A DNA stretch of 64,000 nucleotides from Ideonella sp. (lineage in GTDB: Bacteria > Pseudomonadota > Gammaproteobacteria > Burkholderiales > Burkholderiaceae_C). The translations under genes and the position numbers were made by a program. A model generated the notes under the pieces. It saw nothing but the letters and a program-made list of their open reading frames with translations, had not been told where the DNA came from and did no database searches. Positions 1-64,000 of the stretch are shown here, one piece after another. The stretch covers positions 3,032-67,031 of the forward strand of contig NZ_JBIKNQ010000013.1 of assembly GCF_044358605.1 (NCBI RefSeq), given 5' to 3'. Numbering within the stretch: the stretch's first letter is position 1; every line of letters begins with the position of its first letter.

Positions 1-905
1 TTCCACTTCCTACGGCCTAACGCCAGCACGTGGGCTCCGTGAGGGCTATTCAATTGCAGGGCGATGGGGGGCACGAAGGGCCCGGCCTCGCCAGTACCAG
101 CAACGCTGCGTCCGCTTGAAAAGGTCTTCTTGAGGTGCTGGCCGACATCGCCTTCGGCATCGGGGAAATAGCCTGTAGCGGCATAGCCATGATCGGACGT
201 GATGACCAGACGACGGCCCGTCGCAAGGCGCTCGACGAATGACCAGAAGTCATCGCTGGTGAGCTGATCGGCAGCGTCCTTGGTCAGCGTGTCCAGACCT
301 TGACCAGCGACGGCTGCATCGTGAATCTTGCTGTCTGGCCAGTGGTGCCAGAACACCCAATTGGGCGCACCATTGACCAAGCCTTGGCAGTCCTTCCAAG
401 GCATGTCGAGGCTTTCGGTTTGCGTGGGCTGCAAGCGATGCGCCAAGCCACCACCATTGTTCTGAAGCTGGCTGCGGCTGCCGAAGCCAAGAGCGCGAGC
501 AAACTCGTTCGTCTCGCCGGGGAGTTCTGAGGCGTTCGCCGAAACCTCGTGCAGCTTGAAGCCTCTTTCTTTGACACCTTGCAGCAGCCAAGGCAGCTCG
601 CGCAGTGAAAGGCCATCAAGGATCAGCACGGCCTTGGCACTGAAGGGCTCAGCCCACCAGCGCGCAAGCCGGTCAGATGTGCGCTCGACGGAGTCGCCGA
701 AGCTATTCCACAAGTCCCAGCCGCTGGCGGACAGGAAGTTGTCCAGCGCACCAATCTCGCGGTCCCGCTTGATGACTTCGCTCGGGGCGTTGCCAATGGC
801 CAAGGGCTTGGAGGAAATCTCCATCGCGGTCTTGACGATGACGCGCCAGGCTTCGGTGGCAGAGCCCTTGGTCAGTTCTTTCAGTACATCAGGATGGAGG
901 GCCAT
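1..905 (-). CDS. pglZ: PglZ-domain (alkaline-phosphatase superfamily) protein, 5' part only; the gene continues beyond the window start
   Basis: Own translation of the minus frame from ATG 905-903. It is absent from the ORF track because it has no stop in the window. Sequence: MALHPDVLKEL...AKAVLILDGLSLRELPWLL...RLVITSDHGYAATGYF, open for all 301 codons. The start overlaps the stop of the upstream ATPase gene (TGATG). Confidence 0.7.
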   Translation of the reverse strand, partial: MALHPDVLKELTKGSATEAWRVIVKTAMEISSKPLAIGNAPSEVIKRDREIGALDNFLSASGWDLWNSFGDSVERTSDRLARWWAEPFSAKAVLILDGLSLRELPWLLQGVKERGFKLHEVSANASELPGETNEFARALGFGSRSQLQNNGGGLAHRLQPTQTESLDMPWKDCQGLVNGAPNWVFWHHWPDSKIHDAAVAGQGLDTLTKDAADQLTSDDFWSFVERLATGRRLVITSDHGYAATGYFPDAEGDVGQHLKKTFSSGRSVAGTGEAGPFVPPIALQLNSPHGAHVLALGRRKW

Positions 906-3658
906 CACTTATCCTCCTTCTCAAGGTTCAGCTCGAACGTCATGCCATCGGGCAGCTTCTTCAGCAGTTCCTTGAGCTGCGCACCAGTGGCCGCAGTCAC
1001 CTTGATGGACACCTCTGCAACCTGTGTGGCGGGGCCAATACCCCAGCCTTCGAGCTTGCCGATAAGGTTCAGGGGCGAAGTCGGCGGGTTGTGCAGCGGG
1101 ATGCGTGGCTTGCTGCTAGCTGCTGTGCCGCCAAAGATGCCGCCACCGAATCCAGTCGGCGTACCGAGCTGTCCGCCTGGTGTGGGTTCGTTGACGCCCG
1201 AAGGGGGTGTGGGGGTCGTACCGCCACCGAAGAGGCCGCCGCCGGTGTTTGGAGTGCCTGGCGTGCCAGTGGGGGTCGTTGCTGTGGTGCCGCCAGTCGC
1301 GGGTACGGCAGAAGGTTCAAGCAGGAACACTTCATCGAGCTGGCGACCGGTGTAGTAGAGCTTGGGGCGCAGGCGGCGCCACGCGGTGTCCTCGTCTTCG
1401 CCGGGATTGGTCTGCAACCATTCCATTTGCCGCAGGTTGATAACGATCTTCCCGCGAGCGCACAGGCGAAGAATGCGCTCCTTCATCGAGGTTTCACCAA
1501 GCCAAGGGATGCAGTCCTGGCCCGCAGGTCGCGGCTCCTGCAACTCACGCAGCAGCTTGCCCACCGCTGCGTTCTCGGAGGCGGCTTCGAGCACAAGGTC
1601 TTCAAAGTCCTCCGGCACGAACAGGTCGTTAATCAGCGCCTCTTCAATGCCTTCGGGAATCTGCGCGCCTTGCTTCTTCAGGCTCTCCACGCTGAAGCGG
1701 CATTGCGCAGGGTCGGCAAAATTCCATCGCTGAAGGACAGCAAACCGGTCGAACCGCTTCTTGAGGTTGTCGCGCAAGAGGCCTTGATACTCGGTGTGCA
1801 GCTTCTTGTATTCAGGACCTTGGCCGCTCCACTCCTGCGCCTTCATTTCGGCACGCGCGAAGATCAGCAGGTCCCTGTCTTGGAATGCGTTGGTCGAACC
1901 TGCGCGCGGCATCAGGAAGCGGACGGTGTTACGGCGCTTTTGCAGATGATCCTTGAGCCACCGGCCGAGGCGCGCGTCGAGGTTTTCAGGCTCTTCCGGC
2001 AACACCAGGATGGGCAAGCGGTCGTCCCAGCGTTCGGGCTGTTCGGACTCGTCCAAGGAGGACCAAGGGTCCGTCTGCCAGGACTTGGGCAATGCAATGA
2101 CACGGAATGTCTTCGCCACCTCGTCTGTGCCGCCGATGACATAGCGAATCTGCTTGGCCAGTTGTGCCTGGTCAGAGCCATCGGCGAACAGCTTGTCATT
2201 GCGAGCACAGGCCATCAGCTTGGCGCGCGGGTTCTCCTCCTCGCGGAACACCAGCCGGTTGCCGTCCTGGTGGATGTTGAAGCTGTTCTCAACAATCGTC
2301 GCCAGCTCCACATTGAAGGCGTTGTCATCAACGGCCTTGCTGCGCGTGATGTCAACCTGTAAGGTCTGCGGCTCTGCACCGGCCAGGTTGCCGACGGCGA
2401 TGGAGCGCAGCCACAAGGCCCCGACGATCTCCTGCAAGTGGGGTGCCAAAGTGGCGTGCTCGCTGACCGCCTCGGTCACCGAGATGATGTTCTGCTGTGC
2501 CTTGGCCCGCAGTGTGCGGTGATGTTCGTTGGACACCGAATCCAGCAGCGCACCAATGCCCGAGGCGTCGTCATCCAACCGGAAGTCTGCGGCCGTGAGC
2601 ACCGGCGCAGCCTCGCCCCGACTCTTGTAGAGGTTAGCTAGGATGCGAATCATGTCGCGCCTGTCCTGCGCCTCCGTCGCGATCAGCACCTGTTCTTCGA
2701 GCAGGCGAAGCAAGTGCGGTGCGTAGGGCCATGCTTCAATGAAATCCTTGCGCTTGCGTTCCCGCTCTGCGGACGGCACATCCAGCAGCCGGAAGTACTC
2801 AGCCACATGCTTTCCGGCCAAGGCTTCAATGCTGGCCGGTGCAATCTGAAGGCGGTTGTCGAACAGGCGGTGCAGCAGCATGCGGCGCCGATCTTGCTGA
2901 ATGCGTTCGGCGTTTCCGCCCGCTTTGAAGTCGATGGCCACCGGGTTGACGCGGTGCACCTGTTGGTAGGCGTCGCTGCCGCCATTGCGCACGGAGATCA
3001 CCAGCACCAGCAGGTCCAGGCGCTCCTTGGCAATCTCCGACAAAATCTGGATGAAGTTGAAGGCCCAGGTCTTCCACGGGTACTGCTTGGTGTTGGTCAG
3101 GCCGTCGAACCACGTCTGGAACTCGTCCAGCAGCAGCATCGTGGGCGTGTGCTCAAGCAGTTCAAGGATCAGCTTGTCAGATGGGATGTCGGTCTTGGCC
3201 GCGCCCATACCTTCCCACTTGCCCTTGATATAGGTGCCATGCGGGTGGCGCTCAAGCAGCAGGTCCCATAGGAACTTGTACCGCTGGCGATGCAGGCTCT
3301 CGCCGATCACGTGCATGCCACTGCGCAGACCGATCTTGCCGATTAGCGGGTCACCCAACGTGCTCGCCCACGACTGAAGCCATGCGCCGGTTGACGCAGG
3401 ATCGTTCACGGCGTGATAGAGCGCCGCCATCAAGTGCGACTTACCCAGCCCGCGCTCACCGATGACCACGACCGGTCGGCCCTGGTCTGGTCCCACTGCC
3501 TCAATACCCTTCAGTAGGTCATGCGTGGGGTAGGTGATTTCCAAGAATGACTGGGCGGCGATCTGCGTCGCACCGGTATTCGTGTCGTTCGACAGTTCAA
3601 TCGCGGTTCCCTTGAGGCGCTTGCCCCGGAATTCCTCGCGTAGCGTTAGACCTAGCAC
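905..3658 (-). CDS. brxC: BrxC/PglY-like DUF499 P-loop ATPase (917 aa)
   Basis: GTG start at 3658 with GAGGAG 8 nt upstream. N-terminal FLEITYPTHDLL, Walker A VVVIGERGLGKSHLMAALYH and Walker B MLLLDEFQTW fit the DUF499/BrxC pattern. It is shorter than typical BrxC, which I recall as about 1200 aa. Confidence 0.75.
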   Translation of the reverse strand: MLGLTLREEFRGKRLKGTAIELSNDTNTGATQIAAQSFLEITYPTHDLLKGIEAVGPDQGRPVVVIGERGLGKSHLMAALYHAVNDPASTGAWLQSWASTLGDPLIGKIGLRSGMHVIGESLHRQRYKFLWDLLLERHPHGTYIKGKWEGMGAAKTDIPSDKLILELLEHTPTMLLLDEFQTWFDGLTNTKQYPWKTWAFNFIQILSEIAKERLDLLVLVISVRNGGSDAYQQVHRVNPVAIDFKAGGNAERIQQDRRRMLLHRLFDNRLQIAPASIEALAGKHVAEYFRLLDVPSAERERKRKDFIEAWPYAPHLLRLLEEQVLIATEAQDRRDMIRILANLYKSRGEAAPVLTAADFRLDDDASGIGALLDSVSNEHHRTLRAKAQQNIISVTEAVSEHATLAPHLQEIVGALWLRSIAVGNLAGAEPQTLQVDITRSKAVDDNAFNVELATIVENSFNIHQDGNRLVFREEENPRAKLMACARNDKLFADGSDQAQLAKQIRYVIGGTDEVAKTFRVIALPKSWQTDPWSSLDESEQPERWDDRLPILVLPEEPENLDARLGRWLKDHLQKRRNTVRFLMPRAGSTNAFQDRDLLIFARAEMKAQEWSGQGPEYKKLHTEYQGLLRDNLKKRFDRFAVLQRWNFADPAQCRFSVESLKKQGAQIPEGIEEALINDLFVPEDFEDLVLEAASENAAVGKLLRELQEPRPAGQDCIPWLGETSMKERILRLCARGKIVINLRQMEWLQTNPGEDEDTAWRRLRPKLYYTGRQLDEVFLLEPSAVPATGGTTATTPTGTPGTPNTGGGLFGGGTTPTPPSGVNEPTPGGQLGTPTGFGGGIFGGTAASSKPRIPLHNPPTSPLNLIGKLEGWGIGPATQVAEVSIKVTAATGAQLKELLKKLPDGMTFELNLEKEDK

Positions 3659-3814
3659 TTCGTCGACTCCTCAATTTGCGTGGCGCCACCTCAAAGAGCA
3701 GGAGGTGACGCCTTTCACTTGTATTCTTAGTCAAAGAAGCGACGATTTTTGTACGTCTGTGGTCTTTCTTGTACCTCATGACTGGACGCTTCCTGCGGCA
3801 TCTCTACGATGAAG

Positions 3815-4645
3815 CTACTCGAAATCTACGATGTCACTGCTTGGACTCGATCCGTCATCATCGGGGGGCATGTTTTGAGGTGTCGGCGGTGCGACTTTTG
3901 CGGCATCCACCTTTTGTTGAGTGGCTTCTTTCAAGAGCTTTGTTCGTTCCCGACAGTCGGCGGACGCATCTCTTGACTCCATCCGTTCGGCAATCTGCTT
4001 CTTCAGTTGTTGCAGCCGCTCCAATGCAGCCATGGGTCGGGTTGCATGAGCTTGGTTGGCGGGGCCTTCCAGTCTGGGCAGGTAAGAGCCGTCGGCAATC
4101 ATCTTCTGCTGATCTAGCTTCCCGGACTGAATTCCAGCCTCGATGGCTCGGATGCGCTGCTCAGGGTCCGTGCCCAACGATGGCATCCATTTGACAGGGA
4201 CTGACGCAGCGCGGGCAGCCGCAACTAAGGCTGCGTAGTATTCCTTAAACGCCATGCGGGCACCGACACGATCACCTGAATCCAAAATCGGACAGATCTC
4301 AGCCGATGCCGACGCTATCTCTTCCGTCCAAATGACGGTTTTGCGCTCATCCTGTGAATCGCACACTGTCGCCCATGCGGTGTCTGCACCTGGCCTTCCA
4401 TCCAGATTCCGTTTCTTTTCAACCTGGAAAGAGATGTCAGCAACCTTCGGCGGGAATCGGCCTCGGTCTGGGTCATTGATGTGGTCGGTGAGTGCCTCAG
4501 CAACTTCCTCAAGAGCCAGTTTCGAGGCACAAACTTTGAAGTACATCGACAGTTGAGCGCCTGTGAGCTGGTCCGCCTTCCCATATGTGGCGTACGTCTG
4601 TTGAAACATCTGGATGAACTTGTCCACATCTTCTTTACGCATCAT
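3815..4645 (-). CDS. hypothetical phage/satellite-type protein, possibly a replication accessory (helicase-loader-like); function uncertain
   Basis: ATG 4645 is preceded by GGAGG and overlaps the stop of the upstream gene (ATGATGCGTAA). No catalytic motif was recognised. The segment LALEEVAEALTDHINDPDRGRFPPKVADI weakly recalls phage helicase-loader N-domains. Confidence 0.55.
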   Translation of the reverse strand: MMRKEDVDKFIQMFQQTYATYGKADQLTGAQLSMYFKVCASKLALEEVAEALTDHINDPDRGRFPPKVADISFQVEKKRNLDGRPGADTAWATVCDSQDERKTVIWTEEIASASAEICPILDSGDRVGARMAFKEYYAALVAAARAASVPVKWMPSLGTDPEQRIRAIEAGIQSGKLDQQKMIADGSYLPRLEGPANQAHATRPMAALERLQQLKKQIAERMESRDASADCRERTKLLKEATQQKVDAAKVAPPTPQNMPPDDDGSSPSSDIVDFE

Positions 4646-5558
4646 GAACCTCCATGTCGGCACTCAGGCCCAACTGGCGCCGAACCTCGGCGGCCATGTC
4701 AATGACTTCACCAGCGCCACTCGTGTTCCGAAAGGGACGCTTTTCATTTCGTACCCAGTTCCGCCAAGTGGCTTGCCAGTCCAACTTGTTGGCGTCCGCG
4801 CCTGCTTTGGCGTGCCAGTAGTCGGCGAATGAAGCTGCCACTTGCTGGCAATGGGTGTGCGTCCAGCCGGGCTTCTCTAGGAGTGCCCAGTTCTGCCAGT
4901 CAGTCGGTAGCTGCCAATCTGTTGGGAGCCGGGTAGCGCGCTTGCCGGTTGCTATGGCATGGAGGATTGCAGTCGACGATTGCGACGGCCGAGATCGCGG
5001 CGCTGACTGCTCTTGGCCATGTTTTGGTTCATGTTTCTGATCCTGGTCCTGTTCTTGGCTTGGCTGGACCTCTTGAGGGGCATTCGAGGGGCTCGCAGGG
5101 GGCATATGAGCAGCTCTGCTATCCGAGGGCTGCCCCTTTGGAGAGGGAACGTAGGAGCTAGGCAGCCCCTCCTGCGACCTAATGCTGATCACCGCTTCCC
5201 GGCAGATGCCCGGCGGCACCTTCTCCACCTCGCGCTCAATCGCCCTGACTCGATGATCAGTTGGCTGGAGCTTTTGTGAGCAAAGCTCTCTCAGGATGCC
5301 GGGAACGAAGATGAGCGTGCCTTGACGGTAAAGCCATCGCTTTCCCTCCAGAATTCGAAGCGCCTCCTCCACCTTTTGAGTGGGCAGTCCTGTATCCGCA
5401 GCCATGTAAGCAACCGGGCAATGCGCTATGCCAATGAGCGAAGCATGTGGGCAGACCTTCAGGTAGAGGGCCACCAGCACGACATGAATGCCGTGATCAC
5501 TCAGCTCATTGACCTGCTCGGTCCAGAAGGTCGACTCAACGACGCCAAAGTTGCGCAT
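4635..5558 (-). CDS. replication-initiator-like protein with a C-terminal DnaT-type DNA-binding motif
   Basis: ATG 5558 has an AAGGAGG SD. The C-terminus RLPTDWQLPTDWQNWA...FADYWHAKAG...KLDWQATWRNWVRN matches the motif common in phage/satellite replication proteins. There is a long Ser/Pro/Gln-rich linker in the middle. Confidence 0.6.
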   Translation of the reverse strand: MRNFGVVESTFWTEQVNELSDHGIHVVLVALYLKVCPHASLIGIAHCPVAYMAADTGLPTQKVEEALRILEGKRWLYRQGTLIFVPGILRELCSQKLQPTDHRVRAIEREVEKVPPGICREAVISIRSQEGLPSSYVPSPKGQPSDSRAAHMPPASPSNAPQEVQPSQEQDQDQKHEPKHGQEQSAPRSRPSQSSTAILHAIATGKRATRLPTDWQLPTDWQNWALLEKPGWTHTHCQQVAASFADYWHAKAGADANKLDWQATWRNWVRNEKRPFRNTSGAGEVIDMAAEVRRQLGLSADMEVHDA

Positions 5559-5710
5559 TGAGGCCTCCTTGTGGGAATGACGACCAGAAGCAGCCGTGCC
5601 CAGAACGGCAGCAAACTAGATGGCAGGACTTAGCCTTAGGTCCGCGAGATTCACGGCGAGCGCCTTGAGCTTGGCCGCGCGCAACGAAAGGTTGTGCTGA
5701 CTGCGGCATG

Positions 5711-5983
5711 TCATTCAGCGCCAGCATGTTCAGCAGCCATTTGGGCGAGTGCACCGCGCTTTGCCGCCATGCGGCGCACCAGGTCCGCGATCTGCTCATC
5801 ACTCCAGCCAGCAACCCGGGCCCTGGCCACGGCAAGCAGTTCGTCAGAGGGATAACCGATGCTTCGTGCACTGATCTGCACCGGCAACGGGACGAGTTGC
5901 TTTTTGCGCCACTCAAAGAAGCGGCCATGGCTCACGGCCAGTACCTTACGGGCGGCGGGTGCCTTCAAGATTTCAAACGACAT
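5711..5983 (-). CDS. AlpA/excisionase-family small HTH DNA-binding protein
   Basis: 90-aa ORF with ATG 5983 and a GGAGCA SD. It is a small basic HTH-like protein at the tRNA-proximal end of the island. Confidence 0.5.
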   Translation of the reverse strand: MSFEILKAPAARKVLAVSHGRFFEWRKKQLVPLPVQISARSIGYPSDELLAVARARVAGWSDEQIADLVRRMAAKRGALAQMAAEHAGAE

Positions 5984-6311
5984 GTCAGGGTGCTCCAGTG
6001 ATGGCCATTTGGCCGACGCTGATCACGATCCCATGGTGGTTTCCGGTTTTCCACCAGAACTCCTGGAGGCCCCCCCCGCGCGATGCTTCCTCAGGCCGCG
6101 CGCTCTGTGTTGTTGAGTGTTGTAGGGTGAGGGTTCAGGCACCGACAGCCCCCTTCCAGCCCCAGCAACAAAACTTTGCACAACGCTCGCCAGGAGGGGT
6201 CGCAGGGGGAAATCGGTGGTGCTTGAATCGCCGCAGGGCAAGCTAGGCGGCCAGCGCCAGCGCATTGCGGAAGTCTGGTGCGATCAAGGGGCAACTGGGC
6301 AGCGCTCGACG

Positions 6312-6345
6312 AATTGCCACGAAATTGCCAGCTGAGGTGGCAATT
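6312..6345. promoter_or_regulatory. three copies of the octamer AATTGCCA (two direct, one inverted) near the island/tRNA junction; candidate recombinase or Xis arm-type sites
   Basis: AATTGCCA at 6312-6319 and 6323-6330, with inverted TGGCAATT at 6338-6345. Confidence 0.3.
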
Positions 6346-6372
6346 TGGGAATTTCGGAGCCCAGAAAGACTT

Positions 6373-6404
6373 AAGGGTTAGCACGCGCTAACGTGCTAAC
6401 CCTT
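6373..6404 (-). terminator. perfect 13-bp stem / 6-nt loop hairpin 10 nt downstream of tRNA-Pro
   Basis: AAGGGTTAGCACG-cgctaa-CGTGCTAACCCTT. On the minus strand it is followed by AAGTCTTTCTGG, which is only moderately U-rich. Confidence 0.45.
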
Positions 6405-6413
6405 GTCTTTCAT

Positions 6414-6490
6414 TGGTCGGGGTGGCGGGATTCGAACTCGCGACCCCTTGCACCCCATGCAAGTGCGCTACCAGGCTGCGCTACACCCCG
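6414..6490 (-). tRNA. tRNA-Pro (anticodon GGG)
   Basis: 77-nt cloverleaf folded by hand. Acceptor stem CGGGGTG/CACCCCG plus ACCA. Anticodon loop AT-GGG-GT, with the anticodon at 6456-6454. T-loop TTCGAAT. There is one A:C mismatch in the T stem (6438/6428). Confidence 0.93.
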
Positions 6491-6523
6491 ACGGAAGCAA
6501 GCATTATATGCTGAGAATTGGGC

Positions 6524-6985
6524 TTATGCAGAAAGCAGCTCTCGAATTGCCATCAATTCGTGTCTGACCTGTTCAGCCGAGGGGCGCGACCCCAGCGAAG
6601 GTAGCGACTCGGACACGAAATGCGGTGCCGAAGTCTGAGTGGACTCACCCACCGCAGCAGCATGGTCGCGCGCCAAGCTTTCAGCATGCGCTTGCGCCTC
6701 GGCTTCGCTCAAGCCGAGTTCGGTCAGGCGATTGCGGGCACCGCTGATGGTGAAGCCTTGCTCATAGAGCAGGTCTCGGATACGGCGGATCAGCAGCACT
6801 TCATGGTGCTGGTAGTAGCGGCGGTTGCCGCGCCGCTTCATGGGACGGAGTTGGGTGAACTCCTGCTCCCAGTAACGCAGCACGTAGGACTTCACGCCAC
6901 ACAACTCGGCGACTTCTCCGATGGTGAAGTAGCGCTTGGCCGGAATGGCGGGCAGAGGTGCGAGGGGATCAGTGGCAATGTCCAT
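6524..6985 (-). CDS. MerR-family transcriptional regulator
   Basis: N-terminal [27 protein letters not shown]. It sits in the conserved position downstream of ihfA. Confidence 0.85.
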
Positions 6986-7026
6986 GGCGCGGAACTCAGC
7001 AGTCAGCAGCGTCGAGCCGACAGACT

Positions 7027-7419
7027 TTACTCGAAGTCATCCGCCGGTGGCACATCACCCTGAACCAAGGCCTTGAGCTTATGGCTGGCGTGAAAGGTCA
7101 CTACATTGCGGGCCGCAATGGGGATGGACTCCCCGGTGCGGGGGTTGCGCCCGGGGCGCGGTGCCTTGCGCCGAATCTGAAAATTGCCAAAGCCAGAGAG
7201 CTTGACGTCATCGCCCTGAACCAAGGAGGTACAGGCAATGTCGAAGAAGGCTTCGACCATGTCCTTGGACTCACGCTTGTTCAGGCCCAGGCGCTCGAAC
7301 AGCAACTCGGCCAACTCCGCCTTGGTCAAGGTGGGAGTCTCGACAGAGGTGAGCATCAGGCGCTCGACCGGCGCCGTCACAGGTACCGGTGTGTCTTCTG
7401 CATCAATGGGAAGGGCCAT
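7027..7419 (-). CDS. ihfA: integration host factor subunit alpha
   Basis: [28 protein letters not shown]...[26 protein letters not shown]. The ORF-track start at 7482 overlaps pheT. The Met at 7419 was chosen; the Met at 7356 is an equally plausible start. Confidence 0.9.
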
Positions 7420-7457
7420 GATCAACAATCCCAACAGTGGATTTGGACTCGACTCAA

Positions 7458-9884
7458 TCAAGCGCGCAAGCGCGCTCCGCACTGTGCCGAAGCACGGGCC
7501 ACTGCGGCTTGCAGGCTGGCCTCAATGCGCTCATCGGTCAGGGTGCTGTTGTCGTCCAGCAACTCTAGGCGCACGGCCAAGCTGCGTTCACCAGCGCCGA
7601 CCTCTGCCGTGGCTTGCGCCGGGCGGTAGATGTCGAACAGCGTGGCCTGGCGGACCAAGCCTTCGGGGTCAGCACGCAAGGCAGACATCAGCGCATCATG
7701 CGCCACGCTGTCTTGCACCACCAGCGCCAAGTCGCGCAGGGCGGCTTGCTGCTTGGGCACGGCTTGGGCCTGCGGCACAGCGCGTTGCAGCACGGCAGCC
7801 AAGTCCAGCTCAAACATCACCGGCGCATGCGGCAGGTCATAGGCTTGGCGCCAGCGCGGGTGCATCTCGCCGATGTGGCCAATGACGGTGCCGTTCAACT
7901 CCACGGCAGCGCAACGGCCGGGGTGCATGGCGGGGTGTTCGGCGGGCACAAAACGCGCCGCTTGCGGGGCGAGCAGCGCCTCCAAGTCGCCCTTGAGGTC
8001 AAAGAAGTCCACGTTCTTGTCGGCACGGCCCCATTGCAAAGGCTGAGCCGGGCCAAAGGCCAAGCCAGCCACGCGCATGGGCTGGTGCACACCGGCGACG
8101 CTGCTGTCGGTTGAGGCCACGGCCGCGTCACGCATGAAGACGCGACCCAGCTCGAACACGCGCACGCGCGGCGCCTTGCGGGCCAAGTTGACCTTGAGCA
8201 CATGGACCAAGCTACCCAGCAGGCTGGAGCGCATCACGGCCAAGGGGGCAGAAATGGGGTTGAGCACCTTGATCGGGTGGGCGTTGCCGGCCAGCTCCGT
8301 CTCCCAGCGCTCTTCCACAAAGCTGAAGTTGATGGTCTCTTGATAGCCCAAACGAGCCAGGGCATGGCGCACTGCGTGGCTGCTGCGCTGGGCTTCCGCA
8401 CGCACACGCGCCGTGACGGGTGCCAGCGGAGGCGTGCCCGGCAGTTGATTGAAGCCGACCACACGGGCCACTTCTTCGATCAAGTCCTCTTCGAGGGTGA
8501 TGTCAAAGCGCCAGCTGGGCGGCGTCACGGTCAGTACGCCGTCGGTCTCGGTGAAGGGCAGCCCCAAGCGCGTGAAGACCTCGGCACACTGGGCCTGGGT
8601 GATGGGCATGCCAATCACCTTGCTGGCACGGGCCACGCGCAAAGCTACGGGCAGGCGTGCGGGCATGGCAGGCTGGGTGTCGGTGACCGGCCCGGCCACA
8701 CCGCCGCAGATGCTCTGCACAAGAGCCGTGATGCGCTCGATGTGCTCGACTGTGCCCACCGCATCCACGCCACGCTCGAATCGGTGCCCGGCATCGGTCG
8801 AGAAATTGAAGCGGCGCGAACGACTGGCCACGGCGGCGGGCCACCAGAAGGCGGCTTCGATGTAGATATTGCGGGTGTCGTCCGAGACCGCAGTGGCGTC
8901 GCCGCCCATGATGCCGGCCAGGGACTCGACGGCTTGGTCGTCCGCAATGATGCCGACCTGCTCGTCCAGCTCCACCGTGTTGCCATTGAGCAGCTTGAGT
9001 GATTCGCCTGCGCGTGCCCAGCGCACCTGCAGGCCGCCATGGATTTTGTCGAGGTCAAAGATGTGAGACGGGCGGCCGAACTCGAACATCACGTAGTTGG
9101 AGATGTCGACCAGCGGGCTCACCGAGCGCTGGCCGCAGCGCGCCAAGCGCTCCACCATCCAGGCAGGAGTTTGAGCCTTGGGGTTCACGCCTTGAACCAC
9201 GCGGCCACTGAAGCGGCCGCACAGGTCGGTGTCTTGCACAGTGACCGCCACGGTGGCGTCGTGGCCTGCAGCCACCGGGGCGATGCTGGGCGCTTGGAGT
9301 GGCGCGCCGGTGAGCGCACTGACCTCGCGGGCGATGCCGTAGACGCTCAAGCAGTGGCCCAGGTTGGGTGTGAGCTTCAGCGTGAACAAGGTGTCATCCA
9401 AGTTCAGGGTGTCGCGGATGTTTTGGCCGACGGGCGTGTCCAGCGGCAGCTCCAACAGGCCGCCATGGTCTTCGCTGAGCTTGAGCTCGCGGGCCGAGCA
9501 CAGCATGCCGAAGCTCTCAACGCCACGCAGCTTGCCCACCTTGATGGCAAAGGGCTCGCCGCCCTCTTCTGCCGGTGGCAGCTGTGCGCCCACCAGCGCC
9601 AGCGGCACCTTGATGCCGACACGGGCGTTGGGCGCACCGCAGACGATCTGCAGCGGGCCGTCTTTGCTGTGCGGGCCGGCATCGACACGGCACACGCGCA
9701 GGCGGTCAGCGTTCGGGTGCTGCTCGGCCTCGACGATCTCGGCCACAACGATGTTCGAGAAGGCCGGCGCCACGGGCCGCATCTCTTCGACTTCCAAGCC
9801 CGCCATGGTCAGCAGGTCGGCCAGCTCTTGGGTGTTCAGCGCGGGGTTGCAGAACTCGCGCAACCAGGATTCAGGGAATTGCAT
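7458..9884 (-). CDS. pheT: phenylalanine--tRNA ligase beta subunit
   Basis: 808 aa, N-terminal [11 protein letters not shown], directly downstream of pheS. Confidence 0.95.
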
Positions 9885-9924
9885 GGGAACTCTTTCGGGG
9901 TGTTCTTTGAAGGAGGAGGCAGGC

Positions 9925-10980
9925 TCAGCGGAACTGGCTCAAAAACCTCAAATCACCGTCAAAGAACAGACGCAAATCATTCACACCGTAACGCAGCATG
10001 GTCAGGCGGTCTGGGCCCATGCCAAAGGCAAAGCCGATGTAGCGCTCGGGGTCTAGGCCAAAGTTGCGCACCACGTTCGGGTGCACTTGGCCAGAGCCGG
10101 CCACTTCCAGCCAGCGGCCCTTCAGGGGGCCGGACGAGAAGGCGATGTCCACCTCGGCCGAGGGCTCGGTGAAGGGGAAGAAAGAAGGCCTGAAGCGCAG
10201 GTTCAGGTCTTCGGTTTCGAAGAAGGTGCGGAAGAAGTCGGTGAAGACGGACTTCAGGTCCTTGAAGCTGACGTTCTCGCCAATCCACAGGCCTTCGCAC
10301 TGGTGGAACATGGGCGAATGGGTGGCGTCGCTGTCGACGCGGTAGGTGCGGCCCGGGGCGATGACGCGGATCTCAGGCATGGCCTGGCCAGCATCCAACA
10401 GGGTCTTGTGCTTCTTAACGTGCTGCACGGCATAGCGCACCTGCATGGGCGAGGTGTGGGTGCGCAGCAGGTGACCACCACCATCCGGAGCCACGGTGTC
10501 GACATAAAAGGTGTCGTGCATGGAACGCGCCGGGTGATCAGCCGGTGTGTTCAGCGCCGTGAAGTTGAACCAGTCTTCTTCGATCTCGGGGCCGTCGGCC
10601 ACATCGAAACCCATAGAGCCAAAGATGGCCTCAATGCGCTCTAACGAGCGCGACACCGGGTGCAAGCCACCCAGGCCTGCCTGGCGGCCGGGCAAGGTGA
10701 CATCCAGCGCTTCGGCCTTGAGTTGGATCTGCAATTCGGCGTCGGCCAAGGCTTGGCGGCGGGCCGTGAGCGCAGACTCGATCTGCTGCTTGACGACGTT
10801 GATCTGCGCACCTCGGCTCTTTTTCTCTTCAGGCGACAGTGCAGCCATGCCTTTGAGCAGTTCGGTCACACGACCGGCCTTGCCCAGGTACTTGGCCTTG
10901 GCATCTTCCAGGGCGGCGGGGTTGCCTGCGGCATCGAAGTCAGCGCGGGCCGTGGCCACCAATTGATCAAGGTCGCTCAT
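9925..10980 (-). CDS. pheS: phenylalanine--tRNA ligase alpha subunit
   Basis: 351 aa with class II motifs [16 protein letters not shown] and GSGQVHPNV. Confidence 0.95.
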
Positions 10981-11010
10981 GAAGAGTCAGCAAAACAAAA
11001 GGGAGAAATG

Positions 11011-11040
11011 AAAAAAGGCCGCACCCAAGGTGTCGGCCTT
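11011..11040 (-). terminator. rho-independent terminator/attenuator between rplT and pheS
   Basis: The minus strand reads AAGGCCG(A)CAC-CTTGG-GTGCGGCC followed by TTTTTT. It ends 30 nt upstream of the pheS ATG. Confidence 0.6.
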
Positions 11041-11088
11041 CGTGAACTTGAGGTCTGGGTCAGCATGCTGACTCAGGCTTCAAGGGGA

Positions 11089-11445
11089 TCAAGCGAGCTG
11101 GGCCTTCACCTTGTCGACGATGGCTGCAAAAGCGGCCGGATCGTGAATCGCCATGTCCGACAGCACCTTACGGTCCAGGTCGATCTGAGCCTTCTTCAGG
11201 CCGGCGATGAACTTGCTGTAGGTCAGACCCAGACCACGCGTTGCGGCGTTGATACGGGCGATCCACAGTTGACGGAAAACACGCTTCTTCGTGCGGCGGT
11301 CGCGGTAGGCATATTGCCCAGCCTTCATCACCGCCTGCTTGGCGATGCGGAAGACGTTTTTACGACGACCACGGAAACCCTTGGCCAGGGCCAAGATCTT
11401 CTTGTGACGAGCACGTGCGGTAACACCACGTTTGACGCGAGGCAT
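11089..11445 (-). CDS. rplT: 50S ribosomal protein L20
   Basis: [18 protein letters not shown]..., 118 aa. Confidence 0.97.
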
Positions 11446-11471
11446 GTGATAACTCCTTTAGTCTTGGTGGA

Positions 11472-11675
11472 TTACAGGCCAGCGAAGGGCAGCATTTGCG
11501 CGATGTGACCCATATTGGTCTCATGCACATTGACTGCACCACGCAGGTGACGCTTGTTCTTGGTGGTCTTCTTGGTCAAGATGTGACGCTTGAAGGCTTG
11601 GCCGCGCTTGACGGTGCCGCCGGGGCGGACGCGGAAGCGCTTCTTCGCGCTGCTCTTGGTCTTCATTTTGGGCAT
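11472..11675 (-). CDS. rpmI: 50S ribosomal protein L35
   Basis: [16 protein letters not shown]..., 67 aa. Trimmed from the 87-aa ORF to the Met at 11675. Confidence 0.95.
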
Positions 11676-11788
11676 GACTGCTCCTTTTAAATGACCTCTG
11701 CTGGGCGGCCCCACCGGTGGTGGTGCACTTGACAAGCCTGCAGCGGCTTTTCTTCATCGCCCCGGTGACCAGACCGAGGCGTGAATGC

Positions 11789-12340
11789 TTATGACTTTTT
11801 CTTAGGTGCCAGCACCATGATCATCTGGCGCCCTTCGAGCTTGGGCATGTGCTCGACCACCGCCACATCGGACAGCTCGTCGCGAATGCGTTCAAGCATG
11901 CGCATGCCGATGTCTTGGTGGGTGATCTCGCGGCCCCGGAAGCGCAGCGTGACCTTGCCCTTGTCGCCGTCTTCAGAGATGAATCTCCGTAGATTGCGCA
12001 TTTTGATGTTGTAGTCGCCATCATCGGTGCCAGGGCGGAACTTGACTTCCTTGACCTCGATGACCTTTTGCTTGGACTTGGCTTCGGCGGCCTTCTTCTG
12101 CTCTTGGTACTTGAACTTGCCGTAGTCCATCAGTCGGCACACCGGGGGGTCTGCCTGAGCCGCAATTTCAACCAGATCCACGTCGTGCTCTGCAGACAGA
12201 CGCAGCGCGTCTTGAATGCTCACGATGCCCAAAGGCTCGTTGTCCACGCCGTTCAAGCGCACGGACAGTGCAGTGATTTCGCGGTTCAGTCGGTGCTTAC
12301 GCTCGACATTGGGTACCCGACGGTCAGCAAAAGTAGCGAT
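11789..12340 (-). CDS. infC: translation initiation factor IF-3, with a non-AUG (AUC) start
   Basis: The conserved N-terminus [31 protein letters not shown] lies upstream of the ORF-track start. There is an in-frame TGA at 12355-12353. ATC at 12340-12338 is the only near-cognate start, and GAGGGG sits 8 nt upstream of it. Confidence 0.9.
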
Positions 12341-12426
12341 GGTGCAAACCCCTCAAACTGCGCGCAGGCAAGTCAACGCGCCAAACAAAATTAAAGCAAA
12401 ACGGGAACGCAAAAAAGCCGAGGATC

Positions 12427-14346
12427 TCAGGCCTTGGTGGCGATATCGGTGGCGAGCTTCGCTTGGAAGTCTGCCAGGGACATCACACCCAGGTCTTGAT
12501 TGCCTCGGGCGCGCACCGCAACAGCCCCGCTTGCCTTCTCTTTGTCGCCTACGACAAGGATGTACGGGACCTTTTGCATGGAATGCTCGCGGATTTTATA
12601 GGTGATTTTCTCGTTGCGCAAATCTGCCTGAGCCCTAACTCCTTGTTTTTGCAGCGTTTTCACCACTTCCCGCACGTAATCCTGCTGCGCATCGGTGATG
12701 GCGGACACCACCACCTGGGTCGGCGAGAGCCAAACCGGCAAGGCGCCGGCATGCTGCTCGATCAAAATCCCGATGAATCGCTCCAAGCTGCCCACGATGG
12801 CGCGGTGCAGCATCAAGGGGCGGTGACGGGCACCGTCTTCGCCCACGAAGTCGGCGTCCAGGCGCTCCGGCAAGTTGGGGTCGATCTGGATCGTGCCGCA
12901 TTGCCAAGGTCGGCCCAGCGCATCTTTGAGGGTGTATTCGATCTTCGGGCCGTAAAACGCACCTTCACCCGGCAAATACTCAAACTCACAGCCTGAGGCG
13001 CGCAAGCCTTCGGCAAGTGCGGCTTCTGCCTTGTCCCAGCTCTCGTCAGTGCCGATGCGTTGCTCGGGCCGAGTGGACAGCTTGTAGATGATATTGGTGA
13101 AGCCAAAGTCCTTGTAGACCTTTTGCAGCAAGGTCGTGAAGGCCTGCACCTCAGCCTGCACCTGCTGCTCAGTGCAGAAGATGTGGCCGTCGTCCTGCGT
13201 GAAGCCGCGTACCCGCATGATGCCGTGCAGACCGCCGCTGGGCTCATTGCGGTGGCACTGGCCAAACTCGCCATAGCGCAGCGGCAGGTCACGGTAGCTC
13301 TTCAAACCCTGCTTGAAGATCAGGATGTGGCCCGGGCAGTTCATGGGCTTCAAGGCGTAGTCGCGCTTCTCGGACTCCGTCACAAACATGTTTTCGCGGT
13401 ACTTCTGCCAGTGCCCGGTTTTCTCCCACAGGCCTTGGTCGAGGATCTGCGGGCCTTTGACCTCTTGGTAGCCGTTGTCCCGGTAGACCTGGCGCATGTA
13501 CTGCTCCACCTCTTGCCACACCGTCCAGCCCTTGGGGTGCCAGAAGACCACGCCCGGCGCGTGATCGTCAATGTGAAACAGGTCCAGCTCACGGCCCAGC
13601 TTGCGGTGGTCGCGCTTCTCAGCCTCTTCCAGCATGGTCAGGTGCTGCTGCAAGTCTTCTTTGCTGGCCCAGGCGGTGCCGTAAATGCGCTGCAGCATTT
13701 CATTGCGGTGGTCACCACGCCAATAGGCGCCGGCCACCTTCATCAGCTTGAAGTGCTTGAGCTTGCCCGTGCTGGGCACGTGCGGGCCACGGCAGAGGTC
13801 TTCAAAAGCCCCTTCGCGGTAGAGCGACACGTCTTGATCAGCCGGAATGCTGCCAATGATCTCGGCCTTGTAGGCCTCGCCCATGCTCTTGAAGTGCGCC
13901 ACGGCCTCGTCACGTGGCAGCACGCGGCGCACCACCGGCTCGTCCTTCTTGGCCAGCTCGGCCATCTTCTTTTCAATGGCGGCCAGGTCGTCCGGCGTGA
14001 AGGGGCGTTTGTAGGAGAAGTCGTAATAAAAACCGTGCTCAATGACCGGGCCGATGGTGACCTGGGCGTCCGGGAACAGCTCCTTGACGGCATAGGCCAG
14101 CAAGTGAGCCGTCGAGTGGCGAATCAACTCCAGGCCTTCGGGCTGCTTGTCGGTGATGATGGCCAGGGCCTCGTCGGCCTCCAGCAGGTAGCTGGTGTCC
14201 ACCAGGCGAGCGGCGTCGCCACGCCCCACCTTGCCGCCCAAGGCGGCCTTGGCCAAGCCGGTGCCAATCGAGGCGGCCACCTCAGCCACCGTCAGCGGGG
14301 CGGGATATTCACGTTGCGAGCCGTCGGGCAGGGTAATTTTGATCAT
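12427..14346 (-). CDS. thrS: threonine--tRNA ligase
   Basis: 639 aa, [10 protein letters not shown]... (TGS domain), and class II core [26 protein letters not shown]. Confidence 0.96.
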
Positions 14347-14432
14347 TGAAATCTCTCCACAGATAGGGGTGTGGCGTCAGGGGTGCCGCGCAATGTGTAT
14401 GAGGGGGGTGAGCCTGAAGGCCTGATGAGGCT

Positions 14433-14473
14433 CGCCAAAAGCAAAACAGCGCGGCGTTGAGGGCCGCGCTGTT
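14433..14473 (-). terminator. rho-independent terminator downstream of the SlyB-like gene
   Basis: 11-bp stem AACAGCGCGGC/GCCGCGCTGTT (14445-14473). On the minus strand it is followed by TTGCTTTTGG. Confidence 0.6.
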
Positions 14474-14661
14474 GAAGGGCATGAATGCAGGTGATGCGCC
14501 AATGCCGCGGCCGACTAGTCCTTACAGAAGGTGGTCGTAGTTCGCGGTGTCATAACCCGTCGCGCCTTTCTCAAGCTCTTGGTGGGATGCAGATGGGCGC
14601 CATTGTAACGGGCGTCTTTGGCATCACACTGACGGGAAAAGCGGCATCTTCGCCAAGTGCT

Positions 14662-15123
14662 TCAGGGCCTGTACAAGCCCTGCCCGTCCAAGCGCACGCG
14701 ATCACCCACGCGCCAGCCGTCAAGACGTGCCACGTTGTAGGCCCGGGTGCTGCCGTTGTCGAGGTGAACCACCAGCCGATAGCGGTCTTGGGTGTTGGCC
14801 TGCTGCTTTTCGATTTCATTGCCGATCAGGGCACCGCCCACGGCCCCCAGCACCGTGCCTGCAGTGCGCCCGTTGCCTGCGTTGCCCATTTGGCGACCCA
14901 GCACGGCGCCCGCCACGCCCCCGATCACGGCGCCCGCGCCCGACGTGCTTTGGCGCGCATCGACGGTTTCGATGCTGCTGATCACGCCATAGCTGCTGCC
15001 CTCGACGCGTGAGCCCGACCAGGTCGGAGACTCCTCGTAGGAAGGTGAGCGTCGGTGCGCGCAGCCGCCGAGCAAAGACAGCAAGAGCACGGACACAACA
15101 ATGACGGTGGCGGAGGAGCGCAT
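14662..15123 (-). CDS. glycine-zipper outer-membrane lipoprotein (SlyB / 17-kDa antigen-like)
   Basis: Lipobox LLGGC. Glycine zippers GAGAVIGGVAGAVLG and GTVLGAVGGALIG. Start trimmed to the Met at 15123. Confidence 0.85.
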   Translation of the reverse strand: MRSSATVIVVSVLLLSLLGGCAHRRSPSYEESPTWSGSRVEGSSYGVISSIETVDARQSTSGAGAVIGGVAGAVLGRQMGNAGNGRTAGTVLGAVGGALIGNEIEKQQANTQDRYRLVVHLDNGSTRAYNVARLDGWRVGDRVRLDGQGLYRP

Positions 15124-15228
15124 GGGGGAAAGTCCTTTCGACAAAGCGCCAGCACAGAAGACTGGCCCTGCAGGAAAGAACGCCTCGCGATCGGGCTAAG
15201 GCGACGACGCCGCTCAGCTTTACGCGGC

Positions 15229-16329
15229 TTAACGCAGCGGCTCTATCTCTGGTGCAGTGCCACCACTCACCCACTGGGCAAACTCGTCGGCCAATTGCTG
15301 GCTCATCGCCACGGCCTCACGCCAGCGCTTCATACGGGTGGAGACATCGTCGCCCAGGGCCTTAAAGTCCTCACGGTCCGGCAGCTTGGCTCCGGGCAAG
15401 CTGGCAATCCACTCGGGCCGAGGCGCCAACACGATGACGTTGTCCAGCGCTGCCGTCGCGGCATGGCGGCGCGGCAGCATCTTGTCCAGCCAGCCCGGCA
15501 CGAGGCTGGGTTGAAAGTGAGGGTATAGCACCAGTGGCGCGGCCGAGTTCAGCATGCGCCGGTAAGGCAGGTGCAGGTGGTAGTCGGTGATGCCGCCGTC
15601 CCAATACGCGCCCGCCGGTGCGCCGGGAATGTCGTGCACGGCATTGAGCCAAAACGGAATAGAACAACTGGCCAGCACGGCAGGGCACAGGTTGTCTTCG
15701 GTCAGTGCGAGTTCACGCGTACGAAAGTCGTTGAGAGGCAACGGCAGAGGGTCGCGCGGGTCGGAGAACACCACCCGCTCCAGCCAATGCCCCAGGCCTC
15801 GCCGCCCCAGCAGGTTGCTGACAAAGGCGCCGCCATAGCCCAAGGGCGTGCGCAGCTTGCCCTCGCGCCGCAGCACGTGGCGGCCCCGGCTGGTGAACAC
15901 ATGCAGGCGCAGCCGAGGGTGCGTCAGCATCTGCGCCGCCAAGGCTTGGAAATGCTCGCCCAACTTGGCGCCAAAGATTTCGCTGACCACGGCGGCCGTG
16001 GGCGGCTTGCCCGGCGCATGCGGGTAGTCCTGAGCGATGTAGTCGGCAGCCATGCGCGCCAGCGCGGCGTCTGCATTGGGGCAGGTGGCCGCCGCCATAC
16101 GCCAGGAGCCGATCGACGCGCCCAGCAAGTGCACCACCTGCGAGGACTGCGGCAGCCAATGCCCAAAGATGAAACGGTCCAAGGGGTTGAGGATCAGCCC
16201 CTTGGGGCCACCTGCGGCAGCCGGGATCACGCCCACATCAGCCGGGCGCAGGCCGTGCTCGCGCAAGTGCTGCAAGGCCGCAGGCCCGGCCAACACCCTC
16301 AGCGCATGCACAGCCCCGGCCCCCGCCAT
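15229..16329 (-). CDS. patatin-like phospholipase
   Basis: Oxyanion AAAGGPKG, nucleophile elbow GASIG, catalytic Asp in WDGGITDY. Confidence 0.85.
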   Translation of the reverse strand: MAGAGAVHALRVLAGPAALQHLREHGLRPADVGVIPAAAGGPKGLILNPLDRFIFGHWLPQSSQVVHLLGASIGSWRMAAATCPNADAALARMAADYIAQDYPHAPGKPPTAAVVSEIFGAKLGEHFQALAAQMLTHPRLRLHVFTSRGRHVLRREGKLRTPLGYGGAFVSNLLGRRGLGHWLERVVFSDPRDPLPLPLNDFRTRELALTEDNLCPAVLASCSIPFWLNAVHDIPGAPAGAYWDGGITDYHLHLPYRRMLNSAAPLVLYPHFQPSLVPGWLDKMLPRRHAATAALDNVIVLAPRPEWIASLPGAKLPDREDFKALGDDVSTRMKRWREAVAMSQQLADEFAQWVSGGTAPEIEPLR

Positions 16330-16332
16330 GCC

Positions 16333-18684
16333 TCAGCGCTTTTGCAGCTTGGCAAAGGCAGCGGCCATGGCGCTGGGTGCCGTGGCCTCTTCGCGTCGAC
16401 CGCCGCCCTGGCCGCGATCTTGGCGCTCGTTACGCGTTGGCGGCCGGTAGTTGTTGTCGCCGCGCGTCCCTGCCGCGCCCTTGGGCGCTGGCGCAGCGTC
16501 GAGCTTCATGGTCAGCGAGATGCGCTTGCGGGCCAAGTCCACTTCCACGACTTTGACCTTGACGATGTCGCCCGTCTTCACCACTTCACGCGCATCAGTG
16601 ACGAACTTATTGGACAACTGGCTCACATGCACCAAGCCGTCTTGGTGCACGCCCAAGTCCACAAACGCGCCAAACTGGGCCACGTTGCTGACGGTGCCTT
16701 CCAGGACCATGCCTTCAGTCAAGTCCTTGATGTCCTCAACACCGTCGTTAAAGCGCGCCACCTTGAAGTCGGGGCGCGGGTCGCGGCCCGGCTTCTCCAG
16801 CTCGGTCAGGATGTCCTTGACCGTGATCGCGCCAAACTTGTCGTCAGCAAAGGCCTCGGGCTTGAGCTTGCGGATCACGTCGCTGTTGCCAATCAGCTCG
16901 GCCACGGGTCGTCCTGCAGCGGCGCTGATCTTGGCAATCACCGGATAGGTTTCGGGGTGCACGCCAGAGAGATCCAGCGGGTTGTCGCCATCGCGAATGC
17001 GCAAAAAGCCAGCCGCCTGTTCAAAGGTCTTGGCGCCCAAGCCGGCCACGTCCAACAACTGCTGGCGGTTCTTGAAACGGCCATTGGCTTCGCGCCAGCG
17101 CACGATGCTGCCCGCCACGGCGTTGGACAGCCCGGACACCTGCGCCAGCAGCGGCGCCGAGGCGGTGTTCAGGTCCACCCCCACCGAGTTCACGCAGTCC
17201 TCGACCACGGTGTCCAAGGTGCGGGCCAGCTCGCTCTGGTTCACATCGTGCTGGTATTGGCCCACGCCAATGCTCTTGGGGTCGATCTTCACCAACTCCG
17301 CCAGCGGGTCTTGTAAACGCCGCGCGATGGACACCGCGCCGCGCAGGCTCACGTCCAAGTCGGGCAGCTCTTTGGAGGCGAACTCGGAGGCCGAGTACAC
17401 CGACGCACCCGCTTCCGACACCACCACCTTCTCGATGTGGGTGCCCGGGGCCAGTTGTTGAATTCGCTTGATCAAGTCGGCAGCGAGCTTGTCCGTCTCT
17501 CGACTGGCCGTGCCGTTGCCGATGGCGATCAGGTTCACTCCATGCGTGGCGCACAGACGGCCCAAGGTGTGGATGGAGCCTTCCCAATCTTTGCGGGGCT
17601 CGTGCGGATACACCGTGTGGGTGTCCAGCACCTTGCCGGTGTCGCTCACCACCGCCACCTTCACGCCGGTGCGGATGCCCGGGTCCAGCCCCATCACCAC
17701 GCGCTTGCCCGCCGGTGCGGCCAGCAGCAGGTCGCGCAGGTTCTCAGCAAACACCTTGATGGCCACCTTTTCCGCTTCTTCGCGCAAGCGGCTGAAGAGG
17801 TCGCGCTCCAGGCTCATGCTGAGCTTGACCTTCCAAGTCCAGGCCACCGACTTGCGCATCAGCTCGTCGGCCGGGCGCTTGGCATGAGCCCAGCCCAGGT
17901 GCCGGGCAATTCGGCCTTCGGCCAGACTGGGTTGACCCGGCACGACTTCCTCATCGAGCACCAGTTTCACATCCAACAGTTCTTGCGTGCGGCCACGGAA
18001 CACGGCCAAGGCACGGTGCGACGGCACGGTGCGAATCGGCTCGTCGTAATCAAAGTAGTCGCGAAACTTGGCCACGTCGGGGTTGTTCTCGTCCTTGCCT
18101 TCGGCCAGCTTGGACTTCAGCAAACCCTCGTCCCACAGCCATTCGCGCAACTTGCCCACCAGGGCAGCGTCTTCGGCCCAGCGCTCCGAGAGCACGTCCC
18201 GCACGCCATCCAGCACCGCAAAGGCGTCGGCAAAGCCGGCCTCGGCATTCACAAAGGCTGCGGCCTCGGTGTGAGGGTCGAGGCTCGGGTCAGCAAACAG
18301 CTTGTCAGCCAGTGGCTCCAGCCCAGCCTCGCGGGCGATCATGCCCTTGGTGCGGCGTTTGGTCTTGTAAGGAAGATAAAGGTCTTCCAGCTCTTGCTTG
18401 GTGGGGACCATCTCGATGGCGGCGCGCAGTTCGGGCGTCAGCTTGCCTTGCTCGTCAATGCTCTTGAGCACCGCCACGCGGCGCTCCTCCAGCTCACGCA
18501 AATAGCCCAGCCGGGCCTCCAGCTCACGCAACTGAATGTCATCCAGCCCATCGGTCGCTTCCTTGCGGTAGCGGGCAATGAAGGGCACCGTAGCACCACC
18601 GTCCAGAAGCGTGACGGCAGCATTGACTTGGGCGGGACGAACCTTAAGCTCGGCCGCAATCTGCAACAGAATCTTGTCCAACAC
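16333..18684 (-). CDS. tex: Tex transcription accessory protein (S1 RNA-binding domain)
   Basis: [26 protein letters not shown] and a C-terminal S1 domain [30 protein letters not shown]. The start is uncertain: GTG 18684 was chosen, and the ORF-track TTG 18756 abuts a hairpin. Confidence 0.92.
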
Positions 18685-18732
18685 AGGCAGGTCTGAAAGA
18701 GTCGCGAAGCGCGGGAGTGTGCCAGAAGCGCT

Positions 18733-18754
18733 GAAGCTCCCGTCAGGGAGCTTC
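18733..18754 (-). terminator. 9-bp perfect hairpin after the crystallin gene (weak U-tract)
   Basis: GAAGCTCCC-gtca-GGGAGCTTC. Confidence 0.35.
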
Positions 18755-18783
18755 AAAGCCGTCTGTTTGCGGAGGTGCTGAAT

Positions 18784-19779
18784 TCAAAACTTGATGTCAA
18801 AAGTCTCGTTGCGGCGGTTGCCGTTGGCGTTGGGGTTGCGGTTATCTACCGCAGCGCCCACCGGACGCAGAGAAGAGATCTTGTCATTGAACTGCGACGG
18901 CACAGCATGACGTCCGACACCCAACACAAAGCACTGCCCTGTGAAGTTGGCGTCCATGCAGAACTCCCAGCGTCCCGAGCGCACCTCGATAGACGACGCT
19001 TCGTCATTGAAGCCTTGCTGCGACAGGTCTACCGTCACACCGTTGAACGGTGCCGAGCGCCCCCTGAAATCGATGTGCTGATACAGCGTCACGGCAGCAT
19101 TGCCGGTGACCTGCCCATAGCCATTATTGCCAGCGACTTGGCGGATGGACGAGATTGCGTCGTTCATCACTTTGTCCACGTTATGGCGCCCCGCGCCTAA
19201 GGTGATGCACCGCCCTGCAAAGTCAGCGTCAGAACAGAACTGCCATGTGCCTTGACGAATCTCGATGGACGAAATCTCGTCATTGAAGCCATTGCGGGAG
19301 AGATCGGTCATGGGGCCATTGACGGCCAGTGAACGTCCGCCTTGGTCAATGTGCTCAAAGACCGACACCATTCCCGCAACATTGCCGTTGCTCCAGCCTC
19401 CGTTGTTAGACCAACCGCCGCCGGCCCCATCGGCTGAACGAATGGACGAGATCGCATCATTGAAATAGGTTTCAATGCTGTGCCGCCCAGGGCCTAGGGT
19501 GATGCATTTACCCTTGAAATCGGCATGTTCGCAGAACACCCACTGACCGCGGCGAATCTCAATGGACGAGATCTCATCGTTAAAGCCGACGGACTCCAGG
19601 TTCCCGATATTGGCCACCACATTGAGCGAGCGACCCGCGCCTCCCGCATGTTCGTAGACCACCACCGCCGCATTGCGGTCGTCGTTCCAACCCACCGCCA
19701 AGGCTGGGGCTGCTGCTGCTGCGACGGTCAGGCCCAAAAGGGCGCTGCGTGCCCAGAGGGCGGTCAAAGAAGTGTTCAT
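18784..19779 (-). CDS. secreted protein with three tandem beta-gamma-crystallin domains
   Basis: Signal peptide ending ...APALA. Three units of about 90 aa each carry YEH/FEH/YQH...GRS...GFNDE(I/A)SSIE(I/V)R.G.W.FC.DA.F.G.C..LG.GRH....NDxISS(I/L)R. GGAGG SD before ATG 19779. Confidence 0.85.
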   Translation of the reverse strand: MNTSLTALWARSALLGLTVAAAAAPALAVGWNDDRNAAVVVYEHAGGAGRSLNVVANIGNLESVGFNDEISSIEIRRGQWVFCEHADFKGKCITLGPGRHSIETYFNDAISSIRSADGAGGGWSNNGGWSNGNVAGMVSVFEHIDQGGRSLAVNGPMTDLSRNGFNDEISSIEIRQGTWQFCSDADFAGRCITLGAGRHNVDKVMNDAISSIRQVAGNNGYGQVTGNAAVTLYQHIDFRGRSAPFNGVTVDLSQQGFNDEASSIEVRSGRWEFCMDANFTGQCFVLGVGRHAVPSQFNDKISSLRPVGAAVDNRNPNANGNRRNETFDIKF

Positions 19780-19993
19780 GGGTTTCCTCCAGAAAGGCCG
19801 CTACCCTTTTTGATGCTGTGGCAGCGTGCGCTGTTCAACGCCCGACCCAGGCGATCGGACGACACAGCTTCAGGCCGACACTTTAGCCGCTGCCTTGCCG
19901 CCCGGCTCAACGTCAGTTCAAGGCACGGCCATCACCCTCAGCAGGGCATTCAGTCTGCAGCGGATCGTCCACATCCATTGCACCAAACGTTGA

Positions 19994-20899
19994 CTATTCC
20001 CGCAATTGCACTCGCAGTCGCTCACCCAACTCCGGCCGCTCTTTGAACGGGTCGGTCGGGTTGCGGGGGCCCATGATGTCTTCCAGGCGGGTTTGCACAC
20101 CACCCAAGGCCTGGGGATGGCTGTAGATGTAGAAGCGGCGCTCAGCCACCGCATCAAACACAAAGCCAATGACCTCTTGGGCCGAGACCTTGCCGCTGGT
20201 CACCGCCTTGTCACTCATGGCTTGGGCAATGAGTTGGCTCTTGGTGGGGCGCTGGCCTGACTCGCGCATCTCCGCGGGCCGGTTGCGATGGCTTTGGTGG
20301 ATGCCCGTGGGCACAAAGTAGGGGCACAGCACACTGGCCGTGACCTGATCCGTCACCAAGGCGAGGTCTTGGTACAGGGTTTCGCTCAGCGACACCACGG
20401 CATGCTTGGTGACGTTATAGACACCCATGTTCGGCGCATTCAAGAGCCCCGCCATGGACGCTGTGTTGATGATGTGGCCTTGATAAGCCGGGTCTTGCGC
20501 GGCGGCCTCCAACATCATGGGCGTGAAGACGCGCACCCCGTGGGCCACGCCCATCAGGTTGACACCCACCACCCAGTCCCAGTCTTTGGCGGTGTGCTCC
20601 CAGATCAAGCCCCCTGCGCCCACGCCGGCATTGTTAAAGACCAGATGAGGAGCTCCCCAGGCCGCAAACACCTCGCGGCCCATGGCCTCGACCTGCTCGC
20701 CTTTGGAGACATCCAGGCGGTAGGGCATAACCTCCACACCCAGCGCGCGCATCTCGGCCACTGCAGCCTCCAGCGCGTCGGCTTGCACATCGGCCATCAC
20801 CAACTTCATACCTAAGCTCGCCGCCTTGCGTGCGAACTCCAGGCCGAAACCGGAGCCTGCACCGGTGATGACGGCACAACGGCCAGTGAATGTCTTCAT
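19994..20899 (-). CDS. SDR-family oxidoreductase
   Basis: VITGAGSGFG, NNAGV, YNVTKHAV. Start trimmed to ATG 20899, which overlaps the GNAT stop (ATGA). Confidence 0.85.
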   Translation of the reverse strand: MKTFTGRCAVITGAGSGFGLEFARKAASLGMKLVMADVQADALEAAVAEMRALGVEVMPYRLDVSKGEQVEAMGREVFAAWGAPHLVFNNAGVGAGGLIWEHTAKDWDWVVGVNLMGVAHGVRVFTPMMLEAAAQDPAYQGHIINTASMAGLLNAPNMGVYNVTKHAVVSLSETLYQDLALVTDQVTASVLCPYFVPTGIHQSHRNRPAEMRESGQRPTKSQLIAQAMSDKAVTSGKVSAQEVIGFVFDAVAERRFYIYSHPQALGGVQTRLEDIMGPRNPTDPFKERPELGERLRVQLRE

Positions 20900-21396
20900 G
20901 GGGAGTCTCCTTGAAGCGCGAGCGTGGGTGACGCCGCAGGTCTCAACATCTTGATGTGCGGGATGTTGTCTTCGCTGTAAATCTCTGAACAAGGCTCGAA
21001 GCCAAAGCCGCGATAGAAAGCCTGCAAATGGGCCTGCGCACTGATGCGGTTGGCTTGCTCTGGGTAGAGCGCATCACACAAAGCCACGCCACGCCGCACC
21101 AGTTCGCGGCCTAGGCCTGTGCCTCGTGTTGCCAGGGCACACACCACGCGGCCCATGGACGGCTCCTCGTATTTGTGGCCGGCATCCACGATGCGCAAAT
21201 AGGCCAGCATCCGGCCGTCTGGCGCATAGCCCATCAAGTGGACGCTGTGTTGGTCCAGCCCGTCCAGGTCTTGATAGGGCCCTTGCTCCAAGATGAAGAC
21301 CTGGGCCCGCAGTTGCAGCAGTGCATACAACTGCTGCAGGCTCAACTGCTCAAAGCGGGCGTGCTGCCATTCAAGTTCAGCGGGCTGCAGCATCAA
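20896..21396 (-). CDS. GNAT-family N-acetyltransferase (ElaA-like)
   Basis: 166 aa; LYALLQLRAQVFILEQGPYQDLDG pattern and a GNAT core with RGTGLGREL. Confidence 0.8.
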   Translation of the reverse strand: MMLQPAELEWQHARFEQLSLQQLYALLQLRAQVFILEQGPYQDLDGLDQHSVHLMGYAPDGRMLAYLRIVDAGHKYEEPSMGRVVCALATRGTGLGRELVRRGVALCDALYPEQANRISAQAHLQAFYRGFGFEPCSEIYSEDNIPHIKMLRPAASPTLALQGDSP

Positions 21397-22418
21397 ATCA
21401 GCTTGACCAACTGCTTGCCAAAGTTCTTGCCCTTGAGCAGGCCCAAAAAGGCCTCGGGCGCTGCGGCAATGCCATCCGCCACCGTCTCGCGGTACTTGAG
21501 CTTGCCAGTGGCCACCAGCGTGCCCAACTCCTTCAAAGCCTGGGGCCAGAGTTCCATGTGCTCGCTGACGATGAAACCCTCGACTCGCATGCGGTTCACC
21601 AGAATCAGCTGGGGCGCGCTCATGGGAATGGGCTCACCGTTGTAGCCAGAGATCATGCCGCACATGGCCACGCGGGCGAAGGCATTGGCACGCAGCATCA
21701 CGGCGTCCAAAATCATGCCTCCCACGTTCTCGAAGTAGCCATCAATGCCATCTGGGCAGGCTTCTTTGAGCGCCTTGGACAGCGACTTCACATCCGGGTG
21801 CTGCTTGTAGTCGATGCAGGCGTCAAAGCCCAACTCATTGACCACATAAGCCCATTTGTCAGGTCCACCGGCCAGGCCCACGGCGCGGCAGCCGCGCGCT
21901 TTGGCCAATTGGCCCACCGCACCGCCCACCGCACCGCTGGCCGCACTCACCACCACGGTCTCACCCGCCTTAGGGTTGATGATTTGCGTCAGGCCATACC
22001 AGCCCGTCACGCCGGGCATGCCCACAGCGCCCAAGTAGGCGGCGAGTGGGATGTGGGTGGTGTCCACCTTTTGCAGCACGCCGCGCTGGTTGGCGTTGAC
22101 GCACAGATACTCTTGCCAGCCGCCCATGCCCACCACGGCGTCGCCGGGCTTGAAGTGCTCGTTGCGCGACTCCACCACCTCACCCACGGTGCCGCCAATC
22201 ATCACCTCGCCCAGGGGCTGAGGCTGGGCATAGCTCTTGCCCTCGTTCATGCGGCCGCGCATGTAAGGGTCCAGGCTCAGGTAGTGGTTACGCACCAGCA
22301 CCTCGCCGTCGGCCAAAGGGGCCAGCGCGGCCTCCACCAGCTTGAAGTTATCGACGGTGGGCTCACCCGTGGGGCGAGAGGCCAAGACAATTTGACGGTT
22401 CACTGTGCTCATACTCAT
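21393..22418 (-). CDS. NADP-dependent oxidoreductase, MDR superfamily (YncB/CurA/PTGR-like)
   Basis: MSMSTVNRQIVLASRPTGEPTVDNFKL... and Rossmann AASGAVGGAVGQLAK. Start trimmed to ATG 22418 (ATGA overlap with the upstream stop). Confidence 0.85.
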   Translation of the reverse strand: MSMSTVNRQIVLASRPTGEPTVDNFKLVEAALAPLADGEVLVRNHYLSLDPYMRGRMNEGKSYAQPQPLGEVMIGGTVGEVVESRNEHFKPGDAVVGMGGWQEYLCVNANQRGVLQKVDTTHIPLAAYLGAVGMPGVTGWYGLTQIINPKAGETVVVSAASGAVGGAVGQLAKARGCRAVGLAGGPDKWAYVVNELGFDACIDYKQHPDVKSLSKALKEACPDGIDGYFENVGGMILDAVMLRANAFARVAMCGMISGYNGEPIPMSAPQLILVNRMRVEGFIVSEHMELWPQALKELGTLVATGKLKYRETVADGIAAAPEAFLGLLKGKNFGKQLVKLI

Positions 22419-22852
22419 TCCGATCGTTGCAGAGGTTTCAGGCTGCGGCCTTTGCCAGGCAAGGCGCGCAGGTATTTGAAGGTGCCGGTGGCGTGGGCGC
22501 AAAGTTCGCCCTCGCTGTTCAGCACCCGGGCTTCACAAAAGGCCATGGTGGCCGTGCGGTGCAGCAGCTGGCCCAGGGCGCGCAACTCGCCCTCGCCGGG
22601 CCGCATAAAACTGGTCTTCATCTCCACGGTGGCCACGCCGGGGCCGTCCAGGTGGTCGCTGCGCGCGGCCATGGCCATGGCCACATCCAACATGGTCATC
22701 ATCACGCCGCCGTGAGCCACCTCCCACGAGTTGAGGTGGCTCTCCTGCAAGTCGACCCGCAGCTCCGATTGGCCGTGGGCACAGCCGTGCAGCTCCAGCC
22801 CCAATCTCTCGACAAAGGGCACGTGGACGGGGAATTTGAGTTTGGTACTCAA
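22415..22852 (-). CDS. PaaI-family hotdog thioesterase
   Basis: NSWEVAHGGVMMTMLD motif. Start uncertain: TTG 22852 was chosen so that it lies after the upstream stop at 22860. Confidence 0.75.
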   Translation of the reverse strand: MSTKLKFPVHVPFVERLGLELHGCAHGQSELRVDLQESHLNSWEVAHGGVMMTMLDVAMAMAARSDHLDGPGVATVEMKTSFMRPGEGELRALGQLLHRTATMAFCEARVLNSEGELCAHATGTFKYLRALPGKGRSLKPLQRSE

Positions 22853-22859
22853 AGCGCAC

Positions 22860-23669
22860 TCACCCCGCAATGATGGCCGAGACGCCACCATCGATGGCCA
22901 AGATTTGGCCGGTGATGTGCTTGCCTGCATCCGACGCGAACAGCAGGGTCGCGCCCTTCAGGTCTTCATCGTCACCCAGGCGGCGCAGGGGCGAGCGTGC
23001 CGCCAGGGCTTCTGCCCCCAAGCGCTCCAAGGTGCCGCGCGTCATCTTGCTGGGAAAAAAGCCCGGCGCCAGGGCATTGACGGTGATGCCATGTTGGCCC
23101 CATTCACCGGCCAAGGCCCGGGTGAAGTTGACCACCGCGCCCTTGCTGGTGTTGTAGGCCAGGGTGGTCATCTCCGCCGGGTTACCAGCCAAACCAGCAA
23201 TGGAGGCCACGTTGATGATGCGGCCCTTTTTCTGCGGAATCATCCAAGCCTTGGCCACCGCTTGGCTGATGACGAAGAGGCTGCGGATGTTCAGGTTCAT
23301 CACCTTGTCCCAGGCCTCCAGAGGGTGCTGCTCTGCCGGTGCACCCCAGGTGGCCCCGGCGTTGTTGACCAGCACGTCGATGCGGCCCAAGCGCTCCATG
23401 GTCTCGGCCACCAATCGCTGGGCATCTTCGGGGCGGCTGGCATCGGCCGCGATCCAGCGGGCGTCAATGCCGGCGGCTTGCAGCTCTGCTGCGGCTTGCT
23501 CCAGGTCTTCCGCCTTGCGGGAGCTGAGCATGACCTTGGCCCCAGCCTCGCCCAGCGCATGGGCCATTTGCAGGCCCAGGCCGCGCGAGCCTCCAGTCAC
23601 CAAGGCCGTGCGGCCACTCAAGTCCATCAGCTTGAACACAGACGTCGTCATGGGGCATCGTTCCTTCAA
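22860..23669 (-). CDS. SDR-family oxidoreductase (FabG / gluconate-5-dehydrogenase-like)
   Basis: VTGGSRGLG, NNAG, YNTSKGAV. Confidence 0.85.
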   Translation of the reverse strand: MKERCPMTTSVFKLMDLSGRTALVTGGSRGLGLQMAHALGEAGAKVMLSSRKAEDLEQAAAELQAAGIDARWIAADASRPEDAQRLVAETMERLGRIDVLVNNAGATWGAPAEQHPLEAWDKVMNLNIRSLFVISQAVAKAWMIPQKKGRIINVASIAGLAGNPAEMTTLAYNTSKGAVVNFTRALAGEWGQHGITVNALAPGFFPSKMTRGTLERLGAEALAARSPLRRLGDDEDLKGATLLFASDAGKHITGQILAIDGGVSAIIAG

Positions 23670-25474
23670 AACCAGTCGGGCTGCATGTCGCGGCAGACAC
23701 TCTCGCGCGCGGCCACCACCTCCAGCCAGGGGTAGACCTTGGGCAGCTCATACACATGGAAATAGCGGGCAGCGGCACGCACGCCGGCCTGCCGGTCTTC
23801 GGGGGCCGAGCTGGCCGCCAGCGCTAGATCCAGCCACACCCAAGCCAGCACCACATGCCCTGCCGCTTGCAAATAAAGTGTGGCGTTGGCCAGTGCGTCC
23901 TCGGGCTGGCCCGTGGCCCAGGCGGCCTTGGTGGCGGCGCCCAAGCGCTGCACGGCTTGGGCCAGTCCATTCGCGTACACAGCCAAGTCGGGGTGTTGCA
24001 AGGCCGCTTCAAGGGTCTGGTTGATGCGGGTGGCCAGCAGCTTCAGCCCTGCGCCGCCTTGCATCACCACCTTGCGGCCCAGCAGGTCCAGGGCCTGAAT
24101 GCCGTGCGTGCCTTCGTGGATCATGTTGAGGCGGTTGTCGCGCCAATACTGCTCCACCGGGAAATCACGCGTGTAGCCATAGCCGCCATGCACTTGAATG
24201 GCCAAGCTGTTGGCCTCCAAGCACCACTCGCTGGGCCAGCTCTTGGCAATGGGCGTCAGCACCTCCAACAACAGAGCAGCTTCGGCGGCCGCTTCTGGGG
24301 TGCCGGTGTGCTGCTCGTCCACCAAACGCGCGCAGTACAACATCAGCGCCAACGCACCTTCGCTGTAGGCCTTTTGTGCCAGCAGCATGCGTTTCACGTC
24401 CGCATGCTCGATCAGCGCCACCGGCGGGCTGGCCGGATCTTTCTGGCTGAGCAGCCGACCCTGCTTGCGGTCTTTGGCATAGGCAAGAGAAGCCTCATAG
24501 CCCGCCATGCCCAACATCGTGGCCGCCATGCCAATGGCAATGCGCGCCTCGTTCATCATGTGGAACATGCAAGCCAGGCCTTGGCCCGGTTGGCCCACCA
24601 GATAGGCCACGGCACCGGCTGCGCCGCCGGGCTGCCAGCGGCCTTCACCAAAGTTCAGCAAGGTGTTGGTGGTGCCACGCCAGCCGCATTTATGGTTGAG
24701 CCCTGCCAGCGCCACATCATTGCGCTCGCCCGTCATCTGGCCCTGGGCGTTGACCATGTGCTTAGGGCAGATGAACAGCGAAATGCCGCGCGTGCCTGCC
24801 ACCAGCTTGCCATCCGGCCCCGGGATCTTGGCCAACACCAGGTGCACGATGTTCTCGGTCAGCTCATGCTCACCGGCCGAGATCCACATCTTGTTGCCAA
24901 ACAGGCGATAACGCGGGCCTAAGGGGTCGTCCGCATGGCCTTCGCCATCGGGCACCGCACGCGTGGCCACATCGGCCAAGCCTGAACCCGCCTGCGGCTC
25001 TGAGAGGCACATGGTGCCTGCCCACTCGCCTTTGAACTCGCGGTGTGCAAACACCTGCTGCTGCAGCGGCGTGCCATGCGCCATCAAGAGGTTGGCATTG
25101 CCCACCGTCAGCAAGCCCGCGTTGATGCTGACCGAGGCCTTGGCGAAAAAGGCATTGGCGGCTGCCTCTACGGTGTAGGGCAGCTGCATGCCGCCCAGCG
25201 CAAAGTCTTGCGCCGCCGCCAACATGCCCGAGCCCGCATAGGCCGCCCAGGCCTCGTGAGTGGCCTGGGGTAAGGTGACGCGCTCGCCATCAAAGTGCGG
25301 CTCTTGGGTGTCCACCAAGCGGTTGAAAGGCGCGTATTTGTCTCGCGCAATGCGCTCGCAGGTGTCCAGCACTTGGCTGAAGGTTTCGCGCCCGTGGTCC
25401 TCAAAGCGCGAGCGCTCACAGAGGCGTTCAACCTTCAGCCAGTCGTAGAGCAAAAAGTCCAGCCAGGTGCGCAT
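23666..25474 (-). CDS. large acyl-CoA dehydrogenase (about 600 aa class)
   Basis: MCLSEPQAGSGLADV, a C-terminal helical extension, and placement in a beta-oxidation operon. Confidence 0.85.
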   Translation of the reverse strand: MRTWLDFLLYDWLKVERLCERSRFEDHGRETFSQVLDTCERIARDKYAPFNRLVDTQEPHFDGERVTLPQATHEAWAAYAGSGMLAAAQDFALGGMQLPYTVEAAANAFFAKASVSINAGLLTVGNANLLMAHGTPLQQQVFAHREFKGEWAGTMCLSEPQAGSGLADVATRAVPDGEGHADDPLGPRYRLFGNKMWISAGEHELTENIVHLVLAKIPGPDGKLVAGTRGISLFICPKHMVNAQGQMTGERNDVALAGLNHKCGWRGTTNTLLNFGEGRWQPGGAAGAVAYLVGQPGQGLACMFHMMNEARIAIGMAATMLGMAGYEASLAYAKDRKQGRLLSQKDPASPPVALIEHADVKRMLLAQKAYSEGALALMLYCARLVDEQHTGTPEAAAEAALLLEVLTPIAKSWPSEWCLEANSLAIQVHGGYGYTRDFPVEQYWRDNRLNMIHEGTHGIQALDLLGRKVVMQGGAGLKLLATRINQTLEAALQHPDLAVYANGLAQAVQRLGAATKAAWATGQPEDALANATLYLQAAGHVVLAWVWLDLALAASSAPEDRQAGVRAAARYFHVYELPKVYPWLEVVAARESVCRDMQPDWF

Positions 25475-25480
25475 GGTCGG

Positions 25481-25924
25481 TCAGGCCTGTGGGATGGTGG
25501 TGTAGCGGGTGGCGGGCGTCACCGCCATGGTGGCCGAGGCCTTCATCACCAAGGTACGCACGCCTTGGGCGTCTTCGGCAAAGACCTCGCCCTCGGTGAA
25601 GCTGAGCATGCGGCCCGGCTTGAGCACCCAGGCTTCACAGACCAAGCGCACGCCCTTGGCGGGGCGCAGCACGCTGGTCTTCAGCTCTGCCGTGACCACC
25701 CAGTGCTCATCGGGCGCCAAGGTTTGGGCGGCCGAGCCCATGCTGTGGTCCACCAAGGTGGCCATCACCCCGGCATGAGCTTGGCCGGTGTGCTGCAAAA
25801 AGCGGGGCTGGAGTGTCAAGGCGGTGCTCACCCGCCCTGGGCTCAGGGCCAGAGCCTCCACGCCCAAGTCCCGCATGAACGGGGCTTGGGCCAGGAAGTA
25901 CTGAAAGCGCTCCAGCGTTTTCAT
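25481..25924 (-). CDS. PaaI-family hotdog thioesterase
   Basis: GQAHAGVMATLVDH motif; 147 aa. Confidence 0.75.
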   Translation of the reverse strand: MKTLERFQYFLAQAPFMRDLGVEALALSPGRVSTALTLQPRFLQHTGQAHAGVMATLVDHSMGSAAQTLAPDEHWVVTAELKTSVLRPAKGVRLVCEAWVLKPGRMLSFTEGEVFAEDAQGVRTLVMKASATMAVTPATRYTTIPQA

Positions 25925-25933
25925 GGGCCTGCT

Positions 25934-27109
25934 TTATAGGACCTCAAACACACCCGCTGCGCCCATGCCCCCGCCGATGCACATGGTCACGCAGACGCGC
26001 TTGGCGCCGCGACGTTTTCCCTCTATCAGGGCATGGCCGACCAGGCGCTGGCCAGAGACCCCATAAGGGTGACCCACGGCGATAGCACCACCGTTGACGT
26101 TGAGCCTATCCATAGGAATGCCCAGTTTGTCGGCGCAGTACAGCACCTGCACGGCGAAGGCTTCGTTGAGCTCCCACAGGTCGATGTCGGCCACCGTCAT
26201 GCCCAGGCGCTTGAGCACCTTGGGCACCGCAAAGACCGGGCCAATGCCCATCTCATCGGGCTCGCAGCCGGCCACCGCAAAGCCCAGGAAGCGTCCCAGG
26301 GGCTTGAGCCCATGTTGGCTGGCAAAGGCCTCGCTGACCACCACGCAGGCGCCGGCGCCGTCGCTGAACTGGCTGGCATTGCCGGCCGAGACCACGCCAC
26401 CCGGCAGCGCCGTGCGAATGCCGCGCACCGCCTCCAGCGTGGTGCCGGCGCGCAGGCCTTCATCCACGCTGACGGTGACTTGCTGGCTGCGCAGGCCCAG
26501 CACCTTGTCGGCCACACCGGCCGTCACCGTGATGGGGGCGATTTCATCGTTGAACTTGCCCGCTTCCTGCGCGGCACAAGCCAGTTGCTGGCTGCGCGCA
26601 CCGTACTCGTCCATGCGCTCTTTGGCCATGCCGTAGCGCTTGGCCACGTTCTCGGCCGTTTGCAGCATGTTCCAGTAGATCTCGGGCTTCAGCTTGATCA
26701 GCGCCGGGTCGGCCAGCATGTGTTGGTTCATCTCTTGCTGCACGCAAGAGATGCTCTCCACGCCACCGGCCACATAGGCGTCGCCCTCGCCCGAGATGAT
26801 GCGCTGCGAGGCCATGGCAATGGTCTGCAGGCCGCTGGAGCAAAAACGGTTGACGGTGACGCCGCTCACCGTCACGGGCAGGCCGGCGGCCAGGGCGATT
26901 TGGCGGGCGATGTTGGCGCCGGTCGCGCCCTCGGGGTTGGCGCAGCCCATCAACACATCTTCAATGGCGTCGGGCGCAATACCGGCGCGCTCAACGGCGG
27001 CCTTCACGGCGTGGCCACCCAAGGTGGCCCCATGGGTCATGTTGAAGGCACCCTTCCAGCTCTTGGCCAGGGGGGTGCGGGCGGTCGAAACAATCAGTGC
27101 TTGTGTCAT
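25934..27109 (-). CDS. acetyl-CoA C-acyltransferase (3-ketoacyl-CoA thiolase)
   Basis: NRFCSSGLQ (nucleophilic Cys), [15 protein letters not shown]. Confidence 0.93.
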
Positions 27110-27122
27110 GAAAGTGCGCTCC

Positions 27123-29216
27123 TCAAACGATGTTCTTGCCTTCGGCCAGCAGCTTCAGCAGCAGCGGCGCGGGTTGCCAGAACTCGCCATCGTCCAGGGG
27201 GTTGGCGGCATAGTGCTTCATCATCTGCACCACGTTGAACAGGCCGTAGGTGTCGGCATAGCACATGGGGCCGCCGCGGAAGATGGGGAAGCCGTAGCCT
27301 GTGAGGTAGACCATGTCCACATCCGAGGCCCGCAGCGCGATGCCTTCTTCCAGCAAGCGTGCTGCCTCATTGACCAGCGAAAACACCAGGCGGTGCACGA
27401 TTTCGTCGTCGCTGATCTTGCGGGCAGTGATGCCCAAAGCAGCGCGATGGTCGGCAATCATCTGCTCGACCTCGGCGCTCGGAATGGCGTCGCGCTTGCC
27501 GGCTTGATAGTCGTACCAGCCCGCACCCGTCTTCTGGCCGAAGCGGCCCTTTTCACACAGCAGGTCGGCCGTCTTGCTGTAACGCAGGTTCGGCTTTTCC
27601 ACATAGCGGCGCTTGCGGATGTACCAGCCCACGTCATTGCCAGCCAAGTCGCCCATGCGGAAAGGGCCCATGGCAAAGCCGAACTTCTCGGCCGCGCGGT
27701 CTACCTGGGCCGGCGTGCAGCCCTCTTCCAGCAAGAAACCGGCTTGGCGGCTGTACTGCTCAATCATGCGGTTGCCGATGAAGCCATCGCACACGCCCGA
27801 GACCACGCAGGTTTTGCGGATCTTCTTGCCCAGTTGCATCACTGTGGCCAGCACGTCTTTGGCGGTGGCCGCACCGCGCACCACTTCCAGCAGCTTCATC
27901 ACATTGGCCGGGCTGAAGAAGTGGGTACCAATCACGTCTTGCGGGCGCTTGGTGAAGTTGGCGATCTGGTTCACATCCAGGGTGGAAGTGTTGGAGGCCA
28001 AGATCGCACCCGGCTTCATCACCGCGTCGAGCTGCTCGAACACCGCCTTCTTGACGGCCATGTCCTCAAACACCGCCTCGATCACCATGTCGGCATCGGA
28101 AAGATCGGCATAGCTCAGCGTGGTGCTGAGCAGGGCCATGCGCTGCTCGTACTTGTCTTGCTTGAGCTTGCCCTTTTTGACTTGCGACTCGTAGTTCTTG
28201 CGAATGGTGGCCACACCACGGTCCAGCGCGTCTTGCTTTTGCTCCAGCATGACCACGGGGATGCCCGCGTTCAGGAAGTTCATGGCAATGCCGCCACCCA
28301 TGGTGCCGGCCCCAATGACCGCCAGCTTGTTGACGGCGCGGGTGGGGGTGTCCTCCGGCACATCGGGGATCTTGCTGGTGGCGCGTTCGGCAAAGAAGGC
28401 ATGGCGCAAGGCCTTGCACTCGGGCGTCCACATGAGGTTGATGAAGGTCTCGCGCTCAAACGCCATGCCCGCATCAAAGGCCTTGTCCACCGCCGCCTGC
28501 ACGGCATCCACGCACTTGCGGGGCGCCGGATAGTTCTTGGCCATGGCGCCCACCGTATTGCGGGCAAACTGGAAGTAGGCTTGGCCGTTCGGGTGCTTAA
28601 CCTTCATGTCGCGCACCAGCGGCAGCGGCCGCACATCGGCCACTTCGCGGGCAAAGGCCAGGGCACCGGCCATCAGGTCGCCGTCAATCAGCTTGTCAAA
28701 CAGCTTCTGGCCGGGGATGCCCGCCAGCACTTCGCTCTTGACCGGCTCTCCGCTGACGATCATGTTCAGCGCCGTCTCCACCCCCAACACGCGCGGCAAG
28801 CGCTGCGTGCCACCCGCGCCGGGGATCAGGCCCAGCTTGACTTCGGGCAGCGCCACATTTGCGCCCGGGGAAGTCACTCGGTAGTGGCAGCCCAGCGCCA
28901 GCTCCAGGCCGCCGCCCATGCAGACGCTGTGCACGGCCGCCACGATGGGCTTGGTGCACAACTCTGCGGCGCGGATCAGCGACAACAGATTGGGCTCGGC
29001 CAGGGCCTTGGGCGAGCCGAATTCTTTGATGTCCGCACCGCCTGAGAAGGCCTTGCCCGCGCCGGTCAGCACGATGGCCTTGACACTGGCATCGGCCTGC
29101 GCACGGGCCAGGCCGTCGGCCACGGCCTTGCGGGTTTCATACCCCAGGCCATTGACCGGCGGGTTGTTCAGGGTAATGACGGCCACGCCGTCTTGAATCT
29201 CGAAGCTCGCGCTCAT
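27123..29216 (-). CDS. bifunctional enoyl-CoA hydratase / 3-hydroxyacyl-CoA dehydrogenase (FadB/FadJ type)
   Basis: N-terminal crotonase [10 protein letters not shown] and central [12 protein letters not shown] Rossmann; 697 aa. Confidence 0.92.
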
Positions 29217-29244
29217 GAGGAGTCCCTTGATGAGGTGTCGATTT

Positions 29245-29270
29245 AAAAATAGAACGATCGTGCGATTCTA
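29245..29270. promoter_or_regulatory. candidate fatty-acid-degradation operator/promoter upstream of the fadB-type operon
   Basis: AAAAATAGAACGATCGTGCGATTCTA. In gene orientation it shares ACGAyCGTTCTATTTTTA with the site at 46159-46184. It lies 28 nt from the ATG. Confidence 0.5.
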
Positions 29271-29399
29271 GGATCGCCTCGCTTGGACTTCTGTCTCTGG
29301 CGAGACAGTTCAGCCCTAGGGTTAACGCTTAACCAACAGCCCTTTTCCAATTCCAAATCACTCATGGCGAAGCGCAGCATGGATGACCTAGAAATCGAA

Positions 29400-30098
29400 C
29401 TAGACCTCCAGCCACTCTTTGCGCACGTAGCTATCAGCCTTCAGCGCTGTGGGCGTGCCTTCAAAGACGATGCGGCCGTGGCCCATCACCAGGCAACGCT
29501 CGGACACCTCCAGCGCGATGGTGAGTTTTTGCTCCACCAGCAGCACGCTGATGCCGCGCCGCTTTAACTCCCGCAGGTATTCGGCCACCAGCTCCACAAT
29601 CTTGGGCGCCAGGCCTTCGGTGGGCTCGTCGATCATGATCAGGTCTGGGTCGCCCATCAAGGTGCGGCAGAGCGTCAACATCTGCTGCTCACCGCCTGAG
29701 AGCACACCGGCCTCGGTGTGCTGGCGCTCCTTGAGCCGAGGGAATAGTTGGTACATGTCGTCAAAGTCCCAACGGCCCGGCTTCTTGCCGCCCTTTTTGC
29801 CCAGCAACAGGTTTTGGTGCACGGTCAGCTTGGGAAAGATGTCGCGGTTCTCTGGCACATAGCCCACGCCCAGATGGGCGATCTCAAAGGCCTTTTGGCC
29901 CACCAGCTCTTGGCCCTTGAATTGGATGGAGCCCGTCGCATCGACCAAGCCCATGATGGCTTTGACGGTGGTGGAGCGACCCGAGCCATTGCGGCCCAGC
30001 AGGCTGACGATCTCGCCCTCGCCCACCGTGAGGCCCACGCCGTGCAGCACATGGCTCTTGCCGTAATAGGCGTGTACGTTCTCCAATTTGAGCGTCAT
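29400..30098 (-). CDS. livF: ABC transporter ATP-binding protein (LivF type)
   Basis: GRNGSGRST Walker A, LSGGEQQML signature. Confidence 0.88.
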   Translation of the reverse strand: MTLKLENVHAYYGKSHVLHGVGLTVGEGEIVSLLGRNGSGRSTTVKAIMGLVDATGSIQFKGQELVGQKAFEIAHLGVGYVPENRDIFPKLTVHQNLLLGKKGGKKPGRWDFDDMYQLFPRLKERQHTEAGVLSGGEQQMLTLCRTLMGDPDLIMIDEPTEGLAPKIVELVAEYLRELKRRGISVLLVEQKLTIALEVSERCLVMGHGRIVFEGTPTALKADSYVRKEWLEV

Positions 30099-30895
30099 GC
30101 CTGCGCCTCCGCCGCTTGGGTTTCTGCCAAGACCGAGCCCAGATAAGCCTCTTGCACACGCGGGTTGGCGCGCACGGCTTCAGGGGTGTCAAAGGCAATC
30201 ACTTCGCCATAGACCAGCACCGCAATGCGGTCGGCCAAACCAAACACCACGCCCATGTCATGCTCCACGGTCAGCAGGGTCTTGCCCTCGGTCACTTCAC
30301 GGATGAGCTGCACAAAGCGCTTGGTTTCGCTCTTGCTCATGCCTGCGGTAGGCTCGTCCAGCAAGATCACATCGGAGCCACCGGCGATGGTGATGCCGAT
30401 CTCCAGTGCACGTTGCTCGGCATAGGTCAGGTTCATGGCCATCTGATCCCGGCGTTTGTCCAAGCGGATCATCTCCAGCACTTGGTCGGCGCGCTCGTTC
30501 ACCTCTTTCAAATCCGCCAAAAAGCGCCAAAAGGCATAGCGCTGGCCCATGGACCACAGCAGCGCACAGCGGATGTTCTCGAACACCGACAAGCGGGTGA
30601 AGAGGTTGCTGACCTGAAAGCTGCGAGCCAGGCCCATGCGGGCGATCTCAAAAGGCTTTTTGCCGTCGATGCGTTGGCCGCGCAGCAGGATCTCCCCGCT
30701 GCTGATGTCAAAGCGCCCGCTCATCAGGTTGAACAAGGTGGACTTGCCCGCGCCGTTGGGGCCGATGATGGCCACGCGCTCACCCGGTTTGACCTGCAAG
30801 CTGGCCCCGCGAATGATCTCGGTGCGGCCAAAGCTCTTGCGCACATCGCGCAGCTCCAGCGCAAAGGTGTCAGCCGTTGAGGAAGGGGCGCTCAT
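30095..30895 (-). CDS. livG: ABC transporter ATP-binding protein (LivG type)
   Basis: GPNGAGKSTLFN. Start trimmed to ATG 30895, which overlaps the livM stop (TGATG). Confidence 0.88.
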   Translation of the reverse strand: MSAPSSTADTFALELRDVRKSFGRTEIIRGASLQVKPGERVAIIGPNGAGKSTLFNLMSGRFDISSGEILLRGQRIDGKKPFEIARMGLARSFQVSNLFTRLSVFENIRCALLWSMGQRYAFWRFLADLKEVNERADQVLEMIRLDKRRDQMAMNLTYAEQRALEIGITIAGGSDVILLDEPTAGMSKSETKRFVQLIREVTEGKTLLTVEHDMGVVFGLADRIAVLVYGEVIAFDTPEAVRANPRVQEAYLGSVLAETQAAEAQA

Positions 30896-32205
30896 CACAG
30901 GGTCTCCCGACGTTTGATTTCTTTCTCGATCTCTTCCTGGATCTCGCCCCATTGATGATTGAACTGGCGCCGGGCCACCTCAAAGAGGCCCAGGCCTGTC
31001 AGCACCACAAAGACAGAGCCCACCCAGGCATCTTTGCCCAAGGCATTCAGCGTGGTGCCCATGAAGGGGACCTCCGCACCCAAGGCCGCGTTAAGCTGCA
31101 GATGGAACACCATTTCGACCATGGCCGAGGCCCCCACCAGCACCGCTAGGCCCGCGCCTCCAAGTGCCAAGTACGCCGTCCACAGCTTACCCAGCTTGCC
31201 AAACGAGGCCACACGCAGATTCATCATGATCAGCCCTGCAAAGCCGCCGGGCGCATACATGACCATCAGCACAAAGGTCAGCCCCAGGTAGAGCTGCCAA
31301 GCTTGCGTCCACTCCGAGAGCAAGACCAAGGCAAACACCATCAGCACCGCGCCAATGATGGGGCCGAAGAAGAAGGTGGCCCCGCCCAAGAACACGAACA
31401 GCAGATAAGCGCCCGAACGCGCCGCGCCCACCACCTCGGCGTTGACGATCTCGGTGTTGATGGCCGACAGACCGCCACTGATGCCAGCAAAAAAGCCCGA
31501 GAGAATGAAGGCGATGTAGCGCACATGCCGGGTGGAGTAGCCAATGAACTCCACGCGCTCGGGGTTGTCGCGCACGGCGTTGAGCATGCGGCCCAGCGGT
31601 GTGCGGGTCAGTGCAAACATGGCCGCCGTGCAGATGAAGCAATACACGGCAATCAGGTAGTAGACCTGGATCTGCGGCCCGAAGCTGATGCCCCAGACCT
31701 TCTCGCCCACCACGCGATTGCTGGAGATGCCGCCCTCGCCGCCAAAGAACTCGGGCAGCATCAGCGACATGGAGAACACCAGCTCGCCCAGGCCCAAAGT
31801 GATCATCGCAAAGGTGGTGCCGGCCTTCTTGGTGGACACATAGCCCAGCAGAATGGCAAAGCCCATGCCGGCCAAGCCGCCCACCACAGGCACCAGGCTG
31901 ACTGGCAGCCACCAGCCCCCGCCGATTTTGTTGAGGGCATGAATGGCCAGATAGGCGCCTAGGCCGCTGTAGACCGCATGGCCAAAGCTCAGCATGCCGC
32001 CCTGCCCCAGCAGCATGTTGTAGGCCAGGCAGACGATGATGGCGATGCCCATTTGGCTCAGCATGGTCTGCGCCAAGCTGCTGGTCCACAGCAACGGCGC
32101 GAAGAGCAAGACCACAGCAAAACCGCCCCAGATGATCCAGCGCCCCACATTCCAGGGCTTGAAGTGATAGGCGGGCCGGTTCTCGGCCAGAGTGTTTCGG
32201 CTCAT
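30895..32205 (-). CDS. livM: branched-chain/HAAT-family ABC permease (LivM type)
   Basis: 436-aa polytopic membrane protein in liv gene order. Confidence 0.85.
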   Translation of the reverse strand: MSRNTLAENRPAYHFKPWNVGRWIIWGGFAVVLLFAPLLWTSSLAQTMLSQMGIAIIVCLAYNMLLGQGGMLSFGHAVYSGLGAYLAIHALNKIGGGWWLPVSLVPVVGGLAGMGFAILLGYVSTKKAGTTFAMITLGLGELVFSMSLMLPEFFGGEGGISSNRVVGEKVWGISFGPQIQVYYLIAVYCFICTAAMFALTRTPLGRMLNAVRDNPERVEFIGYSTRHVRYIAFILSGFFAGISGGLSAINTEIVNAEVVGAARSGAYLLFVFLGGATFFFGPIIGAVLMVFALVLLSEWTQAWQLYLGLTFVLMVMYAPGGFAGLIMMNLRVASFGKLGKLWTAYLALGGAGLAVLVGASAMVEMVFHLQLNAALGAEVPFMGTTLNALGKDAWVGSVFVVLTGLGLFEVARRQFNHQWGEIQEEIEKEIKRRETL

Positions 32206-32209
32206 GGTG

Positions 32210-33244
32210 TCATTCCTCCCGCGTGCCCAACAAGCCCTTGGGGCGGAAGATCAAAATCAAGACCAACAAGAGGTAGGGCAGGATGGGTGCCACCTGAGAC
32301 AGGGTGATCCGCAAAATCGGATAACCCACCGTGTCAGGCGTTACCACGGCGCCCATGCTGCGCAAGGCATCTGCCAAAGAGGAGTCCACCGTCAGCGGTA
32401 GGGTTTGCAACATGCCCACCACTAACGAGCCCACAAAGGCGCCGCTGAGCGAGCCCATGCCACCAATGACGATGACCGCAAAGATGATGGGCCCGATGTG
32501 CGACATATTGGGTTCGGTCACGAAGGTCACGCCACCAATCACACCGGCCAAGCCCGCCAGCGCACAGCCCGCGCCAAAGACCAACATAAAAACCCGCGGC
32601 ACGTTATGCCCCAAGGACTCCACCATCTCGGGGTGGGTCAGCGCCGCTTGAATCACCAAGCCGATGCGGGTGCGGGTGATGAACAGCCACAAGGCCACCA
32701 ACATGCCCACGGCCACCATCATCATGAAGGCGCGCGTCATCGGGAAGCGCGTGCATTGCACCACCATCTCACCCACGCTTTGGCACATCTCCGGGCTGGC
32801 CAAACCCGACACCACGCTGAGGCCCTCGCCTGTGCGTTGGATCAGCGTGAAGGCTGGGCCTTGCAGCCAGGTGGGCGGCTCAAAGTTCAAGGGAATGCGA
32901 CCCCAGATGAGCTGCACCACTTCGAGCGCCACATAGGACAGGCCGAAGGTCACCAGCAGCTCGGGCACATGGCCGTACTTGTGCACCTTGCGCAGCACAC
33001 CGCGCTCGAACAAGGCGCCCAAGGCCCCGACGATCAGCGGGGCCAAGATCAAGGCGGCCGTGAAGTTGAGCCAGCCCGTCACCGTGTAGGCGACGAACGC
33101 GCCCAACATGTAGAAGCTGGCATGGGCAAAGTTCAGCACGCCCATCATGCTGAAGATCAGCGTCAGCCCGGAGCTGAGCATGAACAGCAGCAGGCCGGAA
33201 CTGAGGCCGTTGAGCAGGTTGATCAGGATCTGGTCCATGGACAC
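32210..33244 (-). CDS. livH: branched-chain/HAAT-family ABC permease (LivH type)
   Basis: 344-aa polytopic membrane protein, MSMDQILINLLNGLSSGLLLFM... Confidence 0.85.
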   Translation of the reverse strand: MSMDQILINLLNGLSSGLLLFMLSSGLTLIFSMMGVLNFAHASFYMLGAFVAYTVTGWLNFTAALILAPLIVGALGALFERGVLRKVHKYGHVPELLVTFGLSYVALEVVQLIWGRIPLNFEPPTWLQGPAFTLIQRTGEGLSVVSGLASPEMCQSVGEMVVQCTRFPMTRAFMMMVAVGMLVALWLFITRTRIGLVIQAALTHPEMVESLGHNVPRVFMLVFGAGCALAGLAGVIGGVTFVTEPNMSHIGPIIFAVIVIGGMGSLSGAFVGSLVVGMLQTLPLTVDSSLADALRSMGAVVTPDTVGYPILRITLSQVAPILPYLLLVLILIFRPKGLLGTREE

Positions 33245-33305
33245 TCTAAAAAAAAGGGCCCGTCACCGACAGGCCCTGGTAGCCATTACTCGCAGAGAAG
33301 CGGGC

Positions 33306-34550
33306 TCAGCCCGGACGCTTCATCTGGCACGAGGTGGGCGTGCTGGAGACATAAGGCTCAAAGGTCTTGACCGGTGCAAAGGTGTAGCCGGTGTTCTCCA
33401 CGCTGTACTTGTTCTTGGCGTCCACCTTTTGCCAAGTCGAGATATAGAGCGTCTGCTGCAACTGGTGGTCGGCCTTGCGCATCTCGACCTCACCGTTAAA
33501 GCTCTTGGTCTTCAAGCCTTCCAGGGCCGCTGCCACCTTGACCGGGTCGGTGGACTTGGCCTTGGCCATCGCATCGCCCAGCAGCGCATAGATGTGATAG
33601 GTGGAGCCGGTGTACCAGTCAGAGTCTGGGTACTTGGCCTTGAAGCCGGCGATGATTTCGCCCGCCACGCCGTCCATATTGGAGTGCATGTAAGAGACTT
33701 GGAAGACCTTACCCGCTGCGGCGGGGCCTAAGGCCGTGGGCGTGCCGGTGACGCCCGCGTAGTAGGTGTAGAAGTTGACGTTCAGGCCCGCATCATTGGC
33801 CGCCTTGACCAACAAGGACAAGTCAGAACCCCAGTTGCCGGTGATCACGGTGTCGGCGCCTGAGGCCTTGATCTTGGCCACATAGGGCGCGAAGTCGCGC
33901 ACCGAGGCCAATGGGTGCAGGTCTTCACCCACGAACTGCACGTCAGGGCGCTTGCGCGGCAGGATGTCCTTGGCGTACTTGGCCACTTGGTGGCCGTGGG
34001 CATAGTTCTGGTTCAGCAGGTAGACCTTCTTGACCTCCGGGCGGTCCTTCATGAAGGTGGTCAGGGCTTCCATCTTCATGGAGGTGTCGGCATCCAGGCG
34101 GAAGTGCCAGTAGTTGCACTTGCTGTTGGTCAGGTCCGGGTCCACCGCCGAGTGGTTGATGTAGAGCACCTCTTTGCCAGGGTTGCGCTCATTGTGCTTG
34201 GCCACCGCTTCCATCAGGGCCATGGCCGCGCCAGAGCCATTGCCCTGGGTCAAATAGCGCACGCCTTGGTCGATGGCCGATTTCAACGCGTTCAAGGTTT
34301 CTGCTGGGCTCAGCTTGTTGTCAATCGGGATGATCTCGAACTTCACGCCGGCTGGGTTGTTCTTATTGAAGCGCTCAGCCACAAATTGGAAGCTCTTGAC
34401 CTGGTTATTGCCCACCGGGCCCATCAGGCCTGTCAGCGGGTCGATCCAGGCGATCTTGACGGTCTCGCCCTTTTGGGCGAAAGCCACCCCGCACATCAGG
34501 GTCATAGAGGCCGCCATGGTCACACCGAAAAGCTTGTGCGTCACGTTCAT
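33306..34550 (-). CDS. periplasmic substrate-binding protein (LivJ/LivK-like; ligand unknown)
   Basis: Start trimmed to ATG 34550 (GGAGAC SD). Signal peptide MNVTHKLFGVTMAASMTLMCGVAFA, then type-I PBP fold pattern. Confidence 0.85.
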   Translation of the reverse strand: MNVTHKLFGVTMAASMTLMCGVAFAQKGETVKIAWIDPLTGLMGPVGNNQVKSFQFVAERFNKNNPAGVKFEIIPIDNKLSPAETLNALKSAIDQGVRYLTQGNGSGAAMALMEAVAKHNERNPGKEVLYINHSAVDPDLTNSKCNYWHFRLDADTSMKMEALTTFMKDRPEVKKVYLLNQNYAHGHQVAKYAKDILPRKRPDVQFVGEDLHPLASVRDFAPYVAKIKASGADTVITGNWGSDLSLLVKAANDAGLNVNFYTYYAGVTGTPTALGPAAAGKVFQVSYMHSNMDGVAGEIIAGFKAKYPDSDWYTGSTYHIYALLGDAMAKAKSTDPVKVAAALEGLKTKSFNGEVEMRKADHQLQQTLYISTWQKVDAKNKYSVENTGYTFAPVKTFEPYVSSTPTSCQMKRPG

Positions 34551-34746
34551 CAAGAGTCTCCTGCAAGGGGTTACAGCGCTGAAGGCTGACAGAAGCTTAC
34601 GGTAGCCCAAGCCAGCGACCTTGGGTTTCAGGGAATGCCCTGTCGCCCTTGAGACAAGCGACCCTCGCGCACGATAGGCACTGCGGTAGAGAGGGGCACC
34701 GCGTTGCATGGCGGCACGGCCAGCAGGGCTTCTCTACACTCTGGGC

Positions 34747-36264
34747 ATGTCTTCTCCGCTTGCTTCCGCCTCCCCGTTCACGCCCGCCGCTTCGTCTTGG
34801 GTCAACCGCTTTGCCCAGTTGGGCCCGGCCTTCTTCACCGAGATGCAGGCCTCTGGGGTGCCGAGCCCCGAATGGCTGGCCCACAGCCCCGCCTGTGCAA
34901 CAACCCTGGGCTGGCCCGAGGATTGGTGGGTGAGCAACCCTGAGGCGGTCGAGGTCTTGAGCGGCAAGGTCCTCTGGCCAGGCATGCAGCCTTTGGCCAC
35001 TGTCTATAGCGGCCACCAGTTTGGGGTCTGGGCCGGGCAATTGGGCGACGGCCGAGCGCTCCTCTTGGGCGAGTTGAACACCCCCAGCGGACCGATGGAG
35101 ATACAGCTCAAGGGCGCCGGTCAAACCCCTTACTCCCGAATGGGCGATGGCCGGGCCGTGCTGCGCTCAACCATCCGTGAGTTGCTGTGCTCCGAGGCCT
35201 TGCACCACCTGGGCGTGCCGACCACCCGGGCCTTATGCGCCACCCATTCGCCCTTGCCAGTGCGGCGCGAGCGGGCCGAGCGCGCGGCGGTGCTGACCCG
35301 CGTCGCGCCCAGCTTCATCCGCTTTGGCCACTTTGAGCACTTTGCGCACCACGGCTTGCACGCTGAATTGCGGCAGCTGCTGGACTTTGTGCTGGCGCAG
35401 CACTTCCCGGCTTGCCAGTCGGCGCCCCAGCCCGCCCTGGCGCTGCTGGGCGAGGTCACCCGCCGCACCGCGCGGCTGATGGCGCACTGGCAAGCCCTGG
35501 GCTTTTGCCACGGCGTGATGAACACCGACAACATGTCCATCCTGGGCCTGACCATCGACTACGGGCCTTTTGGCTTTTTGGATGGCTTCGATCCACATCA
35601 CATCTGCAACCATTCGGATGAGCGTGGCCGCTATGCCTTTGAGCGCCAAGCTCAGGTCGCCTGGTGGAACCTGCATGCGCTGGCGCAAGCCCTGGTGCCC
35701 GTGATCGGGGCCGGCCTGGGCGATGAAGCCGATGTCGAAGCCATTCAGGCCGAACTGGCACCCTTCGCTGCTGAGTTTGAGGCCGAATTCTTGCGACTGA
35801 TGCGGGCAAGATTGGGCTTGGCTGTGGCCCAAGACGACGACAAAACGCTGGTGGATGACTGGCTGCGCCTGCTGGCCCGCCACCACACCGACTACCCCAT
35901 CGCCTCGCGCCGCCTGTGCCACTTCAGCACGGCAGCCGGTGCAGATTGGAGTCCGATCAGAGACCTGTTCATTGACCGAGACGCCTTTGACGCCTGGGGC
36001 GGGCGTTATGCAGCGCGTCTAGAGCAAGAAGACAGTGTGGATGCCGAGCGCCAAGCGCGCATGTGCGCTGTGGTGCCCAAATACGTGCTGCGCAATCATT
36101 TGGCCCAACAAGCCATTGAGCAGGCCGAGCGCGGCGACATGAGCGAGGTGCAACGCTTGCTGAAAGTTTTGTCCCGCCCCTACGACGAACAGCCAGACGC
36201 CGAAGCCGATGCGTCCTTCCCGCCCGACTGGGCACGCCATCTTGAAGTGAGCTGCTCCTCATGA
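34747..36264 (+). CDS. selO: protein adenylyltransferase SelO (YdiU/UPF0061)
   Basis: [47 protein letters not shown]. Confidence 0.92.
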
Positions 36265-36728
36265 TTTTCCGCCGCCGCCCCGAACCCCACTCGCATGACG
36301 ACGCCCGCTACCCCGTGCGCAAAGACGAAGCCCAATGGCGGGCAGAGTTAGACCCCACGCAATTTGCCGTGGCGCGCCAAGCCGCCACCGAGCGGCCGTT
36401 TACCGGCGCCTGGTGGGACCATTGGCATGATGGGCACTATCACTGCGTGGGCTGTGGCACCGCGCTGTTTGAATCCGGCACCAAGTTCGACGCCGGCTGT
36501 GGCTGGCCCAGCTATTGGCAGGCCATCGACGAAGGCCGCATCGAGCGCGTGGTCGATGACTCTCACGGCATGGTTCGGGTGGAAGTGCGCTGCGCGCAGT
36601 GCGGCTCGCACCTGGGCCATGTGTTTGAGGACGGGCCTGAGCCGACCGGAGAACGCTTTTGCATTAACTCGGCGGCGATACACTTCGCGCCGCGTCCCGC
36701 AGACTCCGACCCGACGGGTTCTCCATGA
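36261..36728 (+). CDS. msrB: peptide-methionine (R)-S-oxide reductase
   Basis: CVGCG...[16 protein letters not shown]...RFCINS. ATGA overlap with selO. Confidence 0.95.
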
Positions 36729-37372
36729 AGTTGTTGCTTGATTTTCTACCGCTGATTCTCTTTTTTGCGACCTTCAAGGGCGCAGAAAACAATAGTGAGA
36801 TGGCCAGCCAATGGGCCACCCAGCACTTTGGCATGCTGGTCTCAGGGGGCGTGGTGGGCCCTAAAGAGGCCCCCGTGTTGCTGGCCACCCTAGTGGTCAT
36901 CATTGCGACCTTGGCGCAAGTGGCTTTTCTCAAACTCAAGGGCCGCAAGGTCGATTTGATGCTGTGGGTCAGCCTCGGCCTGGTGGTGGTCTTGGGCGGC
37001 CTGACCGTCTGGTTCCACAACGAGACCTTCATCAAGTGGAAGCCCAGTGGCCTATATTGGGCCTTTGGCTCGGTGCTGTGGTTCAGCCAAGCGGTGCTAG
37101 GCAAAAACCTGCTCAAAAGCATGCTGTCGGGCGAACTGGACCTGCCGGCCAAAGTCTGGCGCCAACTCAACTCAGCCTGGGTGCTGTTCTTTGGCCTGAT
37201 GGGCCTGCTCAATCTGTGGGTGGCCTACACCTTTGAGCTGTCCACCTGGGTCAACTTCAAGGTCTTTGGCGCCACAGCGCTGATCTTCGCCTTCACGATC
37301 GCGCAAGGGCTGGTGATCGCCAAGCACCTGCCGCCCGACGACGCCGCCGACCCCGGCACGCCCAAGCCATGA
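36725..37372 (+). CDS. yciB: intracellular septation protein A
   Basis: [18 protein letters not shown]...; five TM segments; ATGA overlap with msrB. Confidence 0.9.
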
Positions 37373-37650
37373 ACCCGCCCCGTGTGCATGCCAGCGCGGT
37401 CGAGGCCGCGCTGAAGGACGCTTTAGAACCCGTGCAGCTCGAAGTGAGCGACGACAGCGCCGCCCACGCGGGCCACGCGGGTGCCCGTGAAGGCAGCCAT
37501 TTTTCAGTCGTGGTGGTGAGCCCCTTGTTCGAGGGAAAGCGCCTCTTGGAGCGACATCGCCTCGTGTATGATGCCCTGCGCTTGCTGGTGCCCCAGGGCA
37601 TCCACGCACTCGCCATTCAGGCTCGCGCTCCCAGCGAGCTTGGACGTTGA
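37369..37650 (+). CDS. BolA-family protein
   Basis: 93 aa; DDSAAHAGHAG...HFSVVVVSPLFEGK. Confidence 0.88.
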   Translation: MNPPRVHASAVEAALKDALEPVQLEVSDDSAAHAGHAGAREGSHFSVVVVSPLFEGKRLLERHRLVYDALRLLVPQGIHALAIQARAPSELGR

Positions 37651-37689
37651 TTGTTGATCTCACCCCGAGTCCCCCGAAAGGCGACACGA

Positions 37690-38493
37690 ATGAATTTGAA
37701 GACTACGACCCTGGTCGCCGCACTGGCGGTGTTGATGCCCCTGGCCGCACACGCCCAAAACGTCACCACCGTGAACGGCAAAGCCGTGCCTAAGAGCCGT
37801 GTTGACACCTTGCTGCAGCAAGCCAGCCGCGCTGGTCAGCAAGTGACCCCCGAGATGCAGCAGCGCGCCAAAGACGAAGTCGTGATGCGCGAGATCTTTG
37901 CCCAGGAAGCTGAGCGCAAGGGCATTCCGGCCTCCGCTGAATACAAGGCTCAGTTTGAGTTGCTGCGCCAGACGGTGCTGATCCGCGAACTCTTTGCCGA
38001 TTACGCCAAGAAGAGCGAGCCCTCTGACGCCGAAGCCCAAGCCGAGTACAACAAGGTCAAGGCTCAGAACGGCGGTCAAGAGTACCGCGCGCGTCACATC
38101 TTGGTCGAGAAGGAAGAAGACGCCAAGCGCCTGATCGCCGAGATCAAGGCCGGTGGCAAGTTTGAAGACCTGGCCAAGAAGAACTCCAAGGACCCCGGCT
38201 CCGCCGAGAACGGTGGCGATCTGGACTTTGCCAAGCCCGACACCTATGTGCCCGAGTTCGGCCAAGCCATGGCCAAGCTGAAGAAGGGTGAGATGACCGA
38301 AACCCCGGTCAAGACCCAGTTCGGCTATCACATCATCAAGCTGGAAGACACCCGCGAAGCCCAGTTCCCGGCCTTCGATGAAGTCAAGGCACAGCTCAAG
38401 CAGCGCATGGGCCAAGCCAAGCTGCAAGAGTACCAAGACCAGCTGCGCAAGGCTGCCAAGACGGACTACAAGTTCTCGCAAGGCGGTCAGTAA
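37690..38493 (+). CDS. periplasmic parvulin-type peptidyl-prolyl isomerase
   Basis: Signal peptide MNLKTTTLVAALAVLMPLAAHA. PpiC domain YRARHILVEKEE...GGDLDF...FGYHIIKLED. Confidence 0.9.
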   Translation: MNLKTTTLVAALAVLMPLAAHAQNVTTVNGKAVPKSRVDTLLQQASRAGQQVTPEMQQRAKDEVVMREIFAQEAERKGIPASAEYKAQFELLRQTVLIRELFADYAKKSEPSDAEAQAEYNKVKAQNGGQEYRARHILVEKEEDAKRLIAEIKAGGKFEDLAKKNSKDPGSAENGGDLDFAKPDTYVPEFGQAMAKLKKGEMTETPVKTQFGYHIIKLEDTREAQFPAFDEVKAQLKQRMGQAKLQEYQDQLRKAAKTDYKFSQGGQ

Positions 38494-38541
38494 GCCTCTG
38501 GCTGCGGCCGTCGTCGCACAGACGGCTCGCACCTGAATCCA

Positions 38542-38566
38542 AGGCACCCCTCGTGGGTGCCTTTTT
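38542..38566 (+). terminator. rho-independent terminator after the PPIase gene
   Basis: AGGCACCC-ctcgt-GGGTGCCT followed by TTTTT. Confidence 0.65.
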
Positions 38567-38575
38567 CATGGGCGC

Positions 38576-39259
38576 TTAAACGGCCTGCGGCTGAACCAAA
38601 CGTCCGGCTTCAATTTGCAAGGCGCGGTCGCAGCGAGCGGCCAAGGCGCGGTCGTGGGTCACCAAGACCAGCGTGGTGCCCAACTCGCGGTTCAGCTCCA
38701 GCATCAGGGCCATCACCGTCTCGCCGGTGGCGAAGTCCAGGCTGCCGGTGGGCTCGTCGGCCAGCAGCACTTTGGGCCGCACCACAAAGGCTCGCGCCAG
38801 CGCCACCCGTTGCTGCTCGCCACCCGACAACACCTTGGGATAGTGGTTGAGGCGCTCAGCCAAACCCACCCGCTGCAACATGGCCGTGGCCAAGGCGCGG
38901 GCGTTGCGCTCACCGGCCAACTCCAGCGGCAGCATCACGTTCTCTAGTGCGGTGCGGTTGCCCAGGAGCTGAAAGCTCTGGAACACAAAGCCCAGCTTTT
39001 GGGCGCGCACTGCGGCACGCTCGTCTTCACCCAGCGCGAACAGATCCACGCCGTCCAGCAGCACCCGGCCTTCGCTGGGCACATCCAAACCCGCCATCAA
39101 CGACAGCAGCGTGCTTTTGCCCGACCCCGATGCCCCCACAATGGCCACGGTCTCACGCGGCTCTATGCGCGCCTGGATGTCGTGGAGAATGGTGAGCGTC
39201 CCAGTGGCATCGCTCACGCGCTGGGTCAGGTGTTCAACGGAAATGATGGGATCTGACAT
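38576..39259 (-). CDS. ybbA: ABC transporter ATP-binding protein (YbbA/LolD-like)
   Basis: MSDPIISVEHL..., GASGSGKSTLL, LSGGEQQRVALARA. Trimmed from the 387-aa ORF to ATG 39259. Confidence 0.88.
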   Translation of the reverse strand: MSDPIISVEHLTQRVSDATGTLTILHDIQARIEPRETVAIVGASGSGKSTLLSLMAGLDVPSEGRVLLDGVDLFALGEDERAAVRAQKLGFVFQSFQLLGNRTALENVMLPLELAGERNARALATAMLQRVGLAERLNHYPKVLSGGEQQRVALARAFVVRPKVLLADEPTGSLDFATGETVMALMLELNRELGTTLVLVTHDRALAARCDRALQIEAGRLVQPQAV

Positions 39260-39953
39260 GAGTGTGTGTGCTCGCCGCGCCTTTTTGGCATCGCTGTGGA
39301 AGGGCCACTGTAGCCTGATCGCCTTGGGTTTGCCCGGGGCTGCGCTGATGGCCCCTGAAACTTTGCAGGCAGCGGGCCGTGTGAATGCCAAGGCCAGCGG
39401 CAAGCTCTTGGTGGTGGGCGACAGCCTCTCCGCCGAATATGGCCTGCAGCGCGGTGAAGGCTGGGTGGCTTTGATGGCCCAGCGCCTCGCCCAACAGGCG
39501 CCTGGGGTGAGCGTGGTCAACGCCAGCATCAGCGGGGACACCACCTCGGGCGGACGCAGCCGCTTGCCCGCGCTGCTCAAACAGCACCAGCCGCGCTGGG
39601 TCATCATCGAGCTGGGCGGCAATGACGCGCTGCGCGGCCTGCCCCTTGACAGCACCCGAGACAACCTGGCCAGCATGGCGCGGCTGGCTCGCCAAGCTGG
39701 CGCCCAAGTGTTGCTGGTGGGCATGCAGATGCCGCCCAATTACGGCCAGCGTTATGCCAGCGACTTTGCTCAACTCTTCAAAACCGTGGCCGAGGCCGAG
39801 AAGACTGCCCTGCTGCCCTTTTTGCTGCAAGGCATTGCCGAGCGGCCCGATGCGATGAGCTTCTTCCAAGCCGACCGCATCCACCCCTCGGCCAAAGCGC
39901 AAGGTCAGATGATGGAGAACGTGTGGGTACCGCTGGTGGCCCTCTTACGCTGA
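39258..39953 (+). CDS. tesA: GDSL-family arylesterase / acyl-CoA thioesterase I (TesA-like) with a Tat-like signal
   Basis: ARRAFLA twin-arginine motif, GDSLS, GGNDALRG, DRIHPS. Divergent from ybbA, as in E. coli. Confidence 0.88.
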   Translation: MSVCARRAFLASLWKGHCSLIALGLPGAALMAPETLQAAGRVNAKASGKLLVVGDSLSAEYGLQRGEGWVALMAQRLAQQAPGVSVVNASISGDTTSGGRSRLPALLKQHQPRWVIIELGGNDALRGLPLDSTRDNLASMARLARQAGAQVLLVGMQMPPNYGQRYASDFAQLFKTVAEAEKTALLPFLLQGIAERPDAMSFFQADRIHPSAKAQGQMMENVWVPLVALLR

Positions 39954-39965
39954 GCCTCGACGCAG

Positions 39966-39989
39966 AAAACCCCGCCGAAGCGGGGTTTT
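39966..39989. terminator. bidirectional rho-independent terminator between convergent tesA and the PQQ dehydrogenase gene
   Basis: AAAACCCCGC-cgaa-GCGGGGTTTT. Confidence 0.7.
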
Positions 39990-40031
39990 CTGTGCTCAGG
40001 GGCAAGCCATAGCGGCCTGCCTCGGTGGCGA

Positions 40032-41771
40032 TTACTTCAAGAGCTTGAAGACCCAGACCGAGCCGCCCTGCTCCAGGTAGTTGACCTTCTTGGCCACGTC
40101 ACCACCCCACAGCGGCACAGCGCCACCCCAGCCGGAGACCACGGCCACGAACTGCTGGCCGTTTTGCTCCCAGGTCACCGGAGGAGCAACCACGCCGGAG
40201 CCCGTTTGGAACTTCCAGACGATCTTGCCGGTCTTGGCGTCTGCGGCTTGTAGATAGCCTTCAGGCGTACCCCAGAACACCAAGTTGCCACCGGTGGTCA
40301 AGACACCGCTCCACAAGGGCGCATTGTTCTTCACCTCCCAGACAATCTTGCCGGTCTTCGGATCCATCGCGCGCATGGCGCCAATGTAGTCCTCGTTCAG
40401 CGTCTTGATGGTGAAACCCGCACCCAGGTAAGCCGCACCCTTTTTGTAGGTGACGGGCTCATTCCAAATCTCCATGCCCCACTCATTGGCCGGGACATAG
40501 AACAGGCCTGTGTCTGGGCTGTAGGCCATGGGCATCTGGTTCTTGCCGCCTAAGAAGCCGGGCGCAGCAAAGACAGACTGTCCTTTCTTACCATCTGCAC
40601 CGGCCGTCGGATCACCAGGGCGGTTCTCGGGCACGAAGTTCGGTCGGCCTGTTTTCAAGTCGATCCCCGTGGCCCAGGTCACCTTCTTGACAAAGGGGAA
40701 GGCATTCACCAGTTGACCCGTGGTCGCATCGTTCACATAGAAGAAGCCATTACGGTCGGCCTTGCCGCCCAGACGACGGCCATCTTGGTCATAGGTGATG
40801 AACTCGTTGACGCCGTCATAGTCCCAACCATCATTGGGCGTATTTTGGTAATGCCACTTGATCTGGCCGGTCTTGATGTCAATGGCAATGGTCGAGCACG
40901 AGAACAGGTTGTCACCCTTGCGCAGGTGGCTGTTCCAGGGTGCCGGATTGCCGGAGCCGAAATAGGCCAGGCCGGTCTTGCTGTCGAAGGTGCCGCCCAG
41001 CCAAGTGGCTGCGCCGCCGGTCTTCCACAGGTCACCCGGCCAGGTCTTGTTGGTGGTGCCCGAGATGCCGTTCTCGGTCCTGTTGCCCTTGTCGTCCCAC
41101 TTGTAGCCCATGTGGCCTTCGACGGTGGGGCGCGTCCACACCAACTGGCCGGTTTTGGGGTTACGCGCTTCAACGCGCCCGACCACACCGAACTCACCAC
41201 CGGACACGCCGGTCAGCAACAGACCACCCGCGATCAGGGGCGCGGCCGTACCAGAGTAGCCATCGGCGTAGTTGTCGATCTTCTCTTTCCAGACCACATC
41301 ACCAGTGTTCTGATCCAACGCCACGATCTGGGCATCCAGGGTCATGAAAATGACCAAGTTGTCGTAGAGCGCCGCGCCGCGGTTGATCACGTCGCAGCAG
41401 GGCATGATGCCGTCAGGCAGACGATGCTCATACTTCCAGAGCTTCTTGCCAGTCGCTACGTCCAGCGCATAAATGCGCGAATACGACCCCGTGACAAACA
41501 TCTTGCCCTTGTGGATCAGGGGCTGAGATTGCTGGCCGCGCTGCTTCTCTCCACCAAAGGAAAAGGACCATGCTGGTACCAGGCGGTCAATGCTCTTGGG
41601 GTTGATCTGCTTGAGGGGGGAATAACGTTGGCCTTGGGTGCCCAAGCCCCAGGACAAAATGTCACCGGTGGTCTTGGCATCGTTCTCGATCATTTGATCG
41701 GTCACGGTGGCTTGTGCCGTCATCGAGGCTAGGCCGACGGTGAGCAGCAAGGGCAGCAATTTCAAACGCAT
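40032..41771 (-). CDS. PQQ-dependent alcohol dehydrogenase, ethanol type (ExaA/PedH family) with the lanthanide-type DYD signature
   Basis: Start trimmed to ATG 41771 (AGGAGA SD). Signal peptide [34 protein letters not shown], vicinal [20 protein letters not shown] (D-Y-D at 40823-40815), [10 protein letters not shown]. Confidence 0.88.
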
Positions 41772-41846
41772 GGAATGTCTCCTTCTGAAGAGGTGTGCAG
41801 CTGTGTCACGCTGGGTGGGTTTTCCAGCGTTCCGGGAGGTTTTCCC

Positions 41847-41862
41847 GGCAACAATCGTGCCA
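41847..41862 (-). promoter_or_regulatory. sigma-54 (-24/-12) promoter upstream of the PQQ dehydrogenase gene
   Basis: The minus strand reads TGGCACGATTGTTGCC, with GG and GC at consensus spacing. It lies about 75 nt upstream of the ATG. Confidence 0.6.
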
Positions 41863-41947
41863 ACCTTCAAAGCGACTTCCAAGCGGCATTTCCAGCCTCA
41901 GTGGGCGAAAAAGCCATGGCCTGAGCTAGGGTAAACGCGGTCTGCTA

Positions 41948-41963
41948 CGCCAGTGCTGTGCCA
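41948..41963 (-). promoter_or_regulatory. second, weaker sigma-54-like motif
   Basis: The minus strand reads TGGCACAGCACTGGCG. The -12 element is TGGC rather than TTGC. Confidence 0.3.
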
Positions 41964-42006
41964 CCTTTGCACAAACTCCTGGCAGCGGGCTGTGGCGCAA
42001 TGCCGG

Positions 42007-43302
42007 TCACACCAAGCCGTCGAACAAGCTCACCTGCACCTCATCGCCGGCCGCCACTGCGCCTTGCTCGTGTCCCAGCACCACCAAGGCATTAGCCTCG
42101 GTCATGCTGCGCAAAATGCCTGCGCCCTGGGCACCGGTGAGGCGCACCTCCCAACGGCCATCGTCGCCCAAGCTGACGATACCGCGCTGATACTCGGTGC
42201 GCCCCGGCCGCTTGCGGATGGCCGCCACGCTGCGCGCCTTGAGCACCGGCAGCGGCCGTGGCGTGGCCCCGGCCAAGACCAGCAAAGCCTCACGCGCAAA
42301 GGCATAGAAGGTGACCAAGGCTGCCACCGGGTTGCCCGGTAGCGCAAACAGCCAGGCCGTGCGCCCAGCCGCCGCATGCAGTGGGCCAAAGGCGAACGGG
42401 CGGCCGGGGCGCATCGCCACCTTCCAAAACCCGACCTCACCGCGCGCGGCCAACAGGTCGCGGGTGTAGTCGGCATCGCCCATGCTCACGCCACCGCTGG
42501 TCAGCACCACATCGGCTTGGGCGAGGGCTTGATCCAAGGTGGCATTGAGCGCCACCGGGTCGTCGGCCACCAGCCCCAAGTCCAGCACCTCAAGGCCCAA
42601 GCGCTCCAAAGCGCCCATCAGGCTGAAGCGGTTGCTGTCATAGATGCAGCCCTCTTCCAGCGGCTGGCCCAAGGTGCGCAGCTCATTGCCGGTGGAAAAC
42701 AGCGCCACCTTCAGGCGCCTGAAAACCTGCAAGTCAGCCACGCCCAGCGAGGCCAGTAGCCCTAAGTCTGCCGGGCGCAGCAGGTGGCCCGCACGCAAGG
42801 CCGGCTGGCCCAGGGCCAAGTCTTCGCCGCGCTTGCGGCGGTTTTCACCCGGCTTCAAAACGCCGGGCTTGAGCGTGACGGTGTCGCCTGCAGCATCCGC
42901 CCCCACGTGGCACAGCTCGATCGGCACCACGGTGTCAAGGCCCTCGGGCATGACGGCCCCCGTCATGATGCGCACACACTGGCCGCGCCCCACGGGCTGC
43001 GCCAGGGGCTTGCCTGCAAACACGGTGACGCCTGACAAGGCGCGCAGCAGCGTAGGCGCGTCTGCCTGCAGGTCAGCGCCATGCAGGGCATAGCCGTCCA
43101 TGGCCGAGTTGTCGTGGGCCGGCACAGCAATCGGGCTGATGACATCGGCCGCCAGGATGCGACCCAAAGCTTGGCGCAGCGGCAGCGTCTCTACGTCAGC
43201 GATGGGGCGCAGTGCCGCTTGAATGCGGGCACGCGCCTCGGCCACCGGGAGTTCATCACCAGCCATCAGGGGAGAAGGACCAAGCATGGAGCGTGCTTTC
43301 AA
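42007..43302 (-). CDS. moeA: molybdopterin molybdo/tungsto-transferase MoeA
   Basis: VAEARARIQAAL..., SGGVSMGDADY, PGNPVAALV. The start is uncertain (43302, 43287 or 43266). Confidence 0.9.
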   Translation of the reverse strand: MKARSMLGPSPLMAGDELPVAEARARIQAALRPIADVETLPLRQALGRILAADVISPIAVPAHDNSAMDGYALHGADLQADAPTLLRALSGVTVFAGKPLAQPVGRGQCVRIMTGAVMPEGLDTVVPIELCHVGADAAGDTVTLKPGVLKPGENRRKRGEDLALGQPALRAGHLLRPADLGLLASLGVADLQVFRRLKVALFSTGNELRTLGQPLEEGCIYDSNRFSLMGALERLGLEVLDLGLVADDPVALNATLDQALAQADVVLTSGGVSMGDADYTRDLLAARGEVGFWKVAMRPGRPFAFGPLHAAAGRTAWLFALPGNPVAALVTFYAFAREALLVLAGATPRPLPVLKARSVAAIRKRPGRTEYQRGIVSLGDDGRWEVRLTGAQGAGILRSMTEANALVVLGHEQGAVAAGDEVQVSLFDGLV

Positions 43303-43425
43303 GGGTTCAAGTCAGTGCCGCATTGTGCGTCCATCCCGCCCGCCCTTTTGTCTCGGGAGGGGGCTGCGAACGACGGACGCCAAGGGCCGATGGACTCAAG
43401 CCTTGAGGGGCTGGCTAAGCAAGGC

Positions 43426-44337
43426 TCAACTGGCCATGACAGAGCCCTGCTTGGCGCGGTCACGGGCCAAGGCTTCGGCCTCGCTCTTGCGGCGGAAGAA
43501 CACGGTCACGATGCTGGAGGTGATGACGATGAACAAGGAATACAGCACTGGGATCAGCAGCACCTCTTGCTGCATGGTGCCGGTGAAGGTCAGCGTCACG
43601 ATCAGCACGGCCAGCGGCCCATTCTGGATGCCGGTTTCCAGCGCAATGGTGCGGCTGCGGTTAGGGTCCTGCTTGAGCAAGCGCGCCAACACATAGCCCA
43701 GAGCAATACCGAAAACACCCAAGCCTATGGCCGCAAAAAACACATACCAGGGCGTGGTGGCCAACAGCATGTAGTTGCGAGGGATCCAGGTCACGACCAA
43801 GAACAAAATAACCATCACGCCCAGGAAGCCGCCGAGCAATTCAATCGTCGCGCCAATGTTCGGGTTGAGCTTGCGCAGAGTCATGCCGATCACGGTGGGA
43901 ATCAGCAGCACGAACAGCACCTGAGCCACATTGCCCGCCGGAATCTTGAAGCCACTGTCCAGGCCGGCCAGTTGCGAATAGAACTCCAGCAAGGCAGGCA
44001 CCATGCCCAGGGCCACCAGAGACGACATCGAGGTCATCATGATCGACAAGGCCAGCACCGCTTTGCTGAAGTAGGTGAAGATGTTGGAGGTGGTGCCGCC
44101 AGGCATGCAGGCCATCAGGATCAGGCCGACGGTCAGCGCAGGCGACAAATCCAGCGCCTTCGCCAAGACAAAGCCCAGCAGCGGCATGATGCCGTACTGG
44201 CACAGCAGGCCAACCATCACCCCCTTGGGCTTGCGAAAGGCGATGCGGAAGTCGCGCCAAGTGAGGGAGGCGCCCATGCCGAGCATGATGACGATCATCA
44301 TGATGCCCAGCAGCTTGGTTTCGAAATCGGTGAGCAT
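43426..44337 (-). CDS. bile acid:sodium symporter (BASS) family transporter
   Basis: 303-aa polytopic protein; LGMGASLTWRDF, CMPGGTTSNIFTY. Confidence 0.8.
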   Translation of the reverse strand: MLTDFETKLLGIMMIVIMLGMGASLTWRDFRIAFRKPKGVMVGLLCQYGIMPLLGFVLAKALDLSPALTVGLILMACMPGGTTSNIFTYFSKAVLALSIMMTSMSSLVALGMVPALLEFYSQLAGLDSGFKIPAGNVAQVLFVLLIPTVIGMTLRKLNPNIGATIELLGGFLGVMVILFLVVTWIPRNYMLLATTPWYVFFAAIGLGVFGIALGYVLARLLKQDPNRSRTIALETGIQNGPLAVLIVTLTFTGTMQQEVLLIPVLYSLFIVITSSIVTVFFRRKSEAEALARDRAKQGSVMAS

Positions 44338-44375
44338 GGGAATTCTTCTTTCAATTCAAAGCGGTCAGGGGCTTC

Positions 44376-46124
44376 TCAGCCACAGCTCATCTCTTGGGCC
44401 ACAGCCTTGCGCAGGTCTTTGCGCAAAACCTTGCCGATGGGACTCTTGGGCAGTTCGTCTCGCACCACCACCAGCTTGGGCACTTTGTAGGCGGCCAGGT
44501 GCTGCTTGCAGTGCGCGATCACATCGGCCGGCGTCACCTCCTTGGCGTGGTCCGGGTTCTGCACCACGTAGGCACGCACCGCCTCGCCGGTTTTGGCGTC
44601 GGGCACGCCGATCACCGCCACCTCCAACACGTGATCCATGTCGGCAATCACATCCTCCACCTCGTTGGGGTAGACATTGAAGCCGGAGACCAGAATCATG
44701 TCCTTCTTGCGGTCCACGATGCGCATGAAGCCTGCTTCATCCATCACCGCCACATCCCCAGTGGCAAACCAATCGCCGTGCATGACCTGGGCGGTTTCCG
44801 CCTCTGCCTGCCAGTAACCCTGCATGACCTGCGGGCCACGCACCCAGATCTCACCCGGCGCCCCGGGCTTCACATCCTGCCCGTCGTCTCCCACCAAGCG
44901 CACATCGGTGCCCGGTGCAGGAATCCCAATGCTGCCGTCCTTGGGTGTGCCGGTCAGGGGGTTGAAGCTGACCACCGGCGCGGTCTCGGTCAGGCCATAA
45001 CCCTCTGCAATCGGGGTTTGGGTCAGCTCGCGCCAGCGCTGCGCCACCGCGGTGTGCAACGAGGTACCACCCGAGATGGAGGCCTTGAGCGACTTGGGCG
45101 GAAAGGCCACAAACCACTCTTCGTTGAGCAGGCCATTGAACAGGGTGTTGACCCCGGTGGTCCAGGTGATCGGATAGTTCTCTATCGCCCGCTGCAGGTT
45201 CTGTACTGGGCGCGGGTTGGGGATCAACACGTTGTGCCCGCCGATGGAGAGGAAGCCCAGCAAGTTGGCCGTGAACGCGAAGATGTGATAGAGCGGCAAG
45301 GCCGTCAGCACACACTCTTGACCTGGGGCCATATGGCTCTGCCCCATGGCGCGCGTTTGCTGGATGTTGTTGAGCAAGTTGTCGTGCGTCAGCATCGCGC
45401 CTTTGCTCACGCCTGTGGTGCCGCCGGTGTACTGCAGCACCGCCAGGTCATGGCGGCCCACGCCTTCCCAGTAGGTTCTGGCGGGCGTTTGGGCCAAGGT
45501 CGCCCGGCCTTGGGCCAGGGCGTCTTGCAGGCGCACATGCGGCGCCGTCACGGGTGGGAGCACCCGGTTCCAGTAGCGCTGCACGCCGCGCACGATGGCA
45601 CCTGGGACGGTCGGGAAGAACTCTGACACCGCCGCCAGCACCACTTTCTCGATGCCGGTCTTGGCCAACACTGCGGGCAGCTTGTCGGCAAACATGTCCA
45701 CCATCACCAGCGCCTTGGCCCCGGCGTTGTTGAATTGGTGGATCATTTCCGTCTCGGTATAGAGCGGATTGGTGTTCACCAACACGCAACCCGCTTTGAA
45801 CACCCCCAGTGCCGCCACCGGGTAGCCCAGGCTGTTGGGCAGTTGCACCGCAACACGGTCTCCGGCCTTGAGGCCCAGCACCGCACGCAGGTAGGCGGCA
45901 AACGCGTCAGACAACTCATCCACCTGCGCAAAACTCAGCCTGCCGTTCATGCCATTGGGCACCACGCAACTGAAGGCGGCCTTGACCTGGCTTTCGGCCT
46001 GCCACTTTTTGCAGCACTCATGGGCCAACTCGGCCAGATTGCGATAGGGCAGAGGTTCCAGGCTGGGGGCTATTCCGAGCTGCTGATACGACGCGTGCCA
46101 GGGGCGGCTGAATGACTCTGTCAT
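44376..46124 (-). CDS. fadD: long-chain fatty acid--CoA ligase
   Basis: YTGGTTGVSKGAMLTH AMP-binding motif, GYGLTE, GDVAVMDEAGFMRIVDRKKD. ATG 46124 was chosen because it gives the same operator-to-start geometry as the fadB-type operon. Confidence 0.9.
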   Translation of the reverse strand: MTESFSRPWHASYQQLGIAPSLEPLPYRNLAELAHECCKKWQAESQVKAAFSCVVPNGMNGRLSFAQVDELSDAFAAYLRAVLGLKAGDRVAVQLPNSLGYPVAALGVFKAGCVLVNTNPLYTETEMIHQFNNAGAKALVMVDMFADKLPAVLAKTGIEKVVLAAVSEFFPTVPGAIVRGVQRYWNRVLPPVTAPHVRLQDALAQGRATLAQTPARTYWEGVGRHDLAVLQYTGGTTGVSKGAMLTHDNLLNNIQQTRAMGQSHMAPGQECVLTALPLYHIFAFTANLLGFLSIGGHNVLIPNPRPVQNLQRAIENYPITWTTGVNTLFNGLLNEEWFVAFPPKSLKASISGGTSLHTAVAQRWRELTQTPIAEGYGLTETAPVVSFNPLTGTPKDGSIGIPAPGTDVRLVGDDGQDVKPGAPGEIWVRGPQVMQGYWQAEAETAQVMHGDWFATGDVAVMDEAGFMRIVDRKKDMILVSGFNVYPNEVEDVIADMDHVLEVAVIGVPDAKTGEAVRAYVVQNPDHAKEVTPADVIAHCKQHLAAYKVPKLVVVRDELPKSPIGKVLRKDLRKAVAQEMSCG

Positions 46125-46158
46125 GGACACATTCCGTAGGTGGAGACAAGACACGAAT

Positions 46159-46184
46159 AAAAATAGAACGGTCGTTCTATTTTT
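46159..46184. promoter_or_regulatory. perfect 26-bp palindrome; candidate fatty-acid-degradation operator upstream of fadD
   Basis: AAAAATAGAACG-GT-CGTTCTATTTTT. It lies 34 nt upstream of the fadD ATG. A related site is at 29245-29270. Confidence 0.55.
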
Positions 46185-46302
46185 CCGCAGCTATGTTAGT
46201 GGCGGCGTGATGGGTTTGGGCCTCGGAAGCTGAAAACGTGCCTCGGTGAAAACCCTCTGGGTGGGCAAACGAGCAGCCTGAAGACAAGCCCTCTCCATCC
46301 CT

Positions 46303-46320
46303 TATGCATTCCCATGCATA
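46303..46320. promoter_or_regulatory. TATGCA-N6-TGCATA inverted repeat upstream of tupB, shared with the aorA upstream region
   Basis: TATGCAttcccaTGCATA, 41 nt upstream of ATG 46361. Identical arms and spacing occur at 52045-52062. Confidence 0.45.
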
Positions 46321-46360
46321 TCGCTCAACCCAAAGGGCCACGACAGAATCGCGCCCGTCC

Positions 46361-47071
46361 ATGAACACGCTCTCCGACAGCCTCGTCCTTGCCCTGCAGA
46401 TGATCACTCGCTTTGACAGCGAGCTGCTGGCCATCGTGGGGCTGTCGCTCAAGGTCAGCCTCAGCGCTTGCGCAGTGGGCGCCGTGTTGGGCCTGGTCTT
46501 GGGCGCTTGGTTGGCCGTGGCGCGCTTTCCCGGCCACGGCGGGCTGGTGTGGCTGCTCAACACGCTGCTGGCCCTGCCCTCGGTGGTCGTGGGGCTGCTG
46601 GTGTATTTGATGCTCTCGCGCTCGGGGCCGCTGGGCTCTTGGGGCTTGCTCTTCACCCCCACGGCCATGATCATTGCGCAGACCATCCTCGTGGTGCCTT
46701 TGATCGCGGCGCTCTCGCGTCGCTTGGTGATGGATGCACTGGCCGAGGGCGGTGATCAATTGGCCGCCTTGGGTGCCGGCCCCTTGCTGCGCGCCTTGCT
46801 GATGCTGGCCCACCAGCGCCTGGGCGTGCTGACGGTGATGCTCACCGCCTTTGGCCGCGCCGTGGCCGAGGTGGGCGCGGTGATGATTGTGGGCGGCAAC
46901 ATCCTGGGCAACACCCGGGTGATGACCACCGCCATTGCCCTAGAGACCAGCAAAGGCGACCTGCCCCTGGCCCTGGCCCTGGGCGCCGTGCTGCTGGGCG
47001 TGGTCGGCGTGGTCAATGGTGTGATCGCGCTGGTGCAGCGCGGCAGCCGCTTGCCTGTGGAGGCGCTATGA
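46361..47071 (+). CDS. tupB: tungstate ABC transporter permease
   Basis: Single-domain permease; SRSGPLGSWGLLFTP...AIALETSKGD. Followed by the ATPase and a TupA-type binding protein. Start uncertain (46304 or 46361). Confidence 0.8.
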   Translation: MNTLSDSLVLALQMITRFDSELLAIVGLSLKVSLSACAVGAVLGLVLGAWLAVARFPGHGGLVWLLNTLLALPSVVVGLLVYLMLSRSGPLGSWGLLFTPTAMIIAQTILVVPLIAALSRRLVMDALAEGGDQLAALGAGPLLRALLMLAHQRLGVLTVMLTAFGRAVAEVGAVMIVGGNILGNTRVMTTAIALETSKGDLPLALALGAVLLGVVGVVNGVIALVQRGSRLPVEAL

Positions 47072-47796
47072 GCGTCGCCTCCCCGCTCCTCAGCCTGCAA
47101 GACGCCAGCGTGCTCTACGCCGCAGGCCAGGTGCGGGCGCTGTCGCAGGTCAGCCTGACACTGCACCAAGGCGAGCGCCTGGCCCTGCTGGGCGCCAATG
47201 GCTCGGGCAAGACCACCTTGCTGCGGGCCCTGAACGGCCTGCAGACATTGAGCCACGGCCAGCGGCAGGTGCATGCCCTGCCCGCCACCGGCCTGCCGCC
47301 GGTGTCGGCCATGTTGTTCCAAAAGCCTTTTTTCTTGAGCTTCAGCGTGCAGCGCAACCTGCGCCTGGGGCTGTGGCTGCGCGGCGTGCCCGCAGCGCAG
47401 CGCGCCCAGCGGGCCGACGAAGCGCTGCGCCGCGTGGGCCTGCGCGAGCTGGCCCAGCGCCCCGCCCATGCGCTCTCTGGCGGCCAGCAGCAGCGTTTGG
47501 CCCTGGCGCGAGCCTGGGCCTTGCAACCCGACATCCTGTTCTTGGATGAACCCACCGCCAGCCTAGACCCATCAGCCAAGCGCGAGGTGGAAAGCCTGAT
47601 TGCCGAGTTTGGCCAAGACGGCGTCAGCGTGGTGATGAGCACGCACAACCTGGGCCAAGCCAAGCGCTTGGCCACCCACGTGGCTTACCTGGAAGCGGGG
47701 CAGCTGGTGGTGCAGCGCCCCGTGGATGCTTTTTTCAATGACACGCTGCCCGAGGCAGCGGCCCAGTTCCTCAAAGGAGAATTGCCATGGACATGA
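47068..47796 (+). CDS. tupC: tungstate ABC transporter ATP-binding protein
   Basis: GANGSGKTTLL, LSGGQQQRLALARA. ATGA overlap with tupB. Confidence 0.8.
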   Translation: MSVASPLLSLQDASVLYAAGQVRALSQVSLTLHQGERLALLGANGSGKTTLLRALNGLQTLSHGQRQVHALPATGLPPVSAMLFQKPFFLSFSVQRNLRLGLWLRGVPAAQRAQRADEALRRVGLRELAQRPAHALSGGQQQRLALARAWALQPDILFLDEPTASLDPSAKREVESLIAEFGQDGVSVVMSTHNLGQAKRLATHVAYLEAGQLVVQRPVDAFFNDTLPEAAAQFLKGELPWT

Positions 47797-48623
47797 CCTC
47801 TTCCCGCCGCCCCGCCCTGCGTGCTCTGGCTGCTGCCGCCGCCCTGCTGCTGACGGCCCCGCTGCTGCAGGCGCAAGACAAATCGCTGTTGATGGCCTCG
47901 ACCACCTCCACCGAACAGTCGGGCCTGTTTGCCCACATGCTGCCGGCCTTCAAGGCCGCCACCGGCATTGAGGTCAAGGTGGTGGCCGTGGGCACTGGCC
48001 AGGCTCTGGACATGGGCCGCCGTGGTGATGCCGATGTGGTCTTTGTGCACGACACCGTGGCCGAAGAAAAGTTCGTCGCCGAGGGCTTCGCGACCCAGCG
48101 CAAAGCCGTGATGTACAACGACTTTGTCATCGTCGGCCCGGCCAGCGACCCGGCCAAGGTCAAGGGCCAGACGGTGGCTGCCGCCCTGGGCAAGATTGGC
48201 AGCAGCGGCGCACCCTTTATCTCGCGCGGCGACAAGAGCGGCACCCACGCCGCCGAGCTGCGCCTCTGGAAGGCTGCGGGCGTGGACATGGCTGCCGCCA
48301 AACCCGCTGGCTACAAGGAGTGCGGCTGCGGCATGGGCCCGGCGCTGAACATGGGCTCCTCCACCAACGCCTATGTGCTGACGGACCGTGGCACTTGGTT
48401 GTCTTTCAAGAACCGGGGTGAGCTGGCCGTGCTGGTCGAAGGCGACAAGGTGCTGTTCAACCAATACGGCGTGATGGTGGTCAACCCGGCCAAGCACCCG
48501 CATGTGAAGACCGCGCTGGCCCAGCAGTTTGCCGACTGGGTGACCTCACCCGCCGGCCAAGCCAACATCGCCGCCTACAAAATCAACGGCGAACAATTGT
48601 TTTTCCCCAACGCTGCCCGCTGA
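47787..48623 (+). CDS. tupA: tungstate-binding periplasmic protein
   Basis: Signal peptide, then MASTTSTEQSGL, VGTGQAL, DVVFVHD, SRGDKSGTH (TupA signature pattern). Confidence 0.82.
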   Translation: MDMTSSRRPALRALAAAAALLLTAPLLQAQDKSLLMASTTSTEQSGLFAHMLPAFKAATGIEVKVVAVGTGQALDMGRRGDADVVFVHDTVAEEKFVAEGFATQRKAVMYNDFVIVGPASDPAKVKGQTVAAALGKIGSSGAPFISRGDKSGTHAAELRLWKAAGVDMAAAKPAGYKECGCGMGPALNMGSSTNAYVLTDRGTWLSFKNRGELAVLVEGDKVLFNQYGVMVVNPAKHPHVKTALAQQFADWVTSPAGQANIAAYKINGEQLFFPNAAR

Positions 48624-48693
48624 TCTTGAGCAAACGCTGAGAAAGCCCCCAACTTGGTAGCGGCGCCTGCGCGTGGTGCCGCTTAACATCCGC

Positions 48694-48727
48694 GAGGCCG
48701 CCCAAGCACGGGCGGCCTCTTTTCATT
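48694..48727 (+). terminator. rho-independent terminator after tupA
   Basis: GAGGCCGCCC-aagcac-GGGCGGCCTC followed by TTTTCATT. Confidence 0.7.
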
Positions 48728-48739
48728 GGCAGGTGTGTC

Positions 48740-50608
48740 ATGTCGTTCAGCTCAATCGCGTCGCCCTTTGTGGCGTTCTTCAAAGGCATTTGGTGGTTCC
48801 TGGATTTGTGCCGCCGCGCCTTCTTCAACTTGATCATCCTGTTGGTGCTGATCGCCATTGCGGTCGCCCTCTTCACCAGCAGCCCCGATAAGCCCAAGGA
48901 CAAAACCACACTGGTGCTGAACCTGCAGGGCAGGCTGGTGGAAGAAGTGGCGGGCTCGCCGCGCGAACACCTGCTGGCAGGCGCCCAGGGCGAGATGGTT
49001 CACCAGACCCGCCTGCGCGACGTGCTGGCGGCGCTGAAAGAAGCTTGCAAAGACCCCAACATCAGCCAAGCCGTGCTGGATGTGAGCGAGTTTGAAGGCG
49101 CAGGCATGGCCCAGCTGCGTGAGGTGGGCACCGCGCTGACGCAGTTCAAGGCTTGCAACAAGCCGGTGCTGAGCTACGGCGAGCACTACAGCCAAGCAGG
49201 CTACTACCTGGCCAGCCACGCCAGCGAGGTCCACCTGCACCCCATGGGCATGGTCGAGCTGAGCGGCTTTGGCCGCATGCGCAACTACTACAAAGACACG
49301 CTGGATCGCCTGGGCATCACCGTGCATTTGCTGCGCGTCGGCACCTTCAAAAGCTTTGGCGAGCCCTATATTGCCAACGCGCCCTCCAAGGCAGCGCTGG
49401 AGGCCGACGCCTTTTTGTATGACGCCCTTTGGGCCGACTACATGAGCGGCGTGGAAAGCCAGCGCAAACTGCCCGCAGGCAGCATCACCAAGCTCATCAA
49501 CACCCTGCCCGAAGCCCTCAAAGCCACCGGCGGCGACGGCGCCAAGCTGGCCCTGGACACCAAGCTGGTGGACAGCGTGATGACGCGCGACCAGTTCCGC
49601 GACAAGGTCATCAAGGGTGGCGCGTTGGACGAGAAAAAGGTGCGTCAAGTCAATGTGATTGACTATGCCCGCCAAGCGCCGCAACCTTCCACCATCGGCC
49701 CGGCAGTCGGCGTGGTGGTGGCTGAGGGCGAGATCGTCGACGGCTTTGCCAACCCCGGCACCGTCGGTGGTGACTCCACCGCCCGCCTCATCCGCCAAGC
49801 GCGTGAAGACGAACGCATCAAGGCCGTGGTCTTGCGCGTTAACTCCCCTGGCGGCAGCGCCTTGGCATCAGAGATCGTGCGCCGCGAGTTGGAAGTGACC
49901 CGCACCGCCGGCAAGCCCGTGGTCATCTCCATGGGCGACGTGGCCGCTTCGGGCGGCTATTGGATCAGCATGTCCAGCGACCGCGTGCTGGCCGACAAAG
50001 GCACCATCACCGGCTCCATCGGCGTGTTTGGCATGCTGCCCACGGCCGAAGGCCTGATGGACAAGCTCTCCATCCGCACCGGCGGCTACAGCACCACCTG
50101 GCTGGCTGGCGGCTATGACCCCCGCCGCGCCTTGGACCCGCGCATGGCCGAGGTGGTGCAAGCCGGCATCAACGACATCTACACCCGCTTCATCGGCCAA
50201 GCCGCTGCGGCGCGCAAGATGAAGCCCGAAGAGTTGGACGCCGTGGCCCAAGGCCGCGTCTGGACCGGCCAACAAGCCAAAGAGCGCGGCCTGGTGGACG
50301 AGTTGGGCGGCCTGCAAGACGCCATCACCGCCGCCACCAGCCTGGCCAAGCTCGACAAACCCGCCGTGGTGTACGTGGAGCCTGAACGCAGCCGCTTCGA
50401 CCGCCTGCTGGCCAGCTTGGGCGACCAAGCTGCTGTGAGCATCGCACCCCTGTTCCAAGGCTTGGTGAGCAGCAACACCAGCCCGCTGCACAACGCCGCT
50501 GCTTGGGCGGTTCGCCAAGACCAGGGTGAGCTGGCTTTGGCCCGCAAGCTGCTAGAGGGGCGCCAGCCTTATGCGGCGGCGGTGCATTGTTTGTGTATGG
50601 CGCCTTGA
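48740..50608 (+). CDS. sppA: signal peptide peptidase SppA, 67K type
   Basis: 622 aa, N-terminal TM segment, duplicated S49 domains, GDVAASGGYWIS. Confidence 0.92.
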   Translation: MSFSSIASPFVAFFKGIWWFLDLCRRAFFNLIILLVLIAIAVALFTSSPDKPKDKTTLVLNLQGRLVEEVAGSPREHLLAGAQGEMVHQTRLRDVLAALKEACKDPNISQAVLDVSEFEGAGMAQLREVGTALTQFKACNKPVLSYGEHYSQAGYYLASHASEVHLHPMGMVELSGFGRMRNYYKDTLDRLGITVHLLRVGTFKSFGEPYIANAPSKAALEADAFLYDALWADYMSGVESQRKLPAGSITKLINTLPEALKATGGDGAKLALDTKLVDSVMTRDQFRDKVIKGGALDEKKVRQVNVIDYARQAPQPSTIGPAVGVVVAEGEIVDGFANPGTVGGDSTARLIRQAREDERIKAVVLRVNSPGGSALASEIVRRELEVTRTAGKPVVISMGDVAASGGYWISMSSDRVLADKGTITGSIGVFGMLPTAEGLMDKLSIRTGGYSTTWLAGGYDPRRALDPRMAEVVQAGINDIYTRFIGQAAAARKMKPEELDAVAQGRVWTGQQAKERGLVDELGGLQDAITAATSLAKLDKPAVVYVEPERSRFDRLLASLGDQAAVSIAPLFQGLVSSNTSPLHNAAAWAVRQDQGELALARKLLEGRQPYAAAVHCLCMAP

Positions 50609-50631
50609 GTGCGGGTTTGTAGCCTGCGAGG

Positions 50632-50863
50632 CCCTGTCGCGGGGCAGGCCTCAGGGCTCATGGAGAGGCGGTCGGCTACGCCGACTGCCTTCGGTGCTCG
50701 GGCAAGGCCGTGCGCCGTCAAACTCCCTCCGCTCGCATGCGCTCGCTATGGTCAAACAGTGACGGCGAGTATGTTTTTGAAGCGCGTGAATACACGCGCC
50801 ACGCCCTTGCCCTGCGCGCCTCAGCGCCTCTCAAATCGCCCTAAGACCTACCCCGCGCCAGGG
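50632..50863 (+). mobile_element. MITE-like structured repeat, family A, copy 1 (232 bp)
   Basis: Imperfect 25-bp terminal inverted repeats: CCCTGTCGCGGGGCAGGCCTCAGGG and its near-complement at 50839-50863. The core matches the inverted copy at 51681-51916 at roughly 85 percent by eye. Confidence 0.6.
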
Positions 50864-51061
50864 CGGGTGGTGTAGTGGCACGGCGCGGCACATGACAGTG
50901 GGAGCCTCATGCGTCCACGCCAGAACTCAATCGACGCTTGCGGTGAATGCATGCGTTTCATAGAGGGGCGTGACTCAGCGACTGGCTAATCAGCAATGCA
51001 CGGCTTTGCCTCTCAGCGCCCCGCGTCCGAAAGGAGCAGGGCCGATAACCTCGTTTGAGAG

Positions 51062-51376
51062 CTACTTCTTCAAACCGGTTTGTTTTTCCCAAGCGGTCAA
51101 GACAGCATCGAGGCGTTTGGCATGTTCTTCTTGGGTGGAGAGGATCATCTCCGTTCGCTTTTGCTGCCCTTCGGCGACATCAAGCTGTTGAGTCACGCGG
51201 GCCAACTGTCTTTCATATGCGTCCATCTGCGCCTGCGCATCTTGCGCTGATGCTGCATTGTCCTGGGCTGGAGGAGCTGCTATTGGTCGAAGAACCCCCA
51301 GCCACACTCCCCAAAAGATGGTGGTGAAGGCAGCACACTTTGCGCAGAACAGTGCAAAGGCCTTGATCGTTGGCAT
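51062..51376 (-). CDS. small orphan protein (104 aa): N-terminal TM helix plus coiled-coil
   Basis: ATG 51376 with GGGGAG 8 nt upstream. AFALFCAKCAAFTTIFWGVWLGVL, then a Gln/Ala/Glu-rich helix. Locally lower GC. Confidence 0.5.
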   Translation of the reverse strand: MPTIKAFALFCAKCAAFTTIFWGVWLGVLRPIAAPPAQDNAASAQDAQAQMDAYERQLARVTQQLDVAEGQQKRTEMILSTQEEHAKRLDAVLTAWEKQTGLKK

Positions 51377-51680
51377 GAGAAACGCTCCCCAGATTTTGTG
51401 TTTAGATAAAGCATCTACCCCCGAAAAGCCGTCGCCTGAACGAGACTGCCTTGAACGCAGTCAAGCGCTTGTCGGGAGGAGTGCATGTCTGATTGATTGG
51501 ACTTCTGAAAGGCAATCGCGAACTGGCACTTCGGCAGCGCAGCATTATGGCGACCAACCCGTGGCCTACGGTGACTTTGCGTGCTCTGAAGTCTTCAGTT
51601 GGGGTGCCTCCCCTGCGCGCCATCTGCGATTCCAGCGGAAGATCATCACGCCAATCGTGCAGGCCACCAACGCTGGACCT

Positions 51681-51916
51681 GCGCTGCCACAGGCCGTGGC
51701 CCGGGGCGATTTCTTCGGCGCCGAGGCGCGCAGGGCAAGGGCGTGGCGCGCGACCTCGCGCGCTTCAAGAACATACTCGCCGTCACTGTTTGACCAAAGT
51801 GAGCCGCAGGCGAACGGCGGGAGTTTGACGGCGCACGCCCTTGGCCGAGCACCGAGGGCAGTTGGCTTTAGCCACCCGCCGATGCATGAGCCCCGGGCCA
51901 CGGCCTGTGGCAGCGC
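51681..51916 (-). mobile_element. MITE-like structured repeat, family A, copy 2 (236 bp, inverted relative to copy 1)
   Basis: Perfect 26-bp terminal inverted repeats: GCGCTGCCACAGGCCGTGGCCCGGGG at 51681-51706 and its complement at 51891-51916. Confidence 0.6.
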
Positions 51917-52044
51917 ACGCGCAAGCCCCTGCAGGCACCCTAGCCCATTCGCGCAAAAACGCCCGTTTCGTCCCACGCTGGTACAGCAACCCTGCGCCCA
52001 ACAGGCTTAATCAGGGTTTGCACTGCCTTCCTAAAACACAGCGC

Positions 52045-52062
52045 TATGCAGATCATTGCATA
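52045..52062. promoter_or_regulatory. TATGCA-N6-TGCATA inverted repeat upstream of aorA, shared with the tupB upstream region
   Basis: TATGCAgatcatTGCATA, 87 nt upstream of ATG 52149. Confidence 0.45.
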
Positions 52063-52148
52063 ACCCCAACCCAGGAGGACGGCGCCCGTGTGGCACCCAG
52101 CCCTTCGAGGCTGTCCCATACCCTGGACCGACTGCGAAAGAGACAACC

Positions 52149-52628
52149 ATGCAGAAGAGCCTTCATATCAACCCGGAGAAGTGCACCGGGTGCCTGCAGT
52201 GCGAAATGGCCTGCAGCTATGAAAACTACGGCGTGTTTGCGCCGGCCAAGTCGCGCATCAAGGTGTTCGACTTCCATGAGACGGGCCGCAAAGTGCCCTA
52301 CACCTGCACCCAGTGCGACGAAGCCTGGTGCTTGCATGCCTGCCCGGTCGAGGCCATTACCGTTGACAAGGCCACTGGCGCCAAAGTCGTGTCCGAGAGC
52401 ACCTGCGTGGGCTGCAAGGTCTGCACCATCTCCTGCCCGTTTGGCACGGTCAACTACGTGCAAGAGACCGGCAAGGTCCAGAAGTGCGACCTCTGCGGCG
52501 GCGACCCCGCTTGCGCCACCGCCTGCCCCACCGGCGCCATCACCTATGTGGACGCCAACTGGACGGGCCTGAACAAGATGGCCGCCTGGGCTGACAAGCT
52601 CGGCAACCAACCTTCCTCAGCAGCTTAA
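52149..52628 (+). CDS. aorA: 4Fe-4S multicluster ferredoxin-like subunit of tungsten aldehyde oxidoreductase (AorA type)
   Basis: Four Cys clusters: CTGCLQCEMAC, CTQCDEAWCLHAC, CVGCKVCTISC, CDLCGGDPACATAC. Start trimmed to ATG 52149. Confidence 0.85.
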   Translation: MQKSLHINPEKCTGCLQCEMACSYENYGVFAPAKSRIKVFDFHETGRKVPYTCTQCDEAWCLHACPVEAITVDKATGAKVVSESTCVGCKVCTISCPFGTVNYVQETGKVQKCDLCGGDPACATACPTGAITYVDANWTGLNKMAAWADKLGNQPSSAA

Positions 52629-52638
52629 AGGAACACAT

Positions 52639-54495
52639 ATGTCTTGGGCTGGAAAACTTCTCCGCGTCAACCTGACCAACGGCACGGTGGCCTCTGAGCC
52701 GCTGCGCATGGATTGGGCCAAGCAATACCTGGGCTCGCGTGGCCTGGCGTCTAAATACCTGGTCGAAGAAATCGACCCCAAGGTCGACCCGCTGTCGCCC
52801 GACAACAAAATCATCTGGTCCACCGGCCCGCTGACCGGCACCATGGCCTCCACCGGCGGCCGCTACACCGTGGTCACCAAGGGCCCGCTGACAGGCGCCA
52901 TTGCCTGCTCCAACTCGGGCGGCTACTGGGGCGCCGAGCTGAAGATGGCCGGCTGGGACATGGTCATTTTTGAAGGCAAGTCACCCAAGCCGGTGTACCT
53001 GTCCATCGAAAACGATGTGGCCGAACTCAAAGACGCTTCGCACCTCTGGGGCAAGACGGTTTGGGACACTGAGAAAGCCATCAAGGCTGCTCACCAAGAC
53101 CCGCTGGCTCGGGTCTCCAGCATCGGTGGTGCTGGTGAGAACCTCGTGCTGTTCGCCGCTGTGGTGAACGACCTGCACCGTGCAGCCGGCCGCTCGGGCG
53201 TGGGCGCAGTGATGGGCAGCAAGAACCTGAAGGCGGTGGTGGTGCGTGGCACCAAGGGCGTGGGCAACTTGGTCAACCCCAAGGAGTTCATGCGCGTCAC
53301 GGCCGAGAAGAAGAAGATCTTGGCCGAGAACGGCGTCACTGGCGTGGGCCTGCCCGCCATGGGCACCCAGGTGCTGATGAGCGTGATCAACGAAGTGGGC
53401 GCCCTGCCCACCCGCAACCACCGCGATGTGCAGTTTGAAGGTGCAGGCGACATTGGCGCTGAAGCCATGGGCCGCCCCCGCACCGCACCGGGCAGCGACG
53501 GCAAGAAGCCCCTGGTCACCAACCAAGCCTGCTTTGGTTGCACCATTGCTTGCGGCCGCATTCAAAAGATCGACCAGAACCACTTTACCGTCGAGAACAA
53601 GCCGCAATACTGGGGTGCCTCTGGCGGCCTGGAGTACGAAGCGGCTTGGGCCCTGGGCGCTGCCAACGGCGTGAACGACCTGGACACCCTGCAATACGCC
53701 AACGTGCTGTGCAATGAGCACGGCATGGACCCCATCACCTTCGGCGCCACCATCGGCGCGGTGATGGAACTGTACGAAATGGGCGTGCTGACCAAAGAGC
53801 AAATTGGCATCGACGCCAAATTTGGCTCGGCCCAAGCGCTGGCTTACTTTGCCGAAATCACGGCCAAGGGCGAAGGCTTTGGCAAAGAGATCGGCCAGGG
53901 CTCTAAGCGCCTGACCGCCAAGTACGGCCACCCGGACCTGTCCATGTCGGTCAAGGGCCAAGAGTTCCCAGCCTACGACGGCCGTGGCATCCAAGGCATT
54001 GGCTTGGCTTATGCCACGTCCAACCGCGGTGCTTGCCACCTGCGCGGCTACACCATCGCCTCTGAGGTGCTGGGCATCCCTGTCAAGACCGACCCGTTGG
54101 AATCTAACGGCAAACCTGAGCTGGTTAAGGCCTTCCAAGACGCCACCGCCGCGTTTGACGCCGCCGGCGTGTGCATCTTCACCAGCTTTGCCTGGGGCTT
54201 GGCCGATGTGCAGCCGCAAGTGGCCGCCGCCTGCGGCGACGAGTTCACCCTGGAGAACTTGAACACCATCGGCGAGCGCATCTGGAACATGGAGCGTGAT
54301 TTCAACAACCGCGCTGGCTTCACCTCCAAAGATGACTCCCTGCCCAAGCGCCTGCTGACCGAGCCCGCCAAGACCGGCCCCGCCAAGGGCATGGTCAACA
54401 AGCTGGGCGAGATGCTGCCGATCTACTACGACATCCGTGGTTGGGACGCCGACGGCCAGCTCAAGCCAGAGACCCGCAGCCGTCTGGGTCTGTGA
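52639..54495 (+). CDS. aorB: tungsten-pterin aldehyde:ferredoxin oxidoreductase-family catalytic subunit (AorB type)
   Basis: MSWAGKLLRVNLTNG..., GSRGLASKYL, ACFGCTIACGR plus GACHLRG (4Fe-4S ligands); 618 aa. Confidence 0.9.
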   Translation: MSWAGKLLRVNLTNGTVASEPLRMDWAKQYLGSRGLASKYLVEEIDPKVDPLSPDNKIIWSTGPLTGTMASTGGRYTVVTKGPLTGAIACSNSGGYWGAELKMAGWDMVIFEGKSPKPVYLSIENDVAELKDASHLWGKTVWDTEKAIKAAHQDPLARVSSIGGAGENLVLFAAVVNDLHRAAGRSGVGAVMGSKNLKAVVVRGTKGVGNLVNPKEFMRVTAEKKKILAENGVTGVGLPAMGTQVLMSVINEVGALPTRNHRDVQFEGAGDIGAEAMGRPRTAPGSDGKKPLVTNQACFGCTIACGRIQKIDQNHFTVENKPQYWGASGGLEYEAAWALGAANGVNDLDTLQYANVLCNEHGMDPITFGATIGAVMELYEMGVLTKEQIGIDAKFGSAQALAYFAEITAKGEGFGKEIGQGSKRLTAKYGHPDLSMSVKGQEFPAYDGRGIQGIGLAYATSNRGACHLRGYTIASEVLGIPVKTDPLESNGKPELVKAFQDATAAFDAAGVCIFTSFAWGLADVQPQVAAACGDEFTLENLNTIGERIWNMERDFNNRAGFTSKDDSLPKRLLTEPAKTGPAKGMVNKLGEMLPIYYDIRGWDADGQLKPETRSRLGL

Positions 54496-54620
54496 GGGCT
54501 TGCTGAAGACCGCCACAGAGACACAGAGGCACAGAGAGAGAGAAGCCCAGGGCTTTGCTAGCTCAACCCGCTGGCGTCTCTGGCGGAGGGCCTTTGTGGC
54601 TGTGGCGTCAACCTGACCCC

Positions 54621-54647
54621 AAGGCGGTGCTGAGCACCGCCTTTTTT
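54621..54647 (+). terminator. strong rho-independent terminator inside the aor operon, between aorB and aorC
   Basis: AAGGCGGTGC-tga-GCACCGCCTT running into TTTTTT. It ends 16 nt before the aorC ATG. Confidence 0.7.
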
Positions 54648-54662
54648 CTGAGACCATTCACC

Positions 54663-56060
54663 ATGAAGCACGTCATCCTCGGTGCCGGCCCGGCCGGTGT
54701 CATTGCGGCCGAGACCCTCCGCAAGCACGCCCCCAACGACCAGATCGTGGTCATTGGCGACGAGCCCGAAGCGCCCTACTCCCGCATGGCCATTCCTTAC
54801 CTGCTGATTGGCAAGGTTGGTGAAGAAGGTACCCACCTGCGCCACACACCCGGCCACTTTGCCGCGCTGCGGGTGGAGCTGCGCCATGGCCGTGCCAAGG
54901 CGGTGGACATCACCGCCCGCGCCGTGGTGCTGGAAGACGGCAGCCGCGAGTCGTTTGACAAGCTGCTCATCTGCACCGGCTCTTCGCCCGTGCAGCCCCC
55001 CGTGCCCGGCATCACCGGCCCCGGCGTGCACACCTGCTGGACGCTGGAAGACGCTCGCGCCATCATGACCCTGGCCAAGCCGGGTGCGCGCGTGCTGCAG
55101 ATGGGTGCGGGCTTCATCGGCTGCATCATCATGGAGTCACTCGCCATGCGCGGCGTGCGGCTCAGCGTGGTGGAAATGGGCGACCGCATGGTGCCCCGCA
55201 TGATGGGCCCCACCGCCGGCCGCATGATCAAGCAATGGTGCGAAGCCAAGGGCGTGAAGGTCTATACCGGCGCGCGGGTGGATGCGATTGAGCGCGCGGG
55301 CAGCGCCGCCGCTGCGCCAGCACCGGCCGCCGCCGAGCCCGGCCTGCTCAGCAAGCTGGCCTCGGCCATCGGCCTGGGCAGCGCGCCAGCACCCGCCCCA
55401 GCACCCGCTGCGGCGGCGGGCAGCGCCAGCGGTGCGATGCAGGTCAAGCTCTCTACCGGGCAAGTGCTGGAAGCCGACTTGGTGATCTCCGCCACCGGCG
55501 TGCGGCCCAACATCGGCTTTCTGGAGAACAGCGGCATCACCTGCTTGGTGGGCATCCTGACCGACGAACACCTGCAAACCAATGTGCCCGGCATCTATGC
55601 GGCGGGCGATTGCGCCGAAGCCTTTGACAAGGTCAGCGGCAAGACCATCGTCAGCGCCATCCAGCCCAATGCCGCCGAGCAAGCCCGCGTGGCGGCCCTG
55701 AACATGGCAGGCCAAACCACCAGCCTGAAGGGCGTGACCCAGATCAACGTGCTGGACACGCTGGGCATGATCTCCGCCAGCTTTGGCAAATGGGACGGCG
55801 TGCCCGGCGGCCAGCATGTGGAGCTGACCGACGAGGCCAATGGCAAGCTCTTAAGCCTGCAGTTCGACCACGAAAAACTGGTGGGCTGCAACTCCATCGG
55901 CTGGACCGAGCATGTGGGCGTGATGCGCGGCCTGGTGGAAGGCGAAGTGAAACTGGGTGAGTGGCGCGAGAAGCTGATGGCCGACCCCACGCAGTTGATG
56001 AGCGCCTACCTGGCCACGGCCCAGGCCCAGAGTGCCCATGCGCACATCAAGCCTCGGTGA
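54663..56060 (+). CDS. aorC: FAD-dependent pyridine-nucleotide oxidoreductase subunit (AorC type)
   Basis: MKHVILGAGPAGVIAAE (FAD), QMGAGFIGCI (NAD), AAGDCAE. Start trimmed to ATG 54663. Confidence 0.85.
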   Translation: MKHVILGAGPAGVIAAETLRKHAPNDQIVVIGDEPEAPYSRMAIPYLLIGKVGEEGTHLRHTPGHFAALRVELRHGRAKAVDITARAVVLEDGSRESFDKLLICTGSSPVQPPVPGITGPGVHTCWTLEDARAIMTLAKPGARVLQMGAGFIGCIIMESLAMRGVRLSVVEMGDRMVPRMMGPTAGRMIKQWCEAKGVKVYTGARVDAIERAGSAAAAPAPAAAEPGLLSKLASAIGLGSAPAPAPAPAAAAGSASGAMQVKLSTGQVLEADLVISATGVRPNIGFLENSGITCLVGILTDEHLQTNVPGIYAAGDCAEAFDKVSGKTIVSAIQPNAAEQARVAALNMAGQTTSLKGVTQINVLDTLGMISASFGKWDGVPGGQHVELTDEANGKLLSLQFDHEKLVGCNSIGWTEHVGVMRGLVEGEVKLGEWREKLMADPTQLMSAYLATAQAQSAHAHIKPR

Positions 56061-56067
56061 TTGCACC

Positions 56068-56336
56068 TAGGGCCTGTTAACACTACGGCAAGGGGACGCG
56101 TTGTGAGTCAAAAAGGACGCAGGCAAGACGCAAACCGGAGCCGGGCTGCCCGCCCGGCGAGGATTTGCAACGCCGCATGCGCCCTTTTTGGCCACAACCC
56201 GAAGGGAAGCGGCGACTTGGGGTGCCCCTCGTCGTTGCAACGCTTGCCCGCACATCAGTGCGGGCGGCGCATTGCGCCTAGATGGGCACCCCAATTCACC
56301 GCTTCGCGCCCCTTGCCGAAGTGTTAACAGGCCCTA
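56068..56336. mobile_element. MITE-like element, family B (269 bp) with 28-bp terminal inverted repeats
   Basis: TAGGGCCTGTTAACACTACGGCAAGGGG at 56068-56095 matches the reverse complement of 56309-56336 at 27 of 28 positions. TA at both outer ends. Two long internal hairpins. Confidence 0.65.
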
Positions 56337-56346
56337 ACATCGCCGC

Positions 56347-56601
56347 ATGCAAATCACCTTCAAGCTCTTTGCCACGCTGACCGACTACCTGCCGGTCGAC
56401 AAGCGCAACAGCAACCAGATGGCCCTGGAGGTGGCCCCCGAGGCCACCATCCTGGGCATCATCGAGCCCTTTGGCGTGCCGCTCAAGCTGGTGCACTTGG
56501 TGCTGGTCAACGGCACCTATGTCCCGCCCGAAGAGCGCGCCAGCCGCACCCTGCAAGAGGGCGACGTCCTCGCCATCTGGCCGCCCATTGCGGGTGGGTG
56601 A
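56347..56601 (+). CDS. aorD: MoaD/ThiS-family sulfur-carrier-like protein (AorD position)
   Basis: 84 aa, MQITFKLFATL..., C-terminal ...PPIAGG. Confidence 0.8.
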   Translation: MQITFKLFATLTDYLPVDKRNSNQMALEVAPEATILGIIEPFGVPLKLVHLVLVNGTYVPPEERASRTLQEGDVLAIWPPIAGG

Positions 56602-56607
56602 GGCTGA

Positions 56608-56907
56608 GTGCCCACGATCCCAGAAACCTTCAGCCGCGACACCGGCGGCACCCCCGCCGACTGGCTGCGTTGGCTGCCCGGCGCCTGCCGTAAGCACGCC
56701 CTAAGCCTGCCCACCGAGCACAGCGCCATCGTCACGATTGGCCAAGGCTCGCTCCACCTGCACTGGGACGTGCTCCCCCCTCGCGCCCTGGGCCTAGCCC
56801 GCTTTCCTCACCTGATGGTGAGCTATCGGTTTGAAGGCGTGGGCGAGTCTGAACGCGAGACGTTCATGCGCTATTTCGACCTGTATATGCAGCGGGGTGG
56901 AGGCTGA
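56608..56907 (+). CDS. small conserved-looking hypothetical protein, last gene of the aor cluster
   Basis: GTG start 56608, 99 aa, no motif recognised. Coding assumed from position and codon bias. Confidence 0.5.
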   Translation: MPTIPETFSRDTGGTPADWLRWLPGACRKHALSLPTEHSAIVTIGQGSLHLHWDVLPPRALGLARFPHLMVSYRFEGVGESERETFMRYFDLYMQRGGG

Positions 56908-56916
56908 CCGCAGCCC

Positions 56917-58305
56917 TTAGACGGCCAAGCGGCACACCTGCTCACCCAGCCTCGTCAGATGCTCGTCCAAGGCCTTCAGGCACACCGGCCAGTCAGCTGA
57001 GAAGCGTGTATCCAAGGCCAAGTTCGCACGCCAATCCAAAGCCAAACTCAGCGCCTGGTGCCATACCGCATTGGGCACCGCAGCCCGCAGCGCACTGCGT
57101 GGCAACTCTGTTGGCAAGCCCCCGCCGCTGCGCGGTGCCAAGCCCATGGGCAACATGTCATAGGCCGGTGCCAAAGAATAGGGCTTGCCCACATCCGACA
57201 TGAATGAGAGGTTGCCGTGGTGCATGTCGGTGTTGCCGATCAGCGTGCCATAGGCATAAAGCAGACAGGCACGGTCTGCCGCCTCGCGGGTGATGAGCCC
57301 AGCCTGAGCCAAGCGGGCCGCCAACACCGGCCAAGGCGACGTGGCGTCTCCCAGGAATTCAGCTTCCAGCGCAGCCAGTGAGAACAGCGCATGGCGCCCG
57401 CGTGGGCCTACACGGTCAAAGCGCTCCACCTCCAAGAAGCGCTGATGCCCCTGGTCGATCACCGTGCTGGCGGCCGCGGCAATGCCCGCCCGCCGCAAGG
57501 TCTGCAAAGCATGGTGTTCGGCCAGCAGCAAATCTCGCCAACGTCGACTGACAGGGTGGTCCTCAAGCACGCTGAACTTCACCAGCACATGCCGGGACTT
57601 GGCCGTTTCATCCTCGGCATAAGCCAAAAACTTGGGTTGCTCGCCGCCTGCGGACGACGCCGGCAATTCGCCACGTGCGGCCTGCTCTGACATGCGCGCA
57701 TAGGCCACAGCCCTGTCCGCCAAGCGCACCGCTACAGGCTCGGCTGCGCTGACGAAGGCATCGCGCATGGCTTCGCCCAGCAGCAAATTACCCGGAGCAT
57801 CTTGTCCGTGGCGCAACAGGGCTTGCAAGGCTTGCGTCTCACCCCAATCCGAGAGTGACGCAGGCAGACCCAAGGCAGGCGCAACTTGCACCGCATAGGC
57901 GCGGCCCAGGTAGCCCTGGGGCAGCATGTCTTGCATCCACCAAGGCAGGCCTTCGCTGTACGTGGCACTCAACCTGCCCCCTCGCACGCTTGGGGCCGCC
58001 ACCTCAAACACCCAGCCCTGCGGGCGAACCGGGCACAGGCGGCCGAGGTCGGAAGCGCGCCCCTGGGCATCCACCTGAAACACGGCCATGTCGGGCAGGC
58101 CCCGACCTTTATCACGCACCGCGTAGTGAATAGACACCCCAGCACCCGTGCGCAGCACCTCCCCCCCCATGGCCGCCAAAGCGCGCGACAAGGTGGGCTG
58201 GCTCACTCCAAGGCCTTGGGCCAATGCCGCCCCTGTGCAAGGCCCCGCCTTCAGCGCCTGGCGAATCGCTAGGGCCTGCTCTGCAAGTCGAGATGGGCGG
58301 GCCAT
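56917..58305 (-). CDS. HipA-family Ser/Thr kinase with a fused N-terminal HTH domain (YjjJ/HipH type)
   Basis: N-terminal GAALAQGLGVSQPTLSRAL. Kinase motifs SSAGGEQPKF, GNTDMHHGNLSF, APAYDMLPM. No separate HipB-like gene is adjacent. Confidence 0.8.
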   Translation of the reverse strand: MARPSRLAEQALAIRQALKAGPCTGAALAQGLGVSQPTLSRALAAMGGEVLRTGAGVSIHYAVRDKGRGLPDMAVFQVDAQGRASDLGRLCPVRPQGWVFEVAAPSVRGGRLSATYSEGLPWWMQDMLPQGYLGRAYAVQVAPALGLPASLSDWGETQALQALLRHGQDAPGNLLLGEAMRDAFVSAAEPVAVRLADRAVAYARMSEQAARGELPASSAGGEQPKFLAYAEDETAKSRHVLVKFSVLEDHPVSRRWRDLLLAEHHALQTLRRAGIAAAASTVIDQGHQRFLEVERFDRVGPRGRHALFSLAALEAEFLGDATSPWPVLAARLAQAGLITREAADRACLLYAYGTLIGNTDMHHGNLSFMSDVGKPYSLAPAYDMLPMGLAPRSGGGLPTELPRSALRAAVPNAVWHQALSLALDWRANLALDTRFSADWPVCLKALDEHLTRLGEQVCRLAV

Positions 58306-58318
58306 AAAGAATAGCTTT

Positions 58319-58336
58319 ATGAATAGATAAATGAAT
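58319..58336. promoter_or_regulatory. direct repeat ATGAAT-N6-ATGAAT in the AT-rich stretch immediately upstream of the HipA-like gene
   Basis: ATGAATagataaATGAAT. Candidate autoregulatory operator; speculative. Confidence 0.25.
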
Positions 58337-58548
58337 TACTAAATCATGCCAGAGACGCGATGCCGCCACAAGACGCCGTGGCCAAGCCCCTGCGGCGGTC
58401 ACCCCACCTCCGCTGCCGCTAAAGCGCCGCCTTTGCCAGCTTTTTCGCACCAATAGGCGCTCAATCTGCCCTCTATGGTGTGCACCGTGGGCAAAGCGCG
58501 GGCAGTGGGTGCCTGTGTCTGCCCCAGACACTGCTGCACCACTGCCTC

Positions 58549-59739
58549 ATGCCACCTCGTCCGCCGGACTATCTTGCCGTCATCGCCAGCCCTTGCTTTT
58601 CTTGCGGGGTGACGCTGGTCATCGACATGCTTTTGCTGCTGGGTGTGCGGGTGGACTTCATCAACCACAGCACGCGCGCACCACACCCTTATTGGCGCCA
58701 ACGCGCCGATGGACGCTGGGAGTTGAGTGCGGCGGGCAAGGGCCACTTTGGCTTTCATTCCAAGCTGGCCAGCAAGCAAGAGAGTTTTGACTTCCCCGAG
58801 GGCCGCGCGGTGCTGATCGGCCACAACCCGGCCATGGTGCGCTACCTAGCCCCCAGCACCCGCGCGGTGATGGTGGTGCGTGACCCGGTGGATGCCATTT
58901 ACTCGTGGCAGCGGCGGCAAAACGTGGCCGCCTCGGGCATCACGTTTGAGGAGTACCTGCAGCAGGTGCTGTACTTCAACGTGCACAAGCCCTATGGCAT
59001 TTTTCAGTCCACGCCGCTGGAACTGTATGCCCTGTTTTGCGCCTTCTGGCTCAGCGCGGCGGGTGAATGCCATGTGATGGGCTATGAAGACTTCAAGGCG
59101 GGGCCTGAGCCCTTTGTGGACCTGATGGCCTATCTGGGCGTGCCGGTGGCCGCTGCCGAGGTGCACGCCGCCTTTGCCCGCGTAGAGTCAGGCAGCGAAG
59201 CCCCGGCCCGCATCGAGCAATACCAGCTCTGCAACCTCAAGGGCCAACCGCGCGAGTGGACGCAGCGCATGGCCGCCAGCGAGCACGCTGCTCTCCTGGC
59301 CGGGCCACTCAAGCAAGCGGTCTATGGCCTGCTGGGCTACAGCAGCCACGCCACCGACTGGGCTGCGGCCACCCAAGCGCCCGGCCAAAGCTATGGCCTG
59401 ATCAGCGGGCTGATGGACGCCCTGGGCCAGCAGCTCAGCGACGAGCGAGACCCGGTGCCGGTGCACACGGCCATGGAGTTGACGCTGCAGACATTCAAAG
59501 ACGAGTTCCAGCGCCATGTGCCCTCGCGCACCGCCGAGCTCTACACCCTGCCCGCCATCGAGCACGACTGCACCCAGGCCTTCAGGGCCGTGACCCGCTT
59601 TGTGCGCGAGGTCTACACCGCCCAAGACCAGATCCCCTTCTGGCGCCTGCGCAATCTCACGCTGCAACTCACCGGCCTGATCGCCAACAGCGCTGGCAAC
59701 CCGAACGTGCGGCACATGGTGGCCGAACGCTTGATCTGA
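58549..59739 (+). CDS. sulfotransferase-fold protein with a C-terminal extension of about 170 aa; candidate group transferase of the downstream pathway
   Basis: 3'-phosphate-binding-like motif VMVVRDPVDAIYSWQRR. Degenerate 5'-PSB-like loop VIASPCFSCGVTLV. Start uncertain (ATG 58549 or GTG 58480). Confidence 0.55.
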   Translation: MPPRPPDYLAVIASPCFSCGVTLVIDMLLLLGVRVDFINHSTRAPHPYWRQRADGRWELSAAGKGHFGFHSKLASKQESFDFPEGRAVLIGHNPAMVRYLAPSTRAVMVVRDPVDAIYSWQRRQNVAASGITFEEYLQQVLYFNVHKPYGIFQSTPLELYALFCAFWLSAAGECHVMGYEDFKAGPEPFVDLMAYLGVPVAAAEVHAAFARVESGSEAPARIEQYQLCNLKGQPREWTQRMAASEHAALLAGPLKQAVYGLLGYSSHATDWAAATQAPGQSYGLISGLMDALGQQLSDERDPVPVHTAMELTLQTFKDEFQRHVPSRTAELYTLPAIEHDCTQAFRAVTRFVREVYTAQDQIPFWRLRNLTLQLTGLIANSAGNPNVRHMVAERLI

Positions 59740-59741
59740 GC

Positions 59742-60299
59742 ATGGCTGCCGCTGCTTCATCCCTTCCCCCACCTGGCCGCGTGGTCTGGATCACCGGGCT
59801 CTCGGGCGCGGGCAAGTCCACGCTGGCTGAAGCCCTGGTTTCCACCCTGCGTGGCGCGGGCGAGCCGGTGGTGATGCTGGACGGCGATGCGCTGCGCGAG
59901 GTGTTTGGCGCGGTGGATGCCCAGCACCATGGCCGAGCAGCCCGCCTAGGCTTGGCCCTGCGCTATGCCCAGCTCTGCAAGACCCTGGCCGACCAGGGCG
60001 TGACCGTCGTCATCGCCACCATCTCGCTGTTCACCGAGGTGCATGCCTGGAACCGCCAGCACCTGCCCGGCTATGTGGAGGTGCTGCTGGACGTGCCGCT
60101 GGCCGAGCTGCGCCGCCGTGACCCCAAAGGCATTTACCGCCGCTTTGATGCGGGCGAGCTGCAGGACGTGGCGGGGCTGGACCTAGCTGTAGACCTGCCC
60201 AGCGCACCCCACCTGCACCTTCTACACGACCCAGCGCGCCCCATCAGTGCGCTGGTTGATGCCGTCATTCAACACCTTCACACAAGGACCTCACCATGA
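59742..60299 (+). CDS. adenylylsulfate-kinase-fold nucleotide 3'-kinase (CysC / Cj1415-like)
   Basis: WITGLSGAGKSTLA, MLDGDALR, VEVLLDVPLAELRRRDPKGIYRRF; 185 aa. ATG lies 2 nt after the upstream stop. Confidence 0.85.
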   Translation: MAAAASSLPPPGRVVWITGLSGAGKSTLAEALVSTLRGAGEPVVMLDGDALREVFGAVDAQHHGRAARLGLALRYAQLCKTLADQGVTVVIATISLFTEVHAWNRQHLPGYVEVLLDVPLAELRRRDPKGIYRRFDAGELQDVAGLDLAVDLPSAPHLHLLHDPARPISALVDAVIQHLHTRTSP

Positions 60300-61114
60300 C
60301 CATGGCCACCACCACCGAGCGCCCCGCCACCGTGTCCACCGCCCTGCGCGCGGGCGACTTCACCGGCTTGGCGCAAGACTATTCACAACACCGGCCGGAC
60401 TATGCGCCCTCGGTGCTGCAAGGCCTGCTGGGCCTGTTGGGCAAGCCCGTGGCCGAGGTGGACTTTGCCGACGTGGGTGCGGGCACCGGCATCTGGACCC
60501 GCCAGGTGCAAGCCAGCGGCGTGCGCTGCGCCACCGCTGTGGAGCCCAACACCGACATGCGCACCCACGGCCAAGTGGCCAGCGCCCACACCCCCATCCG
60601 CTGGCTGCAAGGCAGTGCCGAGCAGACCGGCCTGGCCAGCGCCAGCGCCGACTGGTTGACCATGGCCTCCAGCTTTCACTGGGCACAGTTTGAGGTCGCC
60701 ACGGGCGAGTTCCACCGGGTGCTACGCCCGGGAGGCCGCTTCACCGCGCTGTGGAACCCGCGCCTGATCGAGGTCAACCCCCTGCTGGTGGAGATCGAAG
60801 CCCACCTGAGCACCCTGCGCAGCGACATCAAGCGCGTGTCCTCGGGCCGCTCGGGCATCACCGAAACCCTCTCGGAGCAGCTCTGGGCCTCGCCGCACTT
60901 TGAAGACGTGGTCTACCTGGAGGGCCGCCATGTGATCAGCATGACCCCAGCCCGCTACCTGGGCGCCTGGCGTTCGGTCAATGACCTGCGCGTGCAACTG
61001 GGGGCCGACAAGTTCGAAGCCTTCTTGGCCTATGTGGAAGAGCGCATCCGAGGCCAGGCCAGCATTGAAGCCACCTACCTGACCCGGGCCTGGTCGGCCC
61101 GCCGCAAAGGCTGA
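60296..61114 (+). CDS. class I SAM-dependent methyltransferase
   Basis: Motif I DVGAGTGIWT, later LRPGGRF. ATGA overlap with the kinase gene. Confidence 0.85.
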   Translation: MTMATTTERPATVSTALRAGDFTGLAQDYSQHRPDYAPSVLQGLLGLLGKPVAEVDFADVGAGTGIWTRQVQASGVRCATAVEPNTDMRTHGQVASAHTPIRWLQGSAEQTGLASASADWLTMASSFHWAQFEVATGEFHRVLRPGGRFTALWNPRLIEVNPLLVEIEAHLSTLRSDIKRVSSGRSGITETLSEQLWASPHFEDVVYLEGRHVISMTPARYLGAWRSVNDLRVQLGADKFEAFLAYVEERIRGQASIEATYLTRAWSARRKG

Positions 61115-61118
61115 GCCC

Positions 61119-63434
61119 ATGCGCCCGATGTTCTCCACTAAGGCTGGCACCCTGGCCGCGCTGCAGGGCACGCTGCGCAGCGCCCGCATAGCACCCCTGT
61201 GCGTGTTCACCGTGCAGCAATGGCGGGAGAGCCCCACGCAGTGCCTGGCCTGGATCGGAGCCCAAGCGGGCCAAGGCCCGTGGATCGTGCGCTCTAGCTG
61301 CCTACAGGAAGACAGCCAAACCGCGTCCAACGCTGGGGCTTACTTGTCGGTGCCGCAGGTGACGGCGGCCACGCTGGCCGCGTCCATCAACCAAGTGATC
61401 GCGTCCTACGGCCAGCCGCAAGCAGCCGACGAGGTGCTGGTTCAGCCCATGCTGCAAGCAGTGCTGCGCTCGGGCGTGGCCTTCTCGCACGACCCCAACA
61501 CCCAAGCCCCTTACCGCGTGGTGAACTGGTCCGAAGGCAGCGACACCGCCCAGGTGACCGGCGGCGCCGGTGGCCGCATGTTTGTGCAAGCGGCGCAAAG
61601 CCCCGTGGCCCCGCCACCTGAGCTGGCCCCCGTGCTGGGCTTGGTGGACGAACTGTTGAGCCTTCTTGAAGGCGCCCCGTTGGACTGTGAATTTGCTGTT
61701 ACGCGTGATGGCGCTGACGAGCAGCTGTGGCTGCTGCAAGCCCGCCCCCTGGTGCTGGCCCAAGCGCCGGAGACGGATGCCCAGCAAGCCGAGCGCCTGG
61801 CGCGCATTCAGCAGCAGGTGCAGCGCGGCATGCAGCCCCACCCCTTTTTGATGGGCCAGCGCACGGTGTATGGCGTGATGCCCGACTGGAACCCAGCCGA
61901 GATCGTCGGCATCCGGCCTAAGCCACTGGCGCTGTCGCTCTACCGCGAGCTGGTCACCGACTCCATCTGGGCCTATCAGCGCCACAACTACGGCTACCGC
62001 AATCTGCGCAGCTTTCCGCTGATGCCGCATTTCTACGGCCTGCCCTATGTGGATGTGCGGCTGTCCTTCAACTCCTTCATCCCGGCCGACCTGGACGACG
62101 CCTTGGCCGGGCGCTTGGTGGACCACTACATCAACCGCTTGCTGGCCGAGCCCAAGCTGCATGACAAAGTGGAGTTTGAGATCGTCTTCTCTTGCTACAC
62201 CCTAGATTTACCCCAGCGCCTGGAGCGCCTGGCCGAAGCCGGCTTCAGCGCGGCAGAGCGCGAAACCATTGCCAACAGCCTGCGCCAGTTGACCAACCGC
62301 ATCGTCCACCCGCAAGACGGGCTGTGGCGCAGCGACGCGGCCAAGCTGGACACCCTGAAGGCCCGCCGCGAAGCGCTGATGGCGTCCAACGCCGACCCGC
62401 TGGAGCGCATCCACTGGCTGCTGGAAGACGGCAAGCGCTATGGCACCCTGCCCTTTGCAGGCCTGGCGCGCGCAGGCTTTGTGGCCGTGCAAATGCTCAA
62501 GTCTCTGGTGGCGGTGGGCGTGTTCTCGCCCGCCGACTACGAGGCCTTCATTGCCAGCGTGTCCACCGTCAGCGGCCAGTTGGCCCATGACCAAGCCACG
62601 CTGCACAAAGACGATTTCTTGGCACGATACGGCCACCTGCGCCCAGGCACCTACGACATCCTCTCGCCCCGCTATGACGAGCAGCCTGAGTTGTACTTTG
62701 ACTGGAGCCAACGCCCGGCCGCGCCGCGCGCCAGCACGCCGTTTTCGGTGACGCTGCCGCAAATGCGCGAGGTGGTGAAGATGCTGCAAGCCCACGGCCT
62801 GCAGCCCGACCCTGTCGGCCTGTTCGACTTCTTACAGGCCGGTATCGAGCTGCGCGAGTTGGCCAAGTTCCACTTCACCCGCAATCTCTCAGACGCCATA
62901 AAGCTGATGGTCCAAGTGGGCGAGCCCCTGGGCTTCAGCCGCGACGACTTGGCCTTTTGCGACATCAGCGCCTTCAAAGAGCTGCACATGGGAGCGGCCG
63001 ATCCGCGCGAGGTGCTGGGCCGCAGCATCGCCCAGGGCCGCGAGCGCTATGCGCAGACGCTGAAGGTCTCGCTGCCGCCGCTGATTGCCAGGCCGGACGA
63101 TGTGTGGTCTTTTGAGATGCCAGAGACCGCGCCCAACTTCATCACCCAAGGCCAGGTCACCGCCGAAGTGGCCACCTGCACCGACCGCAGCAAACTGGCC
63201 GGGGCCATTGTCTGCATCCCCAATGCCGACCCCGGCTTTGATTGGCTGTTCGCCTACCCCATTGCGGGCCTGATCACCGCCTGGGGTGGCGCCAACTCCC
63301 ACATGGCCATCCGCGCGGGCGAGCTGGGCCTGCCCGCCGTGATTGGCGCCGGTGAAGTGATGTACAAACACTGGGCAGGCAGCCGCCGCGTGCACATGGA
63401 CTGCGCGGGGCGCCGTGTGGAGATGATCAATTGA
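61119..63434 (+). CDS. PEP/pyruvate-binding (ATP-grasp) plus C-terminal swivel-histidine phosphotransferase lacking a TIM-barrel domain; candidate L-glutamine kinase (Cj1418-like)
   Basis: 771 aa. N-terminal FSTKAGTLAALQG...WIVRSSCLQED. C-terminal mobile domain GGANSH(728)MAIRAGELGLPAVIGAG. Confidence 0.7.
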   Translation: MRPMFSTKAGTLAALQGTLRSARIAPLCVFTVQQWRESPTQCLAWIGAQAGQGPWIVRSSCLQEDSQTASNAGAYLSVPQVTAATLAASINQVIASYGQPQAADEVLVQPMLQAVLRSGVAFSHDPNTQAPYRVVNWSEGSDTAQVTGGAGGRMFVQAAQSPVAPPPELAPVLGLVDELLSLLEGAPLDCEFAVTRDGADEQLWLLQARPLVLAQAPETDAQQAERLARIQQQVQRGMQPHPFLMGQRTVYGVMPDWNPAEIVGIRPKPLALSLYRELVTDSIWAYQRHNYGYRNLRSFPLMPHFYGLPYVDVRLSFNSFIPADLDDALAGRLVDHYINRLLAEPKLHDKVEFEIVFSCYTLDLPQRLERLAEAGFSAAERETIANSLRQLTNRIVHPQDGLWRSDAAKLDTLKARREALMASNADPLERIHWLLEDGKRYGTLPFAGLARAGFVAVQMLKSLVAVGVFSPADYEAFIASVSTVSGQLAHDQATLHKDDFLARYGHLRPGTYDILSPRYDEQPELYFDWSQRPAAPRASTPFSVTLPQMREVVKMLQAHGLQPDPVGLFDFLQAGIELRELAKFHFTRNLSDAIKLMVQVGEPLGFSRDDLAFCDISAFKELHMGAADPREVLGRSIAQGRERYAQTLKVSLPPLIARPDDVWSFEMPETAPNFITQGQVTAEVATCTDRSKLAGAIVCIPNADPGFDWLFAYPIAGLITAWGGANSHMAIRAGELGLPAVIGAGEVMYKHWAGSRRVHMDCAGRRVEMIN

Positions 63435-64000
63435 AAATTGCAGTGAGCCAGCGGGTCGACCACTGGCCCGACCGGCCCGAAACCCGCGACGCCCTGGACC
63501 AAGACCTGATCGAGTTTTTGGTGACGGCCGGGGCCTTGCCCCTGCCGGTGAGCAACCGGCTCATCTTCTGCGGCCAAGCCTTGGCGCAATGGTTAGAGGC
63601 CCTGCAGCCAGACGCCGTGCTGCTGAGTGGCGGCAATGACATTGGCCGGGTGCGCGAGCGCGACCTGACCGAGCAGGCCTTGCTGGCCTATGCCCAGTAC
63701 CACCGCCTGCCCGTGCTGGGCCTGTGCCGGGGCATGCAAATGCTGGCGCATTGGGCGGGCACACCGTTGCGCAAGGTGGAGGGCCATGTGGCCAGCACCC
63801 ACCAGCTACACGGTCGCCTGAGCGGCAGCGTCAACAGCTTTCACACCCAAGCCTTGGCCGAATGCCCGCCCGGCTTTGAGGTGCTGGCCCACAGCGAAGA
63901 TGGCGTGATCGAGGCCATTCAGCATCTGGACCTGCCGTGGCAGGGCTGGATGTGGCATCCCGAGCGCTGCCATCCCTTTGAGGCCAGCGACATACAGCGG
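63431..64000 (+). CDS. class-I glutamine amidotransferase / peptidase C26 gamma-glutamyl hydrolase family protein (Cj1417-like), truncated by the window end
   Basis: Own translation, since the gene runs off the window: LKIAVSQRVDHW...LPVLGLCRGMQMLAHW...GWMWHPER. TTG 63431 overlaps the upstream stop; GTG 63443 is an alternative start. Confidence 0.75.
   Translation, partial: MKIAVSQRVDHWPDRPETRDALDQDLIEFLVTAGALPLPVSNRLIFCGQALAQWLEALQPDAVLLSGGNDIGRVRERDLTEQALLAYAQYHRLPVLGLCRGMQMLAHWAGTPLRKVEGHVASTHQLHGRLSGSVNSFHTQALAECPPGFEVLAHSEDGVIEAIQHLDLPWQGWMWHPERCHPFEASDIQR

Follow-up and report, generated by a model that had tools for sequence, protein, structure and literature searches.

The window analysed here, a stretch of 64,000 nucleotides from an Ideonella sp. 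contig, carries at its left edge two overlapping genes, one for a DUF499-type ATPase and the other for a putative PglZ-domain phosphodiesterase, on an island beside a tRNA-Pro gene. The features of this region are the following:

1..905, minus strand: standalone PglZ-domain (NPP-fold) putative phosphodiesterase, cut by the window edge (profile, AlphaFold2, Foldseek)
903..907, minus strand: TGATG stop/start overlap of 1 nt, from the ATPase to the PglZ gene (sequence, locus survey)
905..3658, minus strand: DUF499-type ORC/Cdc6-like AAA+ ATPase of 917 aa, BrxC-like (translation, Pfam, PHROG)
3659..3670, minus strand: GGAG ribosome-binding site; homology with related systems ends here on the upstream side (blastn, sequence)
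3815..5558, minus strand: two island genes, of 282 aa and 307 aa, with similarity to phage replication-initiation, primosomal and helicase-loader proteins (PHROGs)
6372-6405: hairpin with a 14-bp stem, just downstream of the tRNA-Pro gene
6414..6490, minus strand: tRNA-Pro(GGG) (ARAGORN)

The ATPase gene starts at a GTG codon, with the GGAG ribosome-binding site 5' of it, and its product shows the motif TYPT at residues 42-45, the stretch GERGLGKSHLMAALYH at residues 67-82, including the Walker A motif (GERGLGKS, 67-74), and a Walker B motif (LLLDEF, 175-180), ending in a Gly/Pro/Thr-rich linker (~786-850) and a small C-terminal domain. When compared with Pfam, the window protein reaches 31.3 bits for AAA_16 and 19.7 bits for DUF499 (cut-off 23 bits), both slightly below the curated cut-offs; across the family, DUF499 is matched by 18 of the 18 members searched (best E=6e-11). 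The protein also matches PHROG 38717 (E=4e-15), and its orthologues carry the PGAP label 'DUF499 domain-containing protein'. An earlier, sequence-only reading of this DNA had called the ATPase DUF499-type, and the family-wide Pfam matches and the Walker motifs bear this out, pointing to a DUF499 family of ORC/Cdc6-type AAA+ ATPases. Since profile searches of the ATPase against the PDB gave no match to BrxC, its likeness to that protein rests on the DUF499 domain and on the literature.

The TGA stop of the ATPase gene (907-905) and the ATG of the PglZ gene (905-903) have one base in common. Translational coupling through this TGATG had already been proposed, and the arrangement turns out to be conserved: among 80 species-representative loci that were surveyed, the ATPase adjoins PglZ in every one, and the overlap is kept in 75, measuring 1 nt in 73 of them and 4 nt in two. 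An overlap of 4 nt is also the form found in one archaeal and one planctomycete locus. Because it is kept across the surveyed loci, the overlap is not a product of chance.

The PglZ gene extends over 301 codons within the window before running off the left edge, the full protein (P0001) having 329 aa. It displays the motifs LILDGLSLRE (94-103) and ITSDHGY (235-241), and its catalytic core begins at the strand formed by residues 91-96, with D97. The metal site and nucleophile are predicted to comprise D97, T132, D191/H195, D238/H239 and H312, the last of which lies beyond the window, and all of these residues are invariant or near-invariant down to 30% identity.

The HMMs of Pfam, PADLOC and NCBIfam leave this small protein unrecognised. 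The Pfam PglZ model (PF08665) gives no match to the window fragment, to full-length P0001 or to 49 close homologues, and matches weakly 10 of 39 diverse family members (best E=3.9e-4); precomputed PF08665 matches are carried by many divergent members of the family. PDB searches with the single sequence and with a profile of close homologues yielded only Octarellin, a designed protein, which was rejected as spurious. The profile of the wider family (A3), when run against the PDB, found a BREX PglZ (9nv3_C, E=1.5e-7) and PorX (~7e-3). As for the structure, a first AlphaFold2 model, from an alignment of 49 sequences sharing at least 78% identity, had a pLDDT of 61 and non-significant matches to PorX (E 0.012-0.25), and a good model (pLDDT 87.3, pTM 0.90) came from a more diverse alignment. 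The top 17 Foldseek matches of the latter are to PorX (5e-11 to 2e-8, TM up to 0.62), followed by a BREX PglZ (9zn5_B, 1.4e-6) and then by NPP enzymes.

Profile and modelled fold agree in placing the 329-aa protein firmly among PglZ-like proteins, and it is a standalone PglZ with conserved metal-binding residues and no fused domains. This is what the sequence-only reading had proposed in assigning the protein to the PglZ/alkaline-phosphatase superfamily, with a core near residue 90. It had also taken a failure of HMMs to place the two proteins in their families as a sign against its proposal; the stock HMMs do miss the PglZ protein, but the profile and fold comparisons place it all the same. 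The PglZ domain of PorX, the best structural match, is a phosphodiesterase that likewise has the NPP fold, a two-metal site and Thr as its nucleophile. However, PorX has a receiver domain and a signalling role, whereas the PglZ of the type found in the window stands alone in a defence operon.

The sequence-only reading had proposed that the pair could be a BREX-like module akin to type 4, either reduced to a minimum or novel, which would amount to an autonomous two-gene system, made of a short BrxC and a short PglZ, defending alone. Its translational coupling is tight and conserved, both proteins are far shorter than BREX BrxC and PglZ, and in BREX a core complex is made by BrxC, BrxB and PglZ. 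Nevertheless, the pair was never found without further genes in any of the 52 surveyed loci with at least 9 kb of downstream sequence: in all of these, genes for a DUF1156 methyltransferase, a 166-aa protein and an SNF2 helicase come after it. At least the methyltransferase is present in 74 of the 80 loci, the other six all stopping at a contig edge, and the same gene order was found in one archaeon and one planctomycete. The closest relatives of the window copy are, moreover, complete systems, and we regard defence by the two genes alone as very improbable. The proposal of a new minimal module is not supported; the pair is very probably the start of an anti-phage system of five genes, presumably based on methylation, that had been catalogued in 2026.

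The relatives' methyltransferase matches N6_N4_Mtase and, weakly, DUF1156 in Pfam, and HmaB and PglXI in PADLOC. Their helicase, of ~925 aa, matches SNF2-rel_dom and Helicase_C in Pfam, and BrxHI/HII (3e-102) and HmaA in PADLOC, and no nuclease domain was matched in it at sequence level by either collection. The 166-aa protein has no Pfam or PADLOC match, and neither the scanned core genes of the relatives nor the window proteins matched DUF3780 or an HKD nuclease. Four loci (L009, L010, L011 and L013) encode proteins with 95-97% amino-acid identity to those of the window, and the first two of them show 94.7% nucleotide identity over window 1..3670. All four share the order HTH_17, ATPase, PglZ, IetA, IetS; after IetS, L009, L010 and L013 continue with the methyltransferase, the 166-aa gene and the helicase, and L011 ends inside the methyltransferase. 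The sequence-only reading had rightly placed the remainder of the system beyond the window edge, which cuts the PglZ gene; the further genes are present in the relatives. The same reading had held that downstream genes completing a catalogued type would speak against novelty, and this is the case at least in these 95-97% identical relatives; for the genome under study, we infer the distal methyltransferase, 166-aa and helicase genes from the sequences of the relatives.

Rakesh and Krishnan (Nucleic Acids Res 2026, PMC12839542) list this five-gene architecture under the name of Type-3 DUF499-centred BREX-related (BR) system. Judged by sequence, our locus matches the published description in its DUF499 AAA+ ATPase and in its standalone PglZ of ~320-330 aa with an apparently intact metal site. 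The relatives add an N6-methyltransferase of the DUF1156 type, a small gene of its own that may encode the iSTAND protein, and an SNF2 helicase, BrxHII-like and apparently with no nuclease, and the family shows a wide bacterial and archaeal spread. Different from the description are that the window holds the first two genes only, that this lineage embeds IetA/IetS, and that this strain has an IetS cut by an IS and lacks the upstream HTH_17 gene. Taken together, the ATPase and PglZ genes are in all likelihood the promoter-proximal part of a Type-3 DUF499-centred BR operon on a tRNA-Pro island.

Membership in a canonical BREX type (1-6, for example type 4) or in another BR type (Hma/Type-1, MANTIS/Gao_RL/Type-2) would account for the DUF499/BrxC-like ATPase, for the PglZ, and for the BrxHI/HII, HmaA, HmaB and PglXI matches of the relatives' helicase and methyltransferase. 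Canonical BREX indeed combines an ORC/Cdc6-type AAA+ ATPase, a PglZ phosphodiesterase and a self-marking methyltransferase, and the modelled fold of the window PglZ matches that of the Acinetobacter BREX PglZ. Contrary to BREX, though, the ATPase has 917 aa against ~1200 and no sequence-level match to solved BrxC, the PglZ has 329 aa against the 887 of a solved BREX PglZ and is devoid of its N-terminal and C-terminal accessory domains, and the methyltransferase in relatives is DUF1156/PglXI-like and not PglX. That both proteins are shorter than their canonical counterparts was among the original observations and holds. None of the PADLOC models for BrxC, PglZ, BrxL, BrxA, BrxB and BrxP matched the window proteins or P0001, and no brxL, brxA, brxB or brxP was found in the relatives scanned, where the helicase and the methyltransferase are the sole BREX matches. 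BREX type 4 (brxP-brxC-pglZ-brxL) does not fit, with phage-like replication genes upstream and, in relatives, the methyltransferase, 166-aa and helicase genes downstream.

MANTIS/Gao_RL and Hma share with our system the DUF499 ATPase, the DUF1156 methyltransferase and an SNF2-type helicase, but in them a nuclease (PD-(D/E)xK or HKD) is fused to the helicase, and both Types 1 and 2 are described as lacking PglZ (PMC12839542). Hma in particular does not fit, given that HmaC matches the window ATPase with E=0.0086 over 65 residues only and that a PglZ is present. With no DUF3780 or HKD match either, assignment to canonical BREX or to one of these other BR types appears extremely improbable. Identity with MADS was also dropped, the MADS preprint containing neither PglZ nor DUF499.

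Upstream of the ATPase, the 282-aa and 307-aa genes match phrog_6028 (2.4e-40), phrog_3992 (4.9e-18) and phrog_1408 (2.1e-14), and are common to none of 91 related loci; these replication-type genes are context, outside the defence system. Beyond the tRNA-Pro gene lie the chromosomal genes merR, an IHF/HU-like gene, pheT and pheS (Pfam), and tRNA-Pro(GGG) is the probable integration site of the island; one relative (L054) has a 57-nt 3' fragment of tRNA-Pro 1.7 kb past its helicase. The original reading had placed the pair on a tRNA-Pro island, preceded by replication genes of phage type, and the ARAGORN and PHROG results agree with it. Homology to L009, L010 and L006 (blastn) begins at window position 3670, 12 bp before the ATPase start codon. 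An HTH_17 regulator gene is located upstream in close relatives, and tblastn detects it in 44 of the 80 surveyed loci; blastn against close relatives showed it to be absent upstream of the window copy. The DNA upstream of the ATPase showed no sigma-70-like promoter.

Past the window edge, the sequence could be followed in locus L001, which is 100% identical to the window and continues into IetA and IetS, colinear with L009 up to an IS junction. PADLOC recognises in L009 both IetA (9e-146) and IetS (E=0 over 874 aa). In our strain, as represented by L001, IetA is intact and IetS ends at 601 aa, where the terminal repeat of an IS1595-family element begins, the gene being cut by this element at ~codon 599. 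IetA/IetS (Gao_Iet) is a known defence pair, embedded in this lineage between PglZ and the methyltransferase, at a junction that acts as a cargo slot.

These findings could be taken as the signs of a decayed remnant, in which the IS1595-family insertion, or a deletion mediated by the IS, removed or silenced the distal genes and left an orphan ATPase-PglZ(-IetA) stub, non-functional or being lost. L001 and the NCBI/JGI contig both end where IetS is truncated, as exact-protein look-ups showed, the HTH_17 regulator is gone and the upstream flank replaced. Furthermore, a search with a relative's iSTAND protein revealed no copy on the window's own 83,457-bp contig, in a collection whose cluster representatives hide members. 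However, repeated elements are expected to break assemblies, so that a contig ending at an IS is an artefact and no sign of deletion, and both window ORFs are intact and share 97% identity with their counterparts in complete systems, which leaves this explanation unlikely. The IetS/IS junction sequence was not found in the genome contig collection, and a metagenome scan gave one further copy of the IS and nothing else. Had the genes for the distal methyltransferase and helicase been deleted or silenced, an ATPase-PglZ(-IetA) trio would be left, which would imply either a methylation-independent effector pair or that the ATPase and PglZ are tolerated with no self-marking. It is less probable still, and quite doubtful, that the operon has been remodelled in this strain to the point of no longer being Type-3 BR-like, through the loss of HTH_17, its capture on the tRNA-Pro island after phage-type replication genes and the splitting of IetS by the IS.

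For a Type-3 BR operon, the proposed core order is the ATPase, the standalone PglZ, a DUF1156 N6-adenine methyltransferase, the 166-aa putative inactive-STAND (BrxB-like) protein and an SNF2/BrxHII-like helicase with no nuclease. No experiments on a Type-3 BR system came up in our literature search, and each step of the mechanism is accordingly drawn by analogy. The methyltransferase would mark a short motif in the host DNA. The AAA+ ATPase would bind DNA, load and activate the methyltransferase, and serve as the scaffold on which PglZ and the iSTAND protein join it in a complex, for which precedents as loader and scaffold are MtsA in the Type-2 BR system MANTIS and BrxC with BrxB:PglZ in BREX. 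MANTIS is the sole biochemical model; in it the ATPase brings about hemimethylation by loading the methyltransferase, and restriction needs both ATPases. On unmodified invading DNA the helicase would translocate, and PglZ, predicted to be an NPP-type phosphodiesterase that uses two metals and a Thr nucleophile, may be the nuclease effector, in place of the nuclease that BR types 1 and 2 carry as a domain of their helicase. The stop/start overlap would ensure the co-translation of ATPase and PglZ.

The main value of these results would lie in correct annotation: the 329-aa protein, labelled 'hypothetical' by PGAP and missed by PADLOC-DB 2.0 and by the Pfam and NCBIfam HMMs, is predicted to be a full NPP-fold PglZ with its catalytic set intact. 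Such a compact standalone PglZ, apparently replacing the nuclease of related systems, would offer a handy test of the role of PglZ in BREX-like immunity. Type-3 BR systems are widespread: ~2,570 clusters at 90% identity match the 329-aa PglZ at E<=0.001, and the system was found in 43 plasmid records, 28 of them from Klebsiella. Examples of complete orthologues are the MCA2685 locus of Methylococcus capsulatus Bath and the Klebsiella IncR plasmid pKP0155-2. Embedded defence genes are well documented in Hma, and the cargo between PglZ and the methyltransferase carries the published 'guilt by embedding' idea over to Type-3 BR, whose describing paper mentions neither IetAS nor SIR2-HerA cargo in its main text (PMC12839542). 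The contents seen at this junction comprise IetAS, SIR2-HerA, Ppl, a toxin-antitoxin pair and unannotated genes of 306-319 aa.

Both genes of the pair, the motifs quoted for them and their TGATG overlap were confirmed by ORF reading and translation, as the sequence-only reading had described them:

3658 to 905, minus strand: ATPase gene, 917 codons, with a GTG start at 3658 and a TGA stop at 907-905 (ORF reading)
Running off the left edge, minus strand: PglZ gene, 301 codons in the window (ORF reading)

The ATPase start codon has GGAG 8-11 nt 5' of the GTG, and the protein carries TYPT at residues 42-45, the Walker A stretch GERGLGKSH...ALYH at residues 67-82 and the Walker B motif LLLDEF at residues 175-180, its C-terminal part being formed by a Gly/Pro/Thr-rich linker followed by a small domain. 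At the TGATG junction, the A of the ATPase stop codon is also the A of the PglZ ATG. The full-length PglZ protein (P0001, 100% identical to the window fragment) has 329 aa, with LILDGLSLRE at 94-103 and ITSDHGY at 235-241. The translational coupling proposed for the pair is borne out by its relatives, the stop/start overlap being conserved in 75 of 80 loci. A further ORF of 423 codons, at 1091-2362 on the plus strand, lies opposite the ATPase gene; long frames of this sort are usual on the antisense strand of GC-rich DNA (here about 61% GC), and this one is probably no real gene.

The assignment of the ATPase to the DUF499 type proved right. This domain is matched by 18/18 orthologues scanned (best E 6e-11), the window copy itself lying just below the Pfam cut-offs for both DUF499 (19.7 vs 23) and AAA_16 (31.3 vs 32.6), and in PGAP annotation the orthologues are called 'DUF499 domain-containing protein'. 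Comparison of ATPase family profiles with solved structures gave no BrxC match by sequence, so that 'DUF499' is the tested designation and 'BrxC-like' one based on the literature.

The small protein, labelled 'hypothetical' by PGAP, matches nothing in the stock libraries of Pfam, PADLOC and NCBIfam, and none of 49 close homologues matched Pfam. Its family is compact: among 1.84 billion representative proteins, scanned in full, 368 representatives reached E<=0.001, full-length members measure about 320-335 aa, and the 150 listed include no larger fusion. A profile of 39 members, with identity down to 30%, retrieves only PglZ proteins from the PDB, namely BREX PglZ (9nv3_C, E=1.5e-7, with the SDHG and HGG motifs aligned) and PorX (E about 7e-3). 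The Pfam PglZ model matches 10 of these 39 diverse members, and also many of a divergent subfamily. A first AlphaFold model, built on a shallow alignment, was poor (pLDDT 61), with suggestive, non-significant matches; a second one, built on 76 sequences from both subfamilies, reached pLDDT 87.3 and pTM 0.90. With the latter, Foldseek against the PDB places PorX at ranks 1-17 (E 5e-11 to 2e-8, TM up to 0.62) and Acinetobacter BREX PglZ (9zn5_B, E 1.4e-6) at rank 18, followed by NPP enzymes, autotaxin and phosphonoacetate hydrolase. Profile and fold thus uphold the PglZ family claim, and the core begins at the strand 91-96 of the model, near residue 90 as had been noted. Both alignments keep residues D97, D191 and D238 without exception, and T132, H195, H239 and H312 with few exceptions or none. 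This pattern of D, 35 residues, T, followed by DxxxH, DH and H, is what we take to be the two-metal site and Thr nucleophile of NPP-type enzymes, and its conservation makes the protein look catalytically competent.

What was not borne out is the idea of a reduced, minimal or novel module. We collected 91 related loci by exact-protein look-ups and by scanning a single genome for each species, located reference proteins in every locus, and based the counts on the 80 species representatives. The ATPase adjoins PglZ in 80/80 loci, and wherever at least 9 kb downstream is present (52/52 loci) the pair is followed, in this order, by the gene of a methyltransferase (about 1070-1085 aa), the 166-aa gene and the gene of an SNF2 helicase (about 925 aa). 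The methyltransferase is missing from six loci, each of them cut off by a contig edge. Where present, it matches Pfam N6_N4_Mtase, weakly DUF1156, and PADLOC HmaB/PglXI, and the helicase PADLOC BrxHI/HII (3e-102) and also HmaA. The five-gene order recurs in the archaeon Methanococcoides, in a planctomycete and on conjugative plasmids; among the latter are 28 Klebsiella records with a PglZ homologue (73% identical in those listed). This homologue is again 'hypothetical' in PGAP. Two IS26 copies flank a complete operon with an embedded SIR2-HerA on the clinical Klebsiella pneumoniae IncR plasmid pKP0155-2 (NZ_CP114377.1:1152-17548).

MADS, at first considered as a match to this architecture, proved wrong. 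Judged by its published description, the matching system is the Type-3 DUF499-centred BREX-related (BR) system, which combines a DUF499 ATPase with a PglXI-like methyltransferase whose N-terminus is DUF1156, a PglZ that is standalone, active and present in nearly all systems, an inactive-STAND protein encoded separately in 82% of systems, and a BrxHII-like helicase from which the nuclease has been lost, and which spans 569 taxa, archaea included (Rakesh & Krishnan, NAR 2026, PMC12839542). In Type-3, PglZ is proposed to take the place of the nucleases found in Type-1 (Hma) and in Type-2 (Gao_RL, since renamed MANTIS) (PMC12839542). The DUF499 ATPase of MANTIS acts as loader of the methyltransferase for hemimethylation, and restriction needs both ATPases; in BREX, BrxC, BrxB and PglZ form a core complex, and DNA nicking by PglZ has been reported. 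We found no experiments on Type-3 BR in the literature: the locus is of a catalogued kind, experimentally untouched. Its value lies in the correct name for a protein that the Pfam, PADLOC-DB 2.0 and NCBIfam HMMs overlook and that is 'hypothetical' in PGAP, in a compact standalone PglZ through which PglZ function could be approached experimentally, and in the cargo slot at the PglZ/methyltransferase junction.

The statement that the rest of the system lies beyond the window proved right. A Logan contig (L001) equals the window at 100% over 3107 bases and continues into IetA and IetS, left of coordinate 1. Relatives whose proteins are 95-97% identical (L009, L010, L011 and L013) have the order HTH_17, ATPase, PglZ, IetA (339 aa), IetS (874 aa), L009 and L010 showing 94.7% nucleotide identity over window 1..3670, and the embedded pair is the known Gao_Iet system (PADLOC IetA 9e-146, IetS E=0). 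L009, L010 and L013 run on through the methyltransferase, 166-aa and helicase genes, L011 ending in the methyltransferase; the three genes presumably follow in this genome as well. L001 and L009 are colinear over 6041 bases, after which L001 diverges at about IetS codon 599, where L001:6042-6069 equals (28/28 nt) the terminal inverted repeat of an IS1595-family element, of which a copy lies at L012:169-1215 (transposase, DDE_Tnp_IS1595 at 2e-27). The NCBI/JGI contig ends 87 bp beyond this junction. Together, these observations indicate that IetS is IS-disrupted in this strain, short-read assemblies breaking at the IS.

The PglZ/methyltransferase junction holds an insert in 31/74 surveyed loci having both genes.

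Cargo at the PglZ/methyltransferase junction (31 inserts plus two IetAS or SIR2-type loci ending before the methyltransferase)
IetAS: 11 loci
SIR2-HerA: 8 loci
Ppl: 3 loci
PDC-M24B candidate
Cassette including a PemK-family toxin
306-319 aa proteins without Pfam or PADLOC matches
Junction examples (L013-L092 range): L016:11008-11928, L064:11000-11923, L086:11019-11948, L083:11026-11985

The unannotated 306-319 aa proteins are 'guilt-by-embedding' defence candidates. Elsewhere, 8 loci have HEC-01 between 166-aa gene and helicase, and 6 have PD-T7-3 after the helicase. That Hma, BREX and type I restriction-modification systems have defence genes embedded in their loci is already published, and the junction cargo extends this known pattern and is no discovery.

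On the upstream side, homology to relatives begins 12 bp 5' of the ATPase start. Close relatives carry an HTH_17 (mad1-like) regulator directly upstream of the ATPase (detected by tblastn in 44/80 surveyed loci), which is absent here; in its place are a 156-bp spacer (3659-3814), with an imperfect inverted repeat (GGCGTCACCTC / GAGGTGGCGCC) and no sigma-70-like promoter found, and two phage-replication-like genes. Beyond these lie a tRNA-Pro and then chromosomal merR, an IHF/HU-like gene, pheT and pheS, in agreement with the proposed island at tRNA-Pro. Between the tRNA and the replication-like genes, a 90-aa ORF at 5711-5983 on the minus strand, a called gene in the NCBI contig, matches neither Pfam nor PHROG and shows no more than weak similarity (28% identity) in the related locus L054. 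L054, a locus without a complete tRNA, carries 1.7 kb past its helicase a 57-nt copy of the tRNA-Pro 3' part (L054:19774-19830, 94.7% identical to window 6409-6464); this fragment has the look of an attachment-site repeat at the far end of a related island, which suggests that related islands share the attachment site. Where chromosome and island meet, tRNA-Pro is directly followed by a perfect hairpin with a 14-bp stem (6372-6405), possibly the terminator of the tRNA or a piece of the attachment site.

What the first reader, a model, noticed from the sequence alone, without database searches (positions are those of the whole stretch)
58549..64000. Candidate phosphoramidate (P-N) donor pathway of the Campylobacter MeOPN type in a beta-proteobacterial chromosome
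Five co-directional genes are packed with gaps of 0-4 nt or overlaps (ATGA at 60296-60299; TTG/TGA overlap at 63431-63434).
- A sulfotransferase-fold protein.
- A 185-aa APS-kinase fold (GLSGAGKST, LDGD, RDPKGIY).
- A SAM methyltransferase (DVGAGTG).
- A 771-aa ATP-grasp plus swivel-His protein (GGANSH728MAIRAGELGLPAVIG) with no PEP/pyruvate TIM barrel.
- A class-I amidotransferase/C26 hydrolase (LGLCRGMQML, WHPE).
The same unusual set of folds makes the O-methyl-phosphoramidate donor in Campylobacter jejuni capsule loci. There, Cj1418 is an L-glutamine kinase of the PPDK/PEP-synthase family, Cj1416 a cytidylyltransferase, and Cj1417 a gamma-glutamyl-CDP-amidate hydrolase of the GATase family. 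Cj1415 is a CDP-amidate 3'-kinase homologous to APS kinase, and Cj1419/1420 are methyltransferases. An ordinary sulfation cluster would explain the kinase and the sulfotransferase fold, but not the glutamine-kinase-like and C26-like genes. No glycosyltransferase or capsule-export gene is in the window, so the acceptor may not be a capsule sugar. The cluster sits next to a HipA-type kinase and a tungsten enzyme operon. To my knowledge this chemistry has been characterised only in Campylobacter.
Basis: partly seen in the sequence, partly recalled or inferred. Interest (0 to 1): 0.9.

Follow-up and report, generated by a model that had tools for sequence, protein, structure and literature searches.

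The report
Campylobacter-type phosphoramidate operon in Ideonella
Six tightly packed genes in this Ideonella (beta-proteobacterial) contig encode the four-enzyme route that Campylobacter uses to build an activated phosphorus-nitrogen group for its surface sugars, plus a methyltransferase and a sulfotransferase-like enzyme that probably attaches it. The same gene set occurs in hundreds of species, so it is not a Campylobacter speciality.

Summary
An identical public contig (L001) runs past the window end. It completes the cut-off fifth gene and adds the predicted sixth gene, a cytidylyltransferase-type NTP transferase.

I recovered a Campylobacter capsule locus (L092) with a published cj1416 primer and compared it directly.
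- The 771-aa protein falls in the same NCBIfam family as Cj1418 and is 44% identical over the available C-terminus.
- The small kinase falls in the Cj1415 subfamily (38% identical) and fails the true APS-kinase model.
- The NTP transferase is 35% identical to Cj1416 over its full length.
- The amidotransferase's best family match is Cj1417 (29% identical).

The four genes plus the methyltransferase co-occur in about 80-85 of 88 related loci across more than ten phyla, and they are sometimes fused. No ATP sulfurylase was seen.

The first gene belongs to a small sulfotransferase-fold family. It keeps the 3'-phosphate motif, lacks the catalytic lysine, and always sits beside this module. In relatives it lies directly after wzm-wzt O-antigen exporter genes. 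It is the likely phosphoramidyl transferase; this step is inferred.

The acceptor in Ideonella is unknown. The locus is a genuine, uncharacterised relative of a known pathway, and its novelty lies in the output side.

The parts
58549..59739 (+). A: 396-aa sulfotransferase-fold protein, the candidate phosphoramidyl transferase (inferred)
   Evidence: - Pfam gives only a sub-threshold Sulfotransfer_1 hit.
- A single-sequence search finds only itself and one 29%-identical relative. A profile search finds 67 relatives, most carrying Pfam Sulfotransfer_1.
- The family profile hits solved SULTs, TEG12, Teg14 and StaL.
- In the AF2 model residues 1-276 are confident, and the top Foldseek hits are all PAPS sulfotransferases.
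- Conserved positions: His92, R111-D-P-x-D-A..S119..R123, E180-D-x-K183 and N229. The lysine of the PKxGTT loop is absent.
- Every family member examined sits beside the B-F module.
59742..60299 (+). B: 185-aa Cj1415-type kinase (predicted cytidine diphosphoramidate 3'-kinase)
   Evidence: - NF004041 193.4 bits (cut-off 127); TIGR00455 apsK 97.5 bits, below its cut-off of 138.7.
- 38% identical to the Campylobacter Cj1415-type protein, E 5e-42. That protein scores 292.9 bits on NF004041.
- Present in 85 of 88 D-containing loci and fused to D in some lineages.
60296..61114 (+). C: 272-aa class-I SAM methyltransferase (predicted O-methylation of the phosphoramidate)
   Evidence: - Methyltransf_11/25.
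- A C-like methyltransferase is present in 73 of 88 loci, often 55-64% identical and inside the module.
- Homology to Cj1419/Cj1420 was not tested.
61119..63434 (+). D: 771-aa Cj1418-type kinase (predicted L-glutamine kinase) with an ATP-grasp domain, a central helical domain and a swivel domain carrying His728
   Evidence: - NF004508 994.9 bits (cut-off 501).
- 44% identical to the Cj1418-type C-terminus in L092, which hits the same model.
- G723, G724, N726, S727, H728 and M729 are invariant in the family.
- AF2 model pLDDT 92. The best full-length structural match is rifampin phosphotransferase 5hv1, E 2.7e-21.
- JGI names a 75%-identical homologue 'glutamine kinase'.
63431..64000 (+). E: class-I glutamine amidotransferase-fold hydrolase, cut by the window end (201 aa in full; predicted gamma-glutamyl-CDP-amidate hydrolase). 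Gene F follows just outside the window.
   Evidence: - The best NCBIfam hit is NF045546, gamma-glutamyl-CDP-amidate hydrolase, at 95 bits. This is below the equivalog cut-off of 250, and the next family scores 55.
- 29% identical to the Campylobacter Cj1417-type protein, E 1e-24, with the Cys and His-x-Glu motifs aligned.
- F is 244 aa, lies at L001 7776-8510 (which would be window 64033-64767), and is 35% identical to the Cj1416-type protein, E 1e-54.

Best explanation
This is a six-gene operon, A-B-C-D-E-F, with F just past the window end. It makes and uses an activated phosphoramidate donor by the route established for Campylobacter jejuni O-methyl phosphoramidate (MeOPN).

Steps 1-4 are supported by homology and synteny.
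1. D is an ATP-grasp enzyme with swivel His728. [quoted passage not shown]
2. F condenses L-glutamine phosphate with CTP to give CDP-L-glutamine.
3. E, with a Cys-His-Glu amidotransferase fold, hydrolyses off glutamate and leaves cytidine diphosphoramidate.
4. B phosphorylates its 3'-hydroxyl to give 3'-phospho-cytidine-5'-diphosphoramidate, a PAPS look-alike.

Steps 5-6 are inferred.
5. A is a sulfotransferase-fold protein that keeps the 3'-phosphate-binding motif but lacks the sulfuryl-transfer lysine. It transfers the phosphoramidyl group to a hydroxyl of an acceptor and releases cytidine 3',5'-bisphosphate.
6. C O-methylates the group. The order of steps 5 and 6 is unknown.

The acceptor in Ideonella is not identifiable from the window. 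By analogy with related loci it is most likely a cell-surface glycan, for example the non-reducing end of an O-polysaccharide.
For: Family membership
- D: NF004508 994.9 bits (cut-off 501).
- B: NF004041 193.4 bits (cut-off 127), but below the apsK equivalog cut-off.
- E: best hit NF045546.

Direct comparison with a Campylobacter capsule locus (L092)
- L092 was fetched with primer CS-350 from PMC3907429.
- It has 28% G+C and the gene order Cj1418-1417-1416-1415-kpsC. Its Cj1417-type protein scores 328.5 bits on NF045546, and a Capsule_synth protein follows.
- Identities: D 44% over the 140 aligned C-terminal residues, E 29%, F 35% over full length, B 38%.

Co-occurrence and fusions
- In 88 D-containing loci, B-like genes occur in 85, F-like in 83, E-like in 80 and C-like in 73.
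- Fusions B::D, F::D and E::D exist.
- IMG names for a locus whose D is 75% identical (L088): cytidine diphosphoramidate kinase, N5-(cytidine 5'-diphosphoramidyl)-L-glutamine hydrolase, L-glutamine-phosphate cytidylyltransferase and, glutamine kinase.
- A CysQ-type 3'(2'),5'-bisphosphate nucleotidase lies inside or beside the module in about 10-11 loci. This fits a 3',5'-bisphosphonucleotide by-product.

Protein A
- Sulfotransferase family and fold, with motifs as.
- All seven A-family loci examined adjoin the module.
- In an unbiased set of 80 genomes, about 30 carry a sulfotransferase-domain ORF touching the module.

Other points
- The D model has the three-domain rifampin-phosphotransferase architecture.
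- No ATP sulfurylase appears in any annotated related locus. No polysaccharide or CysQ genes were found in the window.
Against: - There are no biochemical data for any non-Campylobacter member.
- Identities to the Campylobacter enzymes are only 29-44%. Only the last 144 residues of the Cj1418-type protein could be compared.
- E scores well below the NF045546 equivalog cut-off (95 bits against 250).
- A's own Pfam hit is sub-threshold. Its Foldseek TM-scores are low (0.32-0.47), and its C-terminal 120 residues are modelled poorly.
- The missing PSB-loop lysine could equally mean an inactive or differently specialised sulfotransferase.
- C was not compared with Cj1419/Cj1420, nor A with Cj1421/Cj1422.
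- No acceptor, glycosyltransferase, exporter or CysQ gene is in the 64-kb window.
- No promoter or terminator signal delimits the operon.
Confidence: 0.72

Rival explanations
1. This is an ordinary sulfation cluster. B is an APS kinase making PAPS, A is a PAPS-dependent sulfotransferase, and the other genes are unrelated neighbours.
For: B has the APS_kinase Pfam domain and hits solved APS kinases at about 1e-21. A belongs to a sulfotransferase family. NCBI names B 'adenylyl-sulfate kinase'.
Against: - B fails the apsK equivalog cut-off and falls in the Cj1415 subfamily.
- No ATP sulfurylase appears in any annotated locus.
- B is bound to D, E and F in 80-85 of 88 loci and is fused to D in some.
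- The A family lacks the PSB-loop lysine.
- This reading does not explain D, E or F.
Confidence: 0.03
2. B-F make the phosphoramidate donor as proposed, but A is not the phosphoramidyl transferase. Either A is a true sulfotransferase that modifies the same acceptor with sulfate, or the transfer is done by an enzyme encoded elsewhere.
For: - A's role rests only on fold, motifs and adjacency.
- Other loci carry TagF-like Glyphos_transf proteins in that place, so a CDP-donor transferase of another fold is a plausible alternative.
- The Pseudomonas cassette has an unrelated 388-aa protein in the first position.
Against: - The A family is found only next to the module in every case examined.
- Sulfotransferase-domain ORFs touch the module in about 30 of 80 unbiased loci, with no PAPS-synthesis genes nearby.
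- The 3'-phosphate motif is kept while the lysine used for sulfuryl transfer is lost.
- The donor is a 3'-phosphonucleotide, the kind of donor this fold binds.
Confidence: 0.15
3. The module makes a P-N compound with a different fate. For example, it makes a soluble phosphoramidate natural product, or D phosphorylates an amide other than glutamine. It would then not be a surface-glycan decoration.
For: - The Ideonella and Pseudomonas glycinae cassettes stand alone, with no glycan genes nearby.
- E is below the Cj1417 equivalog threshold.
- P-N natural products exist (PMC6429109).
Against: - In most related loci the module is embedded in polysaccharide, O-antigen or flagellin-glycosylation gene sets.
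- The D family is very strongly conserved, with 55 invariant columns across 54 sequences. This argues for one common substrate.
Confidence: 0.1

Closest known systems
Campylobacter jejuni MeOPN biosynthesis genes cj1415-cj1418, with methyltransferases cj1419/cj1420 and transferases cj1421/cj1422
   Same: - The same four enzyme families are present. The transcription order D-E-F matches Cj1418-1417-1416, and a methyltransferase lies directly upstream of the glutamine-kinase gene.
- Family models are shared: NF004508, NF004041, and NF045546 as best hit.
- Identities are 29-44%.
   Different: - The locus is not in a capsule locus, and no kps or glycosyltransferase genes are in the window.
- The kinase gene sits upstream of the methyltransferase instead of at the operon end.
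- Only one methyltransferase is present.
- The candidate transferase is a 396-aa single-domain sulfotransferase-fold protein. Its relation to Cj1421/Cj1422 could not be tested.
- The host is a beta-proteobacterium.
PAPS-dependent sulfation (APS kinase CysC, sulfotransferases, CysQ)
   Same: The logic is the same. A 5'-activated group sits on a nucleotide that is then 3'-phosphorylated by an APS-kinase-fold enzyme. A sulfotransferase-fold enzyme with a conserved 3'-phosphate motif uses the donor. In some related loci a CysQ-type bisphosphate nucleotidase is present.
   Different: There is no ATP sulfurylase. B fails the apsK equivalog. The A family lacks the PSB-loop lysine. The donor is predicted to be cytidine-based and to carry P-NH2 instead of sulfate.
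Rifampin phosphotransferase (RPH) and the PEP synthase/PPDK superfamily
   Same: D has the three-domain architecture of an ATP-grasp domain, a central helical substrate domain and a swivel phosphohistidine domain. The best structural match is 5hv1, E 2.7e-21.
   Different: Identity is 15-17%. D scores 28 bits on the RPH model NF041857 (cut-off 999). D has no PEP/pyruvate TIM barrel.
E. coli O9a WbdD methyl-phosphate cap recognised by the Wzt carbohydrate-binding module
   Same: In four related loci the A-like gene and the module follow wzm and a wzt carrying Wzt_C directly. A methylated phosphoryl-type group would be a close chemical analogue of the O9a methyl-phosphate chain terminator (PMC3482155, PMC9445017).
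   Different: No WbdD-like kinase-methyltransferase is involved. The link is purely contextual, and wzm/wzt are absent from the Ideonella window.
Phosphoramide group on the Xanthomonas campestris lipooligosaccharide core
   Same: It is a P-N substituent on a surface glycan of a non-Campylobacter Gram-negative bacterium (PMC8042644, citing Silipo et al. 2005).
   Different: It is unmethylated and its genes are not assigned. I did not test whether Xanthomonas carries this module.

Membership tests
MeOPN-type phosphoramidate donor pathway (Cj1415-Cj1418) | A Cj1418-family kinase with an ATP-grasp domain, a swivel catalytic His, and no PEP/pyruvate domain | tested here: met
   - NF004508 994.9 bits (cut-off 501). 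The Campylobacter Cj1418-type C-terminus hits the same model.
- 44% identical over the 140 aligned C-terminal residues.
- His728 is invariant.
- Only the C-terminal 144 residues of the Campylobacter protein were available.
MeOPN-type phosphoramidate donor pathway (Cj1415-Cj1418) | A Cj1416-type CTP:phosphoglutamine cytidylyltransferase encoded alongside | tested here: met
   F lies at L001 7776-8510 and overlaps E by 4 nt. It is 35% identical to the Cj1416-type protein over 251 aligned columns, E 1e-54. It is present in 83 of 88 loci. No dedicated NCBIfam model exists for it.
MeOPN-type phosphoramidate donor pathway (Cj1415-Cj1418) | A Cj1417-type gamma-glutamyl-CDP-amidate hydrolase (class-I GATase fold, Cys-His-Glu) | tested here: inconclusive
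   NF045546 is the best hit by 40 bits, but at 95 bits it is below the equivalog cut-off of 250. E is 29% identical to the Cj1417-type protein, E 1e-24, with the catalytic motifs aligned. This shows homology and matching context but not equivalog-level similarity.
MeOPN-type phosphoramidate donor pathway (Cj1415-Cj1418) | A Cj1415-type cytidine diphosphoramidate kinase, distinct from CysC | tested here: met
   B scores 193.4 bits on NF004041 (cut-off 127). The Cj1415-type protein scores 292.9 bits on the same model. Both fall below TIGR00455. They are 38% identical, E 5e-42.
MeOPN-type phosphoramidate donor pathway (Cj1415-Cj1418) | Methyltransferase homologous to Cj1419/Cj1420 | not tested
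   A SAM methyltransferase is present and conserved in the module. The Cj1419/Cj1420 sequences could not be obtained because L092 ends inside the Cj1418-type gene.
MeOPN-type phosphoramidate donor pathway (Cj1415-Cj1418) | Transferase homologous to Cj1421/Cj1422 | not tested
   No Cj1421/Cj1422 sequences were available. Here A, a sulfotransferase-fold protein, is the candidate.
MeOPN-type phosphoramidate donor pathway (Cj1415-Cj1418) | The enzyme activities and a P-N product in the cell | not testable with these tools
   This needs enzymology and 31P-NMR or MS.
Adenylyl-sulfate kinase (CysC, TIGR00455 equivalog) | Score above the curated equivalog cut-off, and association with ATP sulfurylase | tested here: not met
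   B scores 97.5 bits against a cut-off of 138.7. No ATP-sulfurylase Pfam family appears in any annotated locus.
PAPS-dependent sulfotransferases | The sulfotransferase fold with the 3'-phosphate-binding motif (RxPxDxxxS) | tested here: met
   - Family members pass the Pfam Sulfotransfer_1 cut-off.
- The profile hits solved SULTs at 6e-5, with VRDPVDAIYS aligned to VRNPKDTAVS.
- The top Foldseek hits are all sulfotransferases.
- R111, D112 and S119 are invariant.
PAPS-dependent sulfotransferases | The 5'-phosphosulfate-binding loop PKxGTT with its catalytic lysine | tested here: not met
   The loop position reads SPCFSCGVT in A and SPREPCGATW in the family consensus. Neither has a lysine. The alignment to the canonical loop is by inspection, not by a structure-based alignment.
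Rifampin phosphotransferase | Membership of the rph equivalog | tested here: not met
   D scores 28.4 bits on NF041857 (cut-off 999). Only the architecture is shared.
PEP synthase / pyruvate phosphate dikinase | A C-terminal PEP/pyruvate-binding TIM barrel | tested here: not met
   There is no such Pfam domain. PEP-synthase models match only the swivel domain.

The most novel reading that the evidence does not exclude
Sulfotransferase-fold proteins such as A are a previously unrecognised class of phosphoramidyl transferases. They would use 3'-phospho-cytidine-5'-diphosphoramidate the way sulfotransferases use PAPS. Methyl-phosphoramidate would then be a widespread surface-glycan decoration across more than ten bacterial phyla. 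In many Gram-negatives it would serve as the chain-terminating cap read by the Wzt carbohydrate-binding module of ABC-transporter O-antigen export.
Probability: 0.4. Interest if true: 0.75.

Novelty: new variant of a known kind. Interest (0 to 1): 0.62.

Why it matters
Reviews in the searchable literature describe O-methyl phosphoramidate as found only in Campylobacter and its glutamine kinase as C. jejuni-specific (PMC6429109, PMC9561416). The only exception I found is a structure-based prediction for archaeal Borg elements (10.1101/2024.11.05.622173).

This locus and its relatives show that the complete donor module is common in environmental, plant-associated and gut bacteria. Biological P-N chemistry on cell surfaces is therefore probably much more widespread than documented.

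The finding also gives a concrete, testable candidate for the still-uncharacterised transfer step, namely a sulfotransferase-fold enzyme. And it points to tractable organisms in which to study the step, such as Pseudomonas, Azospirillum and Anaerotruncus colihominis.

If the link to O-antigen capping holds, it adds a new terminator chemistry to the Wzm/Wzt pathway. It would also add a new epitope relevant to phage and immune recognition.

Tried and rejected
- Fetching the primary Raushel papers (PMC5629633, PMC5938751, PMC5938747, PMC6643271): none is held. The enzymology of Cj1415-1418 is therefore cited through reviews and from established knowledge.
- Searching solved structures by sequence: no Cj1415-1418 structure was found.
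- Reaching Cj1418 through the representative search plus cluster-name look-ups of AT-rich hits: no names were returned.
- Scanning genome contigs with a family alignment: no Campylobacter was among the best 80 loci.
- A tblastn search of plasmids: 14 generic hits and no Campylobacter.
- What finally worked was an exact search of metagenome contigs with a published cj1416-region primer. The locus held stops inside the Cj1418-type gene, so Cj1419-1422 and most of Cj1418 remain uncompared.
- The promoter and terminator scan was uninformative.
- The first gene of the Pseudomonas cassette is unrelated to A.
- I considered and rejected a plain sulfation cluster, a PpsA or rifampin-phosphotransferase identity for D, and a C. 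difficile-type CDP-activated phospho-amino-acid system. The last lacks the amidotransferase and the 3'-kinase.

Full report
**1. The observation**

Five co-directional ORFs occupy 58549-64000 on the + strand.
- A: 58549-59739, 396 aa.
- B: 59742-60299, 185 aa.
- C: 60296-61114, 272 aa.
- D: 61119-63434, 771 aa.
- E: 63431 to beyond 64000.

The junctions are a 2-nt gap, an ATGA overlap, a 4-nt gap and a TTGA overlap.

Pfam gives APS_kinase for B, Methyltransf_11 for C, and PPDK_N plus the PEP-utilizers swivel domain with no PEP/pyruvate barrel for D. It gives Peptidase_C26/GATase for E and only a sub-threshold Sulfotransfer_1 hit for A.

G+C is 63-68% throughout, like the flanks. Identical proteins are named Ideonella sp. 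by NCBI.

**2. What lies beyond the window**

A public contig (L001) matches the window with 0 mismatches over 7743 nt and runs 3.8 kb further.
- On it E is complete at 201 aa.
- A sixth gene, F (244 aa, NTP_transferase), overlaps E by 4 nt.
- A DUF2330 secreted protein and an RnfD-like membrane protein follow after a 67-nt gap. They are not conserved partners.

**3. Are these the Campylobacter enzymes?**

NCBIfam places the proteins as follows.
- D scores 994.9 bits on NF004508 (cut-off 501). It scores 28 bits on the rifampin-phosphotransferase model and at most 52 bits on PEP-synthase models.
- B scores 193.4 bits on NF004041 (cut-off 127) but falls below the apsK equivalog TIGR00455 (97.5 bits against 138.7).
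- E's best hit is NF045546, gamma-glutamyl-CDP-amidate hydrolase, at 95 bits. The next family scores 55, and the equivalog cut-off is 250.

To anchor these models I needed real Campylobacter sequences. A 24-nt primer for the cj1416 region, published in PMC3907429, matched one metagenome contig, L092.
- L092 has 28% G+C.
- It encodes, in order, the C-terminus of a Cj1418-type protein, a 200-aa protein, a 253-aa protein, a 170-aa protein and a KpsC-type Capsule_synth protein. This is the arrangement of the C. jejuni capsule locus.
- The 200-aa protein scores 328.5 bits on NF045546.
- The 170-aa kinase scores 292.9 bits on NF004041 and only 126 bits on TIGR00455.
- The Cj1418-type fragment scores 197 bits on NF004508.

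Pairwise identities to the Ideonella proteins:
- E: 29%, E 1e-24.
- F: 35% over full length, E 1e-54.
- B: 38%, E 5e-42.
- D residues 628-767: 44%, E 5e-39.

B and the Cj1415-type protein share departures from canonical APS kinases. Both have LDGDxLRE in place of LDGDNxRxG, and TISxF in place of ISP.

**4. The module is conserved and widespread**

- D has more than 6600 word-sharing homologues. Some are about 75% identical in Pseudomonas, Thiobacillus and Accumulibacter.
- 1552 clusters at the 50% level match at E below 1e-30.
They span Proteobacteria, Acidobacteriota, Gemmatimonadales, Planctomycetota, Chlamydiales, Nitrospina, Obscuribacterales, Paenibacillus and Anaerotruncus/Oscillospiraceae.
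- In 88 loci, B-like genes accompany D in 85, F-like in 83, E-like in 80 and C-like methyltransferases in 73.
- B::D, F::D and E::D fusion proteins exist.
- IMG gives a locus whose D is 75% identical the four MeOPN-pathway enzyme names plus a 3'(2'),5'-bisphosphate nucleotidase. Such CysQ-type genes sit in or beside the module in about 10-11 loci. This is the expected housekeeping for a 3',5'-bisphosphonucleotide by-product.
- No ATP sulfurylase appears in any annotated locus.

**5. Protein D**

The AF2 model is confident (pLDDT 92). Its only full-length structural relatives are Listeria rifampin phosphotransferase structures (E 2.7e-21, 15-17% identity). D therefore has an ATP-grasp domain, a central helical substrate domain and a swivel-His domain. 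It resembles the antibiotic kinase in architecture but belongs to the Cj1418 sequence family.

**6. Protein A**

Searched alone, A is nearly an orphan. A three-sequence profile retrieves 67 proteins of 330-400 aa, most with Pfam Sulfotransfer_1.
- The profile hits solved SULTs, TEG12, Teg14 and StaL. RDPVDAIYS aligns to the RNPKDTAVS 3'-phosphate motif, YED to YEE, and N-x-KG to RKG.
- Family-wide invariants are R111, D112, S119, R123, E180 and N229, with H92 nearly invariant. The position of the PKxGTT loop carries no lysine.
- The AF2 model is confident for residues 1-276, and its top Foldseek hits are all PAPS sulfotransferases. TM-scores are modest, at 0.32-0.47.
- Every A-family locus I examined adjoins the module.
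- In four of the five metagenomic loci the order is wzm - wzt (with Wzt_C) - A-like - B - C - D - E - F, followed by methyltransferases and glycosyltransferases.
- In the 80 genome loci chosen only for D similarity, about 30 carry a more distant sulfotransferase-domain ORF touching the module. Pfam confirmed this in 15 of the 16 I sampled.
- Six others carry a TagF-like Glyphos_transf instead. Four of these six (L008, L009, L012, L057) share one TagF-like type, and in L009 the module lies directly after flgK and flagellin genes.

**7. Mechanism**

Steps 1-4 follow from homology to the characterised Campylobacter enzymes. Their chemistry is summarised in PMC6429109 and in the preprint 10.1101/2024.11.05.622173, which cite Taylor et al. 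2017-2018.
1. D converts Gln to Gln-phosphate.
2. F forms CDP-Gln.
3. E releases CDP-amidate.
4. B forms 3'-phospho-CDP-amidate.

Step 5, phosphoramidyl transfer by A, and step 6, O-methylation by C, are inferences. They rest on fold, motifs and conserved adjacency.

The acceptor in Ideonella is unknown. A tblastn search with wzm, wzt, glycosyltransferase, Wzy, rml, CysQ and TagF-like queries found nothing relevant in the window.

**8. Comparison and novelty**

The donor half is a new member of the known MeOPN pathway. The output side differs in four ways.
- It is a stand-alone cassette outside any capsule locus.
- The kinase gene has been moved.
- Only one methyltransferase is present.
- The candidate transferase has a sulfotransferase fold.

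In the library I could search, nobody describes this module in bacteria other than Campylobacter. Reviews call MeOPN and the glutamine kinase Campylobacter-specific. A phosphoramide on Xanthomonas LOS is known chemically.

One caveat applies. The primary Raushel papers were not readable, so they may mention homologues.

**9. Verdict**

Confidence is about 0.8 for the donor pathway and about 0.5-0.55 for A as the transferase. Interest is moderate to high. The locus is not unique, but it exposes a widespread, unstudied P-N surface chemistry and gives a testable candidate for the missing transfer enzyme.

Noticed in passing
L089 6892-15104; L091 6898-15273; L093 6915-15103; L094 6916-15108: In four metagenomic loci the A-like sulfotransferase gene starts inside the stop region of wzt (ABC_tran plus Wzt_C), directly after wzm. 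The B-C-D-E-F module, extra methyltransferases and GT2 genes follow. This suggests that methyl-phosphoramidate is a chain-terminating O-antigen cap.
   Followed up: partly
Proteins P0127, P0140, P0172, P0195 (B::D); P0222, P0228, P0237 and others (F::D); P0234 (E::D); 40 of 88 loci such as L016 9098-12175: Natural fusions join the Cj1415-type kinase, the cytidylyltransferase or the amidotransferase to the N-terminus of the glutamine-kinase-type protein.
   Followed up: partly
L088 10961-11773; L074 6267-7007; about 10-11 loci in all: An inositol-monophosphatase/CysQ-family gene lies inside or beside the module. IMG names it 3'(2'),5'-bisphosphate nucleotidase. This fits removal of a cytidine 3',5'-bisphosphate by-product.
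   Followed up: partly
L009 6387-13498 and 16459-17538 (Pseudomonas sp. LjRoot71); TagF-like ORFs of the same type in L008, L012 and L057: The D-E-F genes lie directly after flgK and a flagellin gene, with a TagF-like Glyphos_transf gene nearby. This may be a phosphoramidate-type decoration of a flagellin glycan.
   Followed up: no
L061 5581-9109 and L076 5537-9065 (Anaerotruncus colihominis): Two tandem ORFs of 570-610 aa, each with a C-terminal Sulfotransfer_3 domain, sit inside the module of a human gut Firmicute. Their size and tandem arrangement recall Cj1421/Cj1422, which I could not compare.
   Followed up: no
L052 2790-5564 (Paenibacillus kobensis): A 925-aa ORF fuses an AMP-binding (adenylating) domain to a sulfotransferase domain, directly upstream of the module.
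   Followed up: no
window 52639-56907: A tungsten-type aldehyde:ferredoxin oxidoreductase (AFOR_N/AFOR_C) is followed by a pyridine-nucleotide-disulfide oxidoreductase, a ThiS/MoaD-like 84-aa protein and a 99-aa ORF with no family. They look like one operon unrelated to the finding.
   Followed up: partly
window 56917-58305 (-): A HipA_C kinase gene is divergent from gene A. The longest ORF is 462 aa, but public gene calls give 417 aa. No hipB-like partner was looked for.
   Followed up: no
L001 8578-11221 (would be window 64835-67478): A DUF2330 protein with a signal-peptide-like N-terminus and an RnfD/NqrB-like membrane protein follow the operon after a 67-nt gap. They are not conserved next to the module in other genomes.
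   Followed up: partly
Plasmid records NC_016588.1, NZ_CP029835.1, NZ_CP140104.1, NZ_AP023281.1, NZ_CP016951.1 and others: D homologues (34-53% identical) lie on large plasmids or chromids of Azospirillum, Vibrio alfacsensis, Agrobacterium vitis and Cupriavidus taiwanensis. All carry generic annotations such as 'PEP-utilizing enzyme'.
   Followed up: no
L093 11427-13758: In this locus the D homologue is called as two genes of 573 and 208 aa. This is either a frameshift (pseudogene) or an assembly error.
   Followed up: no
L002/L003 7460-8626 (Pseudomonas glycinae group): The first position of an otherwise identical cassette holds a 388-aa protein that is unrelated to A and matches no Pfam or NCBIfam family. 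Its C-terminus looks TagF-like by eye only.
   Followed up: partly

Follow-up and report, generated by a model that had tools for sequence, protein, structure and literature searches.

Does a protein with the fold of a sulfotransferase attach the phosphoramidate group in bacteria that carry Campylobacter-like genes for O-methyl-phosphoramidate biosynthesis? The question is raised by a 64,000-nucleotide stretch of DNA from an Ideonella sp. (the window), in which the gene for a 396-amino acid protein adjoins homologs of those genes. The Campylobacter route ends in 3'-phospho-CDP-amidate, a look-alike of PAPS that, like it, consists of a 3'-phosphonucleoside plus an activated 5' group. The MeOPN transferases of C. 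jejuni, Cj1421 and Cj1422, were defined genetically (PMC3907429, PMC9561416), and as of 2025 no in vitro reconstitution of MeOPN transfer to the glycan had been achieved (PMC12409886, PMC11800397). In 31P NMR the phosphoramidate gives a signal near 14 ppm (PMC7901785). The O-methyl-phosphoramidate modification has been described as Campylobacter-specific (PMC9561416). A first-pass annotation of the window had proposed that the 396-amino acid protein is a phosphoramidyl transferase that uses the PAPS look-alike as donor. The fold, the pocket and the co-occurrence of genes described below support this reading; the activity and the acceptor are only inferred.

The gene and its operon

The coding sequence, identified in the list of open reading frames and by its translation, runs on the forward strand from an ATG at position 58549 to the end of the stop codon at 59739. 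The same open reading frame has a longer alternative, a GTG start at 58480. However, homologs begin 9–13 residues ahead of the sequence SPCFSCG, which favors the start at 58549. The open reading frame of the first-pass annotation is real; two public contigs encode an identical protein with the start called at the same place. The GC content of the gene (0.646) lies within that of its neighbors (0.63–0.68) and gives no signal of recent horizontal transfer. A scan for promoters and terminators upstream found nothing.

As had been claimed, this is the first gene of a tightly packed cluster: only 2 nt separate its stop from the ATG of the kinase gene that follows, and further on neighboring genes overlap or leave a gap of 4 nt. 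The Cj1415-like kinase (59742..60299, forward strand, 185 amino acids) has an APS-kinase fold (Pfam APS_kinase, 3.7e-28). It exceeds the cutoff of NCBIfam NF004041/PRK05541 (193 bits, cutoff 127) and fails the true APS-kinase models (TIGR00455, 97.5 versus 138.7; NF003013, 93.5 versus 163), and it is a candidate CDP-amidate 3'-kinase. It is followed on the same strand by a class I SAM-dependent methyltransferase of 272 amino acids (60296..61114; Methyltransf_11, 2.2e-13), a gene found in the cassette at most of the closest 80 of 509 genome loci. Then comes a Cj1418-like PEP-utilizing/PPDK-type enzyme of 771 amino acids (61119..63434, forward strand; Pfam PPDK_N and PEP-utilizers), a candidate L-glutamine kinase. 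It matches NCBIfam NF004508 (PRK05849; E = 2.3e-299, 995 bits versus a cutoff of 501), of which Cj1418 itself is presumably a member. The last gene in the window, recognized from its translation, codes for a Cj1417-like class I glutamine amidotransferase/Peptidase_C26 and is cut by the end of the window (63431..64000, forward strand). Its best NCBIfam match is gamma-glutamyl-CDP-amidate hydrolase (NF045546 equivalog); although its fold and position are those of Cj1417, it stays below the equivalog threshold (95 bits versus a cutoff of 250). A Cj1416-like nucleotidyltransferase gene lies just beyond the window end: in an identical contig, L002, a 201-amino acid GATase is followed by a 244-amino acid NTP_transferase. 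Besides the gene for the 396-amino acid protein, the operon holds no further unassigned gene. A DUF2330 protein was ruled out as a component of the system, since it is missing from all other loci. The operon of the window is not inside a polysaccharide cluster and therefore no acceptor can be named.

Fold and predicted active site

The AF2 model of the protein reached a pLDDT of 91.7 and a pTM of 0.93, and in a Foldseek comparison with the PDB the top 45 matches were all PAPS sulfotransferases (probability 0.69–1.00, at least 0.9 in 43 of them; TM about 0.5 normalized to the target). A profile built from 35 sequences of the family matched human SULT2A1 with E = 1.4e-14 over a region spanning the 3'-phosphate motif and the RKG...DW loop. 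These results agree with the sulfotransferase fold that had been proposed. The protein on its own scored below the gathering thresholds of both Pfam models of the Sulfotransfer_1/3 pair (Sulfotransfer_1, 16.1 bits versus 22, E = 0.0075; the second model, 15.3 bits versus 27). No NCBIfam model matched it, and a two-sequence profile found no relative in the PDB. Many relatives score above the Sulfotransfer_1 cutoff and carry the name "sulfotransferase domain-containing protein". Retinol dehydratase (1X8K/1FMJ), which has a sulfotransferase fold and a net reaction other than sulfation, ranks high in both the structural and the sequence comparison, an indication that the fold has already been recruited for chemistry beyond plain sulfation. 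Retinol dehydratase differs from what is proposed for the 396-amino acid protein in that it still depends on PAPS, has the canonical loop and carries out chemistry unrelated to phosphorus.

Besides the fold, the protein has in common with PAPS sulfotransferases (Sulfotransfer_1/3; SULT2A1, 1J99; mouse SULT1D1, 2ZVP; estrogen sulfotransferase, 1AQU) the R...S motif and the K-G...(D/E)-W loop that bind the 3'-phosphate, and its proposed donor is likewise a 3'-phosphonucleoside that bears an activated group at the 5' position. The predicted 3'-phosphate-binding motif is VRDPVDAIYSW (V110 to W120, 58876..58908, forward strand). HMMER aligned VRDPxDAIYS with YLMRNPRDVLVS of SULT2A1 (E = 1.4e-14), matching the R-x7-S spacing to RNPRDVLVS. 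In an alignment of 35 family sequences with identities of 17–28% (alignment A3) the invariant residues were R111, P113, D115, S119, G20, H92 and E236. The motif had been singled out as a retained 3'-phosphate site, and the invariance of R111 and S119 together with their alignment to the SULT2A1 motif bear this out. The counterpart of the second 3'-phosphate loop, RKGxxGDWK, was located by profile alignment at N229-L-K-G-Q-P-R-E-W237 (59233..59259, forward strand). The family consensus arkGkvnEWke aligned to LRKGVSGDWKNH of SULT2A1, the loop being matched to RKGVSGDWK; the Arg is lost, and the invariant E236 takes the place of Asp.

The position of the 5'-phosphosulfate loop of sulfotransferases (PKxGTT) is occupied by S14-P-C-F-S-C-G20 (58588..58608, forward strand; alignments A3 and A6), the beginning of SPCFSCGVT (residues 14–22, nt 58588-58614). 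This loop had been described as degenerate. Instead, a survey of 150 aligned members showed that the family has a different but conserved signature here, S-P-[PC]-F-[SA]-C-G: S14, P15, S18, C19 and G20 are invariant in alignment A6, G20 also in A3, and none of the 150 has a Lys or Arg in the loop. Since the loop Lys is missing family-wide while R111/S119 and K231-G232...E236-W237 are kept, the site is not a canonical PAPS site, as had been suspected. The idea that the loss of the Lys is an adaptation is an inference and does not hold universally. Among cassette-linked sulfotransferases, one subfamily (cluster 4) keeps G-R-S-G-S; another such protein, at locus L076, keeps S-R-T-G-T-S. A CxxC redox site formed by C16 and C19 was ruled out because C16 is Pro in most family members.

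His92 (58822..58824, forward strand), identified from its invariance in A3 and the secondary structure of the model, is a candidate catalytic base. In the model it closes strand 87–91, which precedes the strand of the 3'-phosphate motif, and it lies 19 residues ahead of R111; the corresponding His to Arg spacing in SULTs is 22 residues. By position it is a candidate equivalent of the His in the sulfotransferase KTHLP motif, an inference that rests on spacing and topology alone, without residue-level superposition.

Compared with PAPS sulfotransferases, the protein has an additional helical module at its C-terminus (59356..59736, forward strand; helices 280–391 in the model). The first-pass annotation had noticed an unassigned C-terminal part of about 170 amino acids; such a part is present, but its size is about 130 amino acids (roughly residues 270–396). 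Its conservation is confined to the close subfamily: alignment A6 has no invariant columns past Y264, and family matches span only profile positions of about 10–270, leaving this region out. It is possible that the module serves in acceptor recognition or oligomerization.

Linkage to the cassette and the variable transferase slot

The family came to light only in an exhaustive HMMER search, word-index homolog searches having given merely 2, 3 and 3 proteins, and it comprises at least 217 clusters at 50% identity. At all of the informative loci inspected (about 20 independent loci, 22–32% identity, several gene orders) the family gene adjoins the same cassette, and no informative locus without it was found among them. 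Co-occurrence with the Cj1418-, Cj1415-, Cj1417- and Cj1416-like genes, which the first-pass annotation had put forward as a check, was therefore complete in this set. Linkage was observed in the window and L002; at the loci of P0004, P0005, P0006 and P0008, where the family gene flanks the cassette on one side or the other; at four metagenome loci, the only ones returned by a metagenome scan with a 9-sequence alignment; at eight genome loci among the closest 80 of 509, including Azonexus, Nitrospira, Rugamonas rubra and Mangrovimicrobium; on a plasmid of Azospirillum lipoferum 4B; and at the distant members P0151, P0089, P0110 and P0131. Among the linked members are distant ones that match the family profile with no better than E = 5e-7. 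The homolog of A. lipoferum 4B is WP_014189878.1, whose called start needs correction. Start/stop overlaps between the family gene and cassette genes are frequent in these loci. P0083 and P0117 combine the family domain with a SAM methyltransferase in a single protein, and in tandem proteins the family domain follows a second sulfotransferase domain. A scan of viral sequences found no relative. The N-terminal 650 amino acids of an 846-amino acid "adenylyl-sulfate kinase" from Azospirillum looked sulfotransferase-2-like by eye (IHFDLPRAAG..., VRNPFDWYISSYYW); this candidate was rejected for lack of Pfam or PDB support.

Membership of the superfamily, with many relatives passing Sulfotransfer_1 and some cassette-linked sulfotransferases keeping an Arg-bearing loop, would also suit an ordinary PAPS-dependent sulfotransferase that sulfates the surface glycan decorated by the phosphoramidate pathway and is co-located only through the common target. 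We consider this quite improbable. The whole family lacks the Lys or Arg of the loop, the adjacent kinase passes PRK05541 and not the APS-kinase models, no sulfate adenylyltransferase appears in the gene tables of the loci examined, and the fusion partner is a methyltransferase rather than sulfate-activating enzymes. The neighbors of the 396-amino acid protein belong to a cytidine-phosphoramidate pathway, not to sulfate activation. Moreover, the linkage, complete in every informative locus and often with start/stop overlap, is far tighter than a common target would give.

A genome scan with a Cj1418-like alignment showed that the glutamine-kinase gene is present in no fewer than 509 species-level genomes, among them many of Pseudomonas, Azospirillum, Leptospira, Nitrospira, cyanobacteria and Patescibacteria; the closest 80 of these 509 loci, none of them from Campylobacter, were analyzed. 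Some sulfotransferase-type gene was present in 25 of the 80, other sulfotransferase subfamilies also filling the slot just upstream of the kinase, and an unrelated GT-B-like gene without any sulfotransferase-type gene was present in 31. The cassette, then, does not require a sulfotransferase fold. The slot directly upstream of the kinase holds differing transferase-like genes in loci whose glutamine-kinase homologs share 75–77% identity, the behavior expected of an acceptor-specific transferase. The GT-B-like proteins (cluster 0; e.g., Pseudomonas fluorescens PS662, L019:5505-6692) resemble the 396-amino acid protein in their place directly upstream of the Cj1415-like kinase, their strand and their length of about 400 amino acids, but the two are unrelated (hhalign probability 0.6%). 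They have no Pfam or NCBIfam match and a weak profile match to the GT-B glucosyltransferase Gtf3 (E = 2e-4), on which the assignment of their fold depends, and are presumably an alternative transferase. At least 8 loci, as well as the P0005 locus, have an Inositol_P (CysQ-family) gene within the cassette, which would suit a by-product such as the cytidine 3',5'-bisphosphate proposed below. This gene, the methyltransferase fusions and the other sulfotransferases in the slot are support that the first-pass annotation had not foreseen.

The protein could also bind a 3'-phosphonucleotide within the pathway without being the final transferase, which would then be encoded elsewhere; it might modify the nucleotide-bound donor, serve the methyltransferase as a scaffold or pseudo-enzyme, or transfer the group to a small molecule or a protein instead of a glycan. 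The missing catalytic Lys, the tandem domain order, sometimes seen with regulatory pseudo-domains, the absence of glycan genes beside the operon of the window and locus L068, which holds both a GT-B-like gene and a tandem family member, are compatible with this explanation. Nonetheless, the invariance of His92 and of the nucleotide-binding residues speaks for a working active site, most member loci have no other transferase candidate, and several place the family gene within polysaccharide clusters, beside Wzx or between Wzm and Wzt. We regard such a role as unlikely.

The relationship to the Campylobacter transferases was also considered. The proposed reaction is identical, transfer of the phosphoramidate from the product of Cj1415–Cj1418 to a surface glycan, and the gene likewise adjoins homologs of the same four biosynthetic genes and one or more methyltransferase genes. 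However, Cj1421 and Cj1422 are phase-variable through poly-G tracts, and the gene for the 396-amino acid protein has no such tract: its longest G or C run is 5, with no homopolymer of 6 or more. The Campylobacter enzymes could themselves hold a divergent sulfotransferase domain, making the protein their homolog and the solution a known one. They are longer (609–642 amino acids), the published accounts consulted give no structural characterization of them (PMC7901785, PMC12409886), and some family members come close to this size and carry the domain N-terminally. Yet the members of 586–606 amino acids are methyltransferase fusions with no obvious match to the Campylobacter architecture, Cj1421 and Cj1422 were first annotated as glycosyltransferases (PMC9561416), and no link between MeOPN and sulfotransferases was found in the literature searched. 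For the view of the first-pass annotation that Cj1421 and Cj1422 are not sulfotransferase-like, the literature offers only that early glycosyltransferase annotation. Judging from architecture, annotation and literature alone, we consider such homology improbable.

Proposed transfer step and its implications

A divergent sulfotransferase fold adjacent to genes for a PAPS-like donor makes the 396-amino acid protein the probable missing enzyme for attachment of the phosphoramidate, a phosphoramidyl/MeOPN transferase using 3'-phospho-CDP-amidate. We hold this assignment to be the likely one on the basis of fold, conserved residues and gene context only. The host pathway would be of a non-Campylobacter O-methyl-phosphoramidate type, with its steps inferred from those of the homologous enzymes in Campylobacter. 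The Cj1418-like enzyme would form phosphoglutamine, the Cj1416-like enzyme CDP-glutamine, the Cj1417-like enzyme CDP-amidate and the Cj1415-like kinase 3'-phospho-CDP-amidate, the inferred donor. The conserved R111/S119 pair and the K231-G232 loop may then hold the 3'-phosphonucleotide, and the S-P-x-F-x-C-G loop, replacing the Lys-bearing phosphosulfate loop, may hold the diphosphoramidate end; these roles, like that of His92, are inferred. His92 would deprotonate a hydroxyl of the acceptor, most likely a glycan, for attack on the terminal phosphorus, with release of cytidine 3',5'-bisphosphate. The methyltransferase of the operon would carry out the O-methylation before or after transfer, an order that is likewise a matter of inference.

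We know of no characterized case in which a sulfotransferase fold that lacks the loop Lys carries out a phosphoryl-type transfer. Counting against the transferase reading are also the lack of biochemical data for any member and of residue-level superposition or docking, the sub-threshold Pfam score, the 31 of 80 loci with a GT-B-like gene, the location of the window's operon outside a polysaccharide cluster and the fact that loss of the loop Lys is not universal among cassette-linked sulfotransferases.

It is quite possible, although we stop short of calling it probable, that the S-P-x-F-x-C-G family as a whole consists of unrecognized, dedicated phosphoramidyl/MeOPN transferases acting on 3'-phospho-CDP-amidate, non-homologous to those of Campylobacter and representing one of at least two unrelated folds recruited for the transfer. 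The transfer step of O-methyl-phosphoramidate biosynthesis becomes directly testable with a small, soluble-looking, single-domain candidate that has named putative catalytic residues, and the family is present in the cultured Azospirillum lipoferum 4B, Rugamonas rubra ATCC 43154 and Mangrovimicrobium sediminis. Confirmation would mean that a sulfotransferase fold moves a phosphorus-nitrogen group from a cytidine-based PAPS analog, and hundreds of "sulfotransferase domain-containing protein" annotations would be reassigned. If the proposal is true, the decoration of surface glycans with phosphoramidate would be widespread outside Campylobacter, and a modification supposedly specific to that genus would be common in environmental and plant-associated bacteria.

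Operon and surroundings

The window protein is encoded by an open reading frame at 58549-59739 (+; ATG start, 396 codons), and the same start and an identical protein were called on two public contigs. The gene is the first in a compact operon with all genes on the same strand. An APS-kinase-fold protein (59742-60299, +) starts with an ATG 2 nt past its stop, followed by a class I methyltransferase (60296-61114, +; 4-nt overlap with the kinase gene), a PPDK/PEP-utilising enzyme of 771 aa (61119-63434, +; 4 nt past the methyltransferase stop) and a glutamine-amidotransferase-type protein (63431 to the window end, +; 4-nt overlap with the preceding gene). On the public contig L002, which carries identical genes, the last operon gene codes for a 244-aa nucleotidyltransferase. 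In NCBIfam, the 771-aa protein belongs to NF004508/PRK05849 (995 bits, cutoff 501), a model of which Cj1418 is presumably a member. The kinase belongs to the PRK05541 subfamily (193 bits, cutoff 127) and did not pass the bona fide APS-kinase models; the best match of the amidotransferase, under the cutoff, was gamma-glutamyl-CDP-amidate hydrolase. These matches indicated that, apart from the one methyltransferase, the neighbours are homologous to Cj1415-Cj1418 of Campylobacter, which agrees with what the first-pass annotation had assumed.

The operon has a HipA-like gene on one side and a DUF2330 gene on the other and is not within a glycan cluster. The divergent HipA_C-domain protein (56917-58305, −), 243 nt upstream, has an N-terminal MarR/HTH-like region; possibly a HipA-type kinase and its DNA-binding domain are here joined in one chain. 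A gene group at 52639-56907 (+) consists of genes for an aldehyde:ferredoxin oxidoreductase (AFOR_N/AFOR_C, E = 1e-130), for a pyridine-nucleotide-disulfide oxidoreductase and for an 84-aa protein resembling ThiS/Ub-Mut7C, together with an ORF of 99 aa that matched no family.

Fold and conserved residues

Taken alone, the window protein matched Pfam Sulfotransfer_1 below threshold (E = 0.0075, 16 bits), and no more than two relatives came from word-index searches. When 1.84 billion representatives were searched exhaustively with HMMER, the result was 217 clusters at E <= 1e-3, 86 of them at E <= 1e-10, with similarity limited to the first ~270 residues; the databases name these proteins "sulfotransferase domain-containing" or "hypothetical". 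An AlphaFold2 model built from a 35-member alignment (pLDDT 91.7, pTM 0.93) was compared with the PDB using Foldseek, and every one of the best 45 matches was a PAPS-dependent sulfotransferase (cytosolic SULTs, tyrosylprotein sulfotransferases, retinol dehydratase and heparan-sulfate enzymes). The probability was >= 0.9 for 43 of the 45, with modest E-values, from 1.4e-3, and TM ~0.5 per target. The 35-member profile matched SULT2A1 from sequence alone (E = 1.4e-14), placing VRDPxDAIYS over the R...S 3'-phosphate motif and the family K-G-x-x-x-E-W over the RKGxxGDWK loop. Together, the model, the structural matches and the profile match showed the sulfotransferase fold and, as sequence motifs, both 3'-phosphate-binding elements. 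The fold and the retained 3'-phosphate motif proposed in the first-pass annotation were thus borne out, and the two motifs that it quoted are present in the translation (SPCFSCGVT, residues 14-22; VRDPVDAIYSW, residues 110-120).

At 17-28% identity, G20, H92, R111, P113, D115, S119 and E236 are invariant in the 35-member alignment. In the model, His92 lies at the end of the strand before the motif strand, 19 residues ahead of R111; from this spacing and topology, without residue-level superposition, it is inferred to be the counterpart of the sulfotransferase catalytic His. The catalytic Lys of sulfotransferases is carried by the PKxGTT loop. At this position the family has S-P-[PC]-F-[SA]-C-G, with no Lys or Arg, and the family-wide alignment showed that the loop described earlier as degenerate has not decayed but carries a different signature that the family conserves. 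The extra C-terminal region noticed earlier exists as a helical module in the model, conserved only among the closest relatives, but comprises ~130 residues rather than ~170.

Linkage to the cassette

The cassette was present at all family loci inspected whose flanking DNA was long enough, so that the expected co-occurrence with the Cj1418-like gene held in all informative cases and no member without the cassette was seen among them; contigs of 1.5-1.8 kb and genes at contig ends were left out. With the family gene as the proposed transferase, the gene order is transferase-kinase-glutamine kinase-hydrolase-nucleotidyltransferase for family member P0004, and P0005 adds a methyltransferase and an Inositol_P gene. 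The transferase comes last in the cassette, at its opposite end, for P0006 and P0008, followed by a Wzx-type flippase in P0006, and directly 3' of the nucleotidyltransferase at four metagenome loci. Distant members (profile E-values 5e-27 to 5e-7) share the linkage: the tandem protein P0151 has the cassette close by, P0089 is within a glycan cluster, the P0131 gene overlaps the kinase gene, and in P0110, on a Paceibacterota MAG contig (L098:3979-12832), cassette and transferase lie between the genes for a Wzm permease and for a Wzt ATPase that carries a Wzt_C domain. E. coli O9a has a methyl-phosphate cap, and by analogy this arrangement suggests that the phosphoramidate could cap and terminate the chain and be recognized by the ABC exporter.

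Some family genes outside the window sit among glycan-export and sugar-nucleotide genes. On Azospirillum lipoferum 4B plasmid AZO_p6 (NC_016588.1), the member, named "sulfotransferase domain-containing protein", is within a polysaccharide region; the RefSeq start of WP_014189878.1 seems to remove its S-P-P-F-A-C-G loop. The Cj1415-like kinase there (L091:3665-6205) makes up the C-terminal domain of a protein of 846 aa whose N-terminal 650 aa had no Pfam or PDB match, with sulfotransferase-2-like motifs seen by eye only. P0003 (27% identical; L003:832-8019) is downstream of a heptose/aminosugar nucleotide set (GHMP kinase, SIS isomerase, split transketolase, DegT, epimerases), and a similar transketolase/DegT set near the Azospirillum member may, with it, hint at the acceptor sugar.

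The structural matches leave a plain PAPS sulfotransferase to be considered. Against this possibility stand the loop without Lys, the kinase subtype, the complete linkage to the cassette and the fact that none of the gene tables inspected contains genes for sulfate activation. The loop Lys is also missing from the upstream "canonical" Sulfotransfer_1 domain of tandem proteins (N-L-Q-N-S-G-S-S) and from the enzyme at locus L011 (V-A-A-G-G-T-S). Arg is kept in a Sulfotransfer_3-like subfamily (G-R-S-G-S) and at locus L076 (S-R-T-G-T-S); therefore the loop change is frequent, not obligatory. Many members are tandem, with a Sulfotransfer_1 domain before the family domain, and P0024 (1820 aa) combines Glyphos_transf (TagF-like), Sulfotransfer_1, the family domain and TPR repeats.

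Proposed transferase slot and reaction

When 185,579 species genomes were scanned using a Cj1418-like alignment, 509 relatives emerged, and the closest 80 of these (58-77% identity) were examined; the five-gene cassette was intact in ~69 and ~10 loci were too short to judge the slot gene. At least one sulfotransferase-type ORF lay within 10 kb in 25 of the 80 (within 500 nt in 20 of the 25), representing the window's family in 8, the Sulfotransfer_3-like subfamily in ~13 and other types in a few. An unrelated ~400-aa protein (cluster 0; e.g., L019:5505-6692 (+), L016:7377-8609, L031:7473-8660) is encoded within 10 kb in 31 of the 80, most Pseudomonas included, mostly immediately upstream of the kinase. 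It had no Pfam or NCBIfam match, an hhalign probability of 0.6% against the window family and a weak profile match to the GT-B glucosyltransferase Gtf3, and may be an alternative transferase, possibly Cj1421-like. Its T-D-x-S-x-G motif recalls TagF-type phosphotransferases. Among loci with glutamine kinases of 75-77% identity, different transferase-like genes stand directly before the Cj1415-like kinase gene: SPCFSCG-type in the window, SPPFACG-type with only 32% identity in Azonexus (L015), a 310-aa Sulfotransfer_3-type gene in Dechloromonas (L011) and GT-B-like in Pseudomonas. By inference, an acceptor-specific transferase would produce such a pattern, in which the genes for making the donor are conserved and the gene beside them is exchanged. 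Counterparts of the window genes at 59742-64000 (+), which form a five-gene Cj1415/methyltransferase/Cj1418/Cj1417/Cj1416-like cassette (genome loci L011-L090), are widespread. The 509 species-level genomes in which a Cj1418-like gene occurs come from many Pseudomonas and also from Dechloromonas, Azonexus, Leptospira alexanderi, Nitrospira, Cyanobium/Prochlorococcus and Verrucomicrobia, among others; a review termed the glutamine kinase C. jejuni-specific (PMC9561416).

The 3'-phospho-CDP-amidate pathway is known from Raushel laboratory work, to which PMC6429109 and PMC12409886 refer. In the reaction that we propose, four Campylobacter-type enzymes would make this donor, whose 3'-phosphate would be bound by R111, S119 and K231-G232. 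The diphosphoramidate would be cradled by the S-P-x-F-x-C-G loop where a helix begins, and His92 would activate a hydroxyl of the acceptor, which would attack the terminal phosphorus in line and release cytidine 3',5'-bisphosphate; the methyltransferase could act before or after transfer. The fold, the conserved residues and the gene linkage are shown; the donor, the acceptor and the part each residue plays in catalysis are inferences, no acceptor has been identified for the window, and the protein may instead be non-catalytic or modify the donor. In P0083 (606 aa) and P0117 (586 aa) the family domain is fused to a C-terminal SAM methyltransferase (Methyltransf_23, E = 1e-18 and 6e-24), which ties it to the methylation half of O-methyl-phosphoramidate (MeOPN). 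An Inositol_P-family gene lies between hydrolase and nucleotidyltransferase in at least 8 cassettes (L013:4570-5364, L050:12914-13711, L076:12905-13699 and five more loci; Pfam E = 1e-39 to 1e-43) and at the P0005 locus. The Inositol_P family includes CysQ, the PAP phosphatase. By analogy with PAPS chemistry, the gene fits a 3',5'-bisphosphonucleotide by-product, and its enzyme may recycle cytidine 3',5'-bisphosphate.

No paper in the literature searched ties MeOPN or phosphoramidate transfer to a sulfotransferase or sulfotransferase-like enzyme, and as of 2025 reconstitution of MeOPN transfer had yet to be achieved (PMC12409886). We propose a known fold with a new donor and a new transferred group. 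The Campylobacter MeOPN transferases Cj1421 and Cj1422 (609-642 aa) were first annotated as glycosyltransferases (PMC9561416, PMC7901785); the window protein might be their homologue. Should Cj1421/Cj1422 turn out to be similar to the GT-B-like proteins, the family with the sulfotransferase fold would be a second, independent solution.
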